IMG/VR virus record: IMGVR_UViG_2744054976_000016
Source of the DNA: a virus
Taxonomy: Duplodnaviria; Heunggongvirae; Uroviricota; Caudoviricetes
Reading direction: 5' to 3' (one strand)
Length of the DNA stretch: 3,205 bases
Every line of letters begins with the position of its first letter. Position 1 is the stretch's first letter. Below are positions 1 to 3,205 of the stretch, piece after piece. The position numbers were made by a program, and so were the translations under genes. The notes beneath the pieces were generated by a model, which searched no databases, was not told the origin of the DNA, and was given only the letters and a program-made list of their open reading frames with translations.

Positions 1-189
1 AAATTTTTCCGACTCCTGATTGAGCAGCTCGACTATCTCCACGCGGGATAACTCCGCCTTTGTGATGTGGCGAATCATGGCATCAAGATGAGAAGAAAAG
101 CGCGTCGCAGCGTCGGCCTGTGCTTCGGTTCTGGCCTGTTGCAGCAGTAATGCGTATTTACCGCACTGATTTTCAGAAACTGTATGCAT
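1..189 (-). CDS. Partial CDS (first 63 codons, continues past window start): early-operon protein of unknown function, in the position of the small ORFs that follow gene B in P2
   Basis: Minus-strand ATG at 189-187 with GGAG (plus 196-199) 6 nt upstream. I translated the frame by hand: [63 protein letters not shown], no stop through position 1. Absent from the ORF track because it runs off the window. Function not recognisable from 63 residues. Confidence 0.45.
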
Positions 190-252
190 AACTTTCTCCA
201 GGCAAAAAGAAGCCCCGCACGATTAAGTGCGTTAAAAACTCTGGTTAATTAC

Positions 253-789
253 TTAATGCAGATATTGCTCTGGTTTTACCGACGTCAGAATTGTCGGTGC
301 ATACTCAAACAGGCTGAATAATTCACGTAATGCACGGAATAAAGCATCACGCCAGTAACATGACTCTTCATTAATTCGCCAGTATGGCTGGTTAAATTCT
401 TTTTCAGTCAATCCGGCATGCATAAATAAAGTACGACGCTGACTGACTGTTAAGAAACTAATATATGCATACTCACTTGCACCAACCTGACGACGTTTTG
501 AGAATGCCCCACGCAATTCATCAATTGCACATACCAGTCGTTCACGTTCGACGTCGTTCATTTCTTCAAAACGCATCGTTGCGTGACGCTGTTTTAACTG
601 CGCATGAAAGCAAACTGTTAGCCGTTCGCGCTCCATCATCTGATTATAATAATCACATGTATCCTGCCAGCGAGGAACGGCAAGATGCTTACCAATTATC
701 CGGCGCATAGCNNNNNNNNNNNNTGATGGTGAAGTCAATCGCCCTGGGGCTTTCGTTACGCAATAACTGAGCAATACAACGAGGCTCAT
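253..789 (-). CDS. Early-operon ORF at the P2 orf78/B position (putative replication protein B-like); frame interrupted by a 12-N gap, so N-terminus and true length are uncertain
   Basis: Immediately downstream of cox on the same strand (cox stop 804-806, ATG 789-787, GGAG at plus 800-803). Long open frame after the gap (AMRRIIGKHLAVPRWQ...EQYLH). The N run at 712-723 falls inside it. An alternative ATG at 793-791 gives a different pre-gap frame (MNEPRCIAQLLRNESPRAIDFTI) and an in-frame ATG lies at 708-706. Assignment to B is by synteny only; I do not recognise the sequence. Confidence 0.5.
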   Translation of the reverse strand: MSLVVLLSYCVTKAPGRLTSPSXXXXAMRRIIGKHLAVPRWQDTCDYYNQMMERERLTVCFHAQLKQRHATMRFEEMNDVERERLVCAIDELRGAFSKRRQVGASEYAYISFLTVSQRRTLFMHAGLTEKEFNQPYWRINEESCYWRDALFRALRELFSLFEYAPTILTSVKPEQYLH

Positions 790-803
790 TCATACGGTTC
801 TCC

Positions 804-1079
804 TTAACGTGGTTCACCGAGACCTAACCACATCAACCAGCCGTCACGAATCTCTTTAGGTCGGCTTTCATAAGCCAGTTTTAGTCCGTTATTCCATGCC
901 GGAAGGTATACCCAATATTCACCTGCACGACCTGAAGCTGATTGTGGATCGGTCATATCAATTACAGGCAGCTTTCCTTTATCGATCATCCGACGAACCG
1001 CTCCTGTCGATTTTCCTATTAGTTTTGCGAACTCCTGATAAGGAATCGCATCAGTCATGAGTGTTACTTGCTTGCTCAT
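804..1079 (-). CDS. cox: Cox: small DNA-binding protein that represses Pc and acts as the excision directionality factor in P2
   Basis: 91 aa, MSKQVTLMTDAIPYQEFAKLIGKSTGAVRRMIDKGKLPVIDMT..., which I recognise as P2 Cox. AGAGGA Shine-Dalgarno just upstream of the ATG at 1079-1077. Divergent from C across a 114-bp switch region. Confidence 0.85.
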   Translation of the reverse strand: MSKQVTLMTDAIPYQEFAKLIGKSTGAVRRMIDKGKLPVIDMTDPQSASGRAGEYWVYLPAWNNGLKLAYESRPKEIRDGWLMWLGLGEPR

Positions 1080-1093
1080 GTCGTCCTCTAGCC

Positions 1094-1122
1094 CTCATGA
1101 ATTGCGTTTAATGTCTTATAAT
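1094..1122 (+). promoter_or_regulatory. Candidate Pc promoter (lysogenic promoter for C and int): perfect -10 TATAAT at 1117-1122, poor -35
   Basis: TATAAT at 1117-1122 on the plus strand upstream of C. No good -35 at 16-18 bp spacing (CTCATG at 1094-1099). The predicted start near 1129-1130 would overlap the Pe transcript by about 35 nt, as described for the face-to-face P2 promoters. Confidence 0.4.
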
Positions 1123-1140
1123 GCCTTTTAGTGCCCACAT
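1103..1140. promoter_or_regulatory. Cox-box-like tandem direct repeats overlapping Pc
   Basis: Units TGCGTTTAA (1103-1111), TGTCTTATAA (1112-1121), TGCCTTTTA (1122-1130) and TGCCCACAT (1132-1140) at about 10-bp periodicity. The reverse complement of the first, TTAAACGCA, fits the Cox box consensus TTAAA(G/C)NCA as I recall it. The repeats cover the Pc -10. Confidence 0.45.
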
Positions 1141-1160
1141 CCAAGCACTAAACAATCTAC

Positions 1161-1190
1161 ATCTAAACTAAATACTATTGAGATCTAAAC
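1161..1190. promoter_or_regulatory. C repressor operator: two perfect 8-bp direct repeats ATCTAAAC (1161-1168 and 1183-1190), 22 bp start to start, flanking the Pe -10
   Basis: Exact direct repeat seen in the sequence. The arrangement matches the described P2 operator (O1/O2 direct repeats two helical turns apart around the -10 of Pe). Confidence 0.6.
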
Positions 1191-1200
1191 ACCATGTCAA
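1172..1200 (-). promoter_or_regulatory. Pe early promoter (drives cox and the early operon): -35 TTGACA (plus 1195-1200), 17-bp spacer, -10 TAGTAT (plus 1172-1177)
   Basis: Read on the minus strand: consensus -35 TTGACA, 17-bp spacer, 4/6 match -10. The -35 overlaps the C start codon and the -10 lies between the two operator repeats. Predicted start near 1165. Confidence 0.6.
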
Positions 1201-1493
1201 ACACGATAAGCGAGAAGATAGTCTTAATGCGAAAATCAGAGTATTTGAGCAGACAACAACTTGCTGATTTAACAGGGGTTCCGTATGGCACGCTGAGTTA
1301 CTATGAAAGTGGTCGTTCAACACCTCCAACAGATGTCATGATGAACATCCTGCAGACCCCACAATTCACCAAATACACTTTATGGTTCATGACCAATCAG
1401 ATCGCTCCTGAGTCCGGGCAAATTGCGCCCGCTCTCGCACACTTTGGGCAAAACGAAACAACGTCGCCCCACTCCGGTCAAAAGACTGGTTAA
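1194..1493 (+). CDS. C: C immunity repressor (HTH, Cro/CI-XRE type); has no LexA-like cleavage domain
   Basis: 99 aa, MSNTISEKIVLMRKSEYLSRQQLADLTGVPYGTLSYYESGRS..., with a clear helix-turn-helix (QQLADLTGVPYGTLSYYE). I recognise the sequence and length as P2 C. Sits between cox and int. Confidence 0.85.
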   Translation: MSNTISEKIVLMRKSEYLSRQQLADLTGVPYGTLSYYESGRSTPPTDVMMNILQTPQFTKYTLWFMTNQIAPESGQIAPALAHFGQNETTSPHSGQKTG

Positions 1494-1608
1494 CAATTCA
1501 TCGTGAATATATTCATCACAAGTGCCTACTATTGGTGGCTAAATTTCAGCCACCACGAAAAAAGCGATTAGTAGTCGCAAAAAAACACACCACTCGGAGG
1601 GTTTTCTG

Positions 1609-2622
1609 ATGGCAATCAAAAAACTCGATGATGGTCGATATGAAGTGGACATCCGCCCTACTGGACGTAATGGAAAACGCATCCGTAGGAAGTTTGATAA
1701 GAAAAGCGAAGCTGTCGCTTTCGAGAAATACACGTTGTACAACCACCACAATAAAGAATGGCTATCAAAACCAACAGACAAGCGACGTCTGTCGGAGCTG
1801 ACACAGATCTGGTGGGATTTAAAGGGTAAACACGAAGAGCATGGGAAATCTAATCTTGGAAAAATTGAAATCTTCACAAAAATAACGAATGACCCATGCG
1901 CATTTCAAATTACGAAATCGCTTATCAGCCAGTACTGCGCCACCCGAAGAAGTCAGGGTATTAAACCTTCGAGTATCAATCGTGATTTAACATGTATTAG
2001 CGGCATGTTTACAGCCCTGATTGAAGCGGAGTTATTCTTTGGTGAGCACCCTATCAGAGGGACAAAAAGGCTTAAGGAGGAAAAACCAGACACAGGCTAT
2101 CTCACGCAGGAAGAAATTGCCTTACTGCTTGCTGCTCTTGACGGCGACAACAAAAAGATTGCGATTCTTTGCCTGAGTACTGGAGCACGTTGGGGAGAAG
2201 CAGCTCGTTTGAAAGCAGAAAATATCATCCATAACCGCGTCACGTTTGTTAAAACGAAAACAAACAAACCACGCACCGTCCCGATCTCAGAGGCTGTTGC
2301 CAAAATGATCGCGGATAACAAACGAGGTTTTTTATTCCCTGATGCTGATTACCCTCGCTTCAGACGAACAATGAAAGCAATAAAACCGGATTTGCCAATG
2401 GGGCAAGCCACACATGCACTAAGGCACAGCTTTGCCACTCATTTCATGATTAATGGAGGAAGTATTATCACGCTACAACGGATACTAGGTCACACGCGGA
2501 TTGAGCAAACTATGGTTTACGCTCATTTTGCGCCAGAGTACCTTCAGGACGCCATTTCTCTTAATCCGCTAAGAGGTGGTACTGAGGCCGAGAGTGTCCA
2601 CACAGTGTCCACAGTAGAGTAA
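1609..2622 (+). CDS. int: Int, P2-family tyrosine integrase (site-specific recombinase)
   Basis: 337 aa. N-terminal arm-binding region MAIKKLDDGRYEVDIRPTGRNGKRIRRKF. Catalytic signature intact: R in STGARWGE, H-x-x-R in HALRHSF, H in LGHTR, nucleophilic Tyr in TMVYAH (codon 2518-2520). GGAGGG Shine-Dalgarno at 1596-1601, 7 nt before the ATG. Lies directly upstream of the att core. Confidence 0.95.
   Translation: MAIKKLDDGRYEVDIRPTGRNGKRIRRKFDKKSEAVAFEKYTLYNHHNKEWLSKPTDKRRLSELTQIWWDLKGKHEEHGKSNLGKIEIFTKITNDPCAFQITKSLISQYCATRRSQGIKPSSINRDLTCISGMFTALIEAELFFGEHPIRGTKRLKEEKPDTGYLTQEEIALLLAALDGDNKKIAILCLSTGARWGEAARLKAENIIHNRVTFVKTKTNKPRTVPISEAVAKMIADNKRGFLFPDADYPRFRRTMKAIKPDLPMGQATHALRHSFATHFMINGGSIITLQRILGHTRIEQTMVYAHFAPEYLQDAISLNPLRGGTEAESVHTVSTVE
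2593..2613. repeat. Tandem direct repeat AGTGTCCACA x2 (2593-2602 and 2604-2613) inside the last codons of int; candidate Int arm-type binding sites
   Basis: Perfect 10-bp units one nucleotide apart, about 90-110 bp from the core. Reverse complement TGTGGACACT resembles the P2 Int arm-site consensus as I recall it (TGTGGACA). They encode the repetitive C-terminus SVHTVSTVE. Confidence 0.5.
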
Positions 2623-2701
2623 CGTTTAAGGGCTTTCAGTGGTAATTTATGCCGCTCAAACCCGCATTGTACCGTTGAAAGCCCCTACTGGTGACACCCT
2701 A

Positions 2702-2728
2702 AATCTCCCTTACACGGGCTTATTTTTT
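2702..2728. other. P2 att core (27 bp), AATCTCCCTTACACGGGCTTATTTTTT on the plus strand; its top-strand sequence equals the 3' terminator end of the CyaR sRNA
   Basis: Exact reverse complement of the P2 core AAAAAATAAGCCCGTGTAAGGGAGATT as I remember it, about 80 bp after the int stop. Sequence to the left is phage (int, arm repeats); sequence to the right is AT-rich flank without phage genes. Confidence 0.8.
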
Positions 2729-2792
2729 TATGCATAAGCCCTATCTCTGGTAACCGTCTTCCATTGACCACATCGATAGAATCCTCCTTCAT

Positions 2793-2825
2793 AGCACGAT
2801 GCCTTTCACTTATCGGCATCGTGCT
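2793..2825. repeat. Perfect 11-bp inverted repeat AGCACGATGCC / GGCATCGTGCT with an 11-nt spacer (stem-loop); function unknown
   Basis: Seen directly: 2793-2803 is the exact reverse complement of 2815-2825. No U-tract follows on either strand. Lies in the host flank between the att core and the lipoprotein gene stop. Confidence 0.6.
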
Positions 2826-2887
2826 CCCACAGGTTCCGGCTACGCACAGCCAGAACGCGCATATTTGACGCTTACCAAAAAATATTC

Positions 2888-3205
2888 TCACTCTCCACAT
2901 TTGAATGTCAGACGAGCGACACCATGTAATCCTACACCTTCTGTCTTCAGCTCAACTATTTGCATTTTTTTGCCCTGAGTAACACAGAAATGAGTTGCAT
3001 CATTTTTTACTATATTTTCTGCACCAGATATTCTACCCCTGGCTAAAGAAGCTTCGGCTTCGGTGTAGTATTGGTTATCGAGTTTACGCTGAATATTACT
3101 TTTATATGCAAGACCAAATTTACCGATACTTGTCTCATCATTATGCACAGCACAACCAGACATAATAAAAATACTAATTAATGATATAGCAGCTATCTTT
3201 TTCAT
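2888..3205 (-). CDS. Small predicted lipoprotein (105 aa), likely the host gene flanking the att site; possibly yegR by synteny and length
   Basis: Minus-strand ORF starting at the window edge: MKKIAAISLISIFIMSGC has a basic N-terminus, hydrophobic core and a lipobox-like MSGC with Cys at +1. Visibly AT-rich compared with the phage side. In E. coli K-12 the gene next to the cyaR/P2 remnant locus on this side is yegR (105 aa as I recall), but I cannot confirm the sequence from memory. Confidence 0.65.
   Translation of the reverse strand: MKKIAAISLISIFIMSGCAVHNDETSIGKFGLAYKSNIQRKLDNQYYTEAEASLARGRISGAENIVKNDATHFCVTQGKKMQIVELKTEGVGLHGVARLTFKCGE

Follow-up and report, generated by a model that had tools for sequence, protein, structure and literature searches.

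An orphan cyaR 3′ end beside int at the junction between a P2-type prophage and the yegR flank

In a stretch of viral DNA of 3,205 nucleotides (the whole of which is referred to here as the window), the integrase gene of a P2-type phage is followed by a 27-bp sequence that reads as the 3′ end of the sRNA gene cyaR (ryeE). The body of the sRNA gene is missing, and DNA of the bacterial host begins where the sequence ends. How did the end of an sRNA gene come to stand beside int, and does it act there as an RNA gene, as a terminator for int, or not at all? The reading favored here, with a probability of roughly 95%, is that the sequence belongs to attL (B-O-P′) of a P2-type (Peduovirus) prophage integrated in the 3′ end of cyaR, and that the orphan copy is a passive duplication scar and the core site for excision, being neither an sRNA gene nor an intrinsic terminator for int.

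Phage side of the window and the att core

The left part of the window, positions 1-2728, aligns with P2 (NC_001895, 24356-27210) in two pieces at 99.1% identity, and with Peduovirus P24C9 and phage 10W at 99.9%, so that the prophage is slightly nearer to the latter two phages than to P2. Its 2,728 bases correspond to 2,855 bases of P2; a masked run of 12 N (712-723) represents ∼139 nucleotides of the overlap between B and orf78. On the minus strand, the window opens with the 5′ part of P2 orf80 (1-189; start codon at 187-189), a gene of the DUF2732 family that continues past the left end of the window. It is followed by the 3′ part of the P2 replication gene B (253-711), which is interrupted by the N run, and by cox (804-1079), which encodes the excisionase and Pc repressor (Pfam Phage_Cox, 161 bits over the full length) and is equivalent to P2 cox. 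The orf80 product with its DUF2732 assignment and gpB both lie under the P2 match. A 178-residue open reading frame at 253-789 was considered as a gene and rejected as an artifact, because its frame passes through the N run at 712-723. On the plus strand, the gene for the C immunity repressor (1194-1493; Pfam HTH_3) corresponds to P2 C (L001 135-434, where L001 is a slice of the P2 genome with an offset of +1059 to the window), and int (1609-2622) encodes a P2-type tyrosine integrase (Pfam Int_N, 87 bits; Phage_integrase, 78 bits) that corresponds to P2 int (L001 550-1563) and is transcribed toward the core.

The att core (O) occupies positions 2702-2728 on the plus strand (AATCTCCCTTACACGGGCTTATTTTTT) and is composed of the last two nucleotides of the 5′ stem arm of the cyaR terminator, the 6-nucleotide loop, the 3′ stem arm, and the T run that specifies the U tail. 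It is identical at 27 of 27 positions to the annotated core of P2 attP (NC_001895, 24356-24382) and matches the end of cyaR exactly. An earlier, sequence-only reading of this DNA had named failure of either match as a refutation of its own proposal, and both matches hold. The core is present as a single copy in the window, for which the chance expectation is 0 matches to the 27-mer even if three mismatches are allowed. The sequence-only reading had given the core as the CyaR 3′ end and the end of the sRNA body as ...CCUGUGUAA, and both agree with the Rfam alignment of the intact gene. The positions that it assigned to the core (2702-2728), to the hexamers AAGCCC (2679-2684) and GGGCTT (2716-2721), and to a run of seven T (2723-2729) are likewise correct.

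Two breakpoints delimit the core. In a megablast comparison, identity to P2 is 100% over 2560-2728 and stops exactly at 2728. The match to the cyaR 3′ end has its first base at 2702, and position 2701, in an alignment of five att sequences, is A in the junction and in attP and T in cyaR. The same alignment displays the expected P-O-P′, B-O-B′, and hybrid patterns, and both the identities and the breakpoints are read from it and from the database matches directly. To the right of 2728, the DNA is yegR-side host DNA with a 100% host match. In this flank, yegR (2888-3205, minus strand) is represented by an open reading frame of 105 residues with a lipoprotein-like N terminus (MKK...LISIFIMSGC); it is annotated as yegR in genomes that are 100% identical here, and in some records its product is named "lipoprotein YegR". 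A Pfam search with the 105-residue protein returned no family. With P2 identity ending at 2728 and yegR following, the DNA is an int-side prophage-host junction, as had been proposed. The accompanying claim that phage DNA rather than the CyaR body lies upstream of the core holds as well: P2 identity extends up to 2728, and a search of the window for CyaR (RF00112, gathering score 47) gave no Rfam match even at E ≤ 10. Only two chance-level matches, SraB and Flavo-1, were returned by that scan, a result that is consistent with an absent sRNA body.

An unintegrated attP, sampled from virion or circular DNA, would also place int and the core side by side, and two features of the window could be taken to favor it: everything to the left of 2728 is 99% P2, and the right flank contains a 35-nucleotide stretch that resembles the P arm. 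P2 identity nonetheless ends at 2728, and the right flank has neither the IHF site nor the true P arm. The sequence-only reading had held that ogr and P2 arm sequence immediately to the right would mark a free attP; ogr and the full P arm are not seen there, and yegR is present instead. This yegR flank is contiguous with cyaR in empty sites, and the P-arm-like stretch is found also in E. coli strains that are unoccupied. The probability that the window represents a free attP is therefore negligible.

Within the junction, the recombination sites of the P′ side are preserved. The P′ arm (2588-2614) lies within the 3′ end of int and contains two direct arm-type Int sites (GTGTCCACA at ∼2594 and ∼2605), as located by a motif scan and by the P2 annotation "Int, P′ arm" (L001 1529-1555). 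The consensus for such sites has been given as tgTGGaCa (PMC3448106). The Cox-binding region of attP (2612-2685; P2 annotation "protein_bind Cox", L001 1553-1626) is also kept, and both annotated footprints are 100% identical to those of P2. According to PMC3936717, attP has six cox boxes that point in two directions, and attL is where Cox acts. In the P2 record, int is separated from the core by the P′ arm and the Cox footprint; with Cox acting at attL, the junction is thus attL (B-O-P′).

The second junction, the empty site, and related insertions

The window holds one junction only; the second core and the intact cyaR gene were visualized in other genomes in which 2560-3205 is 100% identical. 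One of these is the lysogen E. coli ATCC 43886 (NZ_CP024256), whose int/yegR junction is 100% identical to window 2560-3205 and in which yegQ is followed by a P2-type prophage of 32 kb (ogrK to int) and then by yegR. In this genome, the core is found twice (L002 7708 and 39752). The left core ends a full-length CyaR gene (7646-7731) located beside ogrK (RF00112, model positions 1-85, 100.7 bits versus a gathering score of 47), and the right core lies between int and yegR without the sRNA body. The intact cyaR that had been predicted at the ogr-side junction, about 30 kb to the left of the orphan, is thus found in NZ_CP024256 at a distance of 32,044 bp.

The corresponding empty site was sought with a query built from cyaR, the core, and window 2729-2900. 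The empty attB, comprising cyaR, the core, and window 2729 onward, is present as one uninterrupted piece at 100% identity in many prophage-free genomes, of which NZ_CP019961 is an example, with yegQ and yegR as neighbors. The segment between the core and yegR (2729-2887) is accordingly the host B flank, being contiguous with cyaR and the core at 100% identity in unoccupied strains. Both the duplication and the empty site are direct observations. Among 5,426 complete E. coli genomes, the int|yegR junction is present in 812 (∼15%).

P2 Int is a tyrosine recombinase. In the proposed course of integration, it would exchange strands inside the 27-bp core, which is identical in attP and attB and which in attB is formed by the last 27 nucleotides of cyaR. 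The exact copy of the core carried by the phage would rebuild a complete cyaR at the ogr-side junction, and a second copy would be left beside int, with neither promoter nor body. The P′ arm Int sites and cox boxes upstream of this orphan would be used for excision. The recombination chemistry and the site usage in this scheme are presumed from established P2 biology and from the annotation of NC_001895. Because the phage carries an exact copy of the cyaR 3′ end, integration would restore cyaR, and the host would retain a working sRNA gene by virtue of the replacement copy that the temperate phage brings with it, a textbook case of integration into the 3′ end of an sRNA gene.

A P2 junction at cyaR is in itself ordinary and long known. 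The preferred P2 attachment site in E. coli is called locI, and Barreiro and Haggard-Ljungquist are said to have sequenced the attachment site in 1992. With P2 at its preferred site, the prophage of the window shares the integrase (99% at the DNA level) and the 27-bp core, and it lies in the same place, with yegQ/cyaR on one side and yegR on the other; its P′ arm and Cox region agree with the annotation of NC_001895; nothing of substance differs between the two. As a phage integration target, ryeE (that is, cyaR) is named in a passage of PMC3603311 that credits Wassarman 2001.

The fate of the target gene also follows an established scheme, in which phages carry a copy of the 3′ end of a gene, such that one junction restores the gene while the other keeps an orphaned piece of its 3′ end (PMC3448106, PMC3603311, PMC3333887). 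The same duplication is seen for SopE-φ and Fels-2 at ssrA, for 186-type phages at tRNA genes, and for phages at ryeB/sdsR in Salmonella. In contrast to the tRNA and tmRNA targets, the target here is the terminator of an Hfq-dependent sRNA and not a tRNA-like fold.

The ogrK-yegZ remnant of E. coli K-12 occupies the same site, with cyaR, the core, the P arm, and ogrK on its left and the yegR flank on its right. The remnant has kept no more than ogrK and 213 bp of D. In the window, by comparison, the core is complete, and int, the P′ arm, and the cox boxes are all present. The right-hand core of K-12 has been truncated by a deletion to TACACGGGCTTATTTTTT, with a loss of 9 nucleotides, such that K-12 too carries an orphan fragment of the cyaR terminator. 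The truncated core is observed between the D′ fragment and yegR (L003 1340-1370), fused directly to the 213 bp of D.

P2-like ogr-side junctions are also located directly after cyaR in several other enterobacterial species (L043, L074, L095, L112, and L123), which indicates that the role of the cyaR 3′ end as an att site extends far outside E. coli. These junctions display an IHF-like spacer, the arm sites GTCCACA/GACCACA, a terminator hairpin, and variant cores such as TTACGCAGGC.

The exact prophage boundaries defined by the two copies of the core can be used for annotation; two public records labeled as "phage" at this locus contain genes of the host. The record "Phage TP" (AY639599.1, L005) is a K-12-type chromosomal fragment comprising yegQ (labeled there as "putative protease"), cyaR, ogrK, and part of yegR. 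The record of vB_EcoM-720R8 (ON470606.1, L006) extends past attL into yegR, yegS, and a gene for a DeoR/GlpR-family repressor, the last of which is annotated there as a galactitol operon repressor.

The core and the end of the int transcript

The sequence-only reading had further proposed that the hybrid site could act as a composite terminator, made of phage and host parts, for int, with AAGCCC (2679-2684) pairing with GGGCTT (2716-2721) ahead of the T run. The two hexamers are indeed complementary and are followed by seven T, and the C-int transcript has to stop somewhere, although the window offers it no other terminator-like site past int. An intrinsic terminator, however, calls for a compact G+C-rich hairpin with a U tract right after it, and the orphan copy has none. 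The native cyaR terminator has an 11-bp stem (−15.9 kcal/mol); in the orphan copy, the phage sequence GGTGACACCCTA stands in place of the 5′ stem arm, and three of the 11 pairs are left, only CCC/GGG, with −3.5 kcal/mol. This loss of the stem is directly apparent from the two sequences. A consensus pattern scan of 2400-3205 for intrinsic terminators found 0 terminator-like sites on either strand, whereas the same scan detects the native cyaR terminator in the empty site.

Folding of the RNA leads away from the proposed pairing as well. The minimum free energy (MFE) fold of 2620-2735 has −28.3 kcal/mol, compared with −23.4 kcal/mol when AAGCCC:GGGCTT is forced, a cost of 4.9 kcal/mol; the equilibrium probability of these pairs is ∼1e-4, and the stem would have to close a loop of 31 nucleotides. 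AAGCCC is instead engaged in a 15-bp hairpin (2630-2684), both arms of which are transcribed ahead of GGGCTT. At the core itself, the best local fold is an 8-bp hairpin across the core/host boundary (2716-2742, plus strand), formed by the inverted repeat GGGCTTAT/ATAAGCCC (GGGCUUAU/AUAAGCCC; 2716-2723 with 2735-2742), which is also present in the empty attB. The U run is located in the loop of this hairpin, and no U tract follows it. On the MFE fold, the forced constraint, and the pair probabilities, the AAGCCC:GGGCTT stem is rejected.

The description of the site as a hybrid fails for a separate reason. The two hexamers and the T run, the seventh T excepted, are contained in the P′ side and the core and are identical in the free P2 attP, so the site is already there before integration and is not a product of it; any effect that these parts have belongs to the phage. 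Taken together, these results make a composite terminator very improbable, and the case provides a caution that a sequence with the look of half a terminator is not a terminator.

The hairpin that holds AAGCCC is the more conspicuous structure downstream of int. Present in both the MFE and the centroid folds of the plus strand, it is a 15-bp inverted repeat with arms at 2630-2644 and 2670-2684 and a small inner stem of 4 bp, and it begins 8 nucleotides past the int stop codon, within the annotated Cox footprint. It is kept in three Klebsiella P2-like (Reipivirus) phages that are 73-79% identical in this region. In the alignment of the four sequences, 96% of the cells are paired, and one double change and three wobble-preserving single changes are found; 133 of 500 shuffles do equally well, so that with four sequences the result is not significant. 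The changes in the Klebsiella phages keep G-U pairing only in the int-sense RNA. At the DNA level, the two-way orientation of the cox boxes is enough to explain the inverted repeat, and the hairpin could represent inverted cox boxes, an RNA element, or both. In Klebsiella phage ST16-OXA48phi5.4 (L008 1390-1440), the homologous hairpin is followed by ...CTAACGCACCCGACGGGGCTTTTTTT, a different terminator-like core after the same CTAA, which suggests that relatives of P2 Int may act on terminator 3′ ends elsewhere as well.

Where the int transcript would end may depend on the state of the phage. In the free attP of P2, int-sense RNA encounters no terminator-like site before the hairpin annotated as the ogr/F-operon terminator, which is read in reverse and lies 68 nucleotides past the core (L001 1737-1760; P2 24265-24288), with a 10-bp stem and the T-rich tail CTGTTTGTAA. 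In the prophage, this hairpin is 32 kb away from int, and the scan found no terminator-like site for at least 477 nucleotides downstream of the core at the junction. The accessible literature yielded no account of the 3′ end of the P2 Pc/int transcript.

In phage λ, the sib element destabilizes int mRNA through RNase III. The P2 arrangement resembles λ sib in that int is transcribed toward att and in that the RNA that follows int is not the same in the free phage as in the prophage. It differs from λ sib in that the distal element of λ destabilizes int mRNA, whereas the distal element of P2 would be a terminator, as predicted from its sequence. Integration might thus alter the RNA downstream of int in a λ-sib-like manner, with position-dependent control of int mRNA and possibly some damping of yegR in lysogens; the conserved hairpin at 2630-2684 could then serve as a 3′ stabilizer or a processing site. 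We regard this proposal, which derives entirely from consensus scans and folds, as unlikely. If it were true, C-int transcripts driven by Pc would run antisense into yegR unless they were stopped by Rho.

The host flank as a putative fossil of an older insertion

The P-arm-like stretch in the right flank (2742-2776), with an arm-type site GACCACA at 2766, aligns with the P arm of P2 (L001 1697-1732) with a score of 38, compared with 14.7 ± 2.3 for shuffled sequences (maximum 26; 0 of 2000 shuffles reach 38). It lies on the side of the core on which an ogr-side junction has its P arm. A second set of observations comes from the order of the neighboring genes. Among 64 enterobacterial cyaR loci, a conserved block (GTTCT[TG]AC...ATACACT) is usually found ∼20-60 nucleotides after cyaR and is followed by the start of yegS; in Escherichia sp. 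E1V33, the block stands directly after the T run of cyaR. In E. coli, this yegS promoter block is located ∼0.8 kb further on, just upstream of yegS, and it is only in E. coli, among the 64 loci, that yegR adjoins cyaR. One locus that appeared to come from a divergent Escherichia (L084) was rejected, being an E. coli assembly with frameshift errors. In phage genomes, no homologues of YegR were found except in the two mis-delimited records.

Immediately before the E. coli yegS block lies a sequence that resembles a decayed copy of the core (AATCCTCCATACTTGAACTGACTTTTT; L004, NZ_CP019961, 2404-2430). It is identical to the core at 18 of 27 positions, and no approximate match elsewhere in the locus is better; when the 405-nucleotide spacer was shuffled 5000 times, a match of this quality arose in 45 cases. 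The 40 nucleotides to its left, when compared with their P2 counterpart in an alignment anchored on the core, give a score of 21 versus 7.6 ± 3.2 (4 of 3000 shuffles). This part of the yegR-yegS spacer of NZ_CP019961 (L004 2364-2430) can be described as a putative relic P′-side spacer followed by a decayed core. Two further comparisons were not significant: extension of the decayed core to the cyaR body gave a score of 17 versus 12.9 ± 2.3 (196 of 3000 shuffles), and an unanchored comparison of the yegR-yegS spacer with the P′ side of P2 gave 18 versus 16 ± 2.1.

On these alignments, the host flank looks like a fossil left when an earlier P2-like element had inserted at this very core. In the simplest reading, an ancestral P2-like element would have integrated at the core and then have been almost wholly deleted, leaving its two arms, yegR, and an int-side copy of the core that has since been decaying. 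The modern P2 would have integrated anew at the surviving core, the one under selection. The flank would then provide a small and clean case of the repeated use of one att site, in which the scar of the earlier use is seen to decay.

The decayed scar also bears on whether the orphan core could have a function as RNA, such as that of an Hfq-binding 3′ module making the 3′ UTR of int regulatory, or of a decoy for partners of CyaR. Two parts of an Hfq-dependent sRNA, its U tail and the 3′ arm of its terminator stem, are indeed present in the orphan, and the terminator of CyaR matters for Hfq-related effects (PMC9765468). Lacking the 5′ arm, however, it forms no terminator hairpin, and the Rfam scan gives no signal. 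The int-side core of the K-12 remnant is short by 9 nucleotides, and the apparent older scar has dropped to 18 of 27 identities, as is expected of a neutral sequence. A function as RNA is accordingly considered extremely unlikely. That the older scar decayed suggests that the orphan copy of the window is not under selection and speaks, if indirectly, against any function of its own. With regard to the attL reading, the orphan core thus appears to be an inert by-product of integration, as judged by the predicted structures and by how far the older copy has decayed.

The host flank contains one further structure, an 11-bp perfect inverted repeat (AGCACGATGCC/GGCATCGTGCT; 2793-2825), which is seen in the minus-strand fold downstream of yegR and has no T run. 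It is located 63 nucleotides past the yegR stop codon, at roughly the position that the ogr terminator has relative to the P arm in P2.
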